Shown here one piece after another: positions 1 to 59,294 of a DNA stretch of 59,294 bases. Origin of the DNA: an uncultured Bacilli bacterium (GTDB taxonomy: Bacteria; Bacillota_I; Bacilli_A; RF39; UBA660); NCBI GenBank assembly GCA_947593955.1, contig CANQDV010000002.1:1-59294 (forward strand). Direction: 5' to 3'. The notes under the pieces are model-generated. The model saw only the letters and a program-made list of their open reading frames with translations. It was not told the origin of the DNA and searched no databases. The translations under genes were made by a program, and so were the position numbers. How positions within the stretch are numbered: position 1 is the stretch's first letter; the number at the start of each line of letters is the position of its first letter.

Positions 1-32
1 GAACTCGCAATTTAATTATAATACATTTTTTC

Positions 33-76
33 AAAAATAAAAAGACTATTAACAAATTTTACTTTGTCAACAGTCT
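33..76 (-). terminator. Intrinsic terminator downstream of pilin-like gene
   Basis: Minus-strand hairpin: 63-76 pairs with 43-56 (14 bp including two G-U pairs), followed by a U-rich run (complement of 33-42). Confidence 0.55.
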
Positions 77-107
77 GTGATGTCTTTATAGACATCGTTT
101 TTATTTG

Positions 108-2270
108 TTATTTTAAATTATAACTTGGACAATTTTTCCCAGTACATCCTTCTTTAGGAGAAAAATAATAATAACTATTTAACATACAAGTTTTAGCTTT
201 ATCATTCGGTTTGCCGTTAGATATAACATCTTCCTGAGTTCCTGAAACTGAATATACAGTCAAAACGTTCTTTGAACGATTTCCAGCTCTATCAACAGCA
301 TAAGTTTGGAATATACCACCATTATATATACTACATGTAGATGATCCCAAAGTAGTTGATCTATGCGTACTAGCTGTCTCTCTATAATCCCAATTATGAA
401 TTCCTACAGCATCAGAAGTTCCAGATCCGAAACGATGTAATGATGGTTCTTGAACACCACTTAAATTATCGTCATAGAATGTTTTGTTAGATGATGCAGT
501 ACCTAAACCATCCCATATTTTAAATGTATAACATGTAATAGATTCCTGTTTGTTCTTAAGAGCCGTTTCTCCCGCGCCACCTTTTTTCTTAGGATAAACA
601 ACTGTACCATTTTCCAAAACACAATATATATCAAATACGGTTTTACCAAGAGTACCGTTATTAGTATTATAACTATCGTATATATAATCTATAGAAAGAT
701 ATGGTGTATATGGTGGTGTCTTATCGATTTGTAAAAGCGTGGAACCTGTACTACAATTATTAAGATAATCACAAACTTTTATATAAATATTTCTTTTTTG
801 CTCATCCTTTATTAAGCTTGGTTTATAAGATGAAGTTGATGAATTAGTATACTGGTAATAAGTTTTATTAGAAGATGTACTGTAGCTATATGCATAATAT
901 TTTATTCCTGAACCATCTCTATCATTACCATTTAAAGTTAATTGTACATCTTTATTTGTCCAGTTTCCGTTCGTTGGATTTGTAATAGATAATGTAGGAG
1001 GATCAAGGTCTATTTTTACTTCACGTCTACAAGTATTCGTATTTCCGGCAGCATCAATTACTTTTCCTAAAATGACCTTCTTGCCACTTTCTTTTAAATC
1101 TAAGCTGGTACTTCCATAAACATAATCAGTTTCTTTTACTCTACTTTCATAACTTGATGAAGTACTATAAATAGCATATTTTGAAATACCACTACCTTCA
1201 TCACTTTTTGATAAGATAGCAGAAGTATTGCTTCCATACCATCCATTATAATCAGCCGATGCACTTCTTATTGCAAATGAACAAGTAGGTTTAGCTTTAT
1301 CAATAAACACATTAACTGGACAGCTCTTCTTATTTCCAGCATTATCTTCTATTGTAATTGTTCCTTTTTGGATTATCTTTCCTTCTTCAGCTGTAAACGT
1401 TTTAGTAAATTGTGTTTGTTTGCAACCACTACCACTATCACTACATCCAACTGTAATAGTTCTACTTCCATTAGTCCAAGTTGTGCTTTCACCAATTACC
1501 GTTCCACATGTTGGACTGATATTATCATCGGAATCTGGATTAACTGGTTTATCTGGCTCTTCTGGATCAGGTGTTTCCGGATCTGGATTATCTGGGTCAG
1601 GTCTATCTGGATCAGGATCTACTGGGTCAGGATCTTCCGGAGTAGGATTGCTTGGATCAGGATTTGTTGGATCAGTTGGGAAACAATTTTCTCCTGTACA
1701 AGGTTGATAATTACTATCCCAATTTAAAGCTTCCTGACAATCACCTTCTGTACTTTTGTATTTACTACAATATAAACAAACTTGATATTTTATATCCGAT
1801 AAATTATCTGTAGTATTTGACGCTATTACAAAACTATCACTACAAAATCCATCTCCCTCTGGATCTTTTATATTTTCACTATATTTACCATTTAACAATT
1901 GATCATAAGTTACCTTAACTTTCTCCCCAGTTAATGGAATTATACAATTTTCTGCATTATTATTAAAACAATCTATCATTAAGTTATTAGCTGCTCCGCT
2001 CAAATCATGTTTATAACTTTCATATGTTGCAGCTTTACTCTTAGTTATATATTTAGTAACCGATAAAGAAGCGAATGTCGTCAAAATACCTAAAATAATA
2101 ATAACACTTATTATTTCAATCAAAGTAAACCCTTTATTATCTTTTTTATTAATCTTTTTTTCAACATTTATATTTTTCTTTGTATTATTCTTATCCGTTT
2201 TAACATTAGGCTTATTTTTAGTTTTTAACTTTGATTTATTATCTTTGTTTTCACTTTTTTTATTACTCAT
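108..2270 (-). CDS. Large modular type IV pilin / pseudopilin-like surface protein (about 720 aa)
   Basis: ORF 108-2279; ATG at 2270 preferred (GGATAGGGTGA 6 nt upstream). Prepilin motif KG|FTLIE plus hydrophobic helix IISVIIILGILTTFASL follows a Lys/Asn-rich leader. Then a Pro-Asp linker and repeated Cys-containing Ig-like modules, each ending AGN..C..V.IDK.P. CTGxNC motif occurs twice. Confidence 0.75.
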   Translation of the reverse strand: MSNKKSENKDNKSKLKTKNKPNVKTDKNNTKKNINVEKKINKKDNKGFTLIEIISVIIILGILTTFASLSVTKYITKSKAATYESYKHDLSGAANNLMIDCFNNNAENCIIPLTGEKVKVTYDQLLNGKYSENIKDPEGDGFCSDSFVIASNTTDNLSDIKYQVCLYCSKYKSTEGDCQEALNWDSNYQPCTGENCFPTDPTNPDPSNPTPEDPDPVDPDPDRPDPDNPDPETPDPEEPDKPVNPDSDDNISPTCGTVIGESTTWTNGSRTITVGCSDSGSGCKQTQFTKTFTAEEGKIIQKGTITIEDNAGNKKSCPVNVFIDKAKPTCSFAIRSASADYNGWYGSNTSAILSKSDEGSGISKYAIYSTSSSYESRVKETDYVYGSTSLDLKESGKKVILGKVIDAAGNTNTCRREVKIDLDPPTLSITNPTNGNWTNKDVQLTLNGNDRDGSGIKYYAYSYSTSSNKTYYQYTNSSTSSYKPSLIKDEQKRNIYIKVCDYLNNCSTGSTLLQIDKTPPYTPYLSIDYIYDSYNTNNGTLGKTVFDIYCVLENGTVVYPKKKGGAGETALKNKQESITCYTFKIWDGLGTASSNKTFYDDNLSGVQEPSLHRFGSGTSDAVGIHNWDYRETASTHRSTTLGSSTCSIYNGGIFQTYAVDRAGNRSKNVLTVYSVSGTQEDVISNGKPNDKAKTCMLNSYYYFSPKEGCTGKNCPSYNLK
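1530..1679 (-). repeat. Low-complexity Pro/Asp linker-coding repeat inside the pilin-like gene
   Basis: Encodes PTDPTNPDPSNPTPEDPDPVDPDPDRPDPDNPDPETPDPEEPDKPVNPDS. The DNA is iterated GGATC(A/T)GG-like units, which create spurious Gly/Ser-rich ORFs on the opposite strand. Confidence 0.85.
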
Positions 2271-2299
2271 TACTATCACCCTATCCTAATTATAATAAC

Positions 2300-2308
2300 A
2301 TTATAACA
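2300..2308 (-). promoter_or_regulatory. Extended -10 promoter element (TGtTATAAT) for pilin-like gene
   Basis: Minus-strand TGTTATAAT about 30 nt upstream of ATG 2270, directly after the rpsR terminator. Confidence 0.45.
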
Positions 2309-2324
2309 TTTTTTTTAAATAATA

Positions 2325-2357
2325 AAAGAAAAAAGATACTTTTTATCAAAGTATCTT
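2325..2357 (-). terminator. Intrinsic terminator of rpsF-ssb-rpsR operon
   Basis: Minus-strand AAGAUACUUU-GAUA-AAAGUAUCUU hairpin beginning in the rpsR stop codon, followed by UUUUCUUUU. Confidence 0.7.
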
Positions 2358-2571
2358 ACTTAGTATATGGTAATAAAGCAATAGCTCTTGCTCTTTTAAT
2401 TTGTTCTGCTATATGTCTTTGATGCTTAGCACAAGCACCAGTAACTCGTCTTGGCAATATTTTGCCTCTTTCGTTAATATATCTTTTCAAAGTTTCAACG
2501 TCTTTATAATCTATATTTTTACCTGTACACATATAACAAACTTTTTTCTTTTTTCTAAAAAATTCTGCCAT
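2356..2571 (-). CDS. rpsR: 30S ribosomal protein S18
   Basis: 71 aa; [31 protein letters not shown] is typical of S18. GAAGGAGG RBS. rpsF-ssb-rpsR synteny. Confidence 0.95.
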
Positions 2572-2583
2572 TGTATCCTCCTT

Positions 2584-3057
2584 CTAGAATGGTAATTCAT
2601 CATCGCTTATTTCAATACTTGAACCAAAATCTGAGAAAGGATCATTCTTAACGCTTGTTGTTTCTACTGAATTTGGGAAATCATTAGGTGTTACATCATT
2701 AAAATTACTATCTGCATTATTTAATGAATTATCTTTAGCACCCTTAGTATCTAAGAATTGTACATTATCAGCAATTATTTCTGTAATATATCTTTTCTTT
2801 CCTTCTTGATCATCATATGTTCTTGTTTGAATTCTTCCTTCTACAGCTACTTGGCTTCCTTGATTTAAGTAATTTTTAACATTTTCTGCTTGTTTTCTCC
2901 AAACAACAATATTAAGAAAATCAGCTTCTCTTTCTCCTGATTGACTAGGAAAATTCCTATTTACTGCTAAAGTAAATGTAGCGACTGGTAAATTGCTTCC
3001 TGTATATCTTAACTCAGGATCTCTTGTTAATCTACCTATTAAAAAAACTCTATTCAT
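2584..3057 (-). CDS. ssb: Single-stranded DNA-binding protein
   Basis: 157 aa; OB-fold N-terminus MNRVFLIGRLTRDPELRYT; acidic tail ending DDELPF; lies between rpsF and rpsR. Confidence 0.95.
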   Translation of the reverse strand: MNRVFLIGRLTRDPELRYTGSNLPVATFTLAVNRNFPSQSGEREADFLNIVVWRKQAENVKNYLNQGSQVAVEGRIQTRTYDDQEGKKRYITEIIADNVQFLDTKGAKDNSLNNADSNFNDVTPNDFPNSVETTSVKNDPFSDFGSSIEISDDELPF

Positions 3058-3077
3058 AACAAACTTCCTTTCATATA

Positions 3078-3368
3078 TTATTCTTCTACTTTGACAATTA
3101 AGTGGCGAATAATATCTTCATTGATTAATGCTACACGATCAAATTCTACTGTCGCTTCATTGTTACTAGATTCTACTACGATTAAGAAATAATAACCTGT
3201 TTTATAGTTCTTAATTTCGTATGCAAGCTCTCTTTGACCCATTTCTTTAACTTCTAATATATTGGCTTTTTTAGATTCTAAAACTTTTTTCATTGAATCC
3301 AAAACACTCTTAATATTAGCTTCTTCTAAATCAGGTCTTACAATGAACATAATTTCATATTTATTCAT
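3078..3368 (-). CDS. rpsF: 30S ribosomal protein S6
   Basis: 96 aa; MNKYEIMFIVRPDLEE N-terminus typical of S6; AAGGAGG RBS; synteny. Confidence 0.95.
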   Translation of the reverse strand: MNKYEIMFIVRPDLEEANIKSVLDSMKKVLESKKANILEVKEMGQRELAYEIKNYKTGYYFLIVVESSNNEATVEFDRVALINEDIIRHLIVKVEE

Positions 3369-3451
3369 TTTTTACACCTCCTTTTGGACTTATGGCCTCA
3401 TTACCTAAAATGAAGCAAGGAGTAACTTAATACTCGCAAGTAGTATAGCAA

Positions 3452-3475
3452 AAGTATGGTTTTTTGTCCATACTT
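3452..3475 (-). terminator. Possible terminator hairpin after the ABC operon
   Basis: 8-bp stem AAGUAUGG/CCAUACUU. Only a short U run follows on the minus strand; the U run on the plus strand is better. Confidence 0.35.
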
Positions 3476-3548
3476 AATTTTATTTTTTTATCTTTAACTA
3501 ATTTATATTTAATTACTCTAATATTTATATTAAAATATATAATTTTTA

Positions 3549-5306
3549 TCATCTTAATAAATCAATAATATCTTTTTTCAAATATCTATTTAATGGTATT
3601 TTTATAATTAGGTAAATATATAATATGAAAATTAAATTAATCAATAATAATACAAAAACATTGATAAAAATATTAATACCCCAAGCAAATAATATTATTA
3701 TCGATAATAAAAAATATATTAAAAGTGCGACCAATAAGGAAACTAAGAAATTAGGAACATATTCTAAAATGATAAACCAACTAATATCATCTTTGTCAAA
3801 ATGAAATAATTGCAAGTAACCTATTTCTTTTTTTCGATAATATAATTCGAGACTAATTTGATTTGTTAAAAATAATAATGTCAGCATTGAAACTACAACT
3901 ATTATTATAAAACTTATTTGTGTTATTCCTATTACTTTCATGGAGATATTTGCTACTTCATTTTTATAAAAGAAATAAGAGGTACTGCCACTAAACATAT
4001 AATCAAATTCTGAATCACTATAAATATCCAGTAAATATTTACTATCGAAAACTACCATTTTATATTCTGAAGATCCTTCTTGACCAAATGTTTTTAGTTG
4101 ATTATAGTCTAAAAATACTACTTCTGTTGTACTCAAATCATTATAATATTTATTAAGATTTAAAATATCGTTTTTGCTAATTGATACGACACCACTTATT
4201 AAAAATTCTTTATTGTTTATTTTAATCTTTTTCCCTACTATATCTAGATACTTGCTACCATTAAAATTAATACCAGCAAAAAAATTATTAATTAAAACTT
4301 CATTATCACTTTTTGGCCAATTTCCAGCTACAATTAATTTTTGTAAATTGGTATATTCTTTTTTTAACAACGGATAAACTACAAAATTTTCTTCTTTATA
4401 TTGATAGCTATCATAAACTTCCGTTATTATATTTTGTAAATTATGTATGTACTTATCATTGATATCCAAAACATTATATGGAGTATCATTTAACTTATAA
4501 TTAATAAATTCTCTTTTAAAATTCAAATTAAAAGCTATAGCTAAAAAGGAAATAAGAAACATAAAAGATATAAATATTCGCATAAATAAACTTATTTTTT
4601 TTCTACTTTTAAAAGCATTCCTTATTATTTTCTTTTCGTTTGAATTCGTGCATAATTTTAATTCTTCTTTATTTTCATTAATTACTTTGGTTTTTATCTT
4701 TCCATAATCAATGTTTATTAAAATATCTGCTATATTATCAAAAATATCTTTATGAGTTGAAATAATAATTATCTTGTCTTTTTTATCAATTTTTTTTAGA
4801 AATTCTACAAAAATTATAGAATTTTGATAATCCAAATTTGATGTTGGTTCATCTAATATAAGTATTTTGTTATTATTCAATAAAGTTCTTATTAGTGATA
4901 CTCTTTGACGTTCACCACCGGATATTTTATTAGGATATTTATCTAATATGTCATAAATGCCAAATTGTTTTGATAAATCAATAATATGATCTTTGTCATT
5001 CTCTATTAATAACAAATTTTCAAGTATAGTTAATTTGCGATATAACAAACTTTTTTGTAACATATATCCAATGTTGTTCTTAAAGTTTTGTTTCTCTTTT
5101 TCATTTAACTTACTAATATCATTTTCATTTATTGTTACTTGACCTTCATAATTATTATCTAGACCACTAATTATGTTTAACAAAGTTGTTTTACCTGATC
5201 CACTAATTCCTTTAAGGACATATATATTACCCGCATATAGATTTAAACTTATGTTATCAAGAACTTTTGTATCATACGTTTTTGATAAATTCTTAATTCT
5301 AATCAT
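3549..5306 (-). CDS. MacB-type ABC transporter, fused ATPase + FtsX-like permease (second of pair)
   Basis: 585 aa. Walker A GISGSGKTT, signature ISGGERQR, Walker B ILILDEPTSNLD. Then TM1, a roughly 200-aa extracytoplasmic domain and 3 C-terminal TM helices. ATGA overlap with the upstream gene. Confidence 0.8.
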   Translation of the reverse strand: MIRIKNLSKTYDTKVLDNISLNLYAGNIYVLKGISGSGKTTLLNIISGLDNNYEGQVTINENDISKLNEKEKQNFKNNIGYMLQKSLLYRKLTILENLLLIENDKDHIIDLSKQFGIYDILDKYPNKISGGERQRVSLIRTLLNNNKILILDEPTSNLDYQNSIIFVEFLKKIDKKDKIIIISTHKDIFDNIADILINIDYGKIKTKVINENKEELKLCTNSNEKKIIRNAFKSRKKISLFMRIFISFMFLISFLAIAFNLNFKREFINYKLNDTPYNVLDINDKYIHNLQNIITEVYDSYQYKEENFVVYPLLKKEYTNLQKLIVAGNWPKSDNEVLINNFFAGINFNGSKYLDIVGKKIKINNKEFLISGVVSISKNDILNLNKYYNDLSTTEVVFLDYNQLKTFGQEGSSEYKMVVFDSKYLLDIYSDSEFDYMFSGSTSYFFYKNEVANISMKVIGITQISFIIIVVVSMLTLLFLTNQISLELYYRKKEIGYLQLFHFDKDDISWFIILEYVPNFLVSLLVALLIYFLLSIIILFAWGINIFINVFVLLLINLIFILYIYLIIKIPLNRYLKKDIIDLLR

Positions 5307-7177
5307 AGTAAATCATCTCCACCTTTTATGGCATTAATCCAGCCTGTTTTCTTTAATTTAATAGTTTCATACATCGTAAATATAACCGATAAAATGATTA
5401 AAAGTAAAAACAATAAAAGGGTATTTTTATAATCAATTAAAAATAAATCAAATTCTAAAAAGTTCATGCTATTAAAAATATTTAATAGAATTATAGAAGT
5501 AATAAACGATAATATAAATATTATGACCATTTGTAAAATCGATACTAACATATAACTTAACATAATATTTTTCCAACTGTAACCATAATAATTATATACT
5601 GATAAAATATGTTCGCGATATTTGTTTATTATAAACTGCATTTGGAAATAAAATATGATTACTATAAAAAAGGCAAAAATTATTAAAGGATAACTATAAT
5701 ATTGTAAAAACTCTATCATTTTAGCAAAATCTAAAAAACCAGCTTCCATTCCTAAAGGCATAATATTAGAGTCTTTATAATTATAAAATTTATATAAATC
5801 ATCTGTATTATCAAAAAAAGCAATCATATATACCGAATTATCACCAATTGCAGTTAAATTATTTAGTAATATTTCTTTATTCTTATATTTTTCTGTAAAT
5901 TTGCTATTAAGGTACTCATAATCATCTAAATTAAAAGAAGGATGCATTGCTTTGAGATATGGTGAATCGATATTGGGTTTTAAAATACCTACAATTCTAA
6001 ATTCATGTCCCCCATCGCTTAAGAGAATATCATATTCTTCGTTAATTAAATCTTCTAAATTATCACCTAATTTTTTTGCAACATTGTATCCTAAAATGAT
6101 ATCATTTTTATTTTCGTAATAAGAACCATAAAGTAACATATCTTCATAATTTGGAACTAAATTAACATCAAACGGAAGCATTAAAGCTGTAGTATTATAA
6201 TTTAAAAAAGTGGAATAATTATTTGCATTTCCGTTATATGGGAAAATATTATCTATCGCTTTATTACTTTGAAGATAACTATCACAATAATTATCTAAAT
6301 CACTACATACATATCTTACAAAGTTTATACCGTGTTTTTCAATTAAACCTTTCTCTATTTTTGTTTGGTAGTCAAAGCATGAATATAACAAAAGTAAAAT
6401 TACAACAAAAACAACCGCTAAATAAAATGACGATTTCTTCTCTCTATTTTTATAATAAATATTTTTAATCATATACTTAAATAAGAACTTATTTTTACTT
6501 TTCATAGCATTTGGTATAGTGCTTTTTTTGTTTGTCTGTACTTTGCTACATAAATTAGAAAAATCTATTACCTCGTCCGCTTGTTCTATCAGCTTTTGAT
6601 CGTGTGAAGCACAAATTATTAAAATGCTTTGTTTCATTTCATTTAATAAGTCAATTAATATTTTTTTGTTTTCAAAATCCAAAGACGAAGTCGGTTCGTC
6701 CATCAAAATTATTTCTTTTTTTTGCAATAGAGCTGAAATAATTGCTACTCTTTGTTGTTCCCCACCTGATAATTCATTTGGATAGCTGTTAATTTTATCT
6801 TCTAATTTAAATTTTTTTAAGTATTGGTTTATTATAATATTATCTTTAATGCCGGAACATAATTCCAAGTTCTCTTTTACTGTTAAATAGTCAACAAAAT
6901 AATTATTTTGAGTAATATATGATATATATTTTTTTACAAAAGAATAATCTACAATATTTTCATATGTTTTATCATATATAGTTACTTTACCACTATCAAA
7001 AGAGCTAGCTCCACTAATGATATTTAACAAAGTTGTTTTACCACTACCGCTAGCTCCATACAAAACGTATAATCCCTTCTTTTCGAAATCATAAGAGAAA
7101 TTATTAATAACTACATTTTTATCGTATTTTTTACTAATTTTCTGTAGTATCATAGATATTTCCATTGAGTCCTGCAT
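5303..7177 (-). CDS. MacB-type ABC transporter, fused ATPase + FtsX-like permease (first of pair)
   Basis: ORF 5303-7192 (TTG). ATG 7177 has a GGGGAT RBS; ATG 7165 and 7153 are also possible. Walker A GASGSGKTT, LSGGEQQR, ILMDEPTSSLD. Same TM / extracytoplasmic domain / 3-TM layout. Confidence 0.8.
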   Translation of the reverse strand: MQDSMEISMILQKISKKYDKNVVINNFSYDFEKKGLYVLYGASGSGKTTLLNIISGASSFDSGKVTIYDKTYENIVDYSFVKKYISYITQNNYFVDYLTVKENLELCSGIKDNIIINQYLKKFKLEDKINSYPNELSGGEQQRVAIISALLQKKEIILMDEPTSSLDFENKKILIDLLNEMKQSILIICASHDQKLIEQADEVIDFSNLCSKVQTNKKSTIPNAMKSKNKFLFKYMIKNIYYKNREKKSSFYLAVVFVVILLLLYSCFDYQTKIEKGLIEKHGINFVRYVCSDLDNYCDSYLQSNKAIDNIFPYNGNANNYSTFLNYNTTALMLPFDVNLVPNYEDMLLYGSYYENKNDIILGYNVAKKLGDNLEDLINEEYDILLSDGGHEFRIVGILKPNIDSPYLKAMHPSFNLDDYEYLNSKFTEKYKNKEILLNNLTAIGDNSVYMIAFFDNTDDLYKFYNYKDSNIMPLGMEAGFLDFAKMIEFLQYYSYPLIIFAFFIVIIFYFQMQFIINKYREHILSVYNYYGYSWKNIMLSYMLVSILQMVIIFILSFITSIILLNIFNSMNFLEFDLFLIDYKNTLLLFLLLIILSVIFTMYETIKLKKTGWINAIKGGDDLL

Positions 7178-8069
7178 ATTTATCCCCAACAAATCTCTTA
7201 ACTAGTTCATAAACTCTCTCATAAACTTCACCAGTTAAACCAAATTCTTCTTCAAGATTTACCTCTTGACTTTCAACTACATAGTTGCCCATTTTTTGTA
7301 AATTTGCATATATTTCTTTTTGTTCTTGGGTAGCCTTATTACTAGCAACAAGATCACTTAAATAATCTCCGTTGTCATATAATAAATCAATTAAAACAGT
7401 ATAAATTCCAATTGATTTTGAAAAATAAACCCCAATATTTACCTTATATCCATTTTTAGAATAATCATGGCGCATAGTACAATCTGACAAATTAAATTTT
7501 GTAATCCAAGTAGTATTAAATTCTTGTTCAACTGCTTGGTTATATAAATCTAAAATCTCTTGTTTGGAAAAATTGTATATTGTAAGTTTATCCAAATCTT
7601 TAATATCAATTTTAGAATTAAATTGATTTTTATCAAAAAATTCATCTATTACGCGAACCTCGTCACGTTCCATAACACCGTTCTTACTATGATCAGAAAT
7701 AGAGAGAGAAGGCATTCCTGGTGTCCTTATTACAACTCCACCTATATCATAACCATAAGTGTTATACCCATCAAGAGTTTCATATTTTAAATTGCATCCA
7801 CCAAAAAGGTTTTTTGTTACTTCTCGATTTTTATCTACTGTAGTAATTAAAAATGTATAATACCAGCCATCACCTCTATCCTGAATAACCAGTTTTTCAG
7901 CATAGTTTTTCCAAGCATCTGGATCAACTTCATCAACAATTTTATCTTTTAAACTATTTTTGTTTTTATTGTTAAAATATAAAAACACAACTATTACAAC
8001 CAGTAAAAATAAAATTAATAAAAATACATATTTGATATTCTTTTTCATTTTAGATATCATTCCTTTCAT
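7134..8069 (-). CDS. Membrane-anchored hypothetical protein, first gene of ABC operon
   Basis: 311 aa; N-terminal anchor YVFLLILFLLVVIVVFLYF, then a soluble domain with no motif I recognise. Its 3' end overlaps the start of the next ABC gene. The true start may be ATG 8048. Confidence 0.6.
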   Translation of the reverse strand: MKGMISKMKKNIKYVFLLILFLLVVIVVFLYFNNKNKNSLKDKIVDEVDPDAWKNYAEKLVIQDRGDGWYYTFLITTVDKNREVTKNLFGGCNLKYETLDGYNTYGYDIGGVVIRTPGMPSLSISDHSKNGVMERDEVRVIDEFFDKNQFNSKIDIKDLDKLTIYNFSKQEILDLYNQAVEQEFNTTWITKFNLSDCTMRHDYSKNGYKVNIGVYFSKSIGIYTVLIDLLYDNGDYLSDLVASNKATQEQKEIYANLQKMGNYVVESQEVNLEEEFGLTGEVYERVYELVKRFVGDKYAGLNGNIYDTTEN

Positions 8070-8265
8070 TACTTTTACAGCATATAATATAAATGTTTTC
8101 TTCCGTTGTTAGCCTTAGTATAAGGCAATGCTTTGCTTTATACAAGCAAAAAAAGCAACACATTGTGTAAAGTTTACATAAATACAAGTAAAAGTAACAT
8201 ATTTTTCCTAATTTTAATAATAAAAGGTACCGTTATAAAGACTTATTTGTCTTCAAAAAAATATT

Positions 8266-8299
8266 TAAAAAAAAGAAACAAATTATCTCTTTTGTTTCT
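8266..8299 (-). terminator. Intrinsic terminator of ychF
   Basis: Minus-strand AGAAACAAA-AGAGAUAA-UUUGUUUCU hairpin overlapping the TAG stop, followed by U8. Confidence 0.7.
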
Positions 8300-9398
8300 A
8301 AACATTAAATCTAAAATAACAAATATCGCCATCTTGCATAATGTAATCTTTTCCTTCAAGACGAGCTCGACCATTTTCTTTTACTTTTTGTTCATTACCA
8401 TATTTTATTAAATCTTCGTAACTCATAACTTCTGCTTTAATAAATCCTTTTTCAAAATCCGTATGAATAATACCTGCACACTTTTTGGCATTCATTCCTT
8501 TTTTAAAAGTCCATGCTCGTACTTCGTCACTTCCTACGGTAAAATATGTAGCAAGTCCCAATAAATCATAAGTATCTTTAATTAATTGATCTAGTCCACT
8601 TTCTTTTACTCCCGCTACATTTAGCATTTCTTTTTTTTCGTCATCATTTAATTCGCTAAGTTCCGCTTCTAATTTAGCACACATCTTTATTACTTTAGCA
8701 TGCTCATTTTTAGCATATTCTCTAACCTTTTTTACATAATCATTATCTTCTTTAGCCACATTTTCTTCATTTACGTTAGCTAAATAAATAATTGGTTTTA
8801 TTGTAAGAAAAGAAAAATTGTTTAATAGTTGTAATTCTTCTTCCGAAAAATGTACTATACGTAATGGAATATTTTTTTCAAGATTTTCTTTAGCTTTTTT
8901 TAATACTTCTAATTCAACTAATGCTTCTTTATCACGATTGGTTTCAGCTTTTTTCTTTATTTTATCAATTCTAGCATTTAATATTTCCAAATCTGATAAA
9001 GATAACTCTAAATTAATTATTTCAATATCTCTTATTGGATCAATAGTGTTTTCAACATGAATAATATTATTATCGTCAAAACACCTTACTACTTCTACAA
9101 CAGCATCAACTTCTCTAATGTGAGATAAAAATTTATTTCCCAGTCCTTCACCTAAATTAGCACCTTTTACTAATCCAGCAATATCTATAAATTCATAACT
9201 AGTCGCAATTAATCGTTCTGGCTTATACAATTCTTCTAACTTCACTAATCTTTCATCTGGTACTGTAACAATTCCCACATTAGGATCTATTGTTGCGAAA
9301 GGATAATTGGCTGCTAAAATATTTTTTTTGGTAATTGCGTTAAACAAAGTTGATTTTCCAACATTAGGTAAACCAACAATACCTGCTTTTAATCCCAT
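8298..9398 (-). CDS. ychF: Ribosome-binding ATPase YchF
   Basis: 366 aa; GIVGLPNVGKSTLFNA P-loop, coiled-coil insert, C-terminal TGS-like domain ending DGDICYFRFNV. Confidence 0.95.
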   Translation of the reverse strand: MGLKAGIVGLPNVGKSTLFNAITKKNILAANYPFATIDPNVGIVTVPDERLVKLEELYKPERLIATSYEFIDIAGLVKGANLGEGLGNKFLSHIREVDAVVEVVRCFDDNNIIHVENTIDPIRDIEIINLELSLSDLEILNARIDKIKKKAETNRDKEALVELEVLKKAKENLEKNIPLRIVHFSEEELQLLNNFSFLTIKPIIYLANVNEENVAKEDNDYVKKVREYAKNEHAKVIKMCAKLEAELSELNDDEKKEMLNVAGVKESGLDQLIKDTYDLLGLATYFTVGSDEVRAWTFKKGMNAKKCAGIIHTDFEKGFIKAEVMSYEDLIKYGNEQKVKENGRARLEGKDYIMQDGDICYFRFNV

Positions 9399-9407
9399 AC
9401 AAACCTC

Positions 9408-10994
9408 CTATAAAGTAGGGAAAACTCCTGGACCAATTGGTAAACCTATTAAATACCACCCTACAATTAATAAAATCCAAGATAGACCCATTATAATACA
9501 ACATGGCATAACATATGATATGGCTGCTCTTATTGTAATTGGCTCTTTCTCCTTATTATATATGTTTAGGTATCCTAAGTAAATAATAAAATATGCAAGC
9601 AATGGTGTAATTCCTTTAGTAATTGAGTCTCCTGCCCTTAAAATAAATTGAGCAAATTGAGGAGCAATATTAGACTGCATCATTAATGGTACAACCACTG
9701 GCGAAAGAATTGTCCATTTGCTTACTTGTGATGGTAAAACTAAATTACATATTAAAATTACAAAAAGAACAAGTAAGATTAAAGGAATGCCAGAAAAAGA
9801 TAAATCTCTTATTAGATTGGCCCCTAAAGCAGTTATTACAACGCCAATATTACTTTCTTCAAATACTGCAATAAATTGTGAAGCAAAAAATAATAAAACT
9901 ATTAAACTACCTGTATTTTTAGTATAATCAGAAGCTTTTTCAATTAATTTTTTATCACTTTTTAACGTCTTTGCTCCCACACCATAAGCAATACCTGTTA
10001 TTAAAAAGAATAATGATACCATATAAGTAAATCCATCTTGAAAATAGGAATTTGGTCCAAACAATTGTCTCAAATATGTACTTTCGCTCATATCTAGTAG
10101 CATTCCAGATCCTGGTAAATTAGGAATAATCATATAAATAAATAATAAAATCATTAAACTTCCAACAATGTAAGTGTATTTTAATCCTTTTTTTTCATTA
10201 ATTTCAAGAGCAATTTTTTGCTGCTCTTCACTTGGTATTAATAATTTTTCAAGATCTTGTGTTTCTTCTAAAGAAAGTTTATATTTACCCAATTTTTTAG
10301 CAACTATATTCTCTATAACAATAGTACCTATAATCGCTAAAATTATAGAAAAAGCAATCATTATAAATAAATTAGAAGTTAAACTAACATGAAATGTAGG
10401 ATCAATTAATCTAGAACTTGAAGTAGTTAATGGTATCAAATTTACTTCCATTGAACCTACAAAAAATGTAGCTCCACTACCAAATGCCACTCCTGTAAAC
10501 GCTGTAATTATTCCTAATAAAGGACTTCTACCATTAGCTAAAAATAACAAAGCTGCAAGTGGTATTAATACGACATATCCAACCTCATTAATCAAGCTTG
10601 AAAAAATAGCAACCAACAATAATATAAAAGTTAACTTTTTATTGCTAATATTTAAGGTTACTCGTTTAATAAATGTATCTATTAAACCAGATGCATAAGC
10701 AACAGATAATCCTATTAAAGATATTAATAAACTAACTAATGGACCAAACGATGCAAAATTACTAGCAGCATTACTTATAATATATTTTATACCATCATAG
10801 TTTAATAAATTTTTCACACTGACAAAGACAGATTCTAACTCTAAGTTTTCAGGTCTTACCCTAGTATAATTAGCTTGAAAATGAAACAAAGATAAAATCC
10901 AGCTCAAAATTAAAACGCCAAAAGTTAATAATATAAATGCCGTAATTGGATGTAGCGAAAACTTTCTTAATCGCATCTTTTTATTTTTACTCAT
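9408..10994 (-). CDS. AbgT-family (p-aminobenzoyl-glutamate type) transporter
   Basis: 528 aa polytopic protein. C-terminus WYLIGLPIGPGVFPTL closely matches the E. coli AbgT C-terminus WYLVGLPIGPGIYPRL (recalled from memory). Confidence 0.85.
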   Translation of the reverse strand: MSKNKKMRLRKFSLHPITAFILLTFGVLILSWILSLFHFQANYTRVRPENLELESVFVSVKNLLNYDGIKYIISNAASNFASFGPLVSLLISLIGLSVAYASGLIDTFIKRVTLNISNKKLTFILLLVAIFSSLINEVGYVVLIPLAALLFLANGRSPLLGIITAFTGVAFGSGATFFVGSMEVNLIPLTTSSSRLIDPTFHVSLTSNLFIMIAFSIILAIIGTIVIENIVAKKLGKYKLSLEETQDLEKLLIPSEEQQKIALEINEKKGLKYTYIVGSLMILLFIYMIIPNLPGSGMLLDMSESTYLRQLFGPNSYFQDGFTYMVSLFFLITGIAYGVGAKTLKSDKKLIEKASDYTKNTGSLIVLLFFASQFIAVFEESNIGVVITALGANLIRDLSFSGIPLILLVLFVILICNLVLPSQVSKWTILSPVVVPLMMQSNIAPQFAQFILRAGDSITKGITPLLAYFIIYLGYLNIYNKEKEPITIRAAISYVMPCCIIMGLSWILLIVGWYLIGLPIGPGVFPTL

Positions 10995-11002
10995 AAATTC
11001 TC

Positions 11003-11188
11003 CTAATTAATAATCTTTTTTATTTTTTTGTTAAATTCAATTCTAGGAATCATAACAATACGTCCACAATTAGTACATTTTATTTTTATATCTGCACCAA
11101 TTCTAACTATTTCCCATTTATTTTCACCACACGGATGTCCTTTTTTCATTTCAACAATTGTTCCAACAGAATAGTTTTTTTCGTCCAT
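11003..11188 (-). CDS. DUF951 family small protein (YyzM-like)
   Basis: 61 aa; VGTIVEMKKGHPCG..W.IVR.GADIKIKC..CGR.V motif. Same position next to ychF as in Bacillus. Confidence 0.75.
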   Translation of the reverse strand: MDEKNYSVGTIVEMKKGHPCGENKWEIVRIGADIKIKCTNCGRIVMIPRIEFNKKIKKIIN

Positions 11189-11219
11189 ATATCATTATCC
11201 TTCCTTTTAGAAAAAATTA

Positions 11220-12101
11220 TTATCTTTCTGTTAAATTCAATATTTCTAATATTCTATTTAAATCATTATTATTAACAAATGTAATTTCAATATGTTTACC
11301 CTTAATTTTTACCTTTGTTCCTAATTTATCACACAATTGTTCTTCTAAATCATGATATTCGTCTTTTTTATGGTTTTCTACATGATGCTTTTTTGATATT
11401 TCTTTTGACTTAGAAATATCTTCCAAATCTCTCACATTTAAATTTTCATCAACTATTTTTTTGGCTAAATCGATTATTTTATTTTTTTCTTCCATTTTGC
11501 TTAATATTCTAGCATGACTCATAGAAATTTTGTTTTCATTAATCATTTCTTTTACTTCTTCAGGTAATGATAATAACCCTAACATATTAGTAATATGACT
11601 TCTGCTTTTACCAAGTTTATTAGCAAGTTCTTCCTGAGTAATTGATAATTTTTCTACCAATTTTTTATATGCAGTAGCTTCTTCTATAGAGTTTAAGTTT
11701 TCTCGTTGCAAATTTTCAATTAGAGCAATCTCCATCATTTCTTCATCAGAAAAATTTCTAATAATGGCAGGAATTTTGGTAAGTCCCGCAATTGTTGAAG
11801 CCTTAACACGTCGCTCACCTGCAATTATTTCATATCCTTTGATACTTTTCTTTATTATAATTGGTTGAAATACACCATGTTCTTTAATAGATGCTGCTAA
11901 CTCATTTAGCTTTTCTTCATCAAAAACTTTCCTTGGTTGATAAGGATTAGGTCTTAATTCACTTATTTCTACTTCAATTATTTCTTCTTTTGGAGTAGAT
12001 TCAACTATTTGTTTTTCAAAACTATTAAAATCTAATTGTTCACTATTAAACAATTCTTCTAAGCCTTTACCAAGTGCTCTTCTTTTAGTTTGTTGTTCCA
12101 T
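11220..12101 (-). CDS. parB: Chromosome partitioning protein ParB/Spo0J
   Basis: ORF 11220-12110 (TTG); ATG 12101 preferred. N-terminal LGKGLEELF, PNPYQPRK box, CTP-pocket GERRVKAS, HTH GKSRSHITNMLGLL (Spo0J-like Arg). Overlaps the soj 3' end. Confidence 0.9.
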   Translation of the reverse strand: MEQQTKRRALGKGLEELFNSEQLDFNSFEKQIVESTPKEEIIEVEISELRPNPYQPRKVFDEEKLNELAASIKEHGVFQPIIIKKSIKGYEIIAGERRVKASTIAGLTKIPAIIRNFSDEEMMEIALIENLQRENLNSIEEATAYKKLVEKLSITQEELANKLGKSRSHITNMLGLLSLPEEVKEMINENKISMSHARILSKMEEKNKIIDLAKKIVDENLNVRDLEDISKSKEISKKHHVENHKKDEYHDLEEQLCDKLGTKVKIKGKHIEITFVNNNDLNRILEILNLTER

Positions 12102-12876
12102 TTCTTTCAATCACTTCCTTTGCTAAATTTAAATATGCTTCTGTACCTTTACTTTTAGGGTCATATGCTATTATAGGCTTTCCATGAGATGGCGCCTCAG
12201 TTAATCTTATAAGCCTAGGAATAATGGTATTATAAACTCTTTCTTTAAAATATTTTCTAATATCTTCTACTACTTCAAAACCAAGTTTTGTTCTTGAGTC
12301 TAGCATTGTCAATAATACTCCTTCTATATCTAGGTTAGGATTTAAATTTTTTTGTGCCATCATTATTGTATTTAATAACTGCATTATTCCTTCTAAAGCA
12401 AAAAATTCACATTGTACAGGTATTATTACTGAGTTTGATGCTGTTAAAGCATTTGTTGTAATCAATCCCAAAGATGGAGGACAATCAATAATAATAAAAT
12501 CAAATTGATCTTTTATAGTATCAAGTTTTGTTTTTAATTGCCTACCCTTTGAAAAACCTGGTTCATCTTTACTTTTTTCCATTAATTCTATATCTATCCC
12601 TGCTAAATTAATAGTTGCTGGTAATAAATATAAACGCTTATATCTTGTTCCAATTATAGCCTCAGTTATTTGGCATCTATCTATCAAAACATCATAAACA
12701 CTTTTATCAATATCTCCTTTATCAATGCCAATACCAGTAGTTGCATTACCTTGTGGATCTAAATCGATTAATAAAACATTTTTCCCCAATACAGCTAAAG
12801 ATGCTGAAAGATTAATACTTGTCGTTGTCTTTCCTACTCCACCTTTTTGATTTACCAAAGAAATTACCTTTCCCAT
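12085..12876 (-). CDS. soj: Chromosome partitioning ATPase ParA/Soj
   Basis: 263 aa; deviant Walker A NQKGGVGKTT; ParA fold motifs DCPPSLG. Confidence 0.95.
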   Translation of the reverse strand: MGKVISLVNQKGGVGKTTTSINLSASLAVLGKNVLLIDLDPQGNATTGIGIDKGDIDKSVYDVLIDRCQITEAIIGTRYKRLYLLPATINLAGIDIELMEKSKDEPGFSKGRQLKTKLDTIKDQFDFIIIDCPPSLGLITTNALTASNSVIIPVQCEFFALEGIMQLLNTIMMAQKNLNPNLDIEGVLLTMLDSRTKLGFEVVEDIRKYFKERVYNTIIPRLIRLTEAPSHGKPIIAYDPKSKGTEAYLNLAKEVIERNGTTN

Positions 12877-12991
12877 CTTATCACCTGCTTTATAAAATTC
12901 TTGTCAACTATTATTCTATCAAAAAATATAATTTTTTTAAAGCAGATAACTATAAAATTTAAAATTTTTATTATTAACCTTTTCAAAGACT

Positions 12992-13018
12992 AAAAAAACG
13001 CCACTACTTAGTGAACGT
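12992..13018 (-). terminator. Intrinsic terminator of noc
   Basis: Minus-strand ACGUUCACUA-AG-UAGUGGCGU hairpin followed by U7. Confidence 0.6.
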
Positions 13019-13030
13019 TTAATACTTTAA

Positions 13031-14056
13031 TTAATTTTTTTCAATTTCTATGATAAATCTATGTTTACTTTCTAAATCTAATTCATCATTTTTTACTTTA
13101 TATCCTTTTTCTTCAATTTGTTTTAGGACATTTCTAACCATATCTAAACAATCGTTAAAATCACTTTGATTAATCTTTTTTAATCCCTCAAAAGAATAAT
13201 ATTTTTCATCTTCTGTTAAGTCCAACAACTCAACATCTGTTTTTTCATTTTTTATATCAGCTTTTGAACTTTCTTTCTTTTCTTTTTTAGCTTCGTCTTC
13301 TTTAATCATATTTTTTACAATACTTTCAAAATCAGAAGCTGAAAAATCTATATCGTTTAATTTATCATCTACTTCATTTAACTTATTGTCTTGATTTAAT
13401 GTTTCGAAAGGCATAGAAGGTATTTCTTTTTTAGATTCTTCTTCTAATATGCTATCAACATTATTTCTATCTTTTATTAACTCTTCAAATTCTTTAACAG
13501 ATAAACGTTTTTCCATAATAATATCAGCCAACTTGTCACGTTCATCTTCATCTTCAATATTTAATAAACTACGGGCATGTCTTTCTGATATTTTTTCATT
13601 TAATAATGCATCTTGAATTTTATTTGATAAAGTTAATAAACGTAATTTGTTAGAAACAGCTGATTGTGATTTACCCATCGTTTTCGCTAACTCTTCTTGT
13701 GTCATACTATCTATATCGAGAATTTTTTGATATGTTCTAGCTTCTTCTATAGGAGTTAAATCTTTTCTCTGCAAGTTTTCTATCAATGCCACTTTAGAGC
13801 TTTCTTTATCATCTAAATTCTTTATTATAGCTGGAATTTTAGTAAGTCCTGCCATTGTGGATGCTTTATATCTTCGTTCTCCAGCAATTATTTCATATTT
13901 AGTACCTATTTTTCTTACAATTATTGGCTGTATTACTCCATGCTCTCTTATTGATAAAGCTAGTTCTTTTAAAGCCTTTTCATCAAAAACTTCTCTAGGT
14001 TGAAATCTATTAGGTATAATATCATCTAAGTATAAATAAACAATTTCATTTTCCAT
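13031..14056 (-). CDS. noc: Nucleoid occlusion protein Noc (ParB paralogue), atypical N- and C-termini
   Basis: 341 aa; IPNRFQPR box, GERRYKAS. HTH GKSQSAVSNKLRLL matches the Noc-type recognition helix (Gln and Lys where ParB has Arg and His/Met). Position between soj and rsmG as in Bacillus. TAGGAGTG RBS fixes the start. Confidence 0.85.
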   Translation of the reverse strand: MENEIVYLYLDDIIPNRFQPREVFDEKALKELALSIREHGVIQPIIVRKIGTKYEIIAGERRYKASTMAGLTKIPAIIKNLDDKESSKVALIENLQRKDLTPIEEARTYQKILDIDSMTQEELAKTMGKSQSAVSNKLRLLTLSNKIQDALLNEKISERHARSLLNIEDEDERDKLADIIMEKRLSVKEFEELIKDRNNVDSILEEESKKEIPSMPFETLNQDNKLNEVDDKLNDIDFSASDFESIVKNMIKEDEAKKEKKESSKADIKNEKTDVELLDLTEDEKYYSFEGLKKINQSDFNDCLDMVRNVLKQIEEKGYKVKNDELDLESKHRFIIEIEKN

Positions 14057-14182
14057 ATTTATACACTCCTATTTACTCTTTTCTATTCTATATTAAAGTA
14101 TACAATATATTTTAATGTTTTACAATATTTTTTTATTGTTTATTCTTTTTATAAGTGCAATAAACCATGATAAAATGCCAAT

Positions 14183-14220
14183 AAAAAAAGACTATGTATA
14201 AAAATTAAATCAAATAGTCT
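14183..14220 (-). terminator. Intrinsic (bidirectional-looking) terminator of rsmG
   Basis: AGACUAU...AUAGUCU stem flanked by A-run and T-run. Confidence 0.55.
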
Positions 14221-14246
14221 CTTTTTTCATTGTCATATATTTATTA

Positions 14247-14951
14247 TTACAGCATGTCTTTTTTTATTCTTTCTATTTTGCGAGGATATTTTGTAGGTGT
14301 TTTATTTTTCTTCTCCAAAACAATTAAAGTTCTATTACTATCTTCATTTGGTAAAGTAAATTTTTCTATTCTTTCGACATTACAAAAAAGTTTTTCTTGA
14401 GCATTATTACTATTGGCTAACTCTTCATCACAATTAGCTTTCATTAAAACTAATTTACCATTTATTTTAAGAGATTTAACACTTATTTCTAATAATACAT
14501 TCATATTAGCAACAGCCCTAGCAGTTATAATATCAAACTCTTCTTCATGAGATAATGAGTAATCTTCCATCCTCGTATGAATAGCTTTTATTTTCTTTAA
14601 ATCTAAAGCTTCTATTATATTATTTAAATAATTAACTCTTTTTTGAAGTGAATCAATTAATGTTATTTCTAATTGAGGAAAAAATATTTTTAAAACGATA
14701 CCAGGAAATCCTGCACCACTACCTACATCACACAATTTTAGATTTTGATCTAAATTTACAACTTTACTTAAAGTTAGACTATCAAAAAAATGTTTAAGAT
14801 AAACATCTTCCAAAGAAGTAATGGTTGTTAAATTGATCTTGTCATTCCATTCAATAAGCAATTTATAAAATAAATCTAACTTATTTAACATTTCTTCATT
14901 ATAATTAATATTTAATAATTTTAATTGTTTTATAAATTCTTCCTTATTCAT
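14247..14951 (-). CDS. rsmG: 16S rRNA (guanine527-N7)-methyltransferase
   Basis: 234 aa; SAM motif [15 protein letters not shown]; follows mnmG. Confidence 0.93.
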
Positions 14952-16803
14952 TATTTTTCCTCTTTAAATATACCATTAACATTGTAATATCACTAGGATT
15001 AACTCCACTAATACGCATTGCTTGTCCAATTGATGTTGGTCTTATTTCTGATAATTTTTGTTTTGCTTCTTTCGCAATATTATGAATTTGCTCATAATCT
15101 ATATTATCTGGAATCTTAATATTTTCATATGCTGCCATTTTTTCAGCTTCTTTATTAGCTTTAACAATATATCCTTCATATTTTACGTTAATATTAACTT
15201 GTTCTAAGACATCTTCATCGTAAGATAAATCAATAAATTTATTTAAATCTTTAATATTTATTTCAGGTCTTTTTAACAAATCATACAAAGAGGTTGTTAC
15301 AACAATTTTAGGTGTATTAATACTTTCTAAATATTGATTATTTTCATTATTAGGATTCAATAAATATTCTTTCAAATCTTTAATTAATTTATTAATATTT
15401 TTTCTTTTATTAGTCAATTTATTATATTGAGTATTACTTATAAGACCAATACTTTTACCATAATCCATAAGTCTTAAGTCAGCATTATCATGTCTTAATA
15501 ATAATCTATATTCCGCACGTGATGTTAATAATCGATAAGGATCAATCACTCCTTTAGTAACTAAATCATCAATAAGTACTCCAATATAAGCTTCATTTCT
15601 TTTTAAAACTAGACCTTCTTTGCCATCTAATTTTAATACTGCATTTATTCCTGCCATTAATCCTTGGCATGCTGCTTCTTCATAACCACTAGTACCATTT
15701 ATTTGACCAGCAGTATACAACCCCGAAATTATTTTTGTTTCTAATGTTGGTTTTAACTGTGTAGAATCAATTGCATCATATTCAATAGCATAAGCATACT
15801 TATTAATAACTGCATTTTCTAATCCTGGAAGACTATGAACCATTTTTTCTTGAATGTCATGAGGCATACTAGTAGAAAATCCTTGAATATAAATATCATC
15901 ATAAAAAATACTCTCTGGCTCTAAAAATAATTGATGCCTTTCTTTATCACTAAATCGTACAATTTTATCTTCAATTGATGGACAATATCTAGGTCCTACT
16001 CCTTCGACATATCCCCCATACATACTTGATTTATCAAGATTATCTCTAATTATCTGATGAGTAACAGGAGTTGTATATATTAAATAACAAGGTATTTGTT
16101 TAGTAACATCATAATGATTTTCATTATAAAAAGAAAAGAAATGTTCAACATCATCTCCAGGCTGTAATTCTGCCTTACTAAAATCAATACTTGATTTTTC
16201 AATTCTAGGAGGAGTTCCTGTTTTTAATCTTTTTATTCTAAAACCTAATTTTTTTAAATTATCGCTTAAAAATTTTGATGGTCTTTCATCATGTGGTCCA
16301 CTTGATATTTTAGTAGAACCATATAAAACAGTACCTTTTAAATAAGTTCCTGTCGTTAAAACCACAGCTTTACTACTTATTTTATCTCCGTTTTCTAAAA
16401 TAACACCTTTAATAACATCATTATCAATTATTAAGTCTTCTACCATTGCTTCTAAAATTGTAAGATTTTTTTCACTCTCTAAAGTTTTAAGCATTTCTTT
16501 TTTATAAGTTATTTTATCTGCTTGTGCTCTTAAAGCTCTAACTGCTGGTCCTTTTTTGGTATTAAGCATTTTCATTTGGAGAAAGCTCTTATCAATATTA
16601 TTTGCCATTTCTCCACCTAAAGCTGCTATTTCTCTTACCACAATTCCTTTGGCAGGACCACCTATTGATGGATTACATGGCATATCAGCAATATTATTTT
16701 TATTACTAGTTATAAGTAAAGTATTATGATTTGTTCTAGCACCTACCAATGCTGCTTCACATCCAGCATGCCCTCCACCGACAACAATAATATCATAGTT
16801 CAT
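14944..16803 (-). CDS. mnmG: tRNA uridine 5-carboxymethylaminomethyl modification enzyme MnmG
   Basis: ORF to 16812 (GTG); ATG 16803 lies 8 nt after AGGAAG. FAD motif [16 protein letters not shown]; about 620 aa. Confidence 0.95.
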
Positions 16804-16815
16804 TATAATCACTTC

Positions 16816-18165
16816 CTATTTTCCTAAACAAAATTGGGTAAATAACTGATCTATTAATTCATCAGAATATGTTTCACCTAAAATTTCTCCTAGTTTTTCC
16901 CATATTCTCTTTATATCAATTTCGATTAAATCAGTTGGAACATTTTCTTCAATACCTAGTTCAATATCTTTAATTATGTTATAAGCATCCTTAGCTAAAG
17001 ATATTTGACGAGCATTACTTAAATAAGTAAAATCCCCTCTATTTAGTTGTTCAAAATTAAACATTTCTTTTATTTTATTCTTTAAAGGATCAATACCATT
17101 AAATTGAACAGTATTTACAAAAACACAATCATGTTCAATATCACTTAAATCTATTTCTTGCTTTAAATCATTTTTATTAACTACAATTATTGATTTTTTT
17201 GGTAATAAATTAATTAAATTTATATCCTCATCACTTAATTTTTCATTATTATTAACTACTAAAAGCACTAAATCAGCATTATCCATTTCTCTTTTACTTT
17301 TCTCGATTCCTATTTTTTCTACGATATCATGAGCTTCTCTTATTCCAGCAGTATCAACAAAATTAAACAATATACCATCAATACTTGCTTGTCCTTCTAC
17401 TATATCTCTTGTTGTTCCTGCAATATCAGTAACAATTGCTTTTTCTTCATCTAAAAATCGATTTAAAATACTACTTTTTCCTACATTAGGGCGCCCTATT
17501 ATAGCGACTTTTATTCCTGTTTTTATAATTTTTCCGTTTTCCGATTCATTAATAATATTTAATAATTCGTTTTTAATGTTTGCTATTTCTTTTTTGATAT
17601 TATTATTAGTTATAACTTCAATATCTTCGTATTCTGGATAATCAATATTTACTTCAATACTTGCTAATAATTCTAATAATTGCTGTCTAAAATTTTTAAT
17701 TATTTGACTTAATTTACCTGATAATTGATTAATAGATAATTTTCTTGATTGCTCTGTTTTAGCATCTATTAAATCCATAACTGATTCTGCTTCTACTAAA
17801 TCTATTCTTCCATTTAAAAACGCTCTTTTAGTAAATTCTCCTGGTTCTGCTAGACGAGCTCCATTTAATAAAACTAATTCTAATATCTTATTAGTTGTAG
17901 CAATTCCTCCATGACAATTTATTTCTACAACATCTTCACAAGTAAATGTTTTAGGCGCTTTCATAACTGATACTAAAATTTCATCAATTATTTCATTATT
18001 ATCTACAATATGTCCATAATTAATAGTGTGACTATCAACTGTCGTTAAATCTTTACCTTTAAATATAGAATTAGCAATCTTTATAGAATCTTTCCCACTA
18101 ATTCTAACAATTGATATAGCACCAACCCCTAAAGATGTTGATATAGCAGTAATAGTATCGTTCAT
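16816..18165 (-). CDS. mnmE: tRNA modification GTPase MnmE
   Basis: 449 aa; G1 GRPNVGKSS, G3 DTAG, C-terminal FCLGK. Confidence 0.95.
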   Translation of the reverse strand: MNDTITAISTSLGVGAISIVRISGKDSIKIANSIFKGKDLTTVDSHTINYGHIVDNNEIIDEILVSVMKAPKTFTCEDVVEINCHGGIATTNKILELVLLNGARLAEPGEFTKRAFLNGRIDLVEAESVMDLIDAKTEQSRKLSINQLSGKLSQIIKNFRQQLLELLASIEVNIDYPEYEDIEVITNNNIKKEIANIKNELLNIINESENGKIIKTGIKVAIIGRPNVGKSSILNRFLDEEKAIVTDIAGTTRDIVEGQASIDGILFNFVDTAGIREAHDIVEKIGIEKSKREMDNADLVLLVVNNNEKLSDEDINLINLLPKKSIIVVNKNDLKQEIDLSDIEHDCVFVNTVQFNGIDPLKNKIKEMFNFEQLNRGDFTYLSNARQISLAKDAYNIIKDIELGIEENVPTDLIEIDIKRIWEKLGEILGETYSDELIDQLFTQFCLGK

Positions 18166-18190
18166 AATACCACCCCTTTTGTTTATATAG

Positions 18191-18218
18191 ATTATAACAT
18201 ATTTATTATTTTTTCAAG
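18191..18218 (-). promoter_or_regulatory. Sigma-A type promoter with extended -10 for mnmE-mnmG-rsmG
   Basis: Minus strand (C)TTGAAA - 15/16 nt - TGtTATAAT, between the jag terminator and the mnmE RBS. Confidence 0.5.
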
Positions 18219-18226
18219 TAAAACAA

Positions 18227-18251
18227 AGAAAAAAGAGATATCTAATCTCTT
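18227..18251 (-). terminator. Intrinsic terminator of jag
   Basis: Minus-strand AAGAGAU-UAGAU-AUCUCUU hairpin overlapping the TAG stop, then UUUUUCUUU. Confidence 0.6.
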
Positions 18252-18850
18252 GGTTTTATAACAACTGCCCTATTTGGTTCTTCTCCAGTACTTTCAGTAT
18301 ATACGTGTTCATTATTAGATAAAATACTATGTACAATTCTTCTTTCATATGAATTCATAGGATCGAGTTTAGCTTCAATCTTTGTTTTAGCAACTTCTTT
18401 AGCTACTTTCTTAGCTAAATACTCAATATTTTTTTGATGTTTTACTTTATATTCACCAACATCTAATAAAAATCTATAGTTGAAACCTAATTCATTATGG
18501 ATATATTGTCTTGTAATAATACTCAATGCTTCAATAGTACGACCATTTTTTCCAATTAATATATTATTGTTATCACTATATAATGTAATAGTTACATCTT
18601 CGTCTCTTTTCTTTACTTCTAAATTAACCTTAACACCTATAAGCTCTGTAATATGTTCAATAAATTTTTTTATTTCATCAACAACATCATCTTTTTTTAT
18701 TATTTCTAAATCTACCTTTTTATTCTTAAATAAACCGCCTTTTTGTTCATTTTCTTTAATAAAAATATCTTTTTCAGAAACATTTAATTCAGTTAATGCT
18801 TTTTGTAATGCTTCTTCTTTCGTTTTTCCACTATACAAATACTTATCCAT
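18242..18850 (-). CDS. jag: RNA-binding protein Jag/KhpB (KH + R3H domains)
   Basis: 202 aa; Jag_N-like start, KH region IGKNGRTIEAL, R3H motif MNSYERRIVHSIL. Confidence 0.9.
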   Translation of the reverse strand: MDKYLYSGKTKEEALQKALTELNVSEKDIFIKENEQKGGLFKNKKVDLEIIKKDDVVDEIKKFIEHITELIGVKVNLEVKKRDEDVTITLYSDNNNILIGKNGRTIEALSIITRQYIHNELGFNYRFLLDVGEYKVKHQKNIEYLAKKVAKEVAKTKIEAKLDPMNSYERRIVHSILSNNEHVYTESTGEEPNRAVVIKPRD

Positions 18851-19769
18851 TTAACTTCTTACTCCTTTTAACTAATAAATTTTGAATAATTGTAAATAAA
18901 TTAGTTGTTGACCAATATATTCCTAGAGCCGACGACATAAATAATGACATTATTACAATCGTAACCACCATAACTTTATTCATCATATTTGTCTGTTCAT
19001 TCATACTTGCAGATGACGCATTTAGTTTAAATGAGAAATAAGTTGTTATTCCTACTATTAAGACAATAATTATATATATAAAATTTCCATTTTGCATACC
19101 TGTTAAAGGTGTTGTTCCAAGTTGAAATCCTATAAATTTTTCTTCAAATAATGCAGGAACACGATTAATTGCTTCTAAAAATGCTATAAATAATGGAATT
19201 TGTAAAAAGGCATACAAACAACCTGCAACAGGATTTATATTATATTTTTTATAAATCATAGTCATTTCTTGACTCTTTTTCATCATTGATGCTTGATCAG
19301 TTTTATCTCGATATTTTGCTTCTAGTCTATCCAATTCTGGTTTAGCTTTGTTAATTAATTCTGATTGCATTGCTGTTTTTTTAGTTATTGGATATGCAAT
19401 TAAACGAATTAAAATACTTGTTAATATTAAAGATAAACCATAACTCTTTACTAAATTTCCTAGTTGGATAATTACCCATGCAAGAGGTTTAACAAAAATA
19501 CTATTCCATAAACCTTCATATCCACCTGATGTAACACTAAATTTTTTACATGTTGGTAACTTAGAAATATCTACTACATCTTTATATTTTTCATACAACT
19601 CTATTGTATCTTTATCAGTTGGCTGACATAAAATATTTTCTGTTAAACTTTGACCAGTAATAGGATTTATTATTGCTTTATTTGTTTTAGGATCTTTTAG
19701 CGACTTTGTACACCCCGTTGATAACAATATTATTAATATTAATAATAATACTTTAAATTTTTTCTTCAT
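18843..19769 (-). CDS. yidC: Membrane protein insertase YidC/SpoIIIJ (lipoprotein)
   Basis: 308 aa; lipobox LLSTGC; conserved insertase TM core (PLFIAF..., GIYW..TNLF). Confidence 0.92.
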   Translation of the reverse strand: MKKKFKVLLLILIILLSTGCTKSLKDPKTNKAIINPITGQSLTENILCQPTDKDTIELYEKYKDVVDISKLPTCKKFSVTSGGYEGLWNSIFVKPLAWVIIQLGNLVKSYGLSLILTSILIRLIAYPITKKTAMQSELINKAKPELDRLEAKYRDKTDQASMMKKSQEMTMIYKKYNINPVAGCLYAFLQIPLFIAFLEAINRVPALFEEKFIGFQLGTTPLTGMQNGNFIYIIIVLIVGITTYFSFKLNASSASMNEQTNMMNKVMVVTIVIMSLFMSSALGIYWSTTNLFTIIQNLLVKRSKKLNG

Positions 19770-20112
19770 CTTTTATCTCCTTGTATTTATGTATTTCACT
19801 AATTAAATTAAAATATTTTTCACAAAGTTCGTGAAAATTATAATTAACATACTTCTTTCTAATTATTATAATATAATCTTTATCATTTTGGTAGATATTT
19901 TTGTATTTATCAATTATATTTCTCATTTGCCTTTTTATTTTATTTCTTACAACGGCATTACCTATTTTTTTACTTACTGATATACCAAAGCGATAATTAT
20001 TATATTCATTATTATATATATATATGGAAAAGCATTCATTCCAATAATTTTTACCATTACTTATAATTTTAGAAAAATCTTTATTATCCTTAACTATATT
20101 TTTCTTCTTCAT
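19753..20112 (-). CDS. rnpA: Ribonuclease P protein component
   Basis: 119 aa, basic; GNAVVRNKIKRQMR motif; downstream of rpmH. Confidence 0.92.
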   Translation of the reverse strand: MKKKNIVKDNKDFSKIISNGKNYWNECFSIYIYNNEYNNYRFGISVSKKIGNAVVRNKIKRQMRNIIDKYKNIYQNDKDYIIIIRKKYVNYNFHELCEKYFNLISEIHKYKEIKDEEKI

Positions 20113-20169
20113 AAAAACCTCTCACAATTAAAGTATATAACAAAAAAGCCACTGTTTCCAGTGGAATTA

Positions 20170-20289
20170 TTATACTAGTTTTTTACGTCCTTTTTTTCTT
20201 CTATTTTTTATTATATTAGTTTCCATCCTAGCAAAAAAACCTTGCTTCTTAGCTTTTTTTCTATTATTTGGTTGATAAGTTCTTTTCAT
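20170..20289 (-). CDS. rpmH: 50S ribosomal protein L34 (not in ORF track, 39 aa)
   Basis: Hand translation gives [53 protein letters not shown]. Classical rpmH-rnpA arrangement opposite dnaA. Confidence 0.93.
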
Positions 20290-20318
20290 AATTCCACCTC
20301 CAAACTAAAATCTACATT

Positions 20319-20348
20319 ATTATAATAATATTTAGTATATTTTGTCAA
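20319..20348 (-). promoter_or_regulatory. Sigma-A promoter of rpmH operon
   Basis: Minus strand TTGACA (20348-20343) - 18 nt - TATAAT (20324-20319). Confidence 0.6.
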
Positions 20349-20618
20349 ATAGTTTTTAACTCATTAATATTTTTATTTATTTAAATATTTATCAACATAA
20401 TTCACAACCTTGTTTAAAACTTTATTAATATATGTTATTAAAAATTTGTGGAAAATGTGCAAAACTAATAAAATCCTTATATATTTTGAATTGTATTTGT
20501 TGAAAAAGTTGTTAATAACCTATGGAAAACTTTTTTTTTATCTTTTATCTTTATTTTTTCAACAGGATAAGTTACAATGAAAGTGTATTAAATATTCTTT
20601 TCTTGGGGGGAAGTGATA
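20349..20618. promoter_or_regulatory. oriC part 1: DnaA-box cluster upstream of dnaA
   Basis: One-mismatch DnaA boxes TTATCAACA (20389-20397) and TGTGGAAAA (20447-20455). Weaker two-mismatch boxes at 20398-20406 and 20521-20529. The gene-orientation switch is here. Confidence 0.6.
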
Positions 20619-22001
20619 ATGATGGATACATCTGTTTTATGGTCGCAAATTTTAAATAAAATTAAAACTGAAATAAATTCATTATCATTTCAAACTTGGT
20701 TTGAAGAAACAGAACTTTATGATTTAAATAACGGAGTTGCCAAAATAATAGTGCCATATGCTATTCATAAAAATCATATTTTAAATAACTATAACGATAT
20801 TTTAAAAAATTGTTTTTTAGAATTTACTGGTAATAATGTGGAATTAGAGCTTTTCTTAAAAGAAGATATAATAGAGGAAAATAACACTGAATCAAATAAC
20901 ATTGAACCAAAAGTAGAAAATAGCAACACCAATAATATTTATAATAATGCATATATAAATTCTAATTTAAATTCTAAATATACATTTGATAATTTTATAG
21001 TTGGAAATAGTAATAAATTTGCTCATGCAGCTGCTTTAGCGGTTGCTGAAAATCCTGGGAAAACATATAATCCTTTATTTATATATGGAAACAGTGGGTT
21101 AGGTAAAACGCATTTAATGCACGCAATAGGTAATTATATTGATAAACATTCTGATAAAAAAGTTTTATATGTAACTAGTGAACAATTTGTTTCAGACTTT
21201 ATAGGTATTAATAAAAAAGATGAAAATGGTACTAATTTTAGTTATGTTGACTTCTTTAAACAAAAATATCGCAACATTGATGTTTTAATAATAGACGATA
21301 TTCAGTATTTAGGTGGTGCAACAGAAACGCAAAAAGAGTTTTTCCACACCTTTAATACTTTATATGGTGACAATAAACAAATTATTATTTCATCAGACAG
21401 ATCACCAGATGATTTAAAAATATTAGAAGATCGTCTTCGAACTCGATTCTGTTGGGGATTATCTGTTGATATTTTTCCTCCCGATTTTGAATTAAGGGTA
21501 GCGATATTAAAAAAAAGAATTGCTGGAGAAGCAATCAACAAATATATACCTGATTCAGTAATCGAATATATGGCTTCAAATTTAGGAAGCGATATTCGAA
21601 TGTTGGAAGGTGCAGTAACAAGATTAGTGGCATATTCCACAATTATGGGTTCAGAAATAGATTTAAATCTTGCTATCGAAGCCCTTAAAGATTATATTAA
21701 CAAAGGAATTAGTGAAAAAAACGACGTAAACAAAATTCAAAAAGTTGTTGCGGAATATTTTCAAATTTCCACAGATGACTTGAAATCAAAAAAAAGAAAT
21801 TCCAACATTTCTTTTCCCAGACAAATTGCTATGTACCTGTGTAGAAAATTAACTGATGAATCATTTCCTAAAATAGGAATAGAATTTGGTGGGAAAGACC
21901 ATTCAACAGTTATGCATTCTTGTGAAAAAATAGAAAGAGAAATTTCAGTAAATAAAGATCTAGCGGATACAATAAAAAAATTAGAAAATGAAATAAAATA
22001 A
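20619..22001 (+). CDS. dnaA: Chromosomal replication initiator protein DnaA
   Basis: ORF from GTG 20613; ATG 20619 lies 8 nt after GGGGGG. Walker A GNSGLGKTHL, AAA+ box DDIQYL, C-terminal HTH DHSTVMH. Confidence 0.97.
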   Translation: MMDTSVLWSQILNKIKTEINSLSFQTWFEETELYDLNNGVAKIIVPYAIHKNHILNNYNDILKNCFLEFTGNNVELELFLKEDIIEENNTESNNIEPKVENSNTNNIYNNAYINSNLNSKYTFDNFIVGNSNKFAHAAALAVAENPGKTYNPLFIYGNSGLGKTHLMHAIGNYIDKHSDKKVLYVTSEQFVSDFIGINKKDENGTNFSYVDFFKQKYRNIDVLIIDDIQYLGGATETQKEFFHTFNTLYGDNKQIIISSDRSPDDLKILEDRLRTRFCWGLSVDIFPPDFELRVAILKKRIAGEAINKYIPDSVIEYMASNLGSDIRMLEGAVTRLVAYSTIMGSEIDLNLAIEALKDYINKGISEKNDVNKIQKVVAEYFQISTDDLKSKKRNSNISFPRQIAMYLCRKLTDESFPKIGIEFGGKDHSTVMHSCEKIEREISVNKDLADTIKKLENEIK

Positions 22002-22129
22002 ACAGGTTTTAAACAAGATATTCACAATTATAATAAATTAAAATATAGATATAATAAAGTGAAATTAGTTTTCCACAAATTCCACTTTAATAATATAAAA
22101 AATAATAAAAAAAGAAAGAGGAAATAAAT
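22002..22129. promoter_or_regulatory. oriC part 2: dnaA-dnaN intergenic DnaA box plus AT-rich unwinding candidate
   Basis: TTTTCCACA (22069-22077, 1 mismatch) followed by TTTAATAATATAAAAAATAATAAAAAAAG. Layout is as in the B. subtilis dnaA-dnaN spacer. Confidence 0.5.
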
Positions 22130-23251
22130 ATGAAACTAAAAATAAAAAAAGATACATTACTAGAAAGTTTAAATAAAGTATCAAAAGCAATATCAACCAA
22201 AAATTTAATACCTATATTATCAGGAATTAAATTTGAATTAACAAACGATGGATTAACTTTAACAGCATCAGATAATGATATAACTATTCAAACATTCATA
22301 CCTAAAGATGAAAACATGAATATAGAAAAAGAGGGTAGTATAATAATACAAGGAAAATATATATTAGATATAGTAAGAAAATTACCAGATGAATTTATTA
22401 ATATTGAAGTAATAGATGAATTAAAGATTATTATTTATACAGATAATAGTGAATTTAATTTAAATGGTATTAATAAAAGTGAATATCCTAATATTTCATT
22501 AGAAGAAAGTAAAAAAGTTATACCAATAAATAATAAAATTTTTAGAAGTATAATCAATCAAACTTCTTTTGCAACATCAACAGATGAATCACGACCAGTA
22601 TTAACTGGAATTAATTTCAAAATAGTAGGGGACTTATTAGAATGTAATGCTACTGATTCTTATCGTTTAGCTAAGAAAACTATACATTTAAGTAGTCCTG
22701 TAGATGAAAATTATAATTTTGTAATTCCTAGTAAAAACTTAATAGAATATAACAAAATATTAGATGATGGCGAAGATAATATAGAAATGCATATATTTAA
22801 TAATAAGATATTATTTAAGTATAATAATCTATTATTTCAATCAAGATTAATAAATGGAAATTATCCAAATACTGATAATTTATGGCCTACAGATCCAATT
22901 TTAACTATTAATGCTAATCTTGAAGAATTATACAATGTTATTGATCGAGCAAGTATTTTAACTTCTGATAAAGAGAAAAATGTTGTTACTTTTGAAATAA
23001 ATGACGATACTTTACTTGTTAAATCTTCTTCTGTAGAAATTGGTAGAGTAGAGGAAAAAATGAAAATTGAAAAAGAAAATGAAGAAGAAATTAAAATTTC
23101 TTTTAGTGCTAAATATATGATGGAAGCCTTAAAATCATTTGAAGGAGAGACTGCTAAATTAAAGTTCTTTGGTGAAATTAAACCAATAATTATATGTGAA
23201 AAAGATGATGATACTTTGGAACAATTAGTTTTACCAATTAGAACTTATTAA
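22130..23251 (+). CDS. dnaN: DNA polymerase III beta sliding clamp
   Basis: 373 aa; three-domain clamp pattern, N-terminus MKLKIKKDTLLESLNKVSKAIS, C-terminus LVLPIRTY. Confidence 0.95.
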   Translation: MKLKIKKDTLLESLNKVSKAISTKNLIPILSGIKFELTNDGLTLTASDNDITIQTFIPKDENMNIEKEGSIIIQGKYILDIVRKLPDEFINIEVIDELKIIIYTDNSEFNLNGINKSEYPNISLEESKKVIPINNKIFRSIINQTSFATSTDESRPVLTGINFKIVGDLLECNATDSYRLAKKTIHLSSPVDENYNFVIPSKNLIEYNKILDDGEDNIEMHIFNNKILFKYNNLLFQSRLINGNYPNTDNLWPTDPILTINANLEELYNVIDRASILTSDKEKNVVTFEINDDTLLVKSSSVEIGRVEEKMKIEKENEEEIKISFSAKYMMEALKSFEGETAKLKFFGEIKPIIICEKDDDTLEQLVLPIRTY

Positions 23252-23260
23252 AAAAATTAA

Positions 23261-23290
23261 TATTTCGACAAAAAACGACATATTTCGACA
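23261..23290 (+). promoter_or_regulatory. Helically phased direct repeats (CGACA x3, 10-bp spacing) upstream of comK-like gene
   Basis: TATTTCGACA (23261-70), AAAAACGACA (23271-80), TATTTCGACA (23281-90). TCGACA resembles a -35 hexamer. Confidence 0.3.
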
Positions 23291-23352
23291 TATTATTTCC
23301 TTATTATAACAATCGTAATTTTTAATTTTAAAGATTACGGAAGGGGGATTTT

Positions 23353-23799
23353 ATGAAATATGAAATCAATGAAGAAACAATGGCTATAATACCTATTGGC
23401 TTAAACAAAACGAAAGTTGTAGAATTAAGAAAGGAATACACAATACCTTCATCAACATTTCAAATAATGGAAGAAAACTGTGAATATTATGGCAGTACAT
23501 TTGATGGTAGAATAAAAGCAGCTCAAAAAATACTTAGTTTTAGTTACAAAATACCATTAATTGTCGAGGAGTCTTCTCAAATAATTTTCTTTCCTACAAA
23601 GTCATCTTCAGCAAATGATTGTGCTTGGATTAATCACAATTTTGTGGAAAAAAGAATAAAAAATGGTAAAAATACAAAAGTTGTATTTCAAAATGGTTCA
23701 GAATATGAATTTAAAATTTCAAAGCTTTCTTTTGAAAATCAATTATTAAGAGCTGGCATGCTTGAATCTACACTTTCAAAAAGATTAAATAAAAAATAA
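23353..23799 (+). CDS. comK: ComK-family competence transcription factor-like protein
   Basis: 148 aa. Blocks align with B. subtilis ComK as recalled: YYGSTFDGRIKA vs FFGSSYAGRKAG; KIPLIVEESSQIIFFPTKSSSANDCAWINHNFV vs KPPIMVDPSNQIFLFPTLSSTRPQCGWISHVHV; SFENQLLRAGML vs SFENQVYRTAWL. Confidence 0.75.
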   Translation: MKYEINEETMAIIPIGLNKTKVVELRKEYTIPSSTFQIMEENCEYYGSTFDGRIKAAQKILSFSYKIPLIVEESSQIIFFPTKSSSANDCAWINHNFVEKRIKNGKNTKVVFQNGSEYEFKISKLSFENQLLRAGMLESTLSKRLNKK

Positions 23800-23817
23800 T
23801 CAAAAAAATAAAAATTT

Positions 23818-23844
23818 AAGAGGATAAATACCTCTTTTTCTTTT
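23818..23844 (+). terminator. Intrinsic terminator after comK-like gene
   Basis: AAGAGG-AUAAAUA-CCUCUU hairpin followed by UUUCUUUU. Confidence 0.7.
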
Positions 23845-23869
23845 GTATTTAAAAAATATATGATATAAT
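23843..23869 (+). promoter_or_regulatory. Sigma-A promoter with extended -10 for recF-gyrB-gyrA
   Basis: TTGTAT - 15 nt - TGaTATAAT (23861-23869). Confidence 0.5.
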
Positions 23870-23937
23870 GTACTTGTATGTATAGTGGACTATGGTTATG
23901 GGTAAAGGTGTTATATGAGCATTTTAGAGGGTTTTAA

Positions 23938-25062
23938 ATGATATTAACAAAAATTAATTTACTAAATTTTAGAAATTATAAAAAGTGTAATATTAAATTA
24001 AATGATAAAGTTAATATATTTATAGGAAATAATGCTCAAGGAAAAACGAATATATTAGAAAGTATATATGTTTTAGCTCTTACTAAATCATACCGCACTA
24101 ATTATGATGATAATTTAAAACGTAAAGGTAGTGATTTTTATAAGATTAAAGGGGAAGTAAAGGTTGGAAAATATTCAAAAAATTTAGAAATTTCGGTTAT
24201 TTACAATGACAAAAGGGTATTTATAAACGATACCAATATTAAAAGAATATCTGATTATGTATCTAATTTAAATGTTATAATGTTATCCCCAGAAGATGTG
24301 GAAACAATAAAAGGTTCTCCGTCCATAAGAAGGGATTTATTAAATATAGAAATTAGTCAATTAAATCAGCAATATATAAATTACTATAATGAGTATAACA
24401 AACTTCTAAAAATGCGTAATGATTATTTGAAACTAATTTATACCAATAGTATTAGTGATTATAGATATTTAGATGTATTAACAGAAAATTTAGTTAATAG
24501 AGCAGCTTATATTTATAAAGAACGACTAACATTTATAGAAAAAATCAATAAAAATATTGGTGAAATATTTAAAACATTATCAGATGTACAAAATTTAAAA
24601 ATTGTTTATGATACTAATATTGAAATAAATAACAAAACTCAAAAAGAAATTGAAGATATTTTGAAAGAAAAATATTATCATAATAAACAAAAAGAAATAG
24701 TTGCTGGAATGACGCTATATGGTCCTCATAGAGATGATTATCATTTTTTAATAGATGATAATGATATTAAAATATTTGGTTCTCAAGGGCAACAAAAATT
24801 GGCTATGATAGCGTTTAAATTATCAGAAATATTAATTTTTGAAGAGATTATAGGTAGTAAGCCAATACTTCTTTTAGATGATATTTTTAGTGAGTTAGAT
24901 AAAACTAAAAGAAATAGGCTTATTAATTATATAAATGATGACATACAAGTAATAATAACTGCTAATGATACAGTAGGAATTAATAAAAAATTGTTAAGAA
25001 ACGCTACTATATATAAGGTAGAAAATGGAAAAATAATAGCAAAGGGTGATTTTAATGGATGA
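23938..25062 (+). CDS. recF: DNA replication and repair protein RecF
   Basis: 374 aa; Walker [15 protein letters not shown], signature GSQGQQK, Walker [12 protein letters not shown]. Confidence 0.95.
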
Positions 25063-26986
25063 AAATAATGAAAAAGCTTATGATTCTTCTTCGATTCAAG
25101 TATTAGAAGGATTAGAAGCAGTAAGAAAAAGACCAGGTATGTATATTGGTACAACTGATGTTAAAGGATTACATCATTTAGTATGGGAAATTGTTGATAA
25201 TTCAATAGATGAAGCATTGGCGGGATATTGTAAAAACATTGAAGTTATTATTAATAAAGATAATTCTATTACTGTAAAAGATGATGGAAGAGGTATTCCA
25301 ACAGAAATACATCCAAAAACTAAAATATCAACAGTAGAGACTGTTTATACAGTATTACATGCTGGAGGAAAATTTGGTGGTGGAGGATACAAAGTATCTG
25401 GAGGTTTACATGGTGTAGGAGCTAGTGTTGTTAATGCTCTTAGTAAGTGGTTAGAAGTAAAAGTATATAAGAATGAAACAGTAAATTTTATTCGATTTGA
25501 AAATGGTGGGCATACCGTTGAACCATTACATGTCATTGATAAATGTAGTCCTGATAGAACAGGTACGACCGTAACTTTTAAACCAGATCCAGAAATATTT
25601 GATACAGATATTTACGATTACGATACTTTGAAGATTAGACTTCGTGAATTGGCCTTTTTAAATAGAGGATTATCTATTACTTTAAGAGATGATCGTGATA
25701 TGGAAGATACAACTGGAGAGACCTTTTTATATGAAGGTGGAATTAGTGAATATGTAAGGTTTATTAATAAAGAAAAAACTCCTGTTCACGAAGATATTAT
25801 TCATTTAGATGGCGAAGAAGATGGAGTATTTTTTGAAGTTGCAATGCAATATAATACAAGTTACAATGATAATATTTATTCTTTTGTTAATAACATTAAT
25901 ACTCATGATGGTGGAACTCATGAAGAAGGTGTTAGGAGAGCTTTAACAAGAGTAATTAATTCTTACGCTAGAAAATCCAATATTTTAAAAGAAAAAGATG
26001 AACCTTTAACTGGAGATGATGTTAAAGAAGGATTAACAATGATTATTTCTTGTAAGCATCCTAATCCACAATTTGAAGGTCAAACTAAAGGAAGATTAGG
26101 AAATTCGGAAGTAAGAAAATTAGCCGATAATGTTTTTTCACAAGGTTTTGAAAGATTTTTATTGGAAAATCCTGAGTCAGCAAGAGCAATTGTTAATAAA
26201 GCATTATTAGCTTGTAGAGCTAGAAATGCTGCAAGAAAAGCCCGTGAAATAACAAGAAAAAGTGATTTAGCAACTACTAATTTTTTTGGGAAATTATCTG
26301 ATTGTAAAAGTAAAGATCCAAAAGTGTCAGAAATATTTATTGTCGAGGGAGATTCAGCTGGAGGTTCTGCCAAAAAAGGTAGGGATTCTATGACTCAAGC
26401 AATTCTTCCATTAAGAGGTAAAATATTAAATGTTGAAAAGGCAAGACTTGATAGGGCATTATCAAATGAAGAAATAAGAACAATTATAACAGCATTTGGT
26501 ACTGGTATAGGAGAAGAATTTGATTTATCCAAATTAAGATATGACAAAATAATAATTATGACAGATGCCGATGTTGATGGCTCTCATATAAGAGTATTAT
26601 TATTAACTTTATTTTATAGATTTTTTAAACCAATTGTTGAAGCAGGGCATGTATATGCTGCTCAACCTCCATTATTTCGAATAATGCATGGAAAAACAAG
26701 AAAATATGTTTTAAATGATGAAGAATTAGAGGACTATTTAAATAGTCTTCCTGAAAACGTTAGAAGTCGTGCGGAAATTGCTCGTATGAAAGGTTTAGGA
26801 GAAATGGATGCCGAAGAACTAAACGAAACAACTATGGATATAGAAAAACGTGTATTAAGAAAAATAACAGTTAATGATTGTGTTGCAGCAGATGCAATAT
26901 TTGAAAAGTTAATGGGTGATGAAGTAGAACCAAGAAGAAAATTTATTGAAGAAAATGCAGGATATGTACAAAATCTAGATATATAG
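25055..26986 (+). CDS. gyrB: DNA gyrase subunit B
   Basis: ORF from GTG 25046; ATG 25055 lies 8 nt after AAAGGG and overlaps the recF stop by 8 nt. Motifs [24 protein letters not shown], Toprim [17 protein letters not shown]. Confidence 0.97.
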
Positions 26987-26996
26987 GCGGTGAATT

Positions 26997-29549
26997 ATGG
27001 ATACAGAAAATAAAAATGAAGAATTTGATGAAGAACTTGAAAGAATTAATATTGATAATAACAATTTTAATGGATACTTTCATGAAAGAGATAGTTTAGC
27101 AGAAAATAATATTGTAGATGAGGTTAAGTCATCATTTCTAGAATATTCAATGAGTGTTATTGCTTCACGTGCCTTACCAGATTTAAGAGATGGATTGAAA
27201 CCTGTACATCGTCGTATTTTATGGTCAATGTACGAATGTGGTTATACTCCAGATAAACCTCATAGAAAATCAGCTACGACAGTTGGTTATGTTATGGGAC
27301 ATTATCATCCACATGGAGATTCTTCAATATATGAAGCAATGGTTAGAATGGCTCAAGATTTTAATCAAAGGTATATGTTAATAGATGGCCATGGCAACTT
27401 TGGTAATATTGAAGGTGATGGCGCAGCAGCAATGCGTTATACCGAATCAAAATTATCAAAAATTTCCTTAGAGTTATTACGTGATATCAATAAAGATACT
27501 GTTGATATGGATGATAACTTTGATGTGACTAGTAAAGAACCAAAAGTATTGCCTTCGAGATTTCCTAATATTTTAGTTAATGGTACAATGGGTATTGCTG
27601 TCGGTATGGCTACCAACATTCCACCACATAATTTAGGTGAAGTAATAGATGGTTGTGTAGCGTATATAGATAATCCAGACATTGATACTCTTGGGTTAAT
27701 GCAATACATTAAGGGACCAGATTTTCCTACAGGGGGTATAATTCTTGGCAATTCTGGTATAAAAACAGCATATGAAACAGGTAGAGGAACTATTACTATT
27801 CGTAGTAAAGCTACTATTGAAGATGCTGGAACACATAGTAATATAATAATTACTGAAGTTCCGTATGGTATAAATACTATGGAATTAAAAGATAAAGTAG
27901 CTGAGCTTGTACATACTAAAGTAATTGATGGTATTGCTGATTATCATACTGATCTTAAAGATGGAGTAAAGATAACGATAACGTTAAAGCGTGAAGCAAA
28001 TCCACAAGTAGTATTAAATAATCTTTATAAGCATACTAATTTTCAAGTACAATATGGAATTATTTTTCTAATGTTAGATGGTATAACACCTAGAACTTTA
28101 GGATTAAAAGCTGTTATCTCCAAATATATTGATTATCAAAAAGAAGTTATAATAAGAAGAACTAAATTTGATTTAGCTAGAGATGAAAAAAGAGTTCATA
28201 TCTTAGAAGGATACAAGATAGCGCAAGATAATATTGATGAAGTTGTAAAAATCATTAGAAATGCAGAAAGCGATGTTGAAGCTAAAGAAAAATTAATGTC
28301 TAGATTTAATTTATCTGAAGTACAAACAGATGCTATATTAGAATTAAAATTACGTCGTTTAACTGGTCTTGAACGAGATAAAATTGAAGCAGAATTACAA
28401 CAATTGTTAGTAGAAATAGAAGAGTTAAAATCAATTTTAGCCTCTGAACAAAAAGTATTAGATATTATTAAGAAGGAATTATTAGAAATAAAGAGTAAAT
28501 ATGGCGACGATAGGAAAACTGAAATTGATATGACAGCAATTGATTATATTGAAGATGAATCTTTAATTCCAGTAGAAGAATCAATTATTACACTTACAAA
28601 TAAGGGATATATAAAACGTGTACCATCTAATACTTATAAAACGCAAAATAGAGGTGGAGTAGGTATAAAAGGTATGGGTACTAACGAAGAAGATTTTCCT
28701 GAAAAATTAGTAACTATGAGAACCCATGATTACTTATTGTTATTTTCAAATTATGGTAAGGTATATCGTATAAAAGGTTATACTATTCCAGAATTTAATC
28801 GTCAGTCAAAAGGATTGCCAATAATTAATTTGTTACCTATAGAAAAAGATGAAAAAATAACATCAATGAATGTTATTAAATATGATAACGAGGAAAATAA
28901 ATACTTAGTATTTGTTACAAAGAAGGGATTAATTAAAAGAACTGCTATTTCTGAATTTGAAAATATCAGAAATAATGGAAAAAAAGCAATAGTGCTAAAA
29001 GAAGACGACGAATTAATTGCAGTAAGAAAGACAACAGGTGATAAAGAAATTATTATTGGAAGCAGTAATGGTCGTTTAGTAAGATTTGATGAAACAGAAG
29101 TTCGTGTTATGGGAAGAGGAAGCGCTGGTGTTCGTGGAATAAACTGTGATAATGCTTATGTAGTCGGTGCCGAAGTAGTTGAAGAAAATCATCAAGTATT
29201 AGTTGTAACAGAAAATGGATATGGTAAGCGTACACCAATCGGTGATTATCGTTTAACTCATAGAGGTAGCAAAGGTGTTAAGACATTAAATATCACAGAG
29301 AAAAACGGTAAAATAGTTGCTCTTAGAACTGTTGTTGGCGATGAGGATTTAATGATTATTACTAGCAGTGGTATCGTAATTAGGATATCAATTAATCAAA
29401 TATCTGAGTTAAGTAGAAATACACAAGGAGTTAGATTAATTAATTTGAAAAATGATCAAAAAGTAGCAACAGCTAATACTATAGAACATTTGGAAGAGGA
29501 AACTATTAGCTTGGATAATAATGATATTAACGAAGAACAAGGAGAATAA
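26997..29549 (+). CDS. gyrA: DNA gyrase subunit A
   Basis: 850 aa; catalytic Tyr motif AAMRYTE, QRDR-like [18 protein letters not shown]-terminal beta-pinwheel repeats. Confidence 0.97.
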
Positions 29550-29569
29550 AACTTCTTGTTCTTTATTTT
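29533..29569 (+). terminator. Probable terminator of gyrA
   Basis: AAGAACAAGGAG / CUUCUUGUUCUU stem spanning the stop codon, followed by UAUUUUA. Confidence 0.5.
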
Positions 29570-29584
29570 ATTTCCCGGGAAATA
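29569..29584. promoter_or_regulatory. Noc-binding site NBS-1 (perfect TATTTCCCGGGAAATA)
   Basis: Exact 16-bp palindrome identical to the published NBS consensus. The GC core is exceptional in this AT-rich DNA. Confidence 0.85.
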
Positions 29585-29608
29585 TTTTTAGAACGTTTGT
29601 TTGATTTT

Positions 29609-29624
29609 TATTTCCCGGGAAATA
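29609..29624. promoter_or_regulatory. Noc-binding site NBS-2 (perfect TATTTCCCGGGAAATA)
   Basis: Exact 16-mer (the palindrome extends to 18 bp, 29608-29625). Centre is 40 bp from NBS-1. Confidence 0.85.
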
Positions 29625-29668
29625 ATTTATATTAAAAACAATAATATATTATATTAATCTAAAATATA

Positions 29669-29684
29669 TGTTTCACGTGAAACA
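29669..29684. promoter_or_regulatory. ParB-binding centromere site parS-1 (perfect TGTTTCACGTGAAACA)
   Basis: Exact 16-mer equal to the Firmicute parS consensus (the palindrome extends to 20 bp, 29667-29686). Lies 10 bp upstream of the putative ffs -35. Confidence 0.88.
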
Positions 29685-29693
29685 TAAAAAAAC

Positions 29694-29722
29694 TTGCTAT
29701 TTATTAGAAAATATATTATCTT
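29694..29722 (+). promoter_or_regulatory. Putative promoter of ffs
   Basis: TTGCTA - 17 nt - TATCTT. This places the transcription start at about 29729, where the SRP RNA closing stem begins. Confidence 0.45.
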
Positions 29723-29726
29723 ATAT

Positions 29727-29803
29727 ATAGCGCAATAAATATATTGGAACCAGGTCAGGATCGGAAGATAGCAGCCTTAACAGTCAATGTTTATGTGCGC
29801 TAT
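29727..29803 (+). ncRNA. ffs: Small (4.5S-like, about 77 nt) signal recognition particle RNA
   Basis: Domain IV core CCAGGUCAGGAUCGGAAGAUAGCAGCC (E. coli 4.5S has CCAGGUCAGGUCCGGAAGGAAGCAGCC) with a GGAA tetraloop. Closing stem AUAGCGCA/UGCGCUAU, then UUUUUA. Confidence 0.85.
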
Positions 29804-29820
29804 TTTTATAGGGTGATATT

Positions 29821-30255
29821 ATGAATATTGATGAATATTTTATGAATATAGCATTATCTGAAGCAAAGAAAGCTTATGATAAAAACGAAATACCTGTAGG
29901 TGCCGTTATTGTAGAAAATGGGAAAATAATAGCTAAAGCATTTAATAAGAAAAATTCTACGAAAGTTGTTTGTAATCATGCTGAAATGATAGCAATTATA
30001 AAAGCATGCCATGTTAATAAAGATTGGAGATTAAATGAATGTACTATTTACATCACAATGGAACCTTGTCCAATGTGTGCTAGTGCAATACAACAAGCTC
30101 GAATCAAAAGAGTTGTTTATGGGTGCAGTTCTAATAATATTGAAAATAGTAAATTAATTAATGATATTTTAAATAATTCAGCTGAAATAGAAAATGGTAT
30201 ACTTGAAAATGAATGTTCTTCCCTTATAAGAAAATTTTTTAATGGCATAAGATAA
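29821..30255 (+). CDS. tadA: tRNA-specific adenosine deaminase
   Basis: 144 aa; zinc motifs HAEM...PCPMCASA; AGGGTGA RBS. Confidence 0.92.
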   Translation: MNIDEYFMNIALSEAKKAYDKNEIPVGAVIVENGKIIAKAFNKKNSTKVVCNHAEMIAIIKACHVNKDWRLNECTIYITMEPCPMCASAIQQARIKRVVYGCSSNNIENSKLINDILNNSAEIENGILENECSSLIRKFFNGIR

Positions 30256-30271
30256 TGTTTCACGTGAAACA
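30256..30271. promoter_or_regulatory. parS-2 (perfect TGTTTCACGTGAAACA)
   Basis: Exact 16-mer. The 22-bp palindrome 30253-30274 starts with the tadA TAA stop codon. Confidence 0.88.
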
Positions 30272-30290
30272 TTAAATATTGTTTTAAAAT

Positions 30291-30306
30291 TATTTCCCGG
30301 GAAATA
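30291..30306. promoter_or_regulatory. NBS-3 (perfect TATTTCCCGGGAAATA)
   Basis: Exact 16-mer. Centre is 35 bp from the parS-2 centre. Confidence 0.85.
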
Positions 30307-30377
30307 TTTTTTTATATTTAATAAAGAATAAAGCTATAAAACAATAATTTTATATTGCAATGAAAGAAAAAAATAGT

Positions 30378-30478
30378 ATTGATTATTTAACTATTTATAG
30401 AAAAATTAAATAATAAACTTTGATTAAAAAAGTTGCTGTTAATTTTTTTTACAACACTATGCAAAAAAAATAAATTAA
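30378..30478 (+). pseudogene. Decayed duplicate of the dnaX 5' end
   Basis: ATTGATTATTTAACTATTTATAGAAAAATTAAATAATAAACTTTGAT aligns with the dnaX start ATGGGTTATTTAGCTATTTATAGAAAATATAGACCAACAAACTTTGAT. ATG has become ATT, and there are in-frame TAA TAA codons and indels. Confidence 0.65.
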
Positions 30479-30495
30479 TTTATATTTATTTTTTT

Positions 30496-30585
30496 TAGTA
30501 GAAAATTTAACATTAATTTAAAAACTACATATTTGGAAAATAATATTTTCCCTTTATAAAAAAATTCTTTAATATTATAAGATAA
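30496..30585 (+). pseudogene. Decayed duplicate of the tadA 3' end
   Basis: TTCCCTTTATAAAAAAATTCTTTAATATTATAAGATAA aligns with the tadA end TTCCCTTATAAGAAAATTTTTTAATGGCATAAGATAA. Similarity fades upstream. Confidence 0.6.
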
Positions 30586-30601
30586 TGTTTCACGTGAAAC
30601 A
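30586..30601. promoter_or_regulatory. parS-3 (perfect TGTTTCACGTGAAACA)
   Basis: Exact 16-mer within the 22-bp palindrome 30583-30604. Confidence 0.88.
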
Positions 30602-30671
30602 TTAAATATTAGTTTAAAAAAAATATTAATATTATTTTTTATAGATTAATAACGAACATATGTTTTAAAAT

Positions 30672-30687
30672 TATTTCCCGGGAAATA
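30672..30687. promoter_or_regulatory. NBS-4 (perfect TATTTCCCGGGAAATA)
   Basis: Exact 16-mer, 75 bp upstream of the dnaX ATG. Confidence 0.85.
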
Positions 30688-30761
30688 TTTTTGAGATAAT
30701 TAATAAAGAATAAAGGTTATAAAACATTAATTTCATGTTATAATGGAAATGGAGGGATAGT

Positions 30762-32420
30762 ATGGGTTATTTAGCTATTTATAGAAAATATAGACCAACA
30801 AACTTTGATGAAGTATCTGGTCAAAAAGTAGTTGTTGATATTCTTAAAAATGCCATAAAAAATGATAAATTAGCTCATGCTTACCTTTTTGCTGGACCAA
30901 GGGGTACTGGAAAAACAAGTATAGCGAAGATCTTGGCAAGAACGATTAATTGTGAATGCGATAATACTACAAATCCTTGTGAACAATGTAAAAGCTGTAT
31001 TAATTCTAAATCAAAAGAATGTGTAGATATAATAGAAATTGATGCTGCTTCTAATAATGGTGTAGATGAAATTAGGGAATTAAAAAGTAAAATAAATATC
31101 GTTCCATCTTTTTTAAAGTACAAAATATATATTATTGATGAGGTTCACATGCTATCTATTGGTGCATTTAATGCTTTATTAAAAACTTTAGAGGAACCCC
31201 CATCACACGTTATTTTTATTCTAGCCACAACAGAGTTACAAAAAATTCCTACAACGATTTTGTCTAGATGTCAAATTCTTGAGTTTAAAAAAATATCTCC
31301 AAAAGATATGAAAGACAAAATTAGTTATATTTGCAAAACCGAAAATATAAAAATTGAAGATAACGCAATTGATGAAATTATTGATTATTCTGATGGATGT
31401 ATGCGAGATGCATTGAGCTTATTAGAAAAGGCTAACTCATATACAGAGAATGTTATAAGTGCTAGTGATGTTAGAAACATTTGTGGAAAAACATCAAAGG
31501 AAGAATTACAAACAATAATTGATTTAATTAGAAATGGCGAAAAAGAAAATTTAATAAATAAAATAAATGAATTATATTTATCGGATTATGATTTAATATA
31601 TGTTGTAGAAGATATTATAAAAGAATTAGAACAAAAAATCTTTGATAATAATAATTCACAAAATGAAATTTATCAACTAATAACTTTATTTGTTAAACTA
31701 TATGATAAAATGAAAACAACTTCTGTAAATAAAAAGATAATTTTAGAGGTTGAATTAATTAATTATTTGAATGAAAATAATAAAAATATTTCCCGGGAAA
31801 TATTTTTAAAACAAAAGTTCGATAATATAGAGAAAGAAGAAACACAAATTTTAAATAAAAATAATGATGATGATAAAATTGTTGAAAAAAAAGTTTCAAA
31901 AGAAATTGTAAACACTTTTGATAATGATAATTTCAAAAAAATTAGAATTAATAATACTTTTGTCTCTGCATCAAAAGAAATTCTAAATAACATAAAAAAC
32001 AAATGGAATGATTTAAAAAATAATGCTTTTGATAAAAATAATGGAGCCATGATTTGTAATTTATTAGATGGTATACCTGTAGCAGCAAGTACTGATTATT
32101 TATTAATTTCTTTTCCATATTCTTCTATGTCTGATAATATTAATGAAGATTATGCTAATTTTCAAGAAATTTTAAATCAATATTTGCAAATTAGCACAAA
32201 GATTGTTGCCATTTCAAATGAGGAATGGAACAAATATAAATCTGAATATATTAAAAATTTAGGAAATAATATAAAATATGAGTTAATTGAAGACGAATAT
32301 ATTAAAAAAGAAAATAGTAATAAACAAGAAACAATTATGCCAGAAAAAAATGATAATTCTGATAATATAGAAAATAAAGTATTGGAATTATTTGATTCTG
32401 AATTTGTAAAAATAGAATAA
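30762..32420 (+). CDS. dnaX: DNA polymerase III subunit gamma/tau
   Basis: 552 aa; Walker A GPRGTGKTS, Zn module CECDNTTNPCEQCKSC, Walker B IIDEVHML, sensor TILSRCQ. Low-complexity C-terminal half. Confidence 0.95.
   Translation: MGYLAIYRKYRPTNFDEVSGQKVVVDILKNAIKNDKLAHAYLFAGPRGTGKTSIAKILARTINCECDNTTNPCEQCKSCINSKSKECVDIIEIDAASNNGVDEIRELKSKINIVPSFLKYKIYIIDEVHMLSIGAFNALLKTLEEPPSHVIFILATTELQKIPTTILSRCQILEFKKISPKDMKDKISYICKTENIKIEDNAIDEIIDYSDGCMRDALSLLEKANSYTENVISASDVRNICGKTSKEELQTIIDLIRNGEKENLINKINELYLSDYDLIYVVEDIIKELEQKIFDNNNSQNEIYQLITLFVKLYDKMKTTSVNKKIILEVELINYLNENNKNISREIFLKQKFDNIEKEETQILNKNNDDDKIVEKKVSKEIVNTFDNDNFKKIRINNTFVSASKEILNNIKNKWNDLKNNAFDKNNGAMICNLLDGIPVAASTDYLLISFPYSSMSDNINEDYANFQEILNQYLQISTKIVAISNEEWNKYKSEYIKNLGNNIKYELIEDEYIKKENSNKQETIMPEKNDNSDNIENKVLELFDSEFVKIE
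31787..31802. promoter_or_regulatory. NBS-5 inside dnaX coding sequence
   Basis: Exact TATTTCCCGGGAAATA embedded in a 28-bp perfect palindrome (31781-31808) that encodes NKNISREIFLK. Confidence 0.8.
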
Positions 32421-32434
32421 AGGAGAGATTATAT

Positions 32435-32731
32435 ATGAATATGCAAGCTATATTAAAACAAGCACAAAATATGCAAAAGGATATGATGAAGGCTAAAGAG
32501 GAGATTGATAATAAAGTCTTTGTTGGTGAAAGTTCTTTTGTAAAAGTCGAAGTAAAAGGGACCAAGGAAATTTTGTCTGTAAAAATAAATAAGCAAGAAG
32601 CAATTGATACAGATGAAATAGAAATGTTAGAAGATATGATCCAAGTAGCTATAAATTCTGCATTTAAACAAATTGATAAATTAACAGAAGAAAAAATGGG
32701 CAAGTTTGGTAATATTCCAGGATTGTTTTAG
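32435..32731 (+). CDS. ybaB: Nucleoid-associated protein YbaB/EbfC
   Basis: 98 aa; MNMQAILKQAQNMQKDMMKAKEEI start typical of the family; dnaX-ybaB-recR synteny. Confidence 0.92.
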   Translation: MNMQAILKQAQNMQKDMMKAKEEIDNKVFVGESSFVKVEVKGTKEILSVKINKQEAIDTDEIEMLEDMIQVAINSAFKQIDKLTEEKMGKFGNIPGLF

Positions 32732-32733
32732 TT

Positions 32734-33330
32734 ATGTATCCAGATAGTTTACAAGATTTAATAGAAAGTTTTAAGCTTTTGCCAGGAATAGGTGAAAAAA
32801 CAGCGGAAAGATTAGCTTTTTATATGTTAAATTTAGAAGAAGATAAAACAGATTTTTTTTCTGATTCGATAAAAAATGCAAAAAACAAATTACATAAATG
32901 CCCAATTTGTTCAAATATTACTGATAAAGATATTTGTAATATTTGTGCAGCAGATAATAGAGATAAAAAAATATTATGTGTTGTTGATGATTGCAAAAGT
33001 ATAATAATGTTTGAAAAAACGGGATCATTTAAAGGAATGTATCATGTTTTAGATAATTTAATTTCCCCATTAGATGGGATTAATCCTGAGGATATTGGGA
33101 TTGAAAAGTTAGTAAAAAGAATTGAAGATTCTTCGTTTGAAGAGATTATTATTGCAGTTAAACCTTCAATTGAAGGGGAAACAACTAGTTTATATATAAA
33201 AAAAATATTAGAAGGTTTAAAAATTAAAATTACTAGAATAGCAAGCGGTATTCCTCTAGGTGCAGACATTGAGTACATTGATTCAATGACTTTAGAAAGA
33301 GCTTTAGTCGACAGGAAAGAAATAGAATAA
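32734..33330 (+). CDS. recR: Recombination protein RecR
   Basis: 198 aa; HhH LPGIGEKTAERLAF, C4 zinc finger CPICSN..CNIC, Toprim domain. Confidence 0.95.
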   Translation: MYPDSLQDLIESFKLLPGIGEKTAERLAFYMLNLEEDKTDFFSDSIKNAKNKLHKCPICSNITDKDICNICAADNRDKKILCVVDDCKSIIMFEKTGSFKGMYHVLDNLISPLDGINPEDIGIEKLVKRIEDSSFEEIIIAVKPSIEGETTSLYIKKILEGLKIKITRIASGIPLGADIEYIDSMTLERALVDRKEIE

Positions 33331-33370
33331 TCTTTTTAGTTAGACATATGCTTATCTTAGGTGATCATAT

Positions 33371-33550
33371 ATGTTGGGTAAAATTTTAAAGAAAATTGTG
33401 TTTGCGGTAGTATTATTATATAGTTTTAATTTAATTGCTGTTAAATTTGGATTAATTGTACCCATAAATTATATAACAATATCATTAGTTACATTACTTG
33501 ATGTTCCAGCAATGGTTTTACTTGTTTTCTCATTAATACTTATTTTTTAA
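33371..33550 (+). CDS. bofA: BofA-family pro-sigma-K processing inhibitor (59 aa, not in ORF track)
   Basis: Hand translation gives MLGKILKKIVFAVVLLYSFNLIAVKFGLIVPINYITISLVTLLDVPAMVLLVFSLILIF. Two TM helices and a hVPIN..T motif. Position after recR as in B. subtilis. Confidence 0.6.
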   Translation: MLGKILKKIVFAVVLLYSFNLIAVKFGLIVPINYITISLVTLLDVPAMVLLVFSLILIF

Positions 33551-33572
33551 AATTTGAATAGGAGGTATGAAG

Positions 33573-34382
33573 ATGTTAACAGAAGAAATTTTCGATAAAT
33601 ATTTTAATAAATCTAAATTGAATCATGCCTACTTATTAAAAACAAATGATCAAAATAAAGCTATCCAAATAGCAAAAAAAATTTTTTCTTATGGAAACCA
33701 TGATGATAATATTAATGAATTAATCGAAGAAAACGTTTATTCTGATTTAAAAATTATTAAACCTGATGGGCAATGGATAAAAAAAGAGCAAATTATCGAT
33801 TTGCAAAGTGAATATAAAGTTAAGTCAGTCTATGATGGTAAAAGAATATACATAATTGCTAATGCTGAGAATTTAAATAAATCGTCTGGTAATACATTAT
33901 TAAAGTTTTTAGAGGAACCAAATGAAGACATTATAGCTTTACTAATTACTGAAAATAAAAATAAAGTTTTAGATACAATTGTATCTAGATGTGAATATAT
34001 TTCAATAGATTCTAATAATGATGATAATCATGATAATTATGAAGAGGCGTTAGAACTATGCTTATTATTAGAGAAAAATAAAAAAATGTTTAACATCGAT
34101 TTGAATCATAAGTTAGAAGAATGTACAGATCGATTGTTAATAAAAGAATTATTTCAGAAAATGATTACAATTTATGAACAATGTCTATTAAAACAATATA
34201 ATGCCCATCAATATTTAACGATAGAAGAAGATGTATTTGACAAAATATATAAAAATAATACAATAGATAGCATTATAAAAAAAATGCAATCATTAATGTT
34301 TGCAGTTGATATATTAGATTATAATGTAAATCTTAAATTATTAGTGGACAAACTATTAATTTTGATGTTTGGAGTTGAGTAA
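33573..34382 (+). CDS. holB: DNA polymerase III delta-prime subunit (short, divergent)
   Basis: ORF from 33567; ATG 33573 lies 7 nt after GGAGG. AAA+-like fold with LLKFLEEP and TIVSRCE sensor motif. Synteny. Confidence 0.8.
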   Translation: MLTEEIFDKYFNKSKLNHAYLLKTNDQNKAIQIAKKIFSYGNHDDNINELIEENVYSDLKIIKPDGQWIKKEQIIDLQSEYKVKSVYDGKRIYIIANAENLNKSSGNTLLKFLEEPNEDIIALLITENKNKVLDTIVSRCEYISIDSNNDDNHDNYEEALELCLLLEKNKKMFNIDLNHKLEECTDRLLIKELFQKMITIYEQCLLKQYNAHQYLTIEEDVFDKIYKNNTIDSIIKKMQSLMFAVDILDYNVNLKLLVDKLLILMFGVE

Positions 34383-34383
34383 T

Positions 34384-35181
34384 ATGTATAATGTTGTAGG
34401 TGTAAAATTTGATAATTCCAATCGTTTATACTTTTTTGATATTAATAACTTAGAAATTAAAAGAAATGAAAAAGTAATTGTTGAAACGGAAAAAGGTCTT
34501 CAATTTGGAATGGTATCTACAGAGATTAGAAAAGTTGAAGAAAAAGATATAGCGTATCCTTTAAAAAAAATATTGCGAATGGCTACTAAGGAAGATATAA
34601 AACAAAATTTAGTTAATAAAGAACAAAGTGAGAAGGCACTAGAGGATGCTAAAAGGCAAGCTACAAAATTAGGTTTAGATATGCATTTTATTGGGGCTGC
34701 ATTCACTTTTGATAAAAATCAATTGATTTTTAATTTTGTGGCGGATGAGCGTGTTGATTTTAGGGAATTAGCAAAAAAATTGGCAGCTATTTATAAAACT
34801 AGGATTGAACTTAGACAAATTGGTGTTCGTGATAAAGCTAAAGAAGTTGGTGGGATAGGACCATGTGGTTTATTCCTTTGCTGTAATACTTTTTTAACTG
34901 ATTTTGATAGCGTATCTATAAATATGGCAAAAAATCAATATATTGCATTAAATCCAACTAAAATAAATGGAATATGTGGACGTTTACTATGTTGTTTAAA
35001 ATATGAAGATGATCAATATACAGAAATGAAAAAAAATTATCCAGAAGTTGGAATTTATATTAAGAAAGATAATATAAGTGGAAAAGTCATATCACACAAT
35101 TTATTTAAAAAAACGTATACAGTAGAATGTAGCGATAAAACATTAGTTGAATTGCAAGTAGAAGAAAATGAAAGTAATTAA
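34384..35181 (+). CDS. ricT: PSP1-domain protein RicT/YaaT
   Basis: ORF from 34369; ATG 34384 follows GGAG and the holB stop. Cys cluster GPCGLFLCCNTF...CGRLLCCLKYE is typical of YaaT. Confidence 0.88.
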   Translation: MYNVVGVKFDNSNRLYFFDINNLEIKRNEKVIVETEKGLQFGMVSTEIRKVEEKDIAYPLKKILRMATKEDIKQNLVNKEQSEKALEDAKRQATKLGLDMHFIGAAFTFDKNQLIFNFVADERVDFRELAKKLAAIYKTRIELRQIGVRDKAKEVGGIGPCGLFLCCNTFLTDFDSVSINMAKNQYIALNPTKINGICGRLLCCLKYEDDQYTEMKKNYPEVGIYIKKDNISGKVISHNLFKKTYTVECSDKTLVELQVEENESN

Positions 35182-35899
35182 CGATTTAATTGGATATAAA
35201 GATAAAAAAATTGTGCAAGACACTAATTGGTTTATGTTTTCGTTAGATTCGGTTTTACTACCAAGATTTGTGACCATTAATAAAAATGTAAAAAATATAT
35301 TAGATATTGGAACAGGGAATGCTCCAATTCCAATAATTTTATCAACAAGAACTAAAGCCAAAATATATGGTATAGAAATTCAAAAAGATTTGTGTGATTT
35401 AGCTAATGAAACGGTAAAAGTTAATAATCTTTCTAATCAAATTACAATTATAAATAATGATGTAAAAAATATAGGCCAATATTTCGAAAATGGTTTTTTT
35501 GACATTGTAGTATCAAATCCACCATTTTTTAAAGTGTATAAAGATACTAAAAAGAATGATGATATACACAAAGTAATTGCAAGGCACGAAGTTTATTTAA
35601 ATTTAGATGAAATAGTATCAATAGCTAGCAAATATTTAAAAAACGGTGGATTATTTGCAATGGTACATAGAGCAGATAGATTAATAGATATTATTAACTG
35701 TTTTAAAAAATACAATATTGAACCTAAAAAGATGCAATTTATATACCCCAAAAATGGATGTGAATCTAATATAATATTAATTGAAGGAAGACGTAATGGT
35801 AATCCAGGTTTAAAAATCTTACCGCCTATCATTGCTCATAATAATGACGGTAGTTATAGTAATGATGTTTTAAAATATTTTAAAGAGGAGGAAATATGA
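35168..35899 (+). CDS. tRNA1(Val) (adenine37-N6)-methyltransferase-like (YabB/TrmN6)
   Basis: 243 aa; SAM motif DIGTGNA, catalytic NPPFF; synteny after ricT. Confidence 0.8.
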   Translation: MKVINDLIGYKDKKIVQDTNWFMFSLDSVLLPRFVTINKNVKNILDIGTGNAPIPIILSTRTKAKIYGIEIQKDLCDLANETVKVNNLSNQITIINNDVKNIGQYFENGFFDIVVSNPPFFKVYKDTKKNDDIHKVIARHEVYLNLDEIVSIASKYLKNGGLFAMVHRADRLIDIINCFKKYNIEPKKMQFIYPKNGCESNIILIEGRRNGNPGLKILPPIIAHNNDGSYSNDVLKYFKEEEI

Positions 35900-36741
35900 G
35901 TCAAAAAAGTTATAATGACAAAAATGCATTATATTTAATTCCAACACCAATAGGTAATTTAGAAGATATAACTTTAAGGGCCATCAATATTTTAAAGAAA
36001 GTTGATGTAATCTTTTGTGAAGATACAAGAATAGCTAGCTTATTATTAAATAAATTAGAAATAAAGAAAAAACTTATTAGTTGCAATAATATAAATGAAG
36101 ATATTGTTAAAGAGAAAGTTATTCAATATTTAAGTGATGGTAGTGATGTTGGTTTAATAACCGATAGGGGCACACCAATAATTAGTGATCCAGGTTTTAA
36201 AAGTGTTGAATGTGCTATAGAAAATGGTTATAATGTCATTGGTTTGCCTGGACCAACCGCATTAATCCCTGCATTAATAACTTCAGGAATTGAACCATCC
36301 CCCTTCTTATTTTATGGCTTTCTTAACTCCAAAATATCAAAATTAAAAAAAGAGTTAGCAGAATTGAGTGTGTTAAAATATACTTTGATTTTTTATGAAT
36401 CACCACATCGAATTATTTCAACTTTACAATCAATGAAAGAAATATTAGGTGATAGAAGAATTTCTTTAAATAGGGAAATATCTAAAATGTATGAAGAAAT
36501 ATATCGAGGGACTATATCAAATGTGTTACAAGAGTTAGGTGGCGAAGTCAAAGGAGAATTTGTAATCATAGTGGAAGGCAACAAAGATAATGTATCGTAT
36601 GATAATATGTCTATTAAAGATCATATTCGTAAATATATCGATTTAGGATATAATGAAAAAGAGGCAATGAAATTAGTAGCTAAGGATAGAAATATGTCAA
36701 AATCTGATATTTATCGTGAATATCATAATAGGAGTGATTGA
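35896..36741 (+). CDS. rsmI: 16S rRNA (cytidine1402-2'-O)-methyltransferase
   Basis: 281 aa; LYLIPTPIGNLEDITLRAI, EDTR, tetrapyrrole-methylase fold motifs. Confidence 0.92.
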   Translation: MSQKSYNDKNALYLIPTPIGNLEDITLRAINILKKVDVIFCEDTRIASLLLNKLEIKKKLISCNNINEDIVKEKVIQYLSDGSDVGLITDRGTPIISDPGFKSVECAIENGYNVIGLPGPTALIPALITSGIEPSPFLFYGFLNSKISKLKKELAELSVLKYTLIFYESPHRIISTLQSMKEILGDRRISLNREISKMYEEIYRGTISNVLQELGGEVKGEFVIIVEGNKDNVSYDNMSIKDHIRKYIDLGYNEKEAMKLVAKDRNMSKSDIYREYHNRSD

Positions 36742-36742
36742 A

Positions 36743-37303
36743 ATGAAATTAATAGTTGGATTAGGGAATCCAGGTAAACAGTATGATAATACAAGACATA
36801 ATATGGGATTTTTTTATATCGACAAATATGCAGAACAACATGGAATAGAGATTAATAACAAAAAATTTAATGGATTTTATGGTGAAATAAATATTAATAA
36901 TCAGAAAGTAATTCTATTAAAACCTGGTTCATTTATAAATTTATCAGGTGAAGTAATAAAAAAGTATATAGATTATTTTAAAATAGATATAAATGACATG
37001 CTTATTATATGTGATGATTTAGATACTGAAATGGGCAAAGTTAGATTAAGAGCGAATGGTAGTAGTGGTGGACATAATGGTCTAAAAAATATTGAATTAA
37101 TGTTAAAAACGCAGGACTATTACCGTTTAAAAATTGGAATTTCTAATAATAAACTTATTGATACTAAAGATTATGTTTTATCAAAACTTGATAATGAATC
37201 ACAAAGAAAAAGAGATGATAATGTTAAACTTGTATGTGACATTATCGATGATTTTTTGCTATTAGATTTTCAATTATTAATGTCAAAATATAATCGGAAA
37301 TAA
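36743..37303 (+). CDS. pth: Peptidyl-tRNA hydrolase
   Basis: ORF from 36716; ATG 36743 follows AGGAG and the rsmI stop. MKLIVGLGNPG, HN.G, GGHNGLKN motifs. Confidence 0.93.
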   Translation: MKLIVGLGNPGKQYDNTRHNMGFFYIDKYAEQHGIEINNKKFNGFYGEININNQKVILLKPGSFINLSGEVIKKYIDYFKIDINDMLIICDDLDTEMGKVRLRANGSSGGHNGLKNIELMLKTQDYYRLKIGISNNKLIDTKDYVLSKLDNESQRKRDDNVKLVCDIIDDFLLLDFQLLMSKYNRK

Positions 37304-37313
37304 TGGTGATAAT

Positions 37314-40300
37314 ATGGATGATTTAGACAATTTAATTATACATAATGGCACTGAAAACATGAGTCTTTTTGGAATGACTGATGAATTTTTTTGTTTGTAC
37401 ATTGCTAAATTATCTAATTTAAAAAATAGAAATATTGTAATAATAACATCTACTTTGTTTGAAGCGAATAAAATTTTTAATTCATTAAATAATTATTGTG
37501 ATAATGTTCAATTGTTTCCTTGTGATGATTTCTTAACTAATGCATCAATTGCTATTAGTCCTGAATTAAAAATAACTAGGTTAGAGACTATAAACAAATT
37601 AATTAATAATCAAAAGCAAATAATTATTACTCATTTAAATTCCTATTTAAGGTTCTTACCCAGTAAACAAGTCTACAAAGAAAATATTATAAAATTAAAG
37701 ACAGGTACTGAAATAAATCGTGATGAGTTAATAAAAAAATTATTAGATATTGGATATACAAGAGAAACTACTGTAACTAGAACTGGTGATATTAGTATAA
37801 GAGGTTTTGTTATAGATATATTTCCTTTAGAGAGCGAGAATGCTGTTAGAATTGAATTTTTCGGTGATGAAATAGAATCTATTAGATATTTTGACATTAC
37901 AACACAAAAGTCTATTAAAACAATAGATGCTATTGAAATTTTCCCTAATAGTGAATTTATAAATGGTAATAATGAGGCAGATTTTGATAAAAAGTTTAAT
38001 ATTGTTGATAATCCAAGTAACATTTCTGATTATTTAGATAATCCAATAACTATTGTCAAAGATTATTCACAAGTTGAATCTTCGTATTTAAAATTAGAGG
38101 AAGATATATTTGAATATTTTTCTAGAAATGATATACATTTAAATAAAGATATTATGTTTTCACTTACTAAAATTCCAAATACATGCATTTTATATAATAC
38201 TTTTGCTTCAGATAATGTTAAATTTAAAAATAACAAAAAAATAGATTTTCAAGTTAATACCATATCTCAATTTCATGAAAACGTAGAATCTATTATTAAT
38301 TACATTAAACTCAATATTAAAAAAGGTTATACAATAGTAGTATGCCTAAAGGATTATCAAATTAAAAGTTTTATAAAATTTATTGATTTGGAATATCATA
38401 ATGTTACAAAGAACGATATAATGATAGGCCAATTAAATATTATTAATAAGCATTTGAATGAAGGATTTATATATGAGCATTATATCGTTTTAACAGAAAA
38501 AGAATTGTTTGATACTAACAATAATAGTAAAAGTAAATATAAAACGAATTTTAAATATGCTACAAAGATAAAAAGTATAAATAATTTATCTGTTGGTGAT
38601 TATATTGTTCACAATATACATGGTATAGGTGTGTATAATGGTATAAAAACTTTAACGAAAAACGGATTAATGAAAGATTATTTAGAATTATTATATGAAG
38701 GTAAGGATAAATTATATATTCCTGTTGAAAAAATAGAACTTATTAGCAAGTATACAGGAAAGGAAGGCATAGTTCCTAAAATTAATAAATTAGGAGGTAG
38801 TGAATGGGCGAAGACCAAATTAAGGGTAAGAAATAAAGTAAGAGAAATAGCCGGGGATTTAATTAAATTGTATGCTTTAAGACAAATGCAAAAAGGTTAT
38901 GCTTTTCATAAAGATACAGAATTACAAGAAATATTTGAAAATGAATTTCAATACGAACTAACTCCTGATCAAAAAATAGCCATTAATCAAATAAAAGCTG
39001 ATATGGAATCCAATAGTCCTATGGATAGATTGCTTTGTGGAGATGTTGGATATGGTAAGACAGAAGTTGCTTTTCGTGCCATGTTTAAAGCTGTTGCCGA
39101 TTCTAAGCAGGTACTTTATCTTTGCCCTACAACCATTTTGTCTAGTCAACAATATAATAATGCAATCCAAAGATTTAAAAATTTTCCTGTTAATATTGCT
39201 CTTTTAAATAGATTTACAACTAATAAACAAACTAAAATAATCTTAGATGATCTTAGTAAAGGTAAAATAGATATATTATTTGGTACTCATAGAATTTTGA
39301 GTAATGACATTAAACCTAAAGATCTTGGACTTTTAGTTATTGATGAAGAGCAAAGATTTGGGGTAACTCATAAAGAAAAAATAAAGCAGTACAAAAATAA
39401 TATAGATGTTTTAACTCTTACTGCAACACCAATTCCTAGGACTTTACAAATGTCTATGCTTGGAATTCGAAGTTTATCTTTAATAGAAACTCCACCAGTA
39501 AACAGATATCCAGTAGAAACGTATGTTATAGAAGAGAATGATCTCTTAGTCAAAGATGCAATTTATAAGGAATTATCTAGAAATGGGCAAGTGTTTTTAC
39601 TATACAATAGTGTTGAAAAGATTGAAAGTAAAACTAGACAAATTGCCGAGTTAGTTCCTGATGCTAAAATTGTTTTTGCTCATGGTCGTATGCCAAAAGA
39701 AGAATTAGAAGATATTATGTTTAAATTTATACAACATGAATATGATGTATTAGCGTGTACAACAATTATTGAAACAGGAATTGATATTCCAAATACTAAT
39801 ACGTTGATAATATTTGATGCTGATCATTTTGGGCTTAGTCAATTATATCAAATACGAGGCCGAGTTGGTAGAAGTGATAAAATAGCTTATGCTTATTTAA
39901 TGTATAACAAAAATAAAGTTTTAACAGAAACGGCAATTAAAAGATTAAAGGTTATTAAGGAGTTTACGGAACTAGGAAGTGGTTTTTCTATTGCTACTAG
40001 GGATTTGTCTATTCGTGGTGCTGGAGATATTTTGGGAAGTGAACAGGCAGGGTTTATTGACAACGTAGGTATTGATTTGTATTTGAAAATATTAAATGAT
40101 GAAATAAAAAGATTAAATGGTGTAGAAGTTGAAGATGATGATGTTACGGATGTCAAACCTTTACTTGAAGTTGAAACACATATTGATGACAAGTATGTTG
40201 AAGAAAGCGAATTGAAAATAGAAATTCATAAAAAAATAAATGAAATTGATTCATATGAGAAATTAACAGAGGTAAAGGAAGAACTAGAAGATCGATTTGG

Positions 40301-40616
40301 AAAACTAGATGAACATTTGATTATATATATGTATGAAGAATGGTTTGAAAAACTTGCTAGGGAAAAGCATGTAGAAGAAGTAAGACAAACAAAGAATTCT
40401 ATTGAAATTTATTTTGATGAAGAACATTCTAAAAAAATTGATGGAGAAAAGATCTTTGAAGAAGCTTATAAAATTTCCAATATGTTTAGATTTATGTTTA
40501 AAGGGAACAGATTAATTGTAATATTAGATACTCTTAAATTAGACAAACATTACATATATTATTTAATTGACTTGTTAAATACTGTAGAGTTTTCTAGTGT
40601 TACAATTGACGATTAA
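37314..40616 (+). CDS. mfd: Transcription-repair coupling factor
   Basis: 1100 aa; CarD/RID region VGDYIVHNIHGIGVY, helicase motifs GDVGYGKTEVA, DEEQRFGV, TATPIPRT, QLYQIRGRVGR. Confidence 0.96.
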   Translation: MDDLDNLIIHNGTENMSLFGMTDEFFCLYIAKLSNLKNRNIVIITSTLFEANKIFNSLNNYCDNVQLFPCDDFLTNASIAISPELKITRLETINKLINNQKQIIITHLNSYLRFLPSKQVYKENIIKLKTGTEINRDELIKKLLDIGYTRETTVTRTGDISIRGFVIDIFPLESENAVRIEFFGDEIESIRYFDITTQKSIKTIDAIEIFPNSEFINGNNEADFDKKFNIVDNPSNISDYLDNPITIVKDYSQVESSYLKLEEDIFEYFSRNDIHLNKDIMFSLTKIPNTCILYNTFASDNVKFKNNKKIDFQVNTISQFHENVESIINYIKLNIKKGYTIVVCLKDYQIKSFIKFIDLEYHNVTKNDIMIGQLNIINKHLNEGFIYEHYIVLTEKELFDTNNNSKSKYKTNFKYATKIKSINNLSVGDYIVHNIHGIGVYNGIKTLTKNGLMKDYLELLYEGKDKLYIPVEKIELISKYTGKEGIVPKINKLGGSEWAKTKLRVRNKVREIAGDLIKLYALRQMQKGYAFHKDTELQEIFENEFQYELTPDQKIAINQIKADMESNSPMDRLLCGDVGYGKTEVAFRAMFKAVADSKQVLYLCPTTILSSQQYNNAIQRFKNFPVNIALLNRFTTNKQTKIILDDLSKGKIDILFGTHRILSNDIKPKDLGLLVIDEEQRFGVTHKEKIKQYKNNIDVLTLTATPIPRTLQMSMLGIRSLSLIETPPVNRYPVETYVIEENDLLVKDAIYKELSRNGQVFLLYNSVEKIESKTRQIAELVPDAKIVFAHGRMPKEELEDIMFKFIQHEYDVLACTTIIETGIDIPNTNTLIIFDADHFGLSQLYQIRGRVGRSDKIAYAYLMYNKNKVLTETAIKRLKVIKEFTELGSGFSIATRDLSIRGAGDILGSEQAGFIDNVGIDLYLKILNDEIKRLNGVEVEDDDVTDVKPLLEVETHIDDKYVEESELKIEIHKKINEIDSYEKLTEVKEELEDRFGKLDEHLIIYMYEEWFEKLAREKHVEEVRQTKNSIEIYFDEEHSKKIDGEKIFEEAYKISNMFRFMFKGNRLIVILDTLKLDKHYIYYLIDLLNTVEFSSVTIDD

Positions 40617-40667
40617 ACATATATTTGATATATTAATATATAGAAAAAAATGAAAATAGGTGTATAT

Positions 40668-41324
40668 ATGAATTTAGATATAAATGATATGTTTACAGAA
40701 CAAAATCGCAAAATATTTATTAATAAGTTAGGTTTAGATTTGGTGAACAATAGCAGTGCCTTTTCGTTATCAACAGCAAATATTGTAAAAATAGAAATTG
40801 CTAAATTGTTTTCATTTATAAAGCGAACTTATTCTAAATATGAAGTTAAGGCAGATATGGATATAATAAAAAAAATTTTATCCGAAACAAAAGATAGTAT
40901 TTTAGGCGATCTAGAAACTTTAATTTGTGATAGACAAGAAAAAAATAATAATTACCTTACTGAAAGTGAGACATCAGCAATAAATAAAAAATACATTAAT
41001 AATTATCATAAAGCGATTGATGAAAATGAAGAAGATTTTGAAAATGGTGTAAAATTGTCAGTTAGTGAAAATTCCAATGTAAGGCTTTATAACCAATTAA
41101 TAAACGCGTATCCTTGTAAAAATGAAAAAATGCAAAATGAAATATTTCAGCAAATTAATGTTGACTTCTCCAATAACATAATAAGAAGAATTATTGATGA
41201 AGGTAAGCATAGGTCAGGAACTTTAAAGAATATGTCATTAGAAACATATGCATATTATAAGGATTTAAACTCGAATACTAATACAGTAAAGAGTAGAGTA
41301 AAAGTAATGAAAAATGATTGTTAG
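40668..41324 (+). CDS. Hypothetical soluble protein (no recognisable motif)
   Basis: ORF from 40650; ATG 40668 lies 5-6 nt after AGGTG. 218 aa, Asn/Lys/Glu-rich. Occupies a slot between mfd and spoVT that is empty in the Bacillus map. Confidence 0.5.
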   Translation: MNLDINDMFTEQNRKIFINKLGLDLVNNSSAFSLSTANIVKIEIAKLFSFIKRTYSKYEVKADMDIIKKILSETKDSILGDLETLICDRQEKNNNYLTESETSAINKKYINNYHKAIDENEEDFENGVKLSVSENSNVRLYNQLINAYPCKNEKMQNEIFQQINVDFSNNIIRRIIDEGKHRSGTLKNMSLETYAYYKDLNSNTNTVKSRVKVMKNDC

Positions 41325-41325
41325 G

Positions 41326-41350
41326 AAAACTCATGAAAATGAGTTTTTTT
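41326..41350 (+). terminator. Intrinsic terminator
   Basis: AAAACUCAU-GAAA-AUGAGUUUU hairpin plus U-run. Confidence 0.75.
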
Positions 41351-41441
41351 AATTGTTAGCTATTGGTAAAATTTACCAAAGGAAATATACCCTTAAAAAT
41401 ATTATAATTTATGTGAAGAGAAAAATAATTATCTTTATTAG

Positions 41442-41470
41442 GTATAATTTTTTATTCATAACAAATACTA
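41442..41470 (+). promoter_or_regulatory. Possible forespore sigma-G/F-type promoter of spoVT
   Basis: GTATA - 17 nt - AATACTA, compared with the recalled sigma-G consensus GHATR-N17/18-CATXHTA (one mismatch). Confidence 0.3.
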
Positions 41471-41497
41471 AATTATGAAAGAAAGAGGGGAATTCCT

Positions 41498-42028
41498 ATG
41501 GAAACAACTGGTGTAGTAAGAAGAATTGATGATTTAGGTAGAATTGTTATACCTAAGGAAATAAGAAGAACTCTTGGCATAAAAGATGGTACCTCATTAG
41601 AGATATTTGTTGAAAAAGATATGGTAGCGCTAAAAAAACATTCTTCTATGAATAATTTATTACATTTTGCGGAGGTATATGTTGACTCCATATATAATTC
41701 TATTAAGAAAGATATAATAATAACTGATAGAGATAATGTTATAGCATGTGCTGGAGGAATAAAAAAAGAATATTTAAATAAGCCTATTAGCTCTTATTTA
41801 GAAGATTGTATTGAAAAAAGTAATATAATTGTTGAAAAAGAATTAAATAATATAAGTATAATACAAGGAAAACAAGAGGAATGTAGATATGTCATTAATA
41901 CTGTCATATCAAATGGCGAATCAATAGGAGCAGTTATAATGCTATCTTTTGATGATGCTATTGGTGATTTGGAAGAAAAAACCGTACAAATAGCTTCACA
42001 ATTTTTCGGAAAACATATTGAAGAATAA
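41498..42028 (+). CDS. spoVT: Stage V sporulation regulator SpoVT (AbrB-type N-domain + GAF-like C-domain)
   Basis: 176 aa; TGVVRRIDDLGRIVIPKEIRRTLGIKDG swapped-hairpin motif. Length and position after mfd are as for SpoVT. Confidence 0.88.
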   Translation: METTGVVRRIDDLGRIVIPKEIRRTLGIKDGTSLEIFVEKDMVALKKHSSMNNLLHFAEVYVDSIYNSIKKDIIITDRDNVIACAGGIKKEYLNKPISSYLEDCIEKSNIIVEKELNNISIIQGKQEECRYVINTVISNGESIGAVIMLSFDDAIGDLEEKTVQIASQFFGKHIEE

Positions 42029-42046
42029 TTATAATAATGGTATAAT
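42018..42046 (+). promoter_or_regulatory. Sigma-A promoter of the T-box/dut/metG operon
   Basis: TTGAAG - 17 nt (ending TGg) - TATAAT (42041-42046). Overlaps the spoVT stop. Confidence 0.6.
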
Positions 42047-42052
42047 TTAATA

Positions 42053-42283
42053 CATATTGATTATGACGTTGATGGAAAGAACTATAATTTAATATCATAG
42101 AGAACTTTTGATGGTGGAAAGAAAGTATAATTAATTATAGGAAATGGTTCCAGAGTCTTTTGGCTGATATTTAGGTCAATTCGTTTGCAAACGTTACAGG
42201 CAAAGAGTGCATAGATTTTTCTATGAAGTAAGGTGGTAACACGGTAATATTCGTCCTTAGAGATAATATTATCGTGTTTTTTT
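42053..42283 (+). promoter_or_regulatory. T-box riboswitch leader, Met (AUG) specifier
   Basis: Stem I with a GA motif (UGAUGGAAAGAAC), AGAGA bulge and distal loop. Specifier loop GGAA-AUG-G at 42144-42146. T-box AAGGUGGUAACACGG (42230-42244). 12-bp terminator 42240-42251/42265-42276 followed by U7. Confidence 0.85.
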
Positions 42284-42292
42284 GGAGGTATT

Positions 42293-42778
42293 ATGGCTAG
42301 ATTTTTTGAAAAAATTAGTTATGAGCAATTTACTAAGGATATATGTGATGACAAAGAATTATATCAAGGTTATAATTTGCCTAAAAGGAGTACAAAAAAT
42401 AGTGCTGGATATGATTTTTTTGCTATAACTAATTTAGTGTTACATAAGGGAGAAAGTATAAAAATTCCTACTGGTGTAAAAGTAGGTATGGATGATGATG
42501 AGGTATTATTAATTGTTGTAAGAAGTAGTATGGGATTTAAGTATAATATAAGGATGTGCAATCAAGTTGGAGTTATAGATAGTGATTATTATAATAATAT
42601 GAATAATGAAGGACATATTTGGATTAAATTACAAAATGAAGGAAACAGTGATTTTGAAATCAAACAAGGTGATGCTATTTGCCAAGGAATTTTTGTTAAA
42701 TATTTGACTGTTGATTATGAACAGACCAATGAAAACATAAGAACTGGTGGCATAGGATCCACTAATAGGGGTGATTAA
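42293..42778 (+). CDS. dut: dUTP diphosphatase (trimeric dUTPase family)
   Basis: 161 aa; motifs SAGYDFFA, GVIDSDYYN, C-terminal RTGGIGSTN. Confidence 0.8.
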   Translation: MARFFEKISYEQFTKDICDDKELYQGYNLPKRSTKNSAGYDFFAITNLVLHKGESIKIPTGVKVGMDDDEVLLIVVRSSMGFKYNIRMCNQVGVIDSDYYNNMNNEGHIWIKLQNEGNSDFEIKQGDAICQGIFVKYLTVDYEQTNENIRTGGIGSTNRGD

Positions 42779-42779
42779 A

Positions 42780-44324
42780 ATGGAAAAATATTATATAACT
42801 ACAGCCATAGCTTATACATCAGGGAAACCACATATAGGTAATACTTATGAAATCGTTTTAGCAGATGCAATTGCTAGATTTAAACGTCAAAAAGGTTATG
42901 ATGTTTATTTTCAAACGGGAACTGATGAGCATGGTGAAAAAATTGAATTAAAAGCAAAGGAAAAAGGTGTAACGCCTAAAGAATTTGTTGATGAAGTTGC
43001 TCAAGATATCAAAAGGATTTGGAATATTATGAACACTAGCTATGATAAGTTTGTAAGAACAACTGATCCGATACACGAGAGACAAGTTCAAAAAATATTT
43101 AAAAAAATGTATGACAAAGGTGATATATATTTAGGAAAATATGAGGGATTATATTGTACGCCATGTGAATCATTTTTTACAGAAAGCCAACTAGTTGATG
43201 GAAAATGTCCTGATTGTGGCAGAGAAGTAAAAAAGGCAAGCGAAGAAGCATATTTCTTTAAATTATCCAAATATCAAGATAGATTAGTTGAATACTATAA
43301 CACCCATCCTGACTTTATTAAGCCTGAATCTAGAAAAAATGAGATGATTAATAATTTTATCAAACCAGGGTTGCAAGATTTATGCATTTCTAGAACATCA
43401 TTTACTTGGGGAATACCAGTTGATTTTGATCCTAAACACGTTGTATATGTTTGGTTAGATGCTTTAACTAATTACATTACAAACATTGGGTATGATGTAG
43501 ATAATCCAAGTCCTGAATTTAAAAAATTATGGCCTGCTGATTTGCATTTAGTAGGTAAAGATATTATAAGATTTCATACAATTTATTGGCCTTGCTTTTT
43601 AATGTCTTTAGATATACCATTACCTAAACAAGTTTTTGGTCATCCATGGTTGTTATTCGGTAATGATAAAATGAGTAAATCTAAAGGGAATATTATGTAT
43701 GCCGATGATTTAGTCAATTATTTCGGAGTAGATGCTGTTCGATATTATGTTTTACACGAAATACCATATGCTAATGATGGTACTATTACTTATGATACTT
43801 TAATTGATAAAATAAATAGCGATCTTGCTAACATTTTAGGAAATTTAGTTAACAGAACCATTTCTATGGCTAATAAATATTTTGATGGTAAAGTAATAAA
43901 TACAAAATTAACAGAATCTTTGGATAAAGATTTATTAGATAGCATCGATTCTTTAGAAGGTAAAATAGAAGATAGAATGGACAGATTAGAAATTGGGGCA
44001 GCTATTGACGAAATATTTGAAGTATTAAGAAAAAGTAATAAATATATTGATGATACGACTCCATGGGTTTTATCTAAAGATGAAAATAGTAAAGATAGAT
44101 TAAAGACAGTTATATATAATTTACTTGAGGCCATTAGAGTTTGTTCTATTTCCTTAGAGCCATTTTTACCTAGTACAGCAGAAGAAATAAAAAGACAGTT
44201 AAATACTTCTGATATCAGTCCAAAATATAATCAAGAAAATATTTATAATACGATTACCCCAATGCCATTATTTGTACGTATAGATAAAGATGCAAAATTA
44301 AAAGGAATTGAGAATAAAGGTTAA
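42780..44324 (+). CDS. metG: Methionine--tRNA ligase (short form, no C-terminal tRNA-binding domain)
   Basis: ORF from 42771; ATG 42780 follows AGGGGTGA and the dut stop. KPHIGN (HIGH) and KMSKS motifs, Zn knuckle CTPCE...CPDCG. Confidence 0.95.
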   Translation: MEKYYITTAIAYTSGKPHIGNTYEIVLADAIARFKRQKGYDVYFQTGTDEHGEKIELKAKEKGVTPKEFVDEVAQDIKRIWNIMNTSYDKFVRTTDPIHERQVQKIFKKMYDKGDIYLGKYEGLYCTPCESFFTESQLVDGKCPDCGREVKKASEEAYFFKLSKYQDRLVEYYNTHPDFIKPESRKNEMINNFIKPGLQDLCISRTSFTWGIPVDFDPKHVVYVWLDALTNYITNIGYDVDNPSPEFKKLWPADLHLVGKDIIRFHTIYWPCFLMSLDIPLPKQVFGHPWLLFGNDKMSKSKGNIMYADDLVNYFGVDAVRYYVLHEIPYANDGTITYDTLIDKINSDLANILGNLVNRTISMANKYFDGKVINTKLTESLDKDLLDSIDSLEGKIEDRMDRLEIGAAIDEIFEVLRKSNKYIDDTTPWVLSKDENSKDRLKTVIYNLLEAIRVCSISLEPFLPSTAEEIKRQLNTSDISPKYNQENIYNTITPMPLFVRIDKDAKLKGIENKG

Positions 44325-44356
44325 TATTATAGAGTCTTATTGTAAAAGATAATATT

Positions 44357-44396
44357 AAGAGTGTTGACTTAATAAGTTAATGCTCTTTTATTTTTT
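44357..44396 (+). terminator. Probable terminator of metG
   Basis: AAGAG...CUCUU outer stem with inner UUGACUUA/UAAGUUAA pairing, followed by UUAUUUUUU. Confidence 0.55.
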
Positions 44397-44437
44397 AAGA
44401 AAAGGTTTTATATGATATAATTTTAATGGTGATTTTT

Positions 44438-45190
44438 ATGTTTATAGATACACATATGCATTTAGCAAGAAATGATGATATAGACTCTGTTATTAAAGAT
44501 AGTAAAAATAATAAGGTAGAGTACTTAATAATAAGTGGCTGTGATAAAGAGGGAATAAATGATGCCCTTGAAATTATTAGTAATTATGAAAATATTTATG
44601 CTACGATTGGATTTCATCCTAGTGAAGTAGATAAAGTAACTGATGACGATATTAGTTGGTTAAAAGATTTAATTACTAATAATAAAAAGATAGTTGGCTT
44701 AGGAGAAATAGGGTTAGACTACTATTATGGCAAGGAAAATAAAAGTGAACAATTGAATTTATTTGAAAAGCAACTATTTGTAGCAGAACAGTTAGATATT
44801 CCAGTAGTTATTCATACAAGAGATGCTTTCAAAGATACATATGATATGTTAAAAAAATTTAAAGTAAAAGGAGTTATTCATTGCTTTAATGGTAGTATGG
44901 AGGTCGCTAATTTATATATTAATTTAGGTTATTATTTAGGGATAGGAGGAGTTATTACATTTAAAAATAGCAAACTTAATGAAGTAATTGAGAATATTGA
45001 TTTATCGCATTTAGTTTTGGAAACAGACAGCCCTTATCTTTCTCCTGAACCTTATAGAGGTCAAACTAATTCTCCAAAAAATATCCCCATAATTGCGGAA
45101 AAAATTGCCAACATAAAAAAAGTTTGCACAGAAAAAGTGGAAAAGATTACCTCTAATAATGCGTGTCAAATATTTGACTTAAAAATATGA
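44438..45190 (+). CDS. tatD: TatD-family metal-dependent DNase/hydrolase (YabD)
   Basis: ORF from 44426. The MFIDTHMHL start is chosen by analogy with TatD N-termini. GEIGLDYY and HCF motifs. Confidence 0.9.
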   Translation: MFIDTHMHLARNDDIDSVIKDSKNNKVEYLIISGCDKEGINDALEIISNYENIYATIGFHPSEVDKVTDDDISWLKDLITNNKKIVGLGEIGLDYYYGKENKSEQLNLFEKQLFVAEQLDIPVVIHTRDAFKDTYDMLKKFKVKGVIHCFNGSMEVANLYINLGYYLGIGGVITFKNSKLNEVIENIDLSHLVLETDSPYLSPEPYRGQTNSPKNIPIIAEKIANIKKVCTEKVEKITSNNACQIFDLKI

Positions 45191-45227
45191 TTATGATATG
45201 ATTATTGCATAAAGATGAGGCGAAAAT

Positions 45228-45803
45228 ATGAAAAATATATTACGTATGGCCAGAAATCAATTATGTGTAATTGGCATACTTATTATAATGTTTTTTATAA
45301 TTATTAGTGGAAATCATAAAGAAGAGATAATTACTTATAATGTAAGCAGTATTAATTCAATTCAAGCAGTACATTTAGTATCAAAATATAATCCAGAAGT
45401 AGTAGAAACTATATATGCAAATAATATTAGTGAGGTATTACAATATGGTAGTAAAAATCCAGTAAAGTTTAATGGAACGATGACAGCTTATGGCCCAGAT
45501 TGTGTTGGATGTTCTGGAATAGTATCTTGTCCACCGAGAAATGATGTACGTAATGGAAATATTTATTTTAATGATAATGAGTATGGTCAGGTTAGAATTG
45601 TAGCTGCTGATAAAAGTATTCCATGTGGTACTATGGTGAAAGTTACTGGAGACAGATTAGGTGAGGAAATGACAGCTATTGTTTTAGACCGTGGGGGAGT
45701 TATTAATGGAACATTGATGGATTTATTAATGGTTAGCGAAAATGCTTCTAGTCCTTTTGGTAGACAATATGTAACTTATGAAATAGTTAGATGGGGATGG
45801 TAA
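45228..45803 (+). CDS. Membrane-anchored 3D-domain (RlpA-like barrel) cell-wall protein, YabE-like position
   Basis: 191 aa; N-terminal TM. GTMTAYGPDCVGCSG...RIVAADKSIPCGTMVKV...AIVLDRGG.I.G..MDLL resembles the 3D domain. Confidence 0.7.
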   Translation: MKNILRMARNQLCVIGILIIMFFIIISGNHKEEIITYNVSSINSIQAVHLVSKYNPEVVETIYANNISEVLQYGSKNPVKFNGTMTAYGPDCVGCSGIVSCPPRNDVRNGNIYFNDNEYGQVRIVAADKSIPCGTMVKVTGDRLGEEMTAIVLDRGGVINGTLMDLLMVSENASSPFGRQYVTYEIVRWGW

Positions 45804-45828
45804 ACTTGTATTTATACAAGTTTCTTTT
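45802..45828 (+). terminator. Intrinsic terminator
   Basis: AAACUUGUAU/AUACAAGUUU hairpin overlapping the stop codon, then CUUUU. Confidence 0.55.
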
Positions 45829-45842
45829 AATTAAGGAGGTTT

Positions 45843-46631
45843 ATGTTAGATCACAAATTTAAAAAGAAATACGGACAAAATTTTATAAAAGATAAATCTG
45901 TTATTCAGAAAATAGTTAACAGCATAGATATTGATAAAGATACTTTAGTTATAGAAATAGGGCCAGGATCAGGAGTATTAACCAAAGAATTAGTAAATTT
46001 AGCTGGCTATGTTATAGCGTATGAAATAGATACTGATTTAAAGAAAATTTTAGATGAAGAATTTACAAGTATAGACAATATAAAAATAATATACGAAGAT
46101 TTTTTAACAAGAAATGTGGAAAAAGATATTGAAGAGTTTAATTTCAAAAAGATATACGTTGTTGCTAATATTCCTTATTACATAACAACACCTATTATAA
46201 AAAAGATTATAGATGCAAAAATAGAAATAAGTAAAGTCGCTATAATGATTCAAAAGGAAGTAGGAGAAAGATTTACGGCACAGCCTAAATCAAGAAATTA
46301 TGGTTCAATTACTGTTTATTTAAATTACTATTTTAATGTAAGAAAGCTTTTTGTAGTTAGTAAAAATAGTTTTGTTCCTAAACCTAATGTTGATAGTATT
46401 GTTGTTTTATTTGAAAAAAAAGAGAATAAACCTGAAGTTAAAAATGAAGAATTACTATTGGAATTGATAAGAGACTCTTTTCAATATAAAAGAAAGAACT
46501 TGCGAAATAATTTAAAAAAATATGACTTAAATAAAGTTTTAAGCATTTTAGAGAAATATAATTTAGACTTAAATGTTAGAGCTGAAGAATTACCTTTAGA
46601 TATTTTCATAGATATTAGTAATAATTTATAA
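45843..46631 (+). CDS. rsmA: 16S rRNA (adenine1518/1519-N6)-dimethyltransferase
   Basis: 262 aa; KKYGQNFI, EIGPGSGVLT, NIPYYITT motifs. Confidence 0.95.
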   Translation: MLDHKFKKKYGQNFIKDKSVIQKIVNSIDIDKDTLVIEIGPGSGVLTKELVNLAGYVIAYEIDTDLKKILDEEFTSIDNIKIIYEDFLTRNVEKDIEEFNFKKIYVVANIPYYITTPIIKKIIDAKIEISKVAIMIQKEVGERFTAQPKSRNYGSITVYLNYYFNVRKLFVVSKNSFVPKPNVDSIVVLFEKKENKPEVKNEELLLELIRDSFQYKRKNLRNNLKKYDLNKVLSILEKYNLDLNVRAEELPLDIFIDISNNL

Positions 46632-46646
46632 TTATTGTTTAATTAC

Positions 46647-46674
46647 TTGCAAAAAATTTTGATTTATATATAAT
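46647..46674 (+). promoter_or_regulatory. Sigma-A promoter of acyltransferase gene
   Basis: TTGCAA - 16 nt - TATAAT. Confidence 0.5.
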
Positions 46675-46700
46675 TAAAATTGAAAATATGAGGTAAGGTA

Positions 46701-48935
46701 ATGAGCGATAGTAGTAAGTATTATAAAGATATTAGTTTAATAAGAGTAATTGCTTGTTTGGCAGTAATACTTTATCATTTAAATATATTAAATGGTGGTT
46801 ATTTAGCCGTTTGTTCTTTTTTTGTTTTGAGTGGATATTTATCTTGCATTTCCCTTTTTAAAAAAGAAAAAATATCTTTAAAAGAGTATTATATTCATTT
46901 AGTATTAAAAACATATTTACCGTTATTAATTGTTGTATTTTTAACAATTGCTTTTGTATCTTTTTTTCCATCTATAAAGTGGTTAAATTTAAAACCTGAG
47001 ACGACATCAGTTTTATTAAATTATAATAATTATTGGCAATTGAGCGCTAATTTAGATTATTTTGCTAGACATATCAATTCTCCGTTTATTCATTTATGGT
47101 ATATATCAATACTTATGCAATTTGATTTAGTTTTGCCTTTTGTGTTTATTGTTTTAAAAAAATTAGGAAATAAAATTCATAAAATAATTCCTTGTATTAT
47201 TACTTTAATATTATCTCTTACTAGTGCGTTCTTTTTCTATAAGTCAAGTATTAGTAGAGATTTAATGGTTACTTATTATGATACTTTTAGTAGAATTTTT
47301 TCTTTGCTATTTGGACTTACATTAGGTTTTATTCATTCATATTATAGATCATTATGTATAAAAAGTACTTTTAATAGTGTACTTAATAGAATAATATTTT
47401 TCTTGTATTTTATTATTCTAGTAGTATTATTTATATTTATTGATATCAATTCTTCTTATTGGTCTATTTGTATGATATTAGTAACTTTAATTACTTGTAG
47501 GTTAATAGATTATGGAACGATAAATACTACAAATAAATTATCAATAGTAGATAGTATTTTTAAATATTTATCAAAAATAAGTTATGGAATATATTTATTC
47601 CAGTATCCATTAATATTTATACTTAATTATTTTATTAAAGACAATTATGTAATATGCTTTAGTGTTATAGTACTAACTTTGCTTTTATCAGCATTATTAT
47701 ATTTTGGCTTAAACAAAAATACCAATAAATATTTAAATGTTATAAGGGGTATTATTTTTGTAATTGGGTTAGTAGCAATTGGATATGGAGGATTTCAATT
47801 TTATTTAGCGAAAGACTATACTGAAGAAATGAATTTGTTAAAAGAACAACTTGCTAATAATACTGAGATTTTTAAAAAACATCAAGAAGAATATTTATTA
47901 CAAAAAGAGCAAGAAGAATTAGATTGGCAAAAAGTTTTAGATGAATTAGAAATAGACGAGAACAATTTAAAAAATGTTGTTACTAATCTTCCTGTAATAG
48001 GTATAGGAGATTCTGTTATGTTAGGAGCGGTTGGTGGTTTGTATCAGCAGTTTCCTAATGGTTATTTTGATGCACAAATATCACGTACGGCTTGGGTAGT
48101 TAACGATATATTAAAAGATTTAAAAAGTAGGAATTTATTAAATGGACCGTTGATTTTAAATTTGGGTGCAAATGGGGATTGCTCTGAATACTGTAAGCAA
48201 GAAATAATTGCCACAGCTGGAGATAGAGAGATATTTTGGGTAAATACTACTAATGATAGTGAAGTATTTGTTAATGATGCCTTATTAACATTTGCTAATA
48301 AATATAATAATGTGCATATCATTGATTGGAATGCAGCTTCCAAGGGATATCCTGAATATTTTTATGCAGATGGCATTCATTTAACACCAAGCGGTGTAGA
48401 AGCATATACTAAAACAATATATGATGCCATTTATCAAGTATATTTTAATCAATATCAAAATAAAAAAGAAGAAGTTATAAAAGAACATGAAGCAAAAGAA
48501 AAGAATAGAATAAGTTTTTATGGAAATGATGTTTTGTTAAATATATTTGATTATATAAAAGAAGAATTTAGTGATGCCAATGTTATTATTGATTCAAAAT
48601 ATACGTACGAATCAATATATTCAGAAATTGAAAAAACTCTTAAAGAAGGAACGATAACAAATAAAATTGTTTTAGCATTTGATTCTACTATCGCTTTAAA
48701 TGTGATACAGTATAAGAATTTAATCAATTTATGCGGAGATAGAGAAGTATATATATTGTTATTTGATAAGCAAATAGTTAATGAGTTATCAAAACTAGTT
48801 AATAATAAAGTTAATATTATTGATTTTTCTAAGGTATTAAATGAAAATGGAGATTACTTAATGGTTGACGGAATTCATTTATCAAATAAAGGAAATCAAA
48901 AGTTAATAGAAGTCTTAAAGGATAGCATTTTATAA
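46701..48935 (+). CDS. OatA-like acyltransferase-3 membrane domain fused to tandem SGNH/GDSL domains
   Basis: 744 aa; about 10 TM helices at the N-terminus (IRVIACLAVILYH). First SGNH domain has GIGDSVMLGA ... DGIHLTPSG. Second SGNH-like domain has FYGNDVLL (no Ser) ... DGIHLSNKG. Confidence 0.75.
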   Translation: MSDSSKYYKDISLIRVIACLAVILYHLNILNGGYLAVCSFFVLSGYLSCISLFKKEKISLKEYYIHLVLKTYLPLLIVVFLTIAFVSFFPSIKWLNLKPETTSVLLNYNNYWQLSANLDYFARHINSPFIHLWYISILMQFDLVLPFVFIVLKKLGNKIHKIIPCIITLILSLTSAFFFYKSSISRDLMVTYYDTFSRIFSLLFGLTLGFIHSYYRSLCIKSTFNSVLNRIIFFLYFIILVVLFIFIDINSSYWSICMILVTLITCRLIDYGTINTTNKLSIVDSIFKYLSKISYGIYLFQYPLIFILNYFIKDNYVICFSVIVLTLLLSALLYFGLNKNTNKYLNVIRGIIFVIGLVAIGYGGFQFYLAKDYTEEMNLLKEQLANNTEIFKKHQEEYLLQKEQEELDWQKVLDELEIDENNLKNVVTNLPVIGIGDSVMLGAVGGLYQQFPNGYFDAQISRTAWVVNDILKDLKSRNLLNGPLILNLGANGDCSEYCKQEIIATAGDREIFWVNTTNDSEVFVNDALLTFANKYNNVHIIDWNAASKGYPEYFYADGIHLTPSGVEAYTKTIYDAIYQVYFNQYQNKKEEVIKEHEAKEKNRISFYGNDVLLNIFDYIKEEFSDANVIIDSKYTYESIYSEIEKTLKEGTITNKIVLAFDSTIALNVIQYKNLINLCGDREVYILLFDKQIVNELSKLVNNKVNIIDFSKVLNENGDYLMVDGIHLSNKGNQKLIEVLKDSIL

Positions 48936-49079
48936 TATTTTTTTGATTTATTCTAGTAGTGAATAAATCAAAAGATATAAAATTTTCTTTACATTATTAC
49001 TTTAATAATTTAAAATATTATTACTTTTTGAATTTTGCTTGATGATTTATTTAACTATGCCATAAAAGGAGTTGTTGTC

Positions 49080-49883
49080 ATGAATTCAAAAATTGCTTTG
49101 ATAACAGATATACATTCAAATTTAGAAGCGTTAAAAGCGATACTTTTGGATGTTAAAAGACAGAATATAAAAACGATTTATTCTTTGGGTGATCTAATTG
49201 GATTAGGTCCTCATCCCAAAGAATGTTTAGATTTATTGTTGAATAATAATATTATACCAATACTTGGTAATGCCGAATATTATATAACTTTAGGAGTTGA
49301 AAATTTTGAATATTTAAAGAAGCATAATACTGAACGTTATGATAATGCTATATGGACAAAAGAGCAATTGACCCTTGAACAAATAAATAGTTTAAGTTCT
49401 ATGGCAAATTCCATAGAGTTACAAATTTGTGGCAAAAGTGTAGCTTTATGTCATTTTCCAATAGATGTTCGTTACGATTTTTTGGGGATTAGAAAATATA
49501 ACGGAATAAATGTACGTCCTTTTTTTGAAACTAATACTTCCAAAGATATTAGATTTATAGAACCTACATCAAAATTAAAAACTGTGGCAAATCAAGATCC
49601 ATTATTTAATGGGAAGAAGATAAATGATTTTGATATAATAATCTTTGGACATTATCATTTTTATCGTGAACATAAAGTTAATGGAGTAGAGTTTTATTCT
49701 CTTAACGGTTCTGGTGTTGGTATAGATAAACAAGCAATCTATTATACATTGGAAGTTGAAAATGATGAAATAATAGTAAAAGAAAATAAAGTTGATTATG
49801 ATTATGAAAAGGTCTATAGCGAATTGGAACATTTAGACTACCCAAACAAAGAAACTTTTAAAAGATATATTAAAAAAATATAA
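49080..49883 (+). CDS. Calcineurin-like metallophosphoesterase
   Basis: ORF from TTG 49035; ATG 49080 follows AAAGGAG. Motifs ITDIHSN, GDLIGLG, GNAEYY, GHYH. Confidence 0.8.
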   Translation: MNSKIALITDIHSNLEALKAILLDVKRQNIKTIYSLGDLIGLGPHPKECLDLLLNNNIIPILGNAEYYITLGVENFEYLKKHNTERYDNAIWTKEQLTLEQINSLSSMANSIELQICGKSVALCHFPIDVRYDFLGIRKYNGINVRPFFETNTSKDIRFIEPTSKLKTVANQDPLFNGKKINDFDIIIFGHYHFYREHKVNGVEFYSLNGSGVGIDKQAIYYTLEVENDEIIVKENKVDYDYEKVYSELEHLDYPNKETFKRYIKKI

Positions 49884-49903
49884 TATATAAAAAGTGAAAT
49901 TTG

Positions 49904-50647
49904 ATGGATGAACTTATAGAAATTGCTAGACATGATGATATAGTGAATTATGAATATTTAGTTAATAATCAAATTCATACTTTTAGTGCTATACCAAAGG
50001 AAAATATAAGAAATATAGTAATATATTGTCATGGATTAGGTAGCAATAAAAATTGGGTAGTACGGTTTTATAAAGAATTAACTAATCATAATATAGGAAT
50101 AATAGCTTTTGATTTTCCTGGACATGGAGAAGATACAACAGATTTTTCAAAATTTGCTTTGAGTTTATGTATAAATTATTTGAATGATATTATTAAATAT
50201 GTTCAAACAAATTATAATGTTCCGATTTGTTTGTTCGGGTGTAGTTTTGGTGGCTTTGTAGTTTTAAATAAATTAATAGAAAATAGTGATGATATTTATA
50301 AGACTATATTAATGTGTCCTGCAATTAATTTTTGCCAGATTGTAGAAAAAAAGTCAAATATTTCACTTGAATATTACAATTCCAATTTATATATGTCATT
50401 ATATAATAATATAAAAATTTATAAAAAAGCATATTTGGAATTTAAAAAGGGCGAAATAAAAATCCAAAATAGTGATTTTCAAAATATCGCTATCATTCAA
50501 GGGACATTGGATAAAACTGTTTTATTTAATGATATTAAAAAGTTCTGTAAAAAGAAAAACATAGAATTAAAAATTATAAATGGTGGAAAACATGAATTAT
50601 ATGAGTTCGATAGGGATATTATTGACTTTTTATTAAAGCATTTATAG
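49904..50647 (+). CDS. Alpha/beta-fold hydrolase
   Basis: About 247 aa; HGLGSNK, nucleophile elbow GCSFGG, C-terminal GGKHEL. Confidence 0.75.
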   Translation: MDELIEIARHDDIVNYEYLVNNQIHTFSAIPKENIRNIVIYCHGLGSNKNWVVRFYKELTNHNIGIIAFDFPGHGEDTTDFSKFALSLCINYLNDIIKYVQTNYNVPICLFGCSFGGFVVLNKLIENSDDIYKTILMCPAINFCQIVEKKSNISLEYYNSNLYMSLYNNIKIYKKAYLEFKKGEIKIQNSDFQNIAIIQGTLDKTVLFNDIKKFCKKKNIELKIINGGKHELYEFDRDIIDFLLKHL

Positions 50648-50706
50648 TTATTTTAATGATAAAGTGTTGTTATTAGCGATATTTACTTTTTATTAATGGA
50701 GGGAAA

Positions 50707-51369
50707 ATGAAGAACAAATTATACTTTATATCAACTGTTATAATAATTTTAATAATCATAGTAGCAGTAGTAAGTGTTATTAAAATAAATAATTTAAAAG
50801 GTAACGATATTAATTTTGATATCAAAAAATATTCAGGTATGTGGGAAATATATGACGCTAATCTTAATGCTATTAAGACAAGCATGGATAAAATAACAGA
50901 ATCAAATGATAATTTTTATTGGTGGAAATTGAAAGATTTTTCTATTGAGGATAAAGACTATGAGTCTATCTTAAATAGTTTAGTAAGTGATATTAGAATG
51001 TGTTACATAGAATATACTGATGATGGTAGCATGTATACAGATTCTAATCCTATTCGTAAATATAGAGGTAAAGATAAAATTACTAAGAAAGAGTTAACGG
51101 ACTTACAATGGCGAATGTCAACAGAGAACTGTAGAGTTGGAACTTTTGACACATATAGTAACTTGCTTATTAGTAACGATAGTAATAGGCGAGAATTATT
51201 ATTGTCAAAGATTGATGAAATAGTTAATCTAAATTCTATATCTGGAACAAGATTTGTTGATGATAATTACTCATATGAAGCCTTATTATCTTATAAAGTA
51301 ATTGAAACATCACTTTTAAGTAAATTAAGTTATTGGTTAGAAATAGAATATTCTAACTTAAAGAATTAA
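50707..51369 (+). CDS. Membrane-anchored hypothetical protein
   Basis: 220 aa; N-terminal TM LYFISTVIIILIIIVAVVSVI; the remainder has no recognisable motif. Confidence 0.5.
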   Translation: MKNKLYFISTVIIILIIIVAVVSVIKINNLKGNDINFDIKKYSGMWEIYDANLNAIKTSMDKITESNDNFYWWKLKDFSIEDKDYESILNSLVSDIRMCYIEYTDDGSMYTDSNPIRKYRGKDKITKKELTDLQWRMSTENCRVGTFDTYSNLLISNDSNRRELLLSKIDEIVNLNSISGTRFVDDNYSYEALLSYKVIETSLLSKLSYWLEIEYSNLKN

Positions 51370-51494
51370 AGTAGACTAGTCATATTAGAAATCTAAATTT
51401 TATGACATAGCGATTAACAATTAGTAGTAAAACTATATATTATTTTGATAATAAAAAAAATATTCAAAACATATAATTACTTGGGGATGATTAT

Positions 51495-52274
51495 ATGTTT
51501 TTTAAAGTAGGAGATTTAGTAACAAGAAAGTCACATGATAATGACATAGTATTTAAAATAGTTGAAGTAGTTGATAAATTGGCATATCTAAAAGGATTAA
51601 ATGTAAGGCTGTATGCTGATAGTAATATGGAGGATTTAAAGCTAGTAGAAGATGCCAGAATTGATGATAATGAATTGTTAGATAGAGTAAATGGTTCAAT
51701 CAATTTAGATAGAAGTGAATATTTTTACTTACCAGGCAAGGTTTTACATTTTGATGGGGACTCTGAATATTTAGAACGATGTATGAACTTTTATAAAAAA
51801 CTAAAAATAATGGCCTATGGTGTGAATTTAAAAGAAGATGAAATATATTTAGAAATTGAAAAATATTTAGAAGATTTAAGACCTGATATTGTTGTTATTA
51901 CAGGACATGATGTTTTTTATAAAAAAAGAGGAAATATTGATGATATAGAAAATTATAAAAATAGTATGAACTTTGTAAAAGCTATCAAAATGGCAAGGGA
52001 ATATGAAAAATCACATGACAAATTAATAATAATTGCTGGTGCATGCCAATCTGATTATGAAGAATTGATAAAAGCAGGTGCTAATTTTGCAAGTAGCCCT
52101 AAACGAGTGAATTTGCATGCATTAGATCCTGCTATAGTTGCTTCTTCTATAGCTTTATCTGATAAAAGTAAACCAATTGATTTAATTAATATAATAGAAA
52201 AGACCAAATACAAAGAAGAAGGCTTTGGTGGAATAATTACTAATGGTACAATGTATACGGGGTATCCAAGATGA
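51495..52274 (+). CDS. yabG: Sporulation-specific protease YabG
   Basis: 259 aa; VGDLVTRKS..DI.F.I N-terminus, VLHFDGD, VVITGHD, IAGACQS motifs. yabG-veg synteny. Confidence 0.88.
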   Translation: MFFKVGDLVTRKSHDNDIVFKIVEVVDKLAYLKGLNVRLYADSNMEDLKLVEDARIDDNELLDRVNGSINLDRSEYFYLPGKVLHFDGDSEYLERCMNFYKKLKIMAYGVNLKEDEIYLEIEKYLEDLRPDIVVITGHDVFYKKRGNIDDIENYKNSMNFVKAIKMAREYEKSHDKLIIIAGACQSDYEELIKAGANFASSPKRVNLHALDPAIVASSIALSDKSKPIDLINIIEKTKYKEEGFGGIITNGTMYTGYPR

Positions 52275-52495
52275 ATATAGAAAAAATCAAAAGTCGGTTG
52301 GAAGAAAGTAAAGGTAAGACATTAAAGTTTAAATTCAATGGTGCTAGAAATCAGGTTGAAGAATTTAATGGAGTAATTGAAAATACATATAACTATGTTT
52401 TTTTAGTTAAAATTCAAGATGATAGCAAGCAAATAAGATCATTTAGTTATACTGACATTTTAACTGAAAGTCTAGAAATTTTTATTGATAATTAA
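52271..52495 (+). CDS. veg: Veg protein (biofilm/sporulation-associated small protein)
   Basis: 74 aa; IKSRLEESKGKTLKFKFNGARNQ..EF.GVIENTY...F pattern of Veg; 4-nt overlap with yabG. Confidence 0.88.
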   Translation: MNIEKIKSRLEESKGKTLKFKFNGARNQVEEFNGVIENTYNYVFLVKIQDDSKQIRSFSYTDILTESLEIFIDN

Positions 52496-52583
52496 GAAAA
52501 ACATTGCATTTTAAGGCAATTTATTATATGATAATATTGCAAAGGATGGTATTAGTACCTACTTTAAGAAGGAGGATAGGCGA

Positions 52584-52856
52584 ATGAAAATCACATCTGT
52601 AAATGTGCGCAAGGTAGAAAAGGAAAATTCACGTATGAAAGGAATTGCATCAGTACTTATTGATGACTGTTTTGCAGTACACGACATAAGAATTATTGAG
52701 GGGGACAATGGTCTATTTATCGCAATGCCAAGCAGAAAGACAGCAACTGGTGCATATCGTGATATAGCTCATCCAATTAATCCTGAAGGCCGCGCAATGT
52801 TTGAAGAAGCTATTTTTGAAGCATATAAAAATGCTGATCAACCTTCAGAAGAATAA
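52584..52856 (+). CDS. spoVG: Septation/sporulation regulator SpoVG
   Basis: 90 aa; MKITSVNVRKV...GIASVLIDDCFAVHDIRIIEG.NGLFIAMPSRK...DIAHPIN. Confidence 0.95.
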   Translation: MKITSVNVRKVEKENSRMKGIASVLIDDCFAVHDIRIIEGDNGLFIAMPSRKTATGAYRDIAHPINPEGRAMFEEAIFEAYKNADQPSEE

Positions 52857-52867
52857 TATTATTAATT

Positions 52868-52892
52868 AGCAACAGAAATTGTTGCTTTTTTA
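52868..52892 (+). terminator. Intrinsic terminator of spoVG
   Basis: AGCAACA-GAAAU-UGUUGCU followed by U6. Confidence 0.75.
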
Positions 52893-52957
52893 ATGCATTA
52901 AAACAATTTTAATCATAAGTTATATATAATGTCATATATTTTATTAGGAGGAAGAAT

Positions 52958-53251
52958 ATGGACAAGTCAGAAAGCTCAATAACGAATTATAATCATGGAA
53001 TAAGCGTCATAGAAAGAAAAAACATTATTGTAACAGGAGTAAAAAAAATAGATAACTTTGATAACGAAGAATTTCTTATGGAAACAACAATGGGTTATTT
53101 AGTAGTAAAAGGGGAGGAGTTGGAATTAATAAAATTAGATACTATGCAGGGTAATGTATCAATTAAAGGATTAATAAATAGTTTTGCATATGCAGAAGAT
53201 GGAAAAGCCAAAGATAAACAAAATAGTATTTTTAATAGGTTATTTAAATAA
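52958..53251 (+). CDS. yabP: Sporulation protein YabP
   Basis: 97 aa; ISVIERKNIIVTGVKKIDNFDNEEFLMET..G.L.VKGE.L....L....G.V.I.G pattern. Confidence 0.85.
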   Translation: MDKSESSITNYNHGISVIERKNIIVTGVKKIDNFDNEEFLMETTMGYLVVKGEELELIKLDTMQGNVSIKGLINSFAYAEDGKAKDKQNSIFNRLFK

Positions 53252-53547
53252 TGCCATTAGAGACACAATTACAATCTTTAATTTTTTCTTTTATCTTTGG
53301 ACTTTTTTTTGCATTAATATTTAATATTTTTTATCGTTTTTTGTTTAGAGGACATTTTATTTTTAAAATTATAAGTAATTTTATCTTTGTTATGGCAAAT
53401 ACATTATTATATTTTTTAGCTTTAAAAATAATTAATAATGGCATAATACATAGTTATTTTATAATTTTATTATTTTTAGGATTTATTATTGGAAACAAGA
53501 AAACAAAAGTTATTAGAAGTTACAAATTAGAAGCTATATATGATTAA
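53251..53547 (+). CDS. yabQ: Spore cortex biosynthesis protein YabQ-like
   Basis: 98 aa, three TM helices, start overlaps the yabP stop. Called on position and topology. Confidence 0.6.
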   Translation: MPLETQLQSLIFSFIFGLFFALIFNIFYRFLFRGHFIFKIISNFIFVMANTLLYFLALKIINNGIIHSYFIILLFLGFIIGNKKTKVIRSYKLEAIYD

Positions 53548-53574
53548 TTATATAAAATTGAATTTATGGATTTG

Positions 53575-53604
53575 AAAAATGTGATTAACTATTACATTTT
53601 TTTT
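53575..53604 (+). terminator. Intrinsic terminator after yabQ
   Basis: AAAAAUGU...ACAUUUUU hairpin followed by a U-run. Confidence 0.55.
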
Positions 53605-53762
53605 GATTTAATTAGAAAATTAAAGCAATTAATTATAATAAGAAGATAAATAAGGTTGTATATGGTAAAAAGTCAAAAATTAATAAATGTTATGAACTAG
53701 GAACTTAATGACATTCTTATAAATATGTTGTATAATTATATTGGGAATTTGTTGGAGGAATT

Positions 53763-54731
53763 ATGAAAATAGCTGATCAATATGTAAAAATAAATCAAAT
53801 TATAGAAAAGGCTTCAAATGTATTTGTGGTTGGGCATAAAGATTTAGATTTAGATGCTATCGGAGGAAGTTTAGCTATTTATAATTTTGTTCATAGTTTA
53901 AATAAGAATGTATATTTAATTGTAGATGATAGAAGAATGGAAGCGGGTGTTTCTAAGGTAATAAAAGAATTATCAAATACAATAAATTTTATACATAGTA
54001 GTAAAGCTTTTTTACTAAAAAATAATGATAGTTTGTTAATAATTGTAGATACAAATAAAGATTATTTAATGCAAAATCCTGCTCTTGCCAAAGAGTTTCC
54101 CAAAAAGATAGTTATAGATCATCATGAACAAGGCGAAGGCTCAATAAAAGATGGAGAAATAATAGTAGATACTGAATCATCTAGTACTTGTGAAATGATG
54201 ACAGCCTTCTTAAAATTAAATTCTTTTACTATTGATAGCTATTTAGCAACAGTTTTATTAGCGGGTATTGTGCTTGATACTAATAACTTTGTTTTAAAAA
54301 CTGATAGTAATACCTTCTATTATTCTTATTATTTAACAACATGTGGTGCTGATCCAAATAAAGTACAATATTTGTTAAAGCAAGACTTAAAAAAATATAT
54401 AAAAAGGCAAAAAATGATTACAAATGTTAAAATAATTAATAAAATAGCAGTTACAAGAGGAACTCAGGGCGTTTTATACCGTAGAGAAGATCTTGCTAAA
54501 ACCGCTGATACTTTATTGTTATTTAACAATATTGAAGCTTCTTTCGTTGTAGCTAAAATTGATAAAGATTGTGTTGGTATAAGTGCAAGATCAATGGGTA
54601 ACTTACATGTTGGCCAGGTATTAAGTAAATTAGGTGGGGGTGGAGATGCTAATGAAGCGGCAAGTAAAATTAGTAACACTACCACTAATAAAGTTGAAAA
54701 AGAACTTATTAATATAATAAATCATTTATAA
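53763..54731 (+). CDS. Stand-alone DHH/DHHA1 phosphoesterase (GdpP/NrnA family catalytic module)
   Basis: 322 aa; motifs DLDLDAIGG, IVDTN, VIDHHE, GIVLDTNNF, DHHA1 LGGGGDANEAAS. Lies upstream of rplI, where B. subtilis has gdpP. Confidence 0.8.
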   Translation: MKIADQYVKINQIIEKASNVFVVGHKDLDLDAIGGSLAIYNFVHSLNKNVYLIVDDRRMEAGVSKVIKELSNTINFIHSSKAFLLKNNDSLLIIVDTNKDYLMQNPALAKEFPKKIVIDHHEQGEGSIKDGEIIVDTESSSTCEMMTAFLKLNSFTIDSYLATVLLAGIVLDTNNFVLKTDSNTFYYSYYLTTCGADPNKVQYLLKQDLKKYIKRQKMITNVKIINKIAVTRGTQGVLYRREDLAKTADTLLLFNNIEASFVVAKIDKDCVGISARSMGNLHVGQVLSKLGGGGDANEAASKISNTTTNKVEKELINIINHL

Positions 54732-54743
54732 GGAGGAGTTATA

Positions 54744-55184
54744 GTGAAAGTCATATTTTTAAAAGATTTAAAAGGGCAAGGTAAAAAAGGTGATATAAAA
54801 GAAGTAAAAGATGGTTATGCACAAAATTTCTTAATAAAAAATGGTTATGCTACACAGTTATCTGCCTCTTCTTTAGGTAAATACAATCGCGAATGTGAGG
54901 AAAAGAAAGAATTAGATCAAAAATTAACTATAGAAGCAAATGAGTTAAAAGAAAAACTTGCAAAAGAAGAAATAATTTTTAAAGTAAAAACAGGAGAAGC
55001 TGACCGTGTATTTGGAAGTATTAGTCCAAAACAAATAAAAGAAGAGCTAGATAAGTTAGGATATAAAATTGATAAAAAACAGATTGAATTAGATCACACT
55101 ATTGCTAGCTTAGGGTATCATGATGTAAAAATTATTTTATATAAAGACATATTTGTGAATTTAAAAATCAAATTACAGAAGTAG
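54744..55184 (+). CDS. rplI: 50S ribosomal protein L9
   Basis: 146 aa, GTG start after [38 protein letters not shown]. Confidence 0.95.
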
Positions 55185-55196
55185 GAGGTACAAAAC

Positions 55197-56555
55197 ATGC
55201 CAGTTAAAACCATACCCAACAATTTAGAGGCTGAACAATCAGTCATTGGTTCAATGTTCTTATCTCAATATGCACTTAATAAGGCATGTGAAACACTAAC
55301 AAAGGAATCATTTTATAATAATCAAAATGCTTTGATTTTTGATACAATTAAAAGTATGGCAGAAGCTAAAAAGCCAATTGATTTAACTACTCTTACTTCA
55401 GAATTAAAAAATAGAAATCTTTTAAATGATGTGGGTGGAGTTGAATATTTATCAGAAGTTTTAGAGATTGTTCCCACTGCTAGTAATATAGAATATTATA
55501 TAAAATTAGTAGAGGACTCTGCTATTTTAAGACGTTTAATAGAGGTTTCTACTACTATTACAACTAATGCTTATCAAAGCGAAGGTAATATTAATGAAAC
55601 ATTAGATGAAGCAGAAAGAAAAATCCTTAGTGTTGTCAAAAATAGACGTTCCACGGAATTTAGAACGATTAAAGAAGTATTAGATGCTACACAGGGTAAT
55701 TTAGAAAAATTAGCAGCGACTCAAGGAGAGATTACTGGATTACCTACTGGTTGGATAGATATTGATAATATAACTACAGGACTTCATGAGAATCAATTAA
55801 TTATAATTGCAGCTCGTCCTGCTATGGGTAAAACGGCTTTTGCCCTTAATTTAGCTAGTAATGTTGCTATAAACACGGGAAAAACCGTTGCCATTTTTAA
55901 CCTTGAAATGGGAGCTGAACAACTTGCTTCTAGAATGATTAGTTCTTTGGGACAGATAGAAGGGAAAAAACTAGCAACAGGAAAATTATTAAATGATGAT
56001 TGGAAAAGAGTTAATGAAGCGATAAGTCAACTTTCCAATGTTAAAATGTATATGGATGATACGCCAGGAATAACTATTGGTGAAATTCGTTCTAAATGTA
56101 GAAGATTGGCAAGCAGTGAAGAAGGATTAGGACTTGTCATAATCGATTATTTGCAATTAATTTCATCTACAGTTAACTACGGTGCTAACCGTCAACAAGA
56201 AGTATCAGATATTTCAAGATCTCTTAAAACGATGGCAATGGAATTAAATATTCCAGTAGTTGCTCTTGCCCAATTATCTCGTGCAGTTGATATTCGTGAA
56301 AATAAAAGACCAATTATGAGTGATTTAAGAGAGTCTGGATCAATTGAGCAAGATGCAGATATTGTCGCTTTCTTGTATAGAGATGATTACTATAATAAAG
56401 AATCAGCCATTGATCAAAATACTAGTGTAAGTGAATTTATTATTGCTAAACATCGTAATGGACCTACTGCTACTATTGAATTACTTTTTAAAAGAGATAC
56501 TTCTACATTTTTAAGCTATCAAAAAGAAGGAATGGGTGGTTATAGTGAAAGTTAA
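55197..56555 (+). CDS. dnaB: Replicative DNA helicase (DnaB family; DnaC in B. subtilis nomenclature)
   Basis: 452 aa; PNNLEAEQSVIGSM N-terminus, Walker A ARPAMGKTAFALN, Walker B VIIDYLQLI, SGSIEQDAD. Confidence 0.96.
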   Translation: MPVKTIPNNLEAEQSVIGSMFLSQYALNKACETLTKESFYNNQNALIFDTIKSMAEAKKPIDLTTLTSELKNRNLLNDVGGVEYLSEVLEIVPTASNIEYYIKLVEDSAILRRLIEVSTTITTNAYQSEGNINETLDEAERKILSVVKNRRSTEFRTIKEVLDATQGNLEKLAATQGEITGLPTGWIDIDNITTGLHENQLIIIAARPAMGKTAFALNLASNVAINTGKTVAIFNLEMGAEQLASRMISSLGQIEGKKLATGKLLNDDWKRVNEAISQLSNVKMYMDDTPGITIGEIRSKCRRLASSEEGLGLVIIDYLQLISSTVNYGANRQQEVSDISRSLKTMAMELNIPVVALAQLSRAVDIRENKRPIMSDLRESGSIEQDADIVAFLYRDDYYNKESAIDQNTSVSEFIIAKHRNGPTATIELLFKRDTSTFLSYQKEGMGGYSES

Positions 56556-58008
56556 AACAATTTTATATACAGCAATCGCATTATTAATAAGTTCCTTTAT
56601 ATTTTTTATTAATTCGCCTAAAGTATATGATCCTCAAGAATTATATCATGTTTATTTAGATGGAAAATCAATTGGACATGTATATTCCAAAAATGAATTG
56701 GAAAAATATATAGATACCGAAGAAGAGAATATTAAAGAACAATATAATGTTGACAAAGTATATATACCTAATAATTTAGATATTGTTAAAGAGGTAACTT
56801 ATAATGAAAAAGTATATAGTGCCAAAAGTATTTATGAGGAAATTAAAGATAAAGCATCCTTTACAATAAAAGGTTATACTATCACTATAAAAGGTGTAGA
56901 AGAGATGACTGAAGAAGGTACTGTAAAAAATGATGATATAGTTATTAATGTTTTAGATAAACAAGTTTTTATAGATGCTGTTAATAATACAATTGAAGCT
57001 TTTGTTGATGAGGAAAATTATGCTGACTTTTTAAATAATAGTCAAACTCCCATAACTGATACTGGTAGTATTATAGAAGATGTATATGTTCAAAATGATA
57101 TTCTTATTAAAGAAGCTAATATATCTATCAAAGATCAAATATTTTTGAATAGTGAAGATTTAAGTAAATACTTATTATTTGGAACGTTGGACGAACAAGA
57201 AAAATATATCGTTAAACCTGGAGATACTATTGAAAGTGTATCATTTAATAATAGATTATCAGTAGGAGAATTTTTAATATCCAATACAGAGTTTAATAGT
57301 GCAGATAATTTATTATATGCAGGTCAAGTAGTTACTTTAGGAGTTGTTAAACCAGCAGTAAAAGTAGTTGAAGAAGATTATGTTGTTACTATAGAAAATA
57401 GTAATTATACTATTGTATATGAAGATGATGATACTCTTCCTATTGGTATGGAAATTGTAAAGCAAAAGGGAGAAAATGGTATTAACAAAGTAACAAGACG
57501 TCTACAAGTAATTAATGGTGATATCAGGGGTGTTGAACCACTTTCTCAAGAAGAAATAAAACCAACTATTTCACAAATTATTATAAGAGGTCAAAAATAT
57601 GTTTCTAATATAGGTAATCCAAGAGTTTGGGTATGGCCTACAGCTAATAACTATGTAATAAGCAGTCCATTTGGATGGCGTTGGGGAAAATTACATGAGG
57701 GACTAGATATTTCAGGACCAGGTAATGGGTCTCCAATATATGCTGCTAATAATGGTGTTGTAGAGATAGCTGAATGGAATGATTATAATGGATATTATAT
57801 ATATATAAATCATAATAATGGGTATTATTCTGTATATGGTCATATGTCTTCCTTAAATGTTTCACCAGGTCAAGTAGTAGAAGCAGGTCAAGTAATTGGT
57901 GGAATGGGAGAAACTGGATTCGCATTTGGTGTTCATTTGCATTTTAGCATTTTTGTTGGTAATCCAAATTATGGAGGAACGGCAGTTAATCCGTTACAGT
58001 TCTACTAA
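56536..58008 (+). CDS. Membrane-anchored LysM + G5 + M23 metallopeptidase
   Basis: 490 aa; GTG start overlapping the dnaB 3' end by 20 nt. TM anchor, LysM-like VKPGDTIESVSF, G5-like IVKQKGENGINKV, M23 motifs HEGLDISG ... GVHLHFSI. Confidence 0.85.
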   Translation: MVIVKVKTILYTAIALLISSFIFFINSPKVYDPQELYHVYLDGKSIGHVYSKNELEKYIDTEEENIKEQYNVDKVYIPNNLDIVKEVTYNEKVYSAKSIYEEIKDKASFTIKGYTITIKGVEEMTEEGTVKNDDIVINVLDKQVFIDAVNNTIEAFVDEENYADFLNNSQTPITDTGSIIEDVYVQNDILIKEANISIKDQIFLNSEDLSKYLLFGTLDEQEKYIVKPGDTIESVSFNNRLSVGEFLISNTEFNSADNLLYAGQVVTLGVVKPAVKVVEEDYVVTIENSNYTIVYEDDDTLPIGMEIVKQKGENGINKVTRRLQVINGDIRGVEPLSQEEIKPTISQIIIRGQKYVSNIGNPRVWVWPTANNYVISSPFGWRWGKLHEGLDISGPGNGSPIYAANNGVVEIAEWNDYNGYYIYINHNNGYYSVYGHMSSLNVSPGQVVEAGQVIGGMGETGFAFGVHLHFSIFVGNPNYGGTAVNPLQFY

Positions 58009-58769
58009 TGAAAGTTAAAGTATTAGCAAGTGGTTCTAAAGGGAATTGCACTTTAGTAATAAGTAAGAATACTAAAATATTAATAGATGTAGGAATTACT
58101 GTGCCTCAAATAAAAAACAGTTTAGATAATTTGCAAATAAATATTGAAAGTATTGATGGTATATTAATTTCTCATATTCATACAGATCATATTAAAGGAT
58201 TATCAAGTATAGTAAAAAGGTATGGTTTAAAAGTATATGCAAAGCCAGAACTATTATATGATTTAGTAAAGTATATACCTGTTGATACAATTGAGATAGT
58301 AAATGATATTGCCACAATTAATAATATAAAAGTACAGTTTATAGAGACATCTCACGATGTTACTTCTTATGGATTTATTATTAGTGATGATAAAGCTTCT
58401 ATGGTTTATATAACTGATACTGGATATATAAATAAAAAATATGAACCCATTACTAAAAATAAAGATATATATATAATCGAAACTAATCATGATGAAGAGA
58501 TGTTAATGAATGGACCTTATCCTTATCAATTAAAACAAAGAGTTATTAGTGACAAAGGGCATTTATCTAATAAATATACAGGTAAATACTTAACTAAAGT
58601 AATTGGTAATAATACAAAATATGTTTTTTTGGCACATATTAGTGAAAATAATAACACATATGATTTAGCATTAGAACAAATAAAAGAAGAACTTTCACCA
58701 ATACATTTTGATGAAGATAAAATAATTGTTACACATCAAAATGAAGAAACAGAAATGGTAGAAGTTTAA
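58008..58769 (+). CDS. MBL-fold metallo-hydrolase (YycJ/WalJ-like)
   Basis: 253 aa; HIHTDHIKG motif. Start overlaps the preceding stop. Confidence 0.85.
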   Translation: MKVKVLASGSKGNCTLVISKNTKILIDVGITVPQIKNSLDNLQINIESIDGILISHIHTDHIKGLSSIVKRYGLKVYAKPELLYDLVKYIPVDTIEIVNDIATINNIKVQFIETSHDVTSYGFIISDDKASMVYITDTGYINKKYEPITKNKDIYIIETNHDEEMLMNGPYPYQLKQRVISDKGHLSNKYTGKYLTKVIGNNTKYVFLAHISENNNTYDLALEQIKEELSPIHFDEDKIIVTHQNEETEMVEV

Positions 58770-59216
58770 ATGATTAAGATAATTTGTGTTGGTCAATTAA
58801 AAGAAACATATTTAAAAGATGCTGTTAAAGAATATATTAAAAGAATAAGCAAATATACTAAAGTTAATTTGATAGAAGTTAATGATATGAATAATGGTGA
58901 GATTTTAAAGAAGGAAAAAGAAGAAATATTTAAGTACATTGATTCTAAAGATTATATTGTTACATTAGACATAGAAGGTAAAGAAATGGATTCTATTACT
59001 TTTGCTAAAACAATTGATAATATATTTATTTATAATAGTAATATTACTTTTATAATAGGAGGATCATACGGTTTAGATGACGAAATTAAAAAAATTTCCA
59101 ATTTAAGGTTATCTTTTTCTAAAATGACGTTTCCTCATCAATTATTTAGAGTTATGTTGTTAGAACAGGTATATAGAGCTTTTAAAATAAATCATAATGA
59201 AGAATATCATAAATAA
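58770..59216 (+). CDS. rlmH: 23S rRNA (pseudouridine1915-N3)-methyltransferase
   Basis: 148 aa SPOUT protein; FIIGGSYG and MTFPHQLFRVMLLEQVYRA motifs. Confidence 0.92.
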   Translation: MIKIICVGQLKETYLKDAVKEYIKRISKYTKVNLIEVNDMNNGEILKKEKEEIFKYIDSKDYIVTLDIEGKEMDSITFAKTIDNIFIYNSNITFIIGGSYGLDDEIKKISNLRLSFSKMTFPHQLFRVMLLEQVYRAFKINHNEEYHK

Positions 59217-59294
59217 GATTTGCAACAGAAATGAACTAGTCAAGTAAAAGTAGACAATTTAAAAAGACACATTTAAAACCCTGATTCAATCTTG

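Follow-up and report, generated by a model that had tools for sequence, protein, structure and literature searches.

A candidate modular type IV pilin with a long lysine-rich leader and an adhesin-like Ig stalk in an uncultured rabbit-gut bacterium

Introduction

Type IVa pilins typically carry leader peptides of 5-10 residues, and the leaders of type IVb pilins measure ~15-30 aa. T4bP are restricted to Proteobacteria (PMC10191384). Modular pilins are numerous, and a survey of this class counted ~1,200 of them (Raynaud et al. 2021, PMC8179133). Streptococcus sanguinis has modular minor pilins, namely PilB with a vWA module and PilC with a lectin module (PMC8179133; PMC9934059), and the leader of PilB is 7 aa long (PMC8179133). 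CofB is a minor pilin of the type IVb pili of ETEC, for which a location at the tip has been proposed (PMC8179133).

Here we describe a solitary gene from the small genome of an uncultured bacterium of the rabbit gut. The gene lies near one end of the window, by which we mean the whole stretch of 59,294 nucleotides that was analysed. Its 720-aa product shares with PilB and PilC of S. sanguinis a class III signal, a small pilin module, non-pilus domains grafted on by a linker and a monoderm host, and as for these pilins an adhesive role and display on a filament are predicted. In contrast to the vWA and lectin modules of PilB and PilC, its cargo consists of three Cys-containing Ig-like domains that stay below Pfam thresholds and an unassigned 200-aa domain. 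The linker is a 50-residue Pro/Asp stretch instead of a short loop, the leader has 47 residues against 7 in PilB, and the gene stands by itself and not in a pil operon.

The protein resembles CofB in having a pilin module, a flexible linker and extra beta-rich domains, whereas CofB is a component of a proteobacterial T4b system with another set of domains; no sequence relation between the two was found. With type IVb pilins in general it shares a leader far longer than that of T4a pilins. However, this leader is a polybasic, low-complexity peptide of 47 aa, and the mature N-terminus is the Phe of the T4a type. We rejected an assignment to the type IVb pilins: the leader is long, but Phe occupies position +1 and the gene comes from a low-GC MAG of the Bacilli. 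Read against the definition of Raynaud et al. (2021), the protein combines a pilin module with three Ig-like domains and a separate 200-aa domain. It is a new member of the known class of modular pilins, the general design of which has already been described (PMC8179133), and the long lysine-rich leader is the only unusual feature of this otherwise known design.

Results

The original prediction placed the gene, as an ORF of its own, behind rpsF-ssb-rpsR with comK elsewhere in the window, and we find both to be correct. The gene adjoins no pilus gene, again as predicted, and the pilus machinery sits on other contigs. Downstream of the gene the contig ends after 107 bp, at a place where a relative has, in tandem, another gene for a giant pilin. 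Between the gene and the rpsF-ssb-rpsR unit stands the hairpin at the rpsR stop codon, in which a 10-bp stem is followed by a U-rich tail (-9.7 kcal/mol, z-score -2.6; RNA fold). A promoter and a terminator belonging to the gene itself had also been claimed. The promoter-like site and its TG-extended variant were indeed found by pattern match, and the terminator (76..43) is real; however, this terminator is part of a repeat that is present at at least seven contig ends. A search for ComK boxes upstream of the gene was dropped, because the pattern AAAA-N5-TTTT arises by chance at 26% GC and its single match is the stem of the rpsR terminator.

Features of the candidate pilin gene and its surroundings. 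Coordinates are positions in the window and residues are numbered from the start codon at 2270.
Feature	Coordinates	Strand	Evidence or remark
Intrinsic terminator: 14-bp stem, then TTTTTATTTTT	33..76	(-)	-26 kcal/mol, z-score -6.3
CDS of the predicted modular prepilin, 720 aa	111..2270	(-)	Single ORF; ATG at 2270, stop 108-110
C-terminal domain, residues 521-720, ends in CTGKNC; presumed binding (cargo) module	111..710	(-)	
Ig-like module 3, residues 426-520	711..995	(-)	AlphaFold2 pLDDT 93-97; weak Big_7 and Glucodextran_B matches
Ig-like module 2, residues 329-425	996..1286	(-)	AlphaFold2 pLDDT 85-98
Ig-like module 1, ~residues 251-328, four conserved Cys	1287..1520	(-)	AlphaFold2 pLDDT ~97
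Acidic Pro/Asp linker, ~residues 197-250, predicted disordered	1521..1682	(-)	AlphaFold2
CTGENC mini-motif, residues 191-196	1683..1700	(-)	
Pilin module, residues 48-190: FTLIE N-terminus with Glu5, alpha-1, beta-sheet head, six Cys	1701..2129	(-)	
Leader peptide, residues 1-47, predicted disordered, ends at Gly47 (predicted prepilin peptidase site)	2130..2270	(-)	AlphaFold2
Shine-Dalgarno site GGGTGAT, 4 nt 5' of the ATG	2275..2281	(-)	Sequence reading
Promoter-like site TTAAAA / 18-nt spacer / TATAAT; overlapping TG-extended variant	2289..2318	(-)	Consensus scan, pattern match only
Weak hairpin resembling a terminator, at the stop codon of rpsR	2333..2357	(-)	RNA fold

The class III signal on which the original prediction was built reads K46-G47|F48-T-L-I-E52 and is followed by the hydrophobic stretch IISVIIILGILTTFASLSV. 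We tested the pilin family as PF07963, TIGR02532 and IPR012902. The protein scores above the cut-offs of both curated prepilin models, with 25.9 bits against 21.2 for PF07963 and 26.5 against 16.3 for TIGR02532. Furthermore, a profile of the family matches 21 solved pilin and pseudopilin sequences across the leader and alpha-1 at E values of 4e-14 to 0.02. The best matches are Geobacter PilA-N (4e-14) and S. sanguinis PilE1 (5e-12), followed by PilA/PilE proteins down to 1e-5; the single query sequence reached only E 0.004-0.5 against solved pilins. The alpha-1N segment closely resembles that of a 175-aa small pilin encoded on another contig, C10, of the same genome, and Pro22 of this small pilin is missing from the 720-aa protein.

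AlphaFold2 models the pilin module as a 55-residue alpha-1 (residues 50-104) with strands at residues 117-121, 147-152 and 160-165, at a pLDDT of 82-96 for helix and head together, and the model of the head alone reaches a pTM of 0.73. The small Cys-containing pilin head proposed earlier appears as a predicted helix and beta-sheet head with six cysteines. A Foldseek search of the PDB with the model of the pilin module alone returned no significant match (best E 4.5; a PilA chimera at rank 11, E 6.2), so that the pilin fold rests on the predicted topology together with profile homology limited to the N-terminal helix. A CTGxNC motif closes both the head and the C-terminus, where CTGKNC occupies residues 709-714, as had been noticed before; CxGxxC also recurs in the linkers of relatives.

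Two other families were considered and rejected. Models of the T2SS pseudopilins GspG/GspH scored far below their cut-offs (TIGR01710 25.7 against 88.85, TIGR01708 23.1 against 80) and covered only the N-terminal 30-50 residues. Likewise, models of the Com pilus pilins ComGC-GG fell short, with 16.3 against 70 for ComGD, 15.6 against 49 for ComGE and 11 against 80 for ComGF. The homologue P0014 bears the NCBI label 'type II secretion system protein', which is generic.

Behind the head lies the Pro/Asp linker, of about the 50 residues expected. The 56-residue stretch 196-251 holds 19 Pro and 15 Asp, and the DNA encoding the linker is made of imperfect 15/30-nt tandem repeats. Three, probably four, Ig-like modules had been proposed to follow. 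Structure prediction yields three confident beta-sandwiches at residues 250-520, with pLDDT above 90 for the stalk, and what was taken for a fourth module is a different, low-confidence domain of 200 aa. The module ending AGN..C..V.ID..P, described earlier as repeated, occurs three times, at residues 310-328, 406-425 and 501-520. No internal repeats were found by BLASTP comparison of the protein with itself. Using hhalign with orthologue-only profiles, module 2 was linked to module 1 at 74% and to module 3 at 93%, and family profiles linked modules 1-3 at 99% probability. An hhalign match of module 3 to the C-terminal domain (94%) is distrusted, as the repeats of relatives fall arbitrarily under the query in both alignments.

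Foldseek searches with the AlphaFold2 model of residues 250-520 match the stalks of adhesins at E values of 1e-9 to 1e-6. The matches include BIg domains of Salmonella SiiE (2yn3/2yn5), Aureispira GhpA (9flw and others), the Marinomonas ice adhesin (4p99) and the Lap-type structure 6xi3, which the family profile also matches at 1e-4. These giant adhesins are T1SS substrates or other non-pilins, and their identity to residues 250-520 is only 12-18%. Unlike theirs, the Ig-like domains of the 720-aa protein have conserved Cys pairs and are attached to a pilin. In Pfam, module 1 gives just sub-threshold Big-like/HYR matches. The C-terminal domain, modelled with a pLDDT mostly below 50, has no match among Pfam families or PDB sequences and only three homologues (P0005, P0092, P0099); a word-index search with residues 521-720 returned only the protein itself. 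Current domain databases cover neither the Ig-like module nor the C-terminal domain.

Counting Gly47, the leader contains 17 Lys and 11 Asn among its 47 residues and has a net charge of +12; across the genome, K averages 9.5% and N 7.9%. The leader conforms to the positive-inside rule. Reading of the leader-coding sequence revealed no in-frame ATG, GTG or TTG between M1 and G47, in agreement with the original prediction of a KN-rich leader of ~47 residues lacking an internal start codon. The leader-coding DNA contains small duplications of 12-13 nt (TRF).

The protein was originally called an orphan. This is contradicted by the family search, in which matches came from 3375 representative clusters, the majority of them belonging to MAGs of gut Bacilli. 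Most of the 89 homologues obtained by word-index search carry N_methyl.

Components of a filament machinery are encoded elsewhere in the genome, whereas their absence was the finding that the original prediction named as grounds for its refutation. A prepilin peptidase gene at C6:11369-12130 matches PF01478 (Peptidase_A24) at 50.1 bits against a cut-off of 26.5, and its product has the CxxC...CxxC four-Cys methylase loop. On the same contig a platform protein with two T2SSF domains is encoded at C6:9936-11357. The ATPase at C21:10303-11856 matches T2SSE at 408 bits and the GspE/PilB models at 481 and 439 bits, the latter two scores lying below the equivalog cut-offs of these models, and two minor-pilin-like genes adjoin it. 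Two small GFTLIE pilins are encoded on C10 and further giant pilins are present, the pilus genes being spread across several contigs. In this MAG, which is 78% complete, PilM gave one weak match under its cut-off and a PilT-type ATPase was not found. A single PilB/PilC/PilD-type set was found, along with ComK and ComEC. A search of RNA runs returned none containing the pilin gene.

Discussion

We consider it probable, at roughly 70%, that the gene product is a modular minor type IV pilin. None of the computational tests that were run contradicted the reading of a modular pilin that displays an adhesin-like stalk: the motif, the profile homology, the likeness of the stalk to those of adhesins and the presence of the machinery support what the original prediction proposed, and the topology predicted by AlphaFold2 agrees with it. 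We infer that the prepilin is cleaved, becomes incorporated at some position into a filament and mediates adhesion through its C-terminal domain. The prepilin would enter the membrane by its class III signal and leave the 47-residue polybasic leader in the cytoplasm, where the bifunctional prepilin peptidase encoded on C6 would cut after Gly47. The mature alpha-1, starting with Phe48...Glu52, would then join a type IV filament assembled by the PilB/GspE-type ATPase (C21) and the PilC-type platform protein (C6), with the small pilins encoded on C10 forming the bulk of the filament. From the head, the ~50-residue Pro/Asp spacer and then the three disulfide-containing Ig-like domains would extend as a stalk presenting the C-terminal domain of 200 residues, the ligand of which would most likely be located on the mucus of the host, on particles of food or on another cell.

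The protein could instead be an adhesin that is anchored in the membrane, spans the wall and never polymerises, so that the class III signal is a plain N-terminal anchor, whether or not it undergoes cleavage. The linker and the Ig-like stalk would then cross the peptidoglycan and place the C-terminal domain at the surface, as in other proteins that bear class III signals and form no filament. The presence of penicillin-binding proteins indicates a cell wall, and the gene has no linkage to pilus genes. The Pro-rich spacer stands right behind the membrane-proximal head, an arrangement shared with the regions that span the wall in Gram-positive surface proteins. Moreover, a paralogue on C5 has the degenerate signal KKG|FPIRD, which lacks Glu5 and resembles a plain anchor. 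Against such a role, Gly-1, Phe+1 and Glu5 are strictly kept, as is an alpha-1N like that of small pilins, and none of these would be required of a plain anchor. The Pro/Asp spacer is absent from the closest orthologues (P0005, P0007 and P0008), and the profile homology points to pilins that polymerise. We regard a wall-spanning anchor as rather unlikely.

Regarding the leader, its length could be an artefact of annotation, the true start being the ATT at Ile40, the ATA at Ile34 or the TTG of Leu50. Leaders shorter than 15 aa are the rule in the family, occurring in most of its members (n=188), and a start at ATT-40 would leave a conventional leader of 7 residues. The public record P0002, a gene call of 671 aa, begins at Leu50, and since this call starts inside the motif the pilin signal is hidden in it. 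However, a start at Leu50 would remove the Gly-Phe-Thr that is nearly invariant in the family. Neither ATT-40 nor ATA-34 has a Shine-Dalgarno site, whereas GGGTGAT and TATAAT directly precede the ATG at 2270. In addition, lysine-rich leaders measuring 29-85 aa are present in 12 of the 188 proteins of the family. In a related MAG, two genes encode leaders of 65 and 47 aa that contain no internal canonical start, and in each of them a strong Shine-Dalgarno site precedes the far ATG. We hold a misplaced start to be very improbable. The long leader most likely originated by duplication of A-rich DNA within a cytoplasmic peptide that is cleaved off. That the extended polybasic leader is a functional pro-region specific to the giant pilins of this lineage, and not neutral low-complexity growth, seems distinctly doubtful to us; if it were one, it could keep a huge prepilin insertion-competent and N-in, or time its processing by the peptidase, and it would widen the range of known prepilin peptidase substrates. 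The same region of the gene holds two A7 runs, both within its first 115 coding nucleotides, and the original prediction raised slipped-strand phase variation at these tracts, which would toggle the gene on and off. Runs of A7/T7 occur at 1.7 per kb genome-wide against 2 in the 2.16 kb of the pilin gene, indicating no enrichment. Contigs from two independent samples (X4 spanning both tracts, X1 one of them) have identical tract lengths, a comparison made at ~4x depth with contigs, which conceal rare variants; the strain is absent from both raw-read runs. Nothing here supports such switching, and we find it scarcely credible.

Gut bacteria with reduced genomes, which in this lineage measure 0.7-1.5 Mb, probably rely on contact with host surfaces or other cells, and pili are a likely means to this end. 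Given the single set of assembly genes found together with ComK and ComEC, one filament might conceivably serve these bacteria both for DNA uptake and for the display of swappable adhesin-pilins, a reading that we regard as doubtful. By retaining a conserved carrier pilin at one set position in the chromosome and swapping its cargo, the lineage would have a simple route to new adhesion specificity. Relatives at the same rpsF-ssb-rpsR locus keep the pilin head and differ in their cargo modules, and module 1 is a unit that is present many times over in relatives.

A modular type IV pilin

We conclude that P0001, the 720-residue product of the single long open reading frame in its span, is a genuine modular type IV pilin, of a class already known (PMC8179133); we infer its cleavage, its incorporation into a filament and its possession of a ligand. 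The N-terminal region reads ...NKKDNK-G47|F48-T-L-I-E52-IISVIIILGILTTFASLSV, and the class III signal G|FTLIE proposed in the original prediction scores above cut-off in both Pfam N_methyl (25.9 bits, gathering cut-off 21.2) and TIGR02532 (26.5, cut-off 16.3). As a single sequence, P0001 matched solved pilins weakly (E 0.004-0.5). With a profile of 63 family members, 21 solved sequences of pilins or pseudopilins were matched, over the leader and alpha-1 only; among them are Geobacter PilA-N (4e-14) and S. sanguinis PilE1 (5e-12), as well as PilA and PilE from Pseudomonas, Neisseria, Myxococcus and Thermus. AlphaFold2, run on the full length with a 69-sequence alignment (mean pLDDT 73), predicts a head in which an alpha-1 helix is followed by strands. 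A model of the head alone (residues 48-200; pLDDT 86.5, pTM 0.73) gives the same predicted topology; its Foldseek search against the PDB gave no significant match (best E 4.5).

Location of the features of the P0001 gene and protein, and of related genes
Feature	Location	Strand	Remark
P0001 gene	window, ATG at 2270 to stop at 108-110	-	
Public gene call P0002	window 111-2123	-	671 aa
TATAAT hexamer and weak -35	19 nt 5' of P0001 ATG	-	consensus pattern
GGGTGAT Shine-Dalgarno site	4 nt 5' of P0001 ATG	-	six consecutive consensus bases
14-bp terminator hairpin and TTTTTATTTTT	window 76..43		region -26 kcal/mol, z-score -6.3
~75-bp repeat	window 3-77		terminator hairpin, then TATAAT-like promoter
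Other copies of the repeat	C19:1-75, C20:1-78, C44:12-89, C62:9-74, C45:10480-10564, C13:27837-27902		contigs of the same MAG
ComK homologue	window 23353-23799	+	PF06338, 142 bits
Leader	residues 1-45		AlphaFold2, disordered
Head	helix 50-104; strands 117-121, 147-152, 160-165		AlphaFold2, pLDDT 82-96
Stretch after the head	residues 190-243		AlphaFold2, disordered
Three beta-sandwich domains	within residues 250-520		AlphaFold2, pLDDT >90
C-terminal region	residues 521-720		AlphaFold2, confidence mostly low
GspE/PilB-type ATPase	C21:10303-11856	-	
ComEC	C6:22960-23712		
Second giant pilin	C64:3530-6060	+	>843 aa, runs off contig
Paralogue	C5:18610-20952	-	780 aa
Tandem giant pilins, related MAG	L012:5968-8064 and 8236-11553		

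A recurrent extended leader

A distinctive trait is the recurrent extended polybasic leader. Its unusual length in P0001 was borne out, as no in-frame ATG, GTG or TTG lies between Met1 and Gly47, and of its 47 residues 17 are Lys and 11 Asn, for a net charge of +12, in a genome averaging 9.5% Lys and 7.9% Asn. The sole alternative start nearby, the TTG of Leu50 within the signal motif, is the one used by the public gene call, which aligns to residues 50-720. Because this start removes the family's nearly invariant Gly-Phe-Thr, we regard it as a mis-call that hides the signal, leaving the deposited protein without a class III signal or any Pfam domain. Two tandem orthologues in L012, a rabbit-gut MAG, carry leaders 65 and 47 residues long; in both, a strong Shine-Dalgarno site (AAGGGGTGAT or ACGGAGGTG) precedes the far ATG, and the leader contains no further canonical start. 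The motif was located in 188 family members: 160 of these have leaders shorter than 15 residues and 12 have leaders of 29-85, most of the 12 being lysine-rich. In the closest head clade (>50% identity), leaders reach 24 residues or more in half of the members, and a second, distant group has leaders of 59-85. A literature search found no paper on such extended lysine-rich leaders; reviews term those of the S. sanguinis major pilins "very long".

The leader DNA contains 12-13-nt duplications (TRF). We prefer to read the long leader as low-complexity sequence that has expanded, and is tolerated, in a cytoplasmic peptide that is cleaved off; a functional role is possible. Slipped-strand phase variation had been suggested at two runs of seven A in this DNA (A7 tracts). 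Contigs of an independent gut sample spanning both tracts (depth ~4x) list no length differences or indels there, and A7/T7 runs occur at 1.7 per kb in the genome and twice in the 2.16 kb of the gene. Phase variation at these tracts is not supported, if still conceivable.

Cargo and relatives

The protein had been taken for an orphan, which the searches contradict. A word-index search returned 89 homologues, mostly of 600-1250 residues with N_methyl and from gut MAGs, and an exhaustive search returned 3375 clusters at E <= 1e-3 (233 at E <= 1e-30). Genome matches were mostly to "uncultured Bacilli bacterium" MAGs from rabbit, human, goat and sheep. Across 61 genera of the organism's own family, the head was matched in 29 genomes, in some within open frames of >500 residues.

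Cargo swapping is a further distinctive trait: at a syntenic site the head is conserved and the modules attached to it differ. Both L012 and L013, another relative, have the gene in the same position, after rpsF-ssb-rpsR. The L013 pilin has a 9-residue leader and a head 59% identical to that of P0001, with Flg_new-type repeats instead of its cargo. The heads of the tandem L012 pilins are almost identical, and a second giant pilin gene of this kind may lie beyond the end of the window's contig. In the homologue P0099, a head of the type found in the second giant pilin on C64 is joined to modules 2 and 3 and the C-terminal domain of P0001. Giant pilins of other relatives lie among housekeeping genes, in some cases in tandem.

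Of the at least three, probably four, Ig-like modules originally proposed, three were recovered as predicted beta-sandwiches and the fourth was not. Pfam gave only sub-threshold matches (Big-like, HYR, DUF7743) in the cargo; Foldseek with the full model matched Salmonella SiiE (1e-9), Aureispira GhpA fragments, the Lap-type adhesin extender 6xi3, a Marinomonas ice adhesin, FdeC and an S-layer protein, mainly through tandem Ig-like domains. Profile comparison relates modules 1-3 (251-328, 329-425 and 426-520) distantly to one another, the alignments placing relatives' repeats arbitrarily under P0001. Module 1 has four nearly invariant Cys and is the unit present in up to ~10 copies in relatives; P0001 as a whole has 22 Cys (3.1% versus 1.2% genome-wide). 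The 50-residue Pro/Asp spacer is missing from the closest orthologues (P0005, P0007 and P0008) and present in L012, whose Pro-rich linkers are interspersed with four PPC[VI]G[DK][ED]C motifs resembling CTGENC and CTGKNC of P0001. The C-terminal 200 residues match nothing in Pfam or the PDB, and this domain has three known homologues, P0005, P0092 and P0099.

Assembly machinery

Also distinctive is a minimal, scattered assembly set in a reduced genome with ComK and ComEC. The MAG (1.41 Mb, 108 contigs, 78% complete, 26% GC) encodes the three assembly proteins noted as missing from the window: platform protein and prepilin peptidase adjoin on C6, and the sole GspE/PilB-type ATPase lies on C21 between two minor-pilin-like genes. 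Aligned to the PilB and GspE models from positions 106 and 179, respectively, this ATPase has neither protein's N-terminal domains; its Glu/Lys-rich C-terminal tail is ~130 residues long. Neither PilM nor a PilT-type ATPase was found in this 78% complete genome. The comK-like regulator noted earlier is a ComK homologue, between dnaN and recF in the origin block dnaA-dnaN-comK-recF-gyrB-gyrA.

C10 encodes two small GFTLIE pilins, and C1 and C12 carry Tad-like sets. The giant pilin on C64 combines a head type unlike that of P0001 with Listeria-Bacteroides (Flg_new-like) repeats. The C5 paralogue has a pilin-like head with a degenerate signal (KKG|FPIRD, without Glu5), a Pro/Gln-rich linker and five Big-like modules, and may be a pilin turned plain membrane-anchored surface protein.

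Transcription unit and contig end

The terminator assigned to the gene was confirmed, and a promoter-like site was recognised by its pattern; the DNA 5' of the gene reads ...TGTTATAATGTTATTATAATTAGGATAGGGTGATAGTA-ATG. A 10-bp hairpin with a U-rich tail (-9.7 kcal/mol) overlaps the rpsR stop codon, so the pilin gene is probably transcribed separately. The terminator is part of a ~75-bp repeat, whose depth in metagenome contigs is ~40x that of the gene. At least seven contigs have this repeat at their very end, and assembly stops just past it, so a repeated unit (an rRNA or tRNA operon, or a mobile element) probably follows and breaks the assembly. Directly upstream of rpsF, two adjoining genes (window 3549-7192, minus strand) both encode an ABC-transporter ATPase domain at their start, and one of them (3549-5306) has in addition an FtsX-type permease domain at its end.

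Follow-up and report, generated by a model that had tools for sequence, protein, structure and literature searches.

A conserved array of interleaved parS and Noc-binding sites near the replication origin of uncultured Bacilli

The gyrA-dnaX interval and its sites

In an uncultured gut bacterium of the Bacilli, a contig stretch of 59,294 nucleotides, referred to here in its whole length as the window, carries downstream of gyrA the forward-strand genes ffs for the small SRP RNA (29719..29816; Rfam RF00169, 68 bits), tadA for tRNA adenosine deaminase (29821..30255; NCBIfam NF008113) and dnaX for DNA polymerase III gamma/tau (30762..32420; NCBIfam NF004046, 466 bits). A search of the 59 kb window located, among these genes, three exact copies of the 16-bp parS palindrome TGTTTCACGTGAAACA, which fits the consensus TGTTNCACGTGAAACA, and five exact copies of the 16-bp Noc-binding site (NBS) palindrome TATTTCCCGGGAAATA, which contains the core ATTTCCCGGGAAAT, all within 2.25 kb (29569-31802). 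NBS-1 (29569..29584) directly follows a terminator-like hairpin of gyrA (29532-29564), and an NBS is also found just 3' of gyrA in relatives L001, L004 and L007. NBS-2 (29609..29624) comes next, and parS-1 (29669..29684), part of the 18-bp palindrome ATGTTTCACGTGAAACAT, lies 35 nt upstream of ffs, a gene that is thus inside the cluster and that occurs between gyrA and tadA in all seven relatives fetched. Sites are present on both sides of tadA: parS-2 (30256..30271) begins at the first base past its stop codon (TAA, 30253-30255), and NBS-3 (30291..30306) is 35 bp from parS-2, centre to centre. Before dnaX lie parS-3 (30586..30601) and NBS-4 (30672..30687), the latter about 75 nt upstream of the start codon, and NBS-5 (31787..31802) is within dnaX, in the codons N-I-S-R-E-I-F of a variable linker after domain III.

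The recount agrees with the original prediction of three parS and five NBS in 2.25 kb, including its spacings (NBS1-NBS2 40, NBS2-parS1 60, parS2-NBS3 35 and parS3-NBS4 86 bp). Some positional details had to be corrected: parS-2 had been said to start in the tadA stop codon, but the 16-mer begins after it and only the 18-bp palindrome overlaps it, by 1 nt; and parS-1, placed earlier 10 bp upstream of the ffs -35 element, ends 9 nt before TTGCTA (29694-29699). The proposed ffs promoter scores 8/12 and was not picked up by a consensus scan.

The designation of the two 16-mers as canonical parS and NBS is confirmed by their identity with the core sequences of the parS and NBS oligonucleotides in the ParB and Noc co-crystals (PMC7383237). 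At up to 3 mismatches, the window outside the cluster holds a single weak parS-like match (18210) and no NBS, and there is no parS in or adjoining the parB gene of the window. The expected number of matches in shuffled sequence at up to 2 mismatches is 0.00 for the parS and 0.07 for the NBS 16-mer, and with the window otherwise free of exact sites, chance is ruled out, as had been argued. The accompanying claim that CCCGGG and CACGTG occur nowhere else is true of CCCGGG, which is found within the five NBS only, and wrong for CACGTG, which is also present at 15516 and 27166. The presumed oriC region (20113..20612) is upstream of dnaA (20613-22001), and the cumulative GC skew has its minimum at about 20 kb, beside dnaA. 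The skew changes sign there, and the cluster accordingly lies to the right of the origin at a distance of about 9-11.7 kb, in the origin-proximal location of a ParB centromere.

ParB and a Noc orthologue lacking the membrane helix

On the reverse strand, the window encodes ParB (spo0J; 11220..12101), its ParA partner alongside (soj; 12085..12876, adjoining parB) and a 341-aa Noc-like protein (13031..14056), in the gene order rsmG-noc-parA-parB (rsmG = gidB) known from B. subtilis; an ancestral origin gene cluster has been described (PMC8136486). At the four positions that set specificity according to Jalal et al. 2020 (173, 179, 184 and 201), ParB carries R, M, S and S, i.e., parS-type residues (R173 and a small residue at 201). 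It also has the CTP motifs GERRV and ENLQR and an N-terminal ParA-interaction motif, LGKGLEELF, and its best match in the PDB is B. subtilis Spo0J (218 bits, versus 181 for Noc). The second paralogue shows the reverse preference (Noc 214 bits, Spo0J 166-178) and has Q, K, T and R, matching three of the four NBS-type residues Q173, K179, K184 and R201, with T instead of K at position 184; one lysine at 179 or 184 is reportedly enough for NBS specificity (Jalal et al., 2020). These residues are invariant in 14 homologues, in which the DNA-binding domain is almost invariant. The CTP-binding motifs GERRY and ENLQR are intact, and GERR and ENLQR do not vary across 14 family members. On TIGR04285 the protein scores 278 bits, under the cutoff of 315, and its C-terminal domain matches the Noc model only (positions 211-255, adding 15-21 bits). 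Judged by synteny and best matches, the ORF at 13031-14056 is a Noc orthologue, which bears out the expectation that the window encodes both cognate paralogues.

The N-terminus of this orthologue is different from that of the known Noc proteins. The entire 26-aa N-terminal region comprising alpha1 and alpha2, with the membrane-targeting helix, is absent, and the protein starts where the engineered NocN-delta-26 truncation starts; the ATG has a good RBS and an in-frame TAG 15 nt upstream. The N-terminal helix is absent from all 14 aligned homologues and from variants of 487-491 aa, the AF2 model of the orthologue has no helix before beta1, and no substitute cationic amphipathic segment stood out in what was a weak test. 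In B. subtilis, the N-terminal amphipathic helix of Noc (about 10 aa) is needed for function, and NocN-delta-10 is non-functional (PMC4331003). Since the whole membrane-targeting helix is missing, the original reading of the locus as a membrane-tether hub is not supported. Before the C-terminal domain, the orthologue has a disordered acidic insert of about 100 aa (100-270 aa in the family) that holds a conserved short motif, and a link to the membrane or to division may be made via this disordered linker.

Conservation, amplification and spacing of the sites

A mixed parS/NBS cluster is present in 7/7 fetched syntenic relatives, whose DnaX proteins are 49-67% identical. A scan of species-representative genomes with the pattern parS-(13..73 nt)-NBS yielded at least 119 blocks in some 116 MAGs, and all those listed are MAGs of uncultured low-GC gut Bacilli, the restriction to this one clade resting on the matches listed, which are a sample and no census. 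The sites lie in the gyrA-ffs-tadA-dnaX interval in 117 of the 119 listed blocks, i.e., in all those with flanking genes, and the remaining two (L009 and L026) have no recognisable gene. DnaX identity among the listed blocks goes down to 36%, and two closed chromosomes are among the listed carriers of the cluster at the same locus. The comparison of the gyrA-dnaX interval in related genomes that had been suggested thus shows both 16-mers kept in place, an outcome in favour of the original observation. What was described as the peculiarity of a single genome characterises a large uncultured clade, with more than 100 related species carrying the array. Several MAG contigs end inside the array.

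Among the listed blocks, 884 sites lie in or next to the gyrA-tadA-dnaX interval versus 12 in 710 kb of flanking, origin-proximal DNA, an enrichment of roughly 150-fold. With sites concentrated in the cluster and sparse in both the window and the flanks of relatives, a generic dispersed repeat is ruled out. The layout is also, as originally proposed, unlike that of B. subtilis with its approximately 70 scattered Noc sites, and it differs likewise from that of S. aureus with 41 (PMC4331003, PMC5540599). The same 710 kb of origin-proximal flanks contain 11 NBS, about 1 per 65 kb, which is near the overall density in B. subtilis, so that a dispersed, Noc-like distribution of NBS may exist elsewhere on the chromosome, beyond the DNA surveyed.

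The number of sites per genome ranges from 2 to 21, and alternation of the two types within tandem arrays, the longest with 21 sites, is frequent. Tandem units holding both site cores were found at 20 loci of the listed blocks, with periods of 62-474 bp and up to 10.7 copies. In the window, parS2+NBS3 and parS3+NBS4 are two copies of one tandem duplication of about 330-380 bp that stretches between the 3' end of tadA and the 5' start of dnaX, and the eight sites are therefore not eight independent events. In copy A (30172..30404, forward strand), which has parS-2 and NBS-3, the tadA 3' end is the real one and the dnaX promoter and 5' end are decayed copies; in copy B (30502..30788, forward strand), which has parS-3, a 51-bp insertion and NBS-4, it is the tadA 3' end that has decayed, and the promoter region and start of dnaX are the real ones. 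The copies are identical in 32/32 site columns versus 79.3% of 203 flank columns (P=6e-4). Similarly, the 24-nt palindrome of NBS-5, AAAATATTTCCCGGGAAATATTTT, is 100% identical in six genomes, all 6 wobble positions included, with flanks that are 41-45% identical in the same genomes. Intact sites amid decayed flanks, both in the duplication and in the intragenic NBS, indicate that selection acts on the DNA.

Neighbouring sites up to 300 bp apart in the listed blocks form 489 NBS-parS, 158 parS-parS and 53 NBS-NBS pairs, and the modal NBS-parS distance across the 127 genomes listed is 35-36 bp. The NBS-parS spacings follow a 10.5-bp period (R=0.224, n=288, p ~5e-7, phase ~0.4 turn) in loci that are phylogenetically related and were ascertained through a parS-NBS pattern, and the offset corresponds to about a half-turn of the helix; same-type neighbours tested at the same loci show no 10.5-bp phasing. 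Alternation and phasing together point to co-occupancy.

A probable composite loading array and its possible roles

Taken as a whole, the interval is probably a composite array, conserved and some 10 kb away from oriC, on which two CTP-dependent clamps of the ParB family load. The identity, grouping and conservation of the sites, the features of the proteins, the history of duplication and the phasing can be read directly from the sequences; that the proteins bind and load there, that they occupy the DNA together and what they do are deductions. ParB would nucleate on the parS sites and the Noc orthologue on the interleaved NBS sites, both would close as clamps and slide onto the shared flanking DNA, and the outcome would be one origin-proximal nucleoprotein complex holding both paralogues. 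The array grows by tandem duplication of units holding one NBS and one parS, with selection directed at the sites themselves. The recurrence of the mixed array at this locus in over 100 related species suggests that Noc acts at the centromere in this clade rather than as a membrane tether. Most likely, it has exchanged nucleoid occlusion along the whole chromosome for a task at the centromere or in concert with it; marking or organising the origin region, recruiting a partner through the linker and modulating ParB spreading are candidate jobs. A bolder version, which we regard as tentative and somewhat less than an even bet, makes the anchorless Noc of this large clade of uncultured gut Bacilli with small genomes a second centromere protein that co-assembles with ParB on alternating sites phased to opposite faces of the helix, in a two-paralogue partition or origin complex. 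If true, the stoichiometry of the complex would be set by tandem amplification of NBS+parS units, and two different CTP clamps would be directly coupled, physically or functionally, on one DNA track.

Four other explanations are less probable. In line with the original reading, a canonical Noc could act at the origin, its clamps loading at NBS, tethering the centromere to the membrane and exerting nucleoid occlusion locally, next to ParB. The window does have NBS sites and a Noc orthologue of NBS type, canonical Noc spreads 8-10 kb and brings DNA to the membrane (PMC5540599, PMC4331003, PMC8429893), and the conserved linker motif could provide an indirect tether. However, the lack of the 26-aa region behind an in-frame stop 15 nt upstream of the ATG, the same start in all 14 aligned homologues and in the variants of 487-491 aa, the inactivity of NocN-delta-10 in B. 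subtilis (PMC4331003) and the want of another cationic amphipathic segment in the weak test make this unlikely. The sites could also be mainly operators, with the clamps as KorB-like regulators of ffs, tadA and dnaX that make the expression of genes for replication and translation depend on how far ParB/Noc occupy the DNA. The effects on ffs, tadA and dnaX expression raised originally are speculative. They adjoin the presumed ffs and dnaX promoter regions and keep their position relative to ffs, tadA and dnaX in more than 100 genomes, and KorB, a ParB-family CTP clamp named 'Transcriptional repressor protein KorB' in the PDB, aligns with both ParB and the Noc orthologue (E ~1e-13). Yet site number (2-21), position and spacing vary widely, unlike a fixed operator-promoter geometry, many sites have the nearest promoter hundreds of bp away and one is inside dnaX, the promoter assignments are weak consensus matches, and the conserved location may merely reflect a very stable origin synteny, so that operators are quite improbable as the main function.

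It is very improbable that parS alone is functional and that the NBS are passengers amplified within the duplicating unit, or mere roadblocks. The arrays clearly do grow by tandem duplication of two-site units, but the NBS stay exact while their flanks decay, the lone NBS within dnaX is perfectly kept in six genomes and the one beside gyrA is conserved without duplication; moreover, fewer NBS (44/402) than parS (149/501) bear mismatches in the listed blocks, the DNA-binding domain of the orthologue is almost invariant, and only NBS-parS neighbours are phased. That the cluster arose by chance, is a dispersed repeat or mobile element or was created in assembly has a negligible probability: the DNA is AT-rich and repeat-prone and contig ends fall in the array, but shuffles expect 0 and 0.07 matches, the 59 kb window has no further copies, and the locus recurs in about 116 independently assembled MAGs listed, two closed chromosomes included. 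Shuffle expectations and the conserved locus in relatives already refute this last possibility.

The preferred reading, a composite loading array for ParB and Noc, describes known parts in a new arrangement. The NBS 16-mer is the same as in the Noc-NBS systems of B. subtilis and S. aureus (Wu et al., 2009; Adams et al., 2015; Jalal et al., 2021), and the orthologue shares Q173, K179, R201, the CTP-binding motifs and the Noc-type C-terminal domain with the Noc of these species; it differs by the missing amphipathic helix, the extra 100-270 aa disordered insert and a score under the TIGR04285 cutoff, and the NBS of the clade, instead of being scattered, are packed 21-90 bp from parS at one origin-proximal locus. 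Clustered origin-proximal parS sites are found on other chromosomes (e.g., Caulobacter), as surveyed by Livny et al. 2007 and reviewed in PMC7333895. As in chromosomal ParABS centromeres, consensus parS gather in the roughly 10 kb next to oriC, the genes for ParA and ParB are close by, and ParB has parS-type residues and a ParA-interaction motif; unlike in those systems, parS are interleaved, often in strict alternation, with the sites of a second paralogue, and the parB of the window is without parS. The sopC centromere of the F plasmid consists of 12 tandem repeats of 43 bp with a SopB site in each, and resembles the arrays as a tandemly amplified short unit containing a palindromic ParB-family site. 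The array described here, in contrast, is chromosomal, its unit has two different sites for two paralogues, and copy number and unit length differ among species. RK2 KorB-OB likewise has a ParB-family clamp, of weak homology, with specific palindromic sites near promoters, but it is a transcriptional repressor clamp, and there is no sign here of KorA-like partners or of a fixed operator-promoter geometry.

For these MAGs, the arrays are a practical annotation marker of the origin region and a frequent cause of contig breaks in it. ParB and Noc are the textbook pair for the way in which a duplicated DNA-binding protein comes to recognise another site and to serve another purpose, with segregation on one side and nucleoid occlusion on the other, and they are the founding CTP-switch clamps. 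The clade offers a natural case in which the loading sites of the two paralogues are juxtaposed, long conserved and amplified together, and in which the defining feature of the known Noc mechanism has been lost. It brings within reach of direct tests on defined DNA the questions of whether two kinds of CTP clamp on one track collide, block each other's way or co-operate, of a membrane-independent role for Noc, and of the growth of chromosomal centromeres by repeat amplification.

The mixed site cluster and its duplicated spacer

The window carries three exact copies of the ParB site parS, TGTTTCACGTGAAACA, at 29669, 30256 and 30586, and five exact copies of the Noc-binding site (NBS), TATTTCCCGGGAAATA, at 29569, 29609, 30291, 30672 and 31787, which bears out the original prediction in number and position; the oligonucleotides in the ParB and Noc crystal structures have these two 16-mers as their cores (PMC7383237). 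A search of all 59,294 bases allowing three mismatches added only one weak parS-like sequence, at 18210. In a window-wide hexamer search CCCGGG proved limited to the five NBS, as had been anticipated, and CACGTG, said to be equally restricted to the cluster, has two further copies at 15516 and 27166, outside any parS-like context. NBS-1, NBS-2 and parS-1 follow the terminator-like hairpin (29532-29564) of gyrA, which ends at 29549, and precede ffs (29719-29816; Rfam, 68 bits); parS-2 and NBS-3, then parS-3 and NBS-4, lie between tadA (29821-30255) and dnaX (30762-32420), and NBS-5 is internal to dnaX. GC skew switches sign at ~20 kb, adjoining dnaA (20613-22001), which puts the presumed origin 9-11.7 kb to the left of the cluster; oriC was placed by this skew, and a DnaA-box scan of the AT-rich window returned 29 matches against 21.7 expected. 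Two other readings of the palindromes were rejected, namely restriction sites with SmaI/PmlI cores, given that 16-24 nt are conserved, and terminator hairpins, given that loop and T-tract are missing.

The 506-bp tadA-dnaX spacer is, by repeat search and alignment, a tandem duplication that spans the 3' end of tadA to the 5' start of dnaX. In copy A (~30172-30404) parS-2 and NBS-3 stand between the real tadA end and a decayed dnaX pseudo-start (30373-30404, 91% identical to 30757-30788), and copy B (~30502-30788) comprises a decayed tadA tail (30502-30585), parS-3, NBS-4 and the real dnaX start, with a 51-bp insertion between parS-3 and NBS-4. It was this indel, together with the 79% identity, that caused TRF to miss the 330-384 bp duplication when run on the window. 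Because the spacer was duplicated in tandem, the eight sites did not all arise independently, and the copies provide a test of selection on the sites: the site columns are identical in 32 of 32 cases, compared with 79.3% of the 203 other aligned columns (P=6e-4).

Conservation, amplification and phasing in relatives

Seven relatives' loci, reached through DnaX homologues of 49-67% identity, are all fully syntenic (dnaA-dnaN-comK-like-recF-gyrB-gyrA-ffs-tadA-dnaX-ybaB-recR), and in the gyrA-dnaX interval, whose comparison had been proposed, every one of the seven retains both site types in a mixed cluster. Outside the cluster, within 10 kb on either side, these relatives hold a single degenerate parS-like sequence with two mismatches (L005, 15723), and one of them (L006) has five tandem units of ~125 bp, in all of which NBS and parS are 35-36 bp apart. 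A scan for GTTTCACGTGAAAC-(13..73 nt)-ATTTCCCGGGAAAT on both strands of 185,579 species-representative genomes yielded at least 119 blocks of 8 kb. The matches listed are all MAGs of uncultured gut bacteria, sampled from human, mouse, rabbit, chicken and ruminant sources, with DnaX identity to the window down to 36% and with no cultured model Firmicute among them; two are closed chromosomes (OZ006970.1, 1,517,539 bp; CP091739.1, 1,526,647 bp). Their labels are Bacilli bacterium, Erysipelotrichaceae, Mycoplasma sp., Tenericutes, Clostridium sp. CAG:710, Ca. Onthousia or Ca. (Allo)scybalousia and, for a few that evidently bear a wrong label, Muribaculaceae or Bacteroidaceae. At order level the clade of these MAGs is probably RFN20/RF39-type; Ca. 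Alloscybalousia stands in the NCBI taxonomy only as 'Bacilli incertae sedis'. By tblastn with window proteins, the sites lie within the gyrA-tadA-dnaX interval in 117 of the 117 listed blocks that have flanking genes, and two listed blocks (L009 and L026) have no recognisable gene. No earlier description of mixed parS/NBS arrays was found in open-access papers or bioRxiv.

Across the window, the relatives' loci and the matches listed, pooled counts over 127 sequences (the window and 126 loci from ~124 genomes; 1.05 Mb) place 850 sites in the gyrA-dnaX intergenic zone, 31, all NBS, inside dnaX, three, all parS, inside tadA, and 12 (11 NBS, 1 parS) in 710 kb of flanking DNA. The NBS density in the relatives' flanks, ~1 per 65 kb, means that chromosome-wide Noc binding may persist. 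Site strings in the listed loci frequently alternate (NPNPNP..., N for NBS and P for parS) and reach a maximum of 21 sites per locus; TRF arrays with a site core in the unit occur in 39 of them, 20 of these with both cores, and their varied periods (62-474 bp) and copy numbers (up to 10.7) indicate repeated, lineage-specific amplification of array units. The array occupies a fixed origin-proximal locus and has been assembled by tandem duplication.

Centre-to-centre distances of NBS-parS neighbours peak at ~26, 36, 47, 57.5, 68 and 78 bp. Over 288 classes left after merging near-identical spacers (window and L001-L126, the relatives' loci, which are mutually related and were ascertained via the parS-NBS pattern), they are phased at a period of 10.5 bp (R=0.224, Rayleigh p ~5e-7; equalled or exceeded by 0 of 5000 jittered nulls). 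With a mean phase of ~4.4 bp, such neighbours tend to lie about half a turn apart, and the smallest neighbour spacing is 21 bp. Homotypic phasing is absent in the smaller samples of parS-parS (n=84, R=0.06) and NBS-NBS (n=30, R=0.055) neighbours, which argues against a generic A-tract effect.

Several further observations concern the loci themselves. An isolated exact NBS with identical flanks (AAATTATTTCCCGGGAAATAATTT) occurs at L034:7609, L044:6147, L059:6872, L063:1139, L068:1402, L105:7849 and L107:141, in L034, L044, L059, L068 and L105 at 2-4 kb past recR, and the shared flanks and the place beyond recR suggest that the NBS is conserved at one more position, apart from the array. Contigs start or end within the array in L008, L013, L024, L026, L031, L032, L054, L085 and others, and in some MAGs the array is divided over two contigs (L013/L031, L026/L076, L078/L108); its repeats are evidently what causes short-read assemblies to fragment at the origin region. 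The MAGs of L016, L023, L056, L070, L072, L091, L098 and L101, titled Muribaculaceae or Bacteroidaceae, carry a Bacilli-type gyrB-gyrA-tadA-dnaX locus with GyrA 59-72% identical to that of the window, and their titles likely reflect mis-binning or mislabelling. Between dnaN and recF the window has a 148-aa ORF (23353-23799, + strand) whose counterparts in all seven relatives match Pfam ComK (PF06338), an unusual position for a comK-like gene, within the dnaA-dnaN-recF-gyrB block. In the JGI contig L007 (155-1525) dnaA is called as two ORFs of 259 and 169 aa, so that the gene is frameshifted or a pseudogene, unless the contig is misassembled. A T-box leader (42060-42261, + strand; Rfam RF00230, 120 bits) upstream of the ORF at 42293 is kept in relatives.

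ParB and its paralogue

The window has the gene order rsmG, ParB-paralogue (13031-14056), parA (12085-12876) and parB (11220-12101), the last three on the minus strand, which is the classical Firmicute arrangement (PMC8136486). Specificity is set by positions 173, 179, 184 and 201, occupied by R,T,A,G in ParB and Q,K,K,R in Noc (Jalal et al. 2020). R173 is invariant among parS binders, a small polar residue is tolerated at 201, and NBS-type specificity reportedly needs only one lysine, at either 179 or 184; the window ParB has R,M,S,S and the paralogue Q,K,T,R. In PDB searches with ParB as query, Spo0J of B. subtilis gives 218 bits and Noc 181; with the paralogue as query, Noc of Geobacillus gives 214 bits and Spo0J 166-178. 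The last ~45 residues of the paralogue match only C-terminal positions 211-255 of the Noc model TIGR04285, to which the whole protein scores 278 bits, under the cutoff of 315, and both proteins retain the GERR and ENLQR CTP-binding motifs. Judged by its specificity residues, the reciprocal PDB matches, the C-terminal model match and the CTP motifs, the paralogue is a Noc orthologue.

In canonical Noc, the N-terminal domain comes after an amphipathic membrane-targeting helix of 10 aa, helix alpha2 and a loop of 8 aa (PMC8429893); the N-terminus is 'extremely' conserved across the homologues examined by Adams et al., and NocN-delta-10 is non-functional (PMC4331003). The window orthologue, unlike canonical Noc, lacks this defining helix: it begins MENEIVYLYLDDIIPNRFQPR, its residue 4 aligning to residue 3 of the engineered NocN-delta-26 construct. 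Its ATG has a good AGGAG site ahead of it and an in-frame TAG 15 nt upstream, and an equivalent start is found in 14 of 14 aligned full-length homologues (316-351 aa) and in a group of 487-491 aa variants.

Residues 199-296, between the DNA-binding and C-terminal domains, are poorly conserved, acidic and disordered in the AF2 model. Comparison of homologues P0002-P0042 revealed one semi-conserved short motif in this linker (consensus YPRI[ND]F[DE][DE]LLKNL), and a conserved EIETLDL...NYYSF stretch leads into the C-terminal domain. In the variants of 487-491 aa (P0064, P0069) a linker of ~270 aa has several D-x-LL-like repeats, and such motifs or repeats may be partner-binding.

Readings of the array

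The data strongly support an array that is functional, selected and found across the clade, with loading sites for ParB and for the Noc orthologue, and we consider the composite-array statement probable. From family properties, both proteins would load as clamps and co-spread (PMC7053999, PMC8429893). The sites of the original prediction are thus confirmed and its interpretation holds in part; its membrane tether lacks support, since the protein does not have the known membrane-targeting element, and canonical tethering by Noc is unlikely. A hydrophobic-moment scan for a substitute helix gave its top matches in folded helices of the C-terminal and DNA-binding domains.

That the sites act as KorB-like operators of ffs and dnaX, the genes that the intergenic sites precede, is quite improbable; a consensus promoter scan gave no more matches than the shuffle expectation and did not call the ffs promoter that had been proposed. 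That the NBS are mere passengers beside parS deserves very little credence: the dnaX-internal NBS sits at a matching codon offset in six sequences, the window and those of five relatives, and the 24-nt palindrome around it, AAAATATTTCCCGGGAAATATTTT, is 100% identical in those six, six wobble positions included, with 41-45% identity in the 40 nt flanking it and an encoded linker that is otherwise unconserved. Chance, a mobile element or an artefact can practically be dismissed, dinucleotide-preserving shuffles giving 0.00 expected parS and 0.07 expected NBS matches at up to two mismatches.

The reading we favour is that Noc has been repurposed and would work at or with the centromere, candidate roles being to recruit a partner via the linker, to modulate the spreading of ParB, or to mark the origin. 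The parts of this system are already known; what is new is an array for two paralogues, alternating, phased and amplified, together with a Noc that has no such helix.
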